From Selaginella moellendorffii (Eukaryota > Plantae > Lycopodiophyta), in NCBI RefSeq assembly GCF_000143415.4, contig NW_003314316.1, positions 666,230 to 677,524 of the forward strand: DNA of 11,295 bases. Direction: 5' to 3'. Position numbers and translations under genes: made by a program. The notes beneath the pieces were generated by a model. The model ran no database searches, had not been told where the DNA came from, and saw nothing but the letters and a program-made list of their open reading frames with translations. Shown here one piece after another: positions 1-11,295 of the stretch. Position 1 is the stretch's first letter, and the number at the start of each line of letters is the position of its first letter.

Positions 1-50
1 TCCTTGTAAGCTATTAGATGATGCATAAGTACATAAAGTTTTACCTTGCA

Positions 51-216
51 AAAATCCTCCACTAGATCTCGTGCGTACGCTACGTTCTTCTCCGGTTCCC
101 ATGTTGCTTTGCAGCATGGAAATCCTTTCCACTTCAGAGTAGAACTCCCTCACCTCGCATTTTTGTCGCTTGCTCTTGTGCGCATTAAAGATGGCCTCAA
201 CTTCATATTCCTCTTC
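51..216 (-). pseudogene. Canonical (group I-type) chromodomain at the integrase C-terminus
   Basis: Manual translation: EEEYEVEAIFNAHKSKRQKCEVREFY / 1-nt frameshift / LKWKGFPCCKATWEPEKNVAYARDLVEDF. Contains the Y-EVE, KWKG and TWEP chromodomain hallmarks. Confidence 0.9.
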
Positions 217-269
217 CCCTTGGATAACCCCAGGTAGAAGTCTTATTTAGTCCTTGCGAAGCAGATCCT

Positions 270-1480
270 CAAAGTATGGCTTAAGTAAGTTCACGTGGAA
301 CACAAGGTGCATCTTCCCCATCTCCCGAGGAAGTCGGAGGCAGTAAGCCACCTTACTAATTCAAGCCTCAATCTTATAAGGCCCCGTAAACCTGCTTAAG
401 GAACTTAAGATCAGTTCATTTCCAGAAATACATGCATTTTACTTTTGGGTTAACTTTTGGCTGATCCCACTTGATAACTTTAGGTTCTTAGTGTTCAGCC
501 ACACCTTATCCCTAGGTTGGAACTCCACATCCCGGTGCTTCTGGTTTGCATATTTAGTTTGTCTTTATTGAGCTTGTTCTAAGGAATCCCTCACTAAATT
601 CCAAATGTTGAGTTTTTCTATCGTGAATGCTTCCACTGTAGGTAACTCTCCATGATACTCGGCCATGCTGAGTTCCATAGGACTTTCAATAGCTTGTCTA
701 TTAATGACTTCCCATGGATTCACCTTGATACTCGAATGTGATGAGTTGTTATAGCACATTTTCACAAGTTCCAAATGAGTTACCCAATCAATCTAGTCTC
801 TGGAGACATAGCATCGCAAATAATCCTCCAGTTGCCTATTCACCCTTTTTGTTTGTCCGTCTGTCAATAAGTGTGAGTGCCATCAAACTTGATTTAATAC
901 CCAATACCTGTCTATGGGTGATATGTTGTGTTGAATTTCAACTTGATGTGATATTATTCTAGGAAAGTTCTCCAAAGCTTACTGGTGAAGATCTTATCTC
1001 AATCTAAGATGATCTCTTCTAGCCTTCCCCACACTTGAACCACTTGTTTAAAGAATAGCTTTGCCACACCTTCCGCATCCACTTCTGTTGTGGTGGGTAT
1101 GAAATGTGCCATTTTCAAAAACTGGTTCACCACCATAAATATCACATCAAACCCCTCACTTGGGGGGAGTCCTATGATGAAATCCATCGTAAGACATTTC
1201 CACAAACAATCTGGAATTGGGAGGCTTTGTAACAAGCCCCTAGTAGCTTTAGTCACGATTTTGACCTACTGATATATTGGATATGTCTTTCATAGTCTTG
1301 GATGTCCTTAGCCATGTCTGGCCAATGATACTTCCTCTTGAGTAAGCCCATTGTCTTGGGCACTTTGCCATGTCTTGCAAGAAGTTTATCATAACACTCT
1401 TTTAAGACTACTTTCCTTAGTTCCTCTTCTGGAACATACACCCTTGTTTGTTTATAATAGATGAGTCCATTGTGTTCTGC
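270..1480 (-). pseudogene. Integrase: degenerate zinc finger, DDE core and GPY/F motif
   Basis: ORFs 1253-1555, 999-1256 and 565-774, plus manual translation of 270-400 (RFTGPYKIEA*ISKVAYCLRLPREMGKMHLVFHVNLLKPY). The HHCC cysteines are lost at the frameshift near 1256. Confidence 0.92.
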
Positions 1481-1649
1481 ATAACCTATTTTCTCTTCCG
1501 TTGGCAGCTCACCTCTTTGGTGAGCATCCCGCGCCTCTTGGTTTTTTAGCAACACTTCTTGTGCTAGACCATCTTTCTTATATGATGTCTACACATCATC
1601 CCAAAAGGTTGTTGTCGCGCTAGATATTGCCAACTTCAAGCTTGCCTTT

Positions 1650-2026
1650 CGACTTAAGGCATCTACTATGATGTTACTCTTTCTAGATTTATACAAAATC
1701 TTGCAATCAAACTTGGCTAAAGCATTGGCTCACCTCCCTTGCTTTCCTCTTAGGTTGAGCTATGACAAGAAGTGTTTTGTTGCCACATTATCTGTGTAAA
1801 TTTTAAAGTGCTTCCCAAGGTAGTGTCGCCACTCCTTAACCACCACAAATAATTCCTTCTCGTGGGCAGGCCACTTTCGCTGAGCCTTGTCCACCTTCTT
1901 CGAGAAGAATGCCACTGGATGGTTATCTTGCTTCAAAATTGTGCCCAATGCAAAGTCTGAAGTGTCCGTTTTTACTTTGAAGTCCTTTCCAAAGTCTGGT
2001 AATGCCAATATAGGAATCTTCTTCAA
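1650..2026 (-). pseudogene. RNase H domain of Ty3/gypsy pol
   Basis: ORF 1760-2026 (ILALPDFGKDFKVKTDTSDFALGTILKQDNHPVAFFSKK...HEKEL...WRHYLG...TDN) continues past stops to ...FDCKILYKSRKSNIIVDALSRK. Confidence 0.92.
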
Positions 2027-2030
2027 CTTC

Positions 2031-2779
2031 CCTTTGACTAACCAAATGGGAAAAGGGAGTTAGTCTCTGGGATAAGCTCAAAACTTACTAAATATGGAAT
2101 GTCCTTAGATTGCAAATTTGGATATGGGACGAGCACCATTGTGTTTAGGATAATCTCTACATTCCATAGATATGCCAAATGAGCAAATCTAGACACTTTC
2201 CATAAATAGCATTTGGGACCGAAATGAGACTAACACAAAGGGCATGATAGTGAGGGTGTTTGGCAGGCACAATAAGCTATCATCCAGCAATATTGAGGGA
2301 CTAGTCTCAATATGCAAGGGTTCTTGTTAAGCCAGTGCAAGACAAAGCAAAAGATAACTAGCAAGTCGGGCCAAGTATGCTTGGCTAAATAGACACTTAG
2401 GAATTCCATCCTTATGCTCATCCTCATCCAGCCAAGTACAGATGCAAAGTCCAATTTACTAACACTTGAACAAAAGGGGCTGATAAAGGATCCAGGCAAC
2501 CTTCCACCCCTTAGGACCACTTGTTCATGTGATGAAAATACCAACTCATCCTCTAAGTACACCCCCAACTCCTTGGGTTGTTCCAGCATTTATTAGAGGT
2601 AGCCCTGGCTACCATTTCAAGGACTTGTGTCTTCTTCCGTATTTGACCTCCCACGGTCATCAATTCCAGTCTCAAATTTATGAGCACCAGCCCCAACTAT
2701 ATGAGGGTAATCTTGTGACTCCTTTATTGTTTTAGAGTCTGCATCTTGCCTGTAATCCCAAAGATAGTTGTTTACTACA
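2031..2779 (-). repeat. Truncated 5' LTR of element D
   Basis: Starts TG on the minus strand. 2056-2495 is the reverse complement of C-LTR 5142-5576 (roughly 85% by eye, with a 6-nt CTCATC duplication in D). Joined to pol near 2030. Confidence 0.72.
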
Positions 2780-3237
2780 CTTGGAGGAGTCTCATTCACA
2801 ACCTCCATAAGTCCCAGTTAGGACTTGGGGCTTGCTAACCACGAGAATGGCATCTATTCCACTCAACTTTAGCACTTGGTCCAAGTGCTCCACGTGTCCG
2901 ATCCCATGATCGACACCCCAAGGTGCCACTGACGTATCGGCCTATTACGCTAAGGCCATGCCCATTTACCTTGGTCACATTGGTGGTCCAACACCACATA
3001 CATTCCAATCCCGTCTCTCAAAGACTGAGTCATCCATCCATGAGTGATTATCCCAGATCCACTCCTTAACATCCTTAGGATGCCTACAAACATGGGGAAT
3101 AGCCTTCCTCAATATCTCCGTTCTGGTCCTCACCAAGTCCCTTTCTGTCCTTGGCTGTGTTCGCCAACAACACCACTGGATCAAGGCCCACTGGCCCGAC
3201 CACTAAATCCCACTATCCTTTAGGACTTCCTCACCGT
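2780..3237 (-). repeat. Host LTR fragment (same family as solo LTR B, opposite orientation), left part
   Basis: Reverse-complement match to 4502-4959, e.g. CTTGGAGGAGTCTCATTCACAACCTCCA vs TGGAGGTTGTGAATGAGACTCCTCCAAG, and CCACGTGTCCGATCCCATGATCGACACCCCAAGGT. Confidence 0.88.
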
Positions 3238-3467
3238 TGTGAGACACAAAATCCCTAGGCCCCAAAGTGGAGCCGGAAGGGTGCCACGTGGTAGTGGCCG
3301 AAGCGAAAGCCAAACGAGCATAACACGTTTGGAGTAAAAGCTCGGACTTTGAAGGTCGAGAGCAAGAGTGGAACTCCCAACAAAGTGCTCGAGGAGCGAG
3401 CACGAGGCAACCAAAAAGCAAGGCTCCAAAAAGGGACCCAAAAAGGACCAACACATGACACGTGGAA

Positions 3468-4019
3468 GAGTCCGAGATGGAGTCCGAGATGGACCCGAGT
3501 TGGGGTCCGAGGTGGAGTCCGAGATGAAGTCCGAGATGGACCGAGACGGAGTCCGAGATGGAGTCCGAGATGGACTGAGACGGAGTCCGAGATGGAGTCC
3601 GAGGTGGACCGAGACGGAGTCCGAGATGGAGTCCGAGGTGGACCGAGACGGAGTCCGAGATGGAGTCCGAGATGGAGTCCGAGATGGAGTCCAAGATGGA
3701 GTCCGAGATGGACCCGAGATGGAGTCCGAGATGGAGTCTGAGATGGACCCGAGGTGGAGTCCAAGATGGACCCGAGATGGAGTCCGAGATGGACCCAAGA
3801 TGGAGTCCGAGATGGACCCGAGATGGAGTCCGAGATGGACTTGAGATGGAGTTCGAAGTCGAGACCGAGACCGAGACCGGGACCGAGACCGAGACCGTGA
3901 TCGGGACCGAGACCGAGACCAAGGCCGAGGCTGAGACCGAGCCCGAGCCTGAGTCCGAGTCCGAGTCCGAGTCCGAGTCCGAGTCCGAGTCCGAGTTCGA
4001 GTCCGAGTCCGAGTCTGAG
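3468..4019. repeat. Compound tandem repeat: 12-mer GAGTCCGAGATG/GACCCGAGATGG array, then (GAGACC)n and (GAGTCC)n hexamers
   Basis: Directly visible periodicity: 12-mer domain ~3468-3850, GAGACC domain ~3861-3940, GAGTCC domain ~3951-4019. Confidence 0.97.
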
Positions 4020-4020
4020 A

Positions 4021-4089
4021 GGGTGAAAGCCCAAAGCGTTCGTCTCCCAGACCCTGGGGGGTTTGGTGAGCTCCAAAAGTATAGTAGGG
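4021..4089 (+). promoter_or_regulatory. Putative LTR core promoter of B (GGGTGAAAGCCCAAAGCGT ... GTATAGTAGGG)
   Basis: Both boxes recur identically in the otherwise dissimilar C LTR (5596-5614, 5664-5674). TATAGTAGG resembles the TATAAATAGG box of plant LTRs. Function is inferred. Confidence 0.5.
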
Positions 4090-5014
4090 GGAGGACTGCA
4101 GTGGAGCCAGTTTGGCCAGGAAAGGCCAGTTTGGCCCAGGAAGGCCGGACCCAGTGTTGGGTGATGAGCTGCCCACTGGGAAGTCCAAGACTAGAGTGAA
4201 CACGGACCGACAAGTGGGGTAGCTTCGTGAAGTGTTCAAGAGCCGGCTTTAGTTCCCCCGGGAGATCGACTGGCCGATGCTCCCAGTCCAAGTGTGGGTG
4301 GCACTACCTACTTGGATACCTGTCGTGGCTCAACGGAACCTCGCTCTAAGCCCATGGCTAGAGCACCTAAAGGCGAAAGGCGGGGAGAGTACCCATGAGG
4401 CTTGCGTAAGGCCATGGTGTTCCGAAATGTTGTCCCAAAGTCCCAGACTATGGAAAGGAAGAGGAGTAGCCCTCTGGTGTGGTGACAAAGGACACGGTCA
4501 CCCAGTGAGGAAGTCCCAGAGGACAGTTGGACTTAGAGGTCGGGCCTGTGGGCCTTGATCCAGTGGCAGTGTTGGCGAACACGGCCATCGACAGAGAGGG
4601 ACTTGGTGGGGACCGGAAAAGAGATATTGGGGAAGGTTATTCCCTAAGTCTGCGAGCATCCTAAGGATGCTAAGGAAAGGATCTGGGATGATCCCTCATG
4701 GATGGATGGCCTAGTCTATGAGAGACAGGATGGCAATGTAGGTGGTGTTGGACCACCAGCGTGACCAAGGTGAATAGGTATGGCCTCAGCGTAACAGGCC
4801 GATATGTCGGTGATACCTTGGGGTGTCGATCATGGGATCGGACACGTGGAGCACTTAGACCAAGTGCAAAGGTTGAGTGGTATGGATGCCATTCTCGGGG
4901 CTAGCAAGCCCCAAGTCCTAACTGGGACTTGTGGAGGTTGTGAATGAGACTCCTCCAAGTGGTCGGAGGTGTGGTTAAGTGACTAAAGTAAAATGGAAAA
5001 ATTAGTCCCTTACA

Positions 5015-5045
5015 ACCGTGTGACTGTGTCCTTGGTCACCACACC
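5015..5045 (-). repeat. Host LTR fragment, continuation between insertions B and C
   Basis: After the second ACCGT copy, 5020-5045 (GTGACTGTGTCCTTGGTCACCACACC) matches the reverse complement of 4476-4501 at 24/26 nt, resuming the alignment interrupted at 3237. Confidence 0.88.
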
Positions 5046-5595
5046 TGTCGCGAATGTGACTTCGGGTATCGAAAGTTACCTGTCGACTAGTCCTTACGGA
5101 CACTCTTACCTTACTGCCACGATGGCAGGAGGTCGGTATTGCTGGTTCCCTTTATTAGCCCCTCTTGTTCAAGTGTTAGTAAACTGGACTTTGCATCTGT
5201 ACTTGGCCGGATGAGCATAAGGAAGGAATTCCTAAGTGTCTATTTAGTTGAGCATACTTGGCCCGGCTTGTTAGTTCTCTTTTGCTCTGTCTTGCACTGG
5301 CTTGACAAGAACCCTCACGTATTGAGATTGGTCCCTCAATATCGCCGGATGATAGCTTACCGTGTCTGCCAAACACCCTCGCTATCATGCCCTTTGTGTT
5401 AGTCTCATTTCGGTCCTTAATGCTATTTATGGAAAGTGTCCAGATTTGCTCATTTGGCATATCTACGGAATGTAGAGATCGTCCTGAACACAATGGTGTT
5501 CGTCCCATGTCCAAATTCACAATCTAGGGACATTCCATATTTAGTAAGTTTCGAGCTTGTCCCAGAGACTAACTCCTGGTACTAAGGGTGGCTTG

Positions 5596-5674
5596 GGGTG
5601 AAAGCCCAAAGCGTGTGTTCCTCAAGGGGGGGGGGGGGGGCGGGGCTGTGGGGGGTTCCAAATGTATAGTAGGG
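5596..5674 (+). promoter_or_regulatory. Putative LTR core promoter of C with an intervening G-tract
   Basis: GGGTGAAAGCCCAAAGCGT (5596-5614), G15 (5626-5640), G4 and G6 runs, then GTATAGTAGGG (5664-5674). The boxes are shared with B. Confidence 0.5.
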
Positions 5675-6066
5675 ATAGTGGGTAGGTCGGGCATGGCCGA
5701 CCAACCTGAGGCATAGTCTAGCTCCCGCTTGCGTGCCTGTCCTTGTTCTGCGTCCGGCTTGGGTCTAAGCCCAAGTTTCATTCCATGCTAGTTGGTGGAG
5801 TACCCATGTCCTCGCGTTAGGCCACCGGTATGCCGAAATAGCGCCAGACTCCGTTTGGCTCCGTTTTGCGTGCTGGTCCTGGCATTGGGATGCTGGTTGC
5901 TCCAGGACTGTTCCAAGTCGCTCCGGGCTCCTGTCCCTTCGCTCCTTGGGCTTCATGCTCGGGAGTTGCTCCGTGGTTCGGTTCCGTCACTCCTTGGCTC
6001 CATGCTTGGGAGTTTGGCACCGTTCCTTCGTTCAGTGGCCCAAGGCCCTGAACTTCGGGTTCCTAT

Positions 6067-6118
6067 GGACACGTGGCATGGACACGTGGCATGTGACACG
6101 TGGCATCTGTCACGTGGC
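6067..6118. promoter_or_regulatory. Four tandem G-box/ABRE motifs (CACGTGGC)
   Basis: GGACACGTGGC 6067-6077 and 6080-6090, TGACACGTGGC 6094-6104, GTCACGTGGC 6109-6118. A further CACGTG lies at 6190-6195. Confidence 0.7.
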
Positions 6119-6204
6119 ACAAAGAGGGTTTAAGTTCCGCTTCGTGGTGTTATCCTATGGTAAATCACCATAGGATAAAGGGTCAAAACCACGTGCGCTA
6201 CATT

Positions 6205-6215
6205 TGGTATCAGAG
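6205..6215 (+). other. Primer-binding site, tRNA-iMet
   Basis: TGGTATCAGAG, 2 nt after the LTR-terminal CA. This is the standard plant initiator-Met PBS. Confidence 0.95.
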
Positions 6216-9200
6216 AATGAGTCTCAGCGAGTACTATTCAATGAGATTGGGCAACTAGTCTCGTTGCATACGCAGAGATGAAAACGATGATCCGAGTGGG
6301 TACACATTTGGTGCAAAGGGTTCACATTCGTTCCTTGGGTATGGTTTTGGTTACCTTTTGTACCTAACAATGTGAGCTTGCTCTTGGGCTCATAGGATGG
6401 ATTTGAGATGCTCCGTTAGCACGAGTTTGAGCTTGGGCACATTAGCAACTCGAGGTTACACTTTGAGTTGGCAGGATTAATGTTAGCCTATCGGTGGTTC
6501 CATAAGTTGTTCCGTGTACCGTGGGTGAAAGTAAACCTTCCCTGAGTTTGCTATGAGTGGCAAATAGGCTGGTCCGTAGCTGTTTAGCACAGCACTAGTG
6601 GATCCTTCCTAGGCATGGTTACAAGTGGATCAATCAAGTCTATAGGGATAAGTCTATTGATTCAAGTAATCATTGCCGTGCTCTCTCATAAACTTTTCTT
6701 GGATTGGACTGAAGGCAGTGCGAAAGAAAGCTTGAGGTTTAGTCAAAGATGAGACCGAAAAGAGAGTCATCGGGGACGGAGGATCAAACACGTAAATCAT
6801 CTTTTCTTCTTGGAGAGATGATTTGCAACGAAGTGTTAACTCATTGCTCGTGTTCACATCATGCAATCAAGAGTCCCTACCTTGATGCATCTTGGAGATG
6901 ATGGTCTTACAAATGGTGAGTTGTGGGATGGATAGCGGTGAAGCGCTAAACCATTTTGTATAGGCTTACTATTGGAAGACTTGAGTTACAATGCTCAATT
7001 CTTTTCCAGGGAACCTTGCTATTGTTCCTTGAGTAGCTTGGTGTTGGGTTAAGTTTTGAGTTTGGTCGGAAAGCGAGTGGCATGAGCTTGTCCGTGTTAT
7101 GAACAAAAGTTAGTGGTGTTGGGTGTTGTAAATCTCTATTGGTGGAGTGTGGCATTTATGTTGCATTTTGTCGAGTTGAGTTGGCACTTGATATTCATGT
7201 AAACCTTTGAAGTAATGACATTGGCATTGCTCGTGGTGTTGCTCAATTGATGATCAAGTCATTGTGATACTTATATCATATCCATGTGTTAGTGAGCAAT
7301 GTGTTTACGAAGTTGCTTGGTTAAACGATGATCAACCCCAAAGTGGTTGATAGTGAAGCCAGTCTACTTGCATGAAGTAGCATTGTAGTAGCTTTGATTG
7401 GATTCTCGATGGTGGTCCATTATGCTAAGCTTAAGTTGGTTCCTTGTTTCCTTGAGGGTTTGCCCATAAGGTGTTGGAAAGGGTTGTAGCATTCATTTGC
7501 TATAGCTTGTTGGTTTATCCGTTAACACTTGGAGTAGATTGTTGGATGGAAAAGGTGTGTAGTTAAAGCATTGATATCACTAGCACTTGTGTTAGTGGAA
7601 GTGGCATTGTTACTTCGAGTGATGAGGAATTTTCCTTAGAGCTTGATTTTCTATGTCATTTTTCTTGTTAGTGTTTTAACTTCACATTGGATCTTGAAGG
7701 TGGTTGAAGAAAAGTGTTAGTGCAATATGGATATCCGAAGATGTGGTCTTCGTGATCAAGCCTTGGATGTTCCATTTGCATTTTACGGATGTCGGAGTTG
7801 GATGTCGAAAGTATGGGCAAAAAGATGTTCGAGGCTTAAGCATACTATGGATCATGAGAATTTGTGTTGAGGTGAACCTATGTGAAGTTGTTAGTAGGAG
7901 GAAGTTGGTTGAGTCTTGAAAGTTTGGATTCCTGGACTGAGAGTTATTCTTTCTCTAGGATGGAAATTTTCCACAAATTTTCTTAGACTTTTCCAATAGC
8001 TGATCTGTTGATCATTTTGTCCGAAAACCATTCCGTTTTCATAAGCCAGCACAAACTAGTGAAATGGTTGGAGTTGACTTCAGTTGGCTTAAACCTTAGT
8101 AGGTAGTTTGTATGATGCAGCCCGAAAAAGATGCTGACTTTTGGAGCTAAGGCAATTGAGTTGGATAGAGTCTGGAGTTGGTATAGAAAAGTGGCTGTTG
8201 CGCTTTTCTAAGAAGGGTGATCCTTGTACCTTTCTTTTGTAGCGTTGTGCTTGGTGGCAGGTTGCACTTTGTATTTCGTTAGACTCTATGAGAGTAGTGA
8301 ACTCTCACTGATCTTGACTTGGTCTTGGTGGCCCTGCACCTTGGCTAAGGATGGTGATGTTCAACTTAGTTGTTTGAGTTTGAGATGTTAGTACCCATAC
8401 TATAGCTTTGTCCAAGTGGAGGTTGTGTACCGATATGAGTCCATCATATGGTTTTCACTTTAGTTTCGACTAAGTGTTGATCATGCATAGCTAGCCTCTT
8501 CAAGGCATGCTCAGAGCTAGTGGCTAAATGCATTGGTGAGCTTATCGCGGTTGAGTTGGATTCGAGTGGTCATTTAGTTTGTGCTTGTCTATGAACCTTT
8601 ATCTCGTCCATGAGGTATTACGTTCATGTTGGACAAGTATATGACTCAATGACATGAGTTAGTGTTTGGGTCTTGTGAAAGGCAAGACAAGTGATTGTTG
8701 GTTGCTTTGTGACTAATAATTGCTTGTAGACTTTGTCAAGGGCTTTTGACACTTACTTCACTCGATGATGATTTAGTAGTGATGGGTTTGTTTTACCTGT
8801 TGGTGTTGCGGAGGATCATGTCGCTAGACTTACATGGTTTCTTTTCCATGTTGGCATATTGACTCTACCTCTGTCAATATCATTTGGTTGCGTTTAGTTC
8901 GTAGTGTTAGATTTCATTAAGTCTTGGATGTGGTGAATCACTCCTTGATGAAGTGTTATCTGTGACTGAGTATTGTTGAGAGATTGGTCTCAGATACTGA
9001 GTAAAGTATCTCCGACTTTGGTTAGCTTAGTTGCTAGAGAGCTTTGAGTGGTGATTCACTCGTGCTTTCTTCTAGCTTTGTTCTAGTGTTGGTGGCACTG
9101 AGGTGATGCCTTGTCGTTGACATTGTTGATGTTGAGATTTCAGTGAAATGAGATGTCTCTCCGCAAGATTGATGTTGAGTTTCATTAGTCTTAATGAAGA

Positions 9201-11162
9201 TAGTGTTGATGATTTGGCTATGGCTTTGTGTTATTGGCATTCGTACATTTGTTAGTTCGCAACTATGTTGACGTTCAAATGAACTAAGTGGCAAGTTTGA
9301 GTTAGTTGTGTCCAGACGAGATTGTTTAGTAAGGGTTGAGCTTTGAGCTTTTCCTTGAAAAGTGATTCAATTGTGGACTATGCTAACTCTACAAGCGGAA
9401 GAGTTAGTGATTGATATTGGAATGTTTGAATCCTTATTGGATTTGAGTTGGAATATATCGATCATTGATGATTCTTCTTGTGCTTGTTATGAAGTGAGTT
9501 ACGTCTTGCTATAGATGAATTCATGGAGGATCGTTTGGTGATCACTTGTTGAGCATAGCTTCATTATGCTTAGCCTTTGGATTGATGCAGGCATGCTCTT
9601 CATTAGCTTTGGCATTATGAAGTTTGGCTTATGGATATATTGAGGAGGATATTGTGGGTTGCACCATGATTTCTTCTTTAGCATTGAAGTTAGTTCGTGC
9701 GAGACTCGTGATCATTATTAGGCAAGACTTGGCTATAGACTTCTTCGAACTTTTGGTTATTTGAGTTTTCATGCTCATTGTTCCATTTGTTAAGAGTTGT
9801 TGGGGGAAGGCATTTTGGCTCATTAGCTTCGATGTTGACGTTAGTCTTTGCATCTAGCAATCATTGGTGATGATTGACTATCATCTAAGATAGTTGATTA
9901 TCCTTGTCAAGGGTTTTGCTTGATTATTGTTGGTATAGAATGATTTGCTGTTCTTCAGGATGGTAAATTCTTTCTTTAATGATAATTATGCATTTCTCTC
10001 TTGTTAGGATGATTGATGATCTTTCATGGTGGTTATTTGTTCTCTTTGATGGCTTATAGCTTTTCGCAATATCACATGTTATTTGTGGTTTGCTTTGGAT
10101 TGGTCTCTTGGGTTTGAGACATCCATAGGATGTTGCTGATGCTTGCTTGAGCAACTCTAGTTCCTTGGTATTGTTGACCAGGATCTATTCAGATTGACTT
10201 CTATGATAGTTGGCATGAATGGGTGTTTGTTGGTCTTACCGCATTCATTCTATTCTGTTGATTATTGCTTGAGTTGGTTCTGATAGTTTGGGATGTTATT
10301 TCCTTCGGGTGATACATTCGCGAGCATTGTGCTTGTTAGTCAATGATACTTTGTGTCTTTTGAGTTATCTCTAGTAAGTTATTGGCTTACTGTCTACTAT
10401 CTTCGGTAGTTAAGTTTCATCATTGAGTTTACTTGATGATATACTTGCTATTGAATTTTGTTGGATGGTGAATCTTATGTTTACAAATTTTGATGATCTT
10501 GGTGGTTCCTATACTATACTAGTTTATCGGATGATAACTTGCTTAGAATACTTTTGTGTTCTACTCTAAGATTTAATCATTGGTAATTAAGTCTCTAAGA
10601 TATCATTGTCTCTGACTTTAATATTGTCCATCTCTTGATCTTTGAGTTTGGGCCAGTAATGAGCAGACTGGCTTCGGCACTTCATGTGCATGTTGAAATC
10701 TCTAGTCATGGGGTAGCTACTGTCGACTGGTCACATAACCCGCCTCTTTGTCGATGTTCCTTATTCCGTTAAAAGGGCGTGACCGTGTAAACAACTCTAA
10801 CTGCCTGTTTACAGTAGTCTATCTAAACCTTACCGACGGGTTTGGTTTCTTTGCTCAGGAGGGTTGGGGCCTCTAGTTTCTCTCTCTATGTCTCTGCGGG
10901 CAGGGCATATCACACTTTTGTAAGCTGGGTGACTCCCAGAGCAGCAGGGGTGGCTGACTCCGTTGGTCATTTCCTTGTCGGCGACGGCCGGAAGGTGTCT
11001 GAGCTGGTAGCGCATCCGCGTTAGACAAAGAGGTTGCCCCCTAACTCATTTAAGTTGGTGCATTTCTCACATAGTGTGAGTACCGTGAACTTTTTTCTGG
11101 AGTTGTTTCCTTGGCGGTATTCTAGACTCGAGTATGCATCAACGAGGACATCGATCTTCCCT
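6216..11162 (+). ncRNA. Non-coding, G/U-rich, hairpin-dense internal domain of element C (candidate structured RNA)
   Basis: Many stems with G-U pairs, e.g. 6239-6266, 6792-6826, 8687-8727 and 9869-9902. No protein motifs. Structure was inferred by eye. Confidence 0.55.
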
Positions 11163-11174
11163 AGGGGGGGAGAG
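11163..11174 (+). other. Polypurine tract
   Basis: AGGGGGGGAGAG directly abutting the 3' LTR start. Confidence 0.93.
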
Positions 11175-11295
11175 TATTGCGAATGTGACTTCGGGTATCG
11201 AAAGTTACCTGTCGACTAGTCCTTACGGACACTCTTACCTTACTGCCACGATGGCAGGAGGTCGGTATTGCTGGTTCCCTTTATTAGCCCCTCTG
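11175..11295 (+). repeat. Start of the 3' LTR of element C (cut by the window edge)
   Basis: 118/121 nt identical to 5046-5166. Differences are at LTR positions 2 and 4 and at the last base of the window. Confidence 0.95.

What the first reader, a model, noticed from the sequence alone, without database searches (positions are those of the whole stretch)
6216..11162. ~5-kb non-coding retroelement cargo that looks like one large, strand-specific structured RNA
Seen: no gag/pol between a valid PBS and PPT, a strong T/G skew (line 10441-10500: 29 T, 15 A, 11 G, 5 C), and hairpins along the whole length. Examples: 6239-6250/6255-6266 (12 bp, 3 GU, GCAA loop); 6310-6321/6353-6364 (12 bp, 2 GU); 6792-6806/6812-6826 (15 bp, 3 GU); 8687-8705/8709-8727 (19 bp, 6 GU); 8856-8863/8873-8880; 8911-8921/8944-8954 (11 bp, 2 GU); 9033-9076; 9382-9390/9400-9408; 9869-9882/9889-9902 (14 bp, 3 GU); 10544-10551/10556-10563; 10786-10793/10806-10813. 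Deviations from perfect palindromes are G-U on the + strand, which would be A-C mismatches on the - strand. Symmetric DNA decay of palindromes should give both types. Established: LARDs are non-autonomous LTR elements with non-coding internal domains proposed to be structured. Inference: a parasitic genomic RNA selected for folding (packaging, stability or silencing evasion) and mobilised in trans by a chromovirus. Caveat: GU-rich sequence raises the chance hairpin background.
Basis: partly seen in the sequence, partly recalled or inferred. Interest (0 to 1): 0.85.

Follow-up and report, generated by a model that had tools for sequence, protein, structure and literature searches.

The report
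Hairpin-rich non-coding LTR retroelement interior
This is one copy of a hugely abundant plant LTR retrotransposon that carries about 5 kb of non-coding, T/G-rich sequence instead of genes; its RNA strand holds somewhat more wobble-tolerant hairpins than chance, which hints at selection on RNA folding but does not prove it.

Summary
There is a 5' LTR (5046-6204), a tRNA-iMet PBS, a PPT and the start of a 3' LTR (11175). The 4.97-kb interior has no recognisable gag or pol and a strong T/G skew. Every listed hairpin is exact.

The hairpin signal is real but modest.
- Plus-strand stems of 12 bp or more number 19, against 5.0±2.2 in shuffles.
- A shuffled sequence of this composition already folds into as many hairpins, with as many G-U pairs.
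- 120-nt z-scores (+ -1.5, - -0.7) do not differ significantly from neighbouring TE sequence.

Three results still favour a plus-strand-specific, family-level feature.
- A strand-blind stem search finds an excess only in the interior.
- Transition mismatches in those stems are G·U 89 to A·C 15, against 2.8:1 expected (P=0.003). A decayed DNA inverted repeat in the same window gives 40:36.
- Changing this copy's private differences back to the family majority stabilises the folds.

No RNA was detected in public transcriptomes. No other full copies could be fetched, so covariation is untested.

Verdict: a LARD-like non-autonomous element. Selection on RNA folding is plausible (about 0.45) but unproven. 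First-stage readers noted hairpin-rich non-coding LTR interiors, probably this family, in other windows of this genome.

The parts
5046..6204 (+). 5' LTR (TG...CA, 1159 bp)
   Evidence: 5050-5165 is identical to 11179-11294. It ends in CA two bases before the PBS. Contig depth over the LTR part laid (from 5300) is about 2 to 3 times that of the interior.
6068..6119 (+). 3.8 tandem copies of a 14-mer with an ACGTG core (G-box-like), a candidate promoter element in the LTR
   Evidence: Tandem Repeats Finder. The promoter role is inference.
6150..6178 (+). Near-perfect 29-nt palindrome at the LTR end, just upstream of the PBS
   Evidence: Self-inverted blastn hit, 90%.
6207..6217 (+). Primer binding site, TGGTATCAGAG, which I recall as complementary to the 3' end of plant tRNA-iMet
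   Evidence: Sequence read directly. The tRNA match is from general knowledge.
6239..6266 (+). Leader hairpin, 12 bp (3 G-U) with a GCAA loop; candidate packaging or dimerisation signal
   Evidence: Window 6205-6324 has z -3.64 on + and 0.02 on -. The role is inference.
6205..10640 (+). Non-coding, non-repetitive T/G-rich domain with an excess of local wobble-tolerant hairpins
   Evidence: Composition. No Pfam hits. No internal repeats. Stem excess and G-U:A-C asymmetry. MFE is 18-32% below shuffles on + and 4-20% on -.
8687..8727 (+). Longest hairpin: 19 uninterrupted pairs (13 WC, 6 G-U), UUU loop
   Evidence: (z -4.81 on +, 0.09 on -). It lies in the part of the family with the lowest depth.
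9403..9469 (+). 15-bp stem enclosing a second 9-bp hairpin
   Evidence: window 9385-9504 has z -6.15 on + and -3.59 on -.
9869..9902 (+). 14-bp hairpin (3 G-U)
10641..11162 (+). 3' part of the interior: much weaker skew than the T/G domain, no folding excess, higher copy depth
   Evidence: Composition. MFE is only 5% below shuffles on both strands. Depth.
11163..11174 (+). Polypurine tract AGGGGGGGAGAG
   Evidence: Sequence.
11175..11295 (+). Start of the 3' LTR, cut off by the window end
   Evidence: The family majority has G at 11176, which restores the TG start.

Best explanation
The stretch is the interior of a very high-copy, non-autonomous LTR retrotransposon of the LARD kind. It has LTRs, a tRNA-iMet PBS, about 5 kb without genes, and a PPT. 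It must be copied by the proteins of an autonomous Ty3/gypsy-type helper.

Its first 4.4 kb is unique, T/G-rich sequence. The plus-strand RNA of this part forms a chain of local hairpins in which departures from Watson-Crick pairing are almost only G-U.

Most likely these hairpins are kept in the replicating lineage by selection on the genomic RNA, for packaging, dimerisation, reverse transcription or stability. Under such selection, A-to-G and C-to-U changes in stems are tolerated while G-to-A and U-to-C are removed. This would itself push the strand towards G and U.

Shown: the element anatomy, the lack of coding capacity, the abundance, the stem excess, the G-U bias, and the family-level origin of the folds.

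Inferred: selection, the role of the structure, and the helper.
For: - Anatomy.
- No gag or pol: 30 pieces give no Pfam hit, while 88-100-aa pieces of the neighbouring chromovirus are recognised. tblastn with the neighbour's RNase H, integrase and chromodomain pieces gives only noise. Rfam finds nothing.
- Abundance: 121,924 contig pieces of one DNA run lie on 6 kb, and the family is also in a second organism.
- Stem excess on +.
- Strand-blind stem search: 64 against 38.8 stems (at least 7 WC pairs) and 30 against 14 (at least 8) in 6205-10640, with no excess in four control regions.
- Mismatch bias: G-U 89 to A-C 15, against 2.8:1 expected, P=0.003; controls are symmetric.
- Neutral control: the decayed DNA inverted repeat in the same window gives G·T 40 to A·C 36.
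- Family-level origin: changing 34 private differences to the family majority letter changes local + folds by -29.5 kcal/mol. Random changes of the same kinds give +12.8±9.0, and none of 60 controls reaches the observed value. On the - strand the figures are -12.4 against +6.7±8.0.
- Folding energy: excess of -46 to -72 kcal/kb on + against -7 to -25 on -.
- Literature: LARDs are said to specify conserved RNA secondary structures (PMC7215508, citing Kalendar 2004).
Against: - Neighbouring TE sequence in the window also folds 9-14% better than its shuffles. 120-nt z-scores of the interior + strand (-1.54) do not differ significantly from those controls (-1.14; P=0.32).
- The number of hairpins and of G-U pairs equals shuffles, and the excess lies in Watson-Crick pairs, which also stabilise the - strand.
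- The - strand has almost no statistical power for G-U stems.
- Unpaired positions are even more T-rich (.455), so structure cannot explain the whole skew.
- Part of the skew is not special to this domain. The LTR shares the T>A skew, and third codon positions of the neighbouring chromovirus share a G>C skew.
- No RNA was seen: 1 read and 0 reads in two RNA runs of 9.2 million reads each, though the organism's presence in those runs was not verified. Sixteen runs guessed to be RNA hold next to none of its words.
- The evidence rests on one copy plus 34 consensus positions. Covariation is untested.
Confidence: 0.45

Rival explanations
1. Neutral by-product. The interior is junk cargo. The replication cycle (transcription, RNA or single-strand deamination, G:T mispairing by reverse transcriptase) pushes the plus strand towards G and T. 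Short inverted repeats arise as in any sequence. Because the pressure turns A-T and C-G pairs only into G·T, the hairpins survive on the plus strand without any selection.
For: - Background folding excess of 9-14% in all neighbouring TE sequence, and z-scores not distinct from it.
- G-U pair and hairpin counts equal shuffles.
- The T excess is strongest at unpaired sites.
- T>A skew is also present in the LTR and the 3' part of the interior. G>C skew is also present at third codon positions of the neighbouring chromovirus.
- About 23% G-U in the top stems is what a skew of this size would give.
- No RNA was seen.
Against: - The variation among copies shows no directional bias: A>G 104 against G>A 101, and C>T 73 against T>C 48. 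This fits symmetric C deamination.
- The strand-blind stem excess is confined to the interior.
- Stems of 14-19 uninterrupted pairs need transversions, indels and reverse transitions to have been rare or removed.
- The model does not explain why palindromes were there in the first place.
Confidence: 0.38
2. The T/G richness is selected for something other than folding. One candidate is dense binding of the helper's zinc-knuckle nucleocapsid, which in retroviruses prefers UG-rich single strands (from memory, not checked). Another is a dispersed short protein-binding motif. Under this reading the hairpins are secondary.
For: TTGAGTT occurs 14 times on the plus strand of the domain (1.9 expected) and never on the minus strand. 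GTTGG, GAGTTGG and GTTAGT are also enriched. Unpaired sites are U-rich.
Against: - 14 equals the largest count of any 7-mer in 200 shuffles, so the motif signal is only borderline once all 7-mers are considered.
- There is no consistent position of the motif relative to the hairpins.
- No binding data exist.
- It does not explain the G-U over A-C bias in the stems.
Confidence: 0.1
3. The interior is a simply decayed gag-pol, in sense or antisense, as a first-stage note (s1-346915) proposes for another non-autonomous family in this genome.
For: None found here. Open pieces are slightly longer on the minus strand (up to 110 aa), as its low T content predicts.
Against: - No Pfam hit in the 30 longest pieces on both strands.
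- tblastn with chromovirus RNase H, integrase and chromodomain pieces gives only noise.
- blastn finds no similarity between the interior and the pol fragment at 1-2040.
- The family is conserved in this form in over 100,000 contig pieces.
Confidence: 0.03

Closest known systems
LARDs (large retrotransposon derivatives, e.g. Sukkula of barley; Kalendar et al. 2004, as cited in PMC7215508)
   Same: LTRs, PBS and PPT around a conserved internal domain several kb long that encodes no protein. High copy number. Presumed trans-mobilisation. The internal domain is said to specify conserved RNA secondary structure.
   Different: From memory, LARD LTRs are about 4.5 kb with a 3.5-kb interior; here the LTR is 1.16 kb and the interior 4.97 kb. 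There is no sequence relation that I could test. A T/G skew and a G-U over A-C bias are not features I know to be reported for LARDs. The original paper was not held.
Retrozymes (non-autonomous plant LTR elements with hammerhead ribozymes; PMC4918200)
   Same: Non-coding interior. From memory: a tRNA-Met PBS, a PPT, a highly structured RNA, and a presumed gypsy helper.
   Different: No hammerhead or any other Rfam family in the window. The element is about ten times larger. No circular RNA evidence.
TRIMs / Cassandra
   Same: Non-autonomous LTR elements with PBS and PPT. Cassandra-like TRIMs were noted by first readers elsewhere in this genome.
   Different: TRIMs almost lack an interior (under about 1 kb in all, from memory). 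This element has no 5S-like sequence in its LTR (Rfam).
Genome-scale ordered RNA structure (GORS) of some RNA viruses (from memory)
   Same: Folding energy below shuffled controls along kilobases of a replicating RNA, without discrete known motifs.
   Different: GORS is described for coding viral genomes. Here the RNA is non-coding, and the excess over the local genomic background is small.

Membership tests
LTR retrotransposon | Two direct long terminal repeats with TG...CA ends | tested here: met
   5050-5165 is identical to 11179-11294 (100%). TG at 5046 and CA at 6203-6204. The 3' LTR starts TA, but the family majority has TG. Only 121 nt of the 3' LTR are in the window.
LTR retrotransposon | PBS next to the 5' LTR and PPT next to the 3' LTR | tested here: met
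   TGGTATCAGAG two bases after the LTR end; AGGGGGGGAGAG directly before the 3' LTR.
LTR retrotransposon | Target site duplication | not testable with these tools
   The 3' end of the element lies beyond the window.
LARD (non-autonomous large LTR element) | Internal domain of several kb without gag, pol or env | tested here: met
   4.97 kb. No Pfam hit in 30 pieces. tblastn gives noise. Positive control.
LARD (non-autonomous large LTR element) | Structurally uniform, abundant family | tested here: met
   121,924 contig pieces at 88-100% likeness in one run, and present in a second organism. Deletion variants exist.
LARD (non-autonomous large LTR element) | Conserved RNA secondary structure of the internal domain | tested here: inconclusive
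   Family-majority letters stabilise the predicted folds, and there is a strand-specific G-U bias. No alignment of copies could be made, so there is no covariation test.
LARD (non-autonomous large LTR element) | Mobilised in trans by an identified autonomous partner | not tested
   No partner LTR or leader is in the window. The neighbouring chromovirus fragment is a separate, truncated element.
Retrozyme | Hammerhead ribozyme in each LTR | tested here: not met
   Rfam cmscan at E<=1 finds no ribozyme.
TRIM | Miniature size with almost no interior | tested here: not met
   LTR 1.16 kb, interior 4.97 kb.

The most novel reading that the evidence does not exclude
A retrotransposon family that fills several percent of a plant's assembled repeats carries 4.4 kb of non-coding RNA under purifying selection for a chain of G-U-tolerant hairpins. 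This is a GORS-like state in a cellular parasite. The strand's G+U richness would itself be the footprint of structure-preserving drift (A-U to G-U to G-C). The same property would leave the antisense strand unable to fold and keep the stems imperfect as DNA or dsRNA.
Probability: 0.35. Interest if true: 0.65.

Novelty: new member of a known kind. Interest (0 to 1): 0.45.

Why it matters
Non-autonomous LTR elements can outnumber their helpers, yet what makes their gene-less RNA a good substrate is unknown. If the hairpin chain is selected, this family is abundant, young and conserved in two organisms. It would then be a convenient system to ask what a helper's Gag and reverse transcriptase recognise. 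It could also show that a base-composition skew can be a read-out of RNA-level selection.

If the signal is only a by-product of mutation bias, it is a useful warning. A G/U-rich strand looks tiled with hairpins by composition alone, and several first-stage readers of this genome reported just that.

Tried and rejected
Searches for other copies, all blank:
- Two exact-pattern scans of metagenome contigs (PBS junction; 3' hairpin) found nothing.
- Protein-space searches with an interior ORF and with the neighbour's RNase H piece found no candidates. Encoding contigs could therefore not be fetched.
- Read laying gives only per-site majority letters, not linked sequences. Covariation could not be computed.

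Other dead ends:
- The original LARD paper (PMC1470764) is not held.
- Literature searches found no report of T/G skew or G-U bias in LARD interiors.
- A span-limited fold of the whole domain timed out, as did the first z-score run. Both were replaced by 300-nt chunks and 120-nt windows.

Ideas rejected:
- Decayed gag-pol in either orientation.
- Internal tandem or dispersed repeats as the source of the hairpins: self-blast and autocorrelation show none.
- Known RNA families or tRNAs.
- Post-insertion decay as the source of the skew: variation among copies fits symmetric C deamination, which erodes G rather than building it.

A first test of WC-seeded helices showed no extension beyond the first mismatch. 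The strand-blind stem search that replaced it did show the asymmetry.
Full report
**Anatomy**

The window holds one LTR retrotransposon from 5046 to beyond its end.
- The 5' LTR runs from TG at 5046 to CA at 6204. Bases 5050-5165 are 100% identical to 11179-11294.
- The PBS TGGTATCAGAG lies at 6207-6217. From general knowledge it is complementary to the 3' end of plant tRNA-iMet.
- The polypurine tract AGGGGGGGAGAG lies at 11163-11174.
- The 3' LTR begins TA at 11175. The family majority has G at 11176, which restores TG.
- The interior (6205-11174, 4970 nt) falls into two parts. A T/G-rich domain spans 6205-10640 (A .231, C .146, G .250, T .373). A last 534 nt shows much weaker skew.

**Coding capacity**

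- No ORF in the interior exceeds 86 aa, and no stop-to-stop piece exceeds 110 aa.
- The 30 longest pieces on both strands give no gag, protease, RT, RNase H or integrase hit in Pfam at E<=1.
- As a positive control, 88-100-aa pieces of the broken chromovirus at 1-2040 are recognised at once (RT_RNaseH 3.5e-20, Integrase_H2C2 2.1e-11).
- tblastn of that chromovirus's RNase H, integrase and chromodomain pieces against the interior gives only short, non-colinear noise.
- blastn finds no similarity, and Rfam and ARAGORN find nothing.
- The interior is unique sequence with no internal repeats or periodicity.

The decayed gag-pol alternative is close to excluded, in sense and in antisense.

**Abundance and expression**

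- In one DNA run of the source organism, 121,924 contig pieces lie on 5300-11295 at 88-100% likeness. That run has 2.8 million contigs.
- A second organism's run holds 4,660 pieces with the same majority letters.
- Depth over the LTR is two to three times that of the interior, and many deletion joints exist.
- Two RNA-seq runs labelled as the same species gave 1 and 0 reads out of 9.2 million each. The presence of the organism in those runs was not verified.
- Sixteen further runs of the same species label, from eight studies and guessed to be RNA, hold next to none of the words of 8400-10640.
- No transcript is therefore documented. For a silenced transposon this does not argue strongly either way.

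**The observation**

Against dinucleotide shuffles made in blocks of 30 to 250 nt, uninterrupted WC+GU stems on the + strand are in excess:

| Stem length | Observed | Shuffles |
|---|---|---|
| >=10 bp | 54 | 27 |
| >=12 bp | 19 | 5.0±2.2 |
| >=14 bp | 8 | 1.1 |

Selected windows reach z -3.4 to -6.2 on + and 0 to -3.6 on - with 200 shuffles.

**How special is it?**

Less than it looks.
- A shuffled sequence of this composition is already 64% paired, with 80 hairpin loops and 320 G-U pairs.
- The real sequence is 68% paired, with 76 loops and 318 G-U pairs. The gain is in Watson-Crick pairs, and it also stabilises the - strand.
- Summed 300-nt folds are 18-32% more stable than shuffles on + (-46 to -72 kcal/kb) and 4-20% on -.
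- The dead chromovirus pol, the inverted-repeat arm, 4020-5045 and the LTR show 13-14% on + and 9-12% on -.
- Mean 120-nt z-scores are -1.54 (+) and -0.69 (-) in the domain, against -1.14 and -0.88 in the controls.
- The + against - difference within the domain is significant (P=0.001). The difference from the controls is not (P=0.32).

That criterion is not met. Even so, z-scores alone do not set the domain apart from its surroundings.

**What does set it apart**

1. A strand-blind search was run for runs of purine opposite pyrimidine with at least 60% WC pairs, so that G·T and A·C are treated alike. In 6205-10640 it finds 64 stems against 38.8 in shuffles (at least 7 WC pairs) and 30 against 14 (at least 8). 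None of the four control regions shows an excess.

2. In those stems the transition mismatches are G·U 89 to A·C 15, where composition predicts 2.8:1 (P=0.003). At 9 or more WC pairs over the whole interior the ratio is 32:2, and at 10 or more it is 17:0. After subtracting the chance stems, the surplus stems carry essentially only G·U. Controls are symmetric.

3. The 87-91% inverted repeat 2056-3234 / 4505-5576 has G·T 40 and A·C 36.

4. For 34 interior positions, nearly all other copies carry another letter than this copy. Changing them to the majority letter changes local + folds by -29.5 kcal/mol. The same kinds of change at random sites give +12.8±9.0, and none of 60 controls is as low. 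On the - strand the values are -12.4 against +6.7±8.0. The folds therefore belong to the family's ancestor and are being eroded in this copy, with a larger effect on the + strand.

**Selection or mutation bias?**

Under selection for + strand pairing, A-to-G at A-U pairs and C-to-U at C-G pairs are neutral, while G-to-A at G-C pairs and U-to-C at U-A pairs break a pair. Pairs would then drift among A-U, G-U and G-C, and the strand would become G+U-rich with U-A about equal to G-C. The observed values are .142 and .104. That is an inference, and it fits only roughly.
- Unpaired sites are even more T-rich (.455).
- The LTR shares the T>A skew.
- Third codon positions of the neighbouring chromovirus share a G>C skew of .086, though they have A>T.

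Against a pure mutation-bias account:
- The variation among copies is not directional (A>G 104, G>A 101, C>T 73, T>C 48). It fits symmetric C deamination acting on a strand with more G than C. That process erodes the skew rather than making it.
- Stems of 14-19 uninterrupted pairs require other kinds of change to have been rare or removed.

A bias that acts only during retrotransposition cannot be excluded without an alignment of copies. I put selection on RNA folding at about 0.45 and the neutral by-product at about 0.38.

**Mechanism proposed (inferred)**

- Transcription starts in the 5' LTR, where a 14-mer with an ACGTG core is repeated 3.8 times at 6068-6119.
- The RNA is primed by tRNA-iMet.
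- The leader hairpin at 6239-6266 (GCAA loop; z -3.6 on +, 0 on -) is a candidate packaging or dimerisation signal.
- The T/G domain folds into independent local hairpins. These may help packaging by a helper's Gag, keep the RNA compact and stable, or keep its stems imperfect.
- No helper can be named from this window. The chromovirus at 1-2040 is a separate, truncated element.

**Comparison and novelty**

The element meets the working definition of a LARD: LTRs, PBS and PPT, several kb of conserved non-coding interior, and high copy number. LARDs are already said to specify conserved RNA structures (PMC7215508). It is not a retrozyme, since no hammerhead is found, and it is not a TRIM. I file it as a new member of a known kind. 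The composition-controlled G-U over A-C asymmetry is the interesting addition.

First-stage readers noted hairpin-rich non-coding LTR interiors, probably the same family, in at least seven other windows of this genome. Those notes are unchecked and are not independent support.

**Limits**

The evidence comes from one copy plus 34 consensus positions. No linked sequences of other copies could be obtained, and no RNA evidence exists.

Noticed in passing
window 1-2040, minus strand: Broken Ty3/gypsy chromovirus pol: RNase H, integrase zinc finger, integrase core and a chromodomain-like end (the chromodomain was read by eye, not scanned). It has stops and frameshifts and is cut off at about 2055, where the inverted-repeat arm begins.
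   Followed up: partly
window 2056-3234 and 4505-5576: Large inverted repeat, 87-91% complementary. Its right arm runs across the start of the 5' LTR (5046). About 164 nt around the LTR start (4962-5125) have no counterpart in the left arm, which has about 270 other bases there. I could not explain how an LTR part and its upstream flank come to be duplicated together in inverse orientation. Mismatches are symmetric: G·T 40, A·C 36.
   Followed up: partly
window 3468-4013: Tandem array of a 12-mer (GAGTCCGAGATG, about 34 copies) that passes into CGAGAC hexamers, at the centre of the inverted repeat. It creates long spurious ORFs on both strands, up to 362 aa.
   Followed up: no
window 4476-4501 and 5020-5045: 26-nt inverted repeat (92%) whose right copy ends exactly at the base before the LTR start. 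It could be the ends of a 570-bp TIR element or a stem. No target duplication was seen.
   Followed up: no
window 4020-4450 and 5590-5870: Read by eye, 4020-4450 looks like a diverged direct copy of LTR part 5590-5870, including the GGTGAAAGCCCAAAGCG start and a G run (17 G at about 5627-5643). blastn at E<1e-3 did not report it.
   Followed up: no
window 6205-10640, plus strand: TTGAGTT occurs 14 times (1.9 expected), often as TTGAGTTGG, and never on the minus strand. GTTGG, GTTAGT and GAGTTGG are also enriched. 14 equals the largest count of any 7-mer in 200 shuffles, so the signal is borderline.
   Followed up: partly
window 6150-6178: Near-perfect 29-nt palindrome at the very end of the LTR, about 30 nt before the PBS.
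   Followed up: no
window 8700-8899, 9900-10299, 6300-6499: Contig depth of the family drops to a quarter to a half of the rest of the interior, and many contigs join distant points (for example 6305 to 7967 and 6590 to 9006). The family is therefore a mosaic with deletion derivatives. The longest hairpin (8687-8727) sits in the least-shared part.
   Followed up: no
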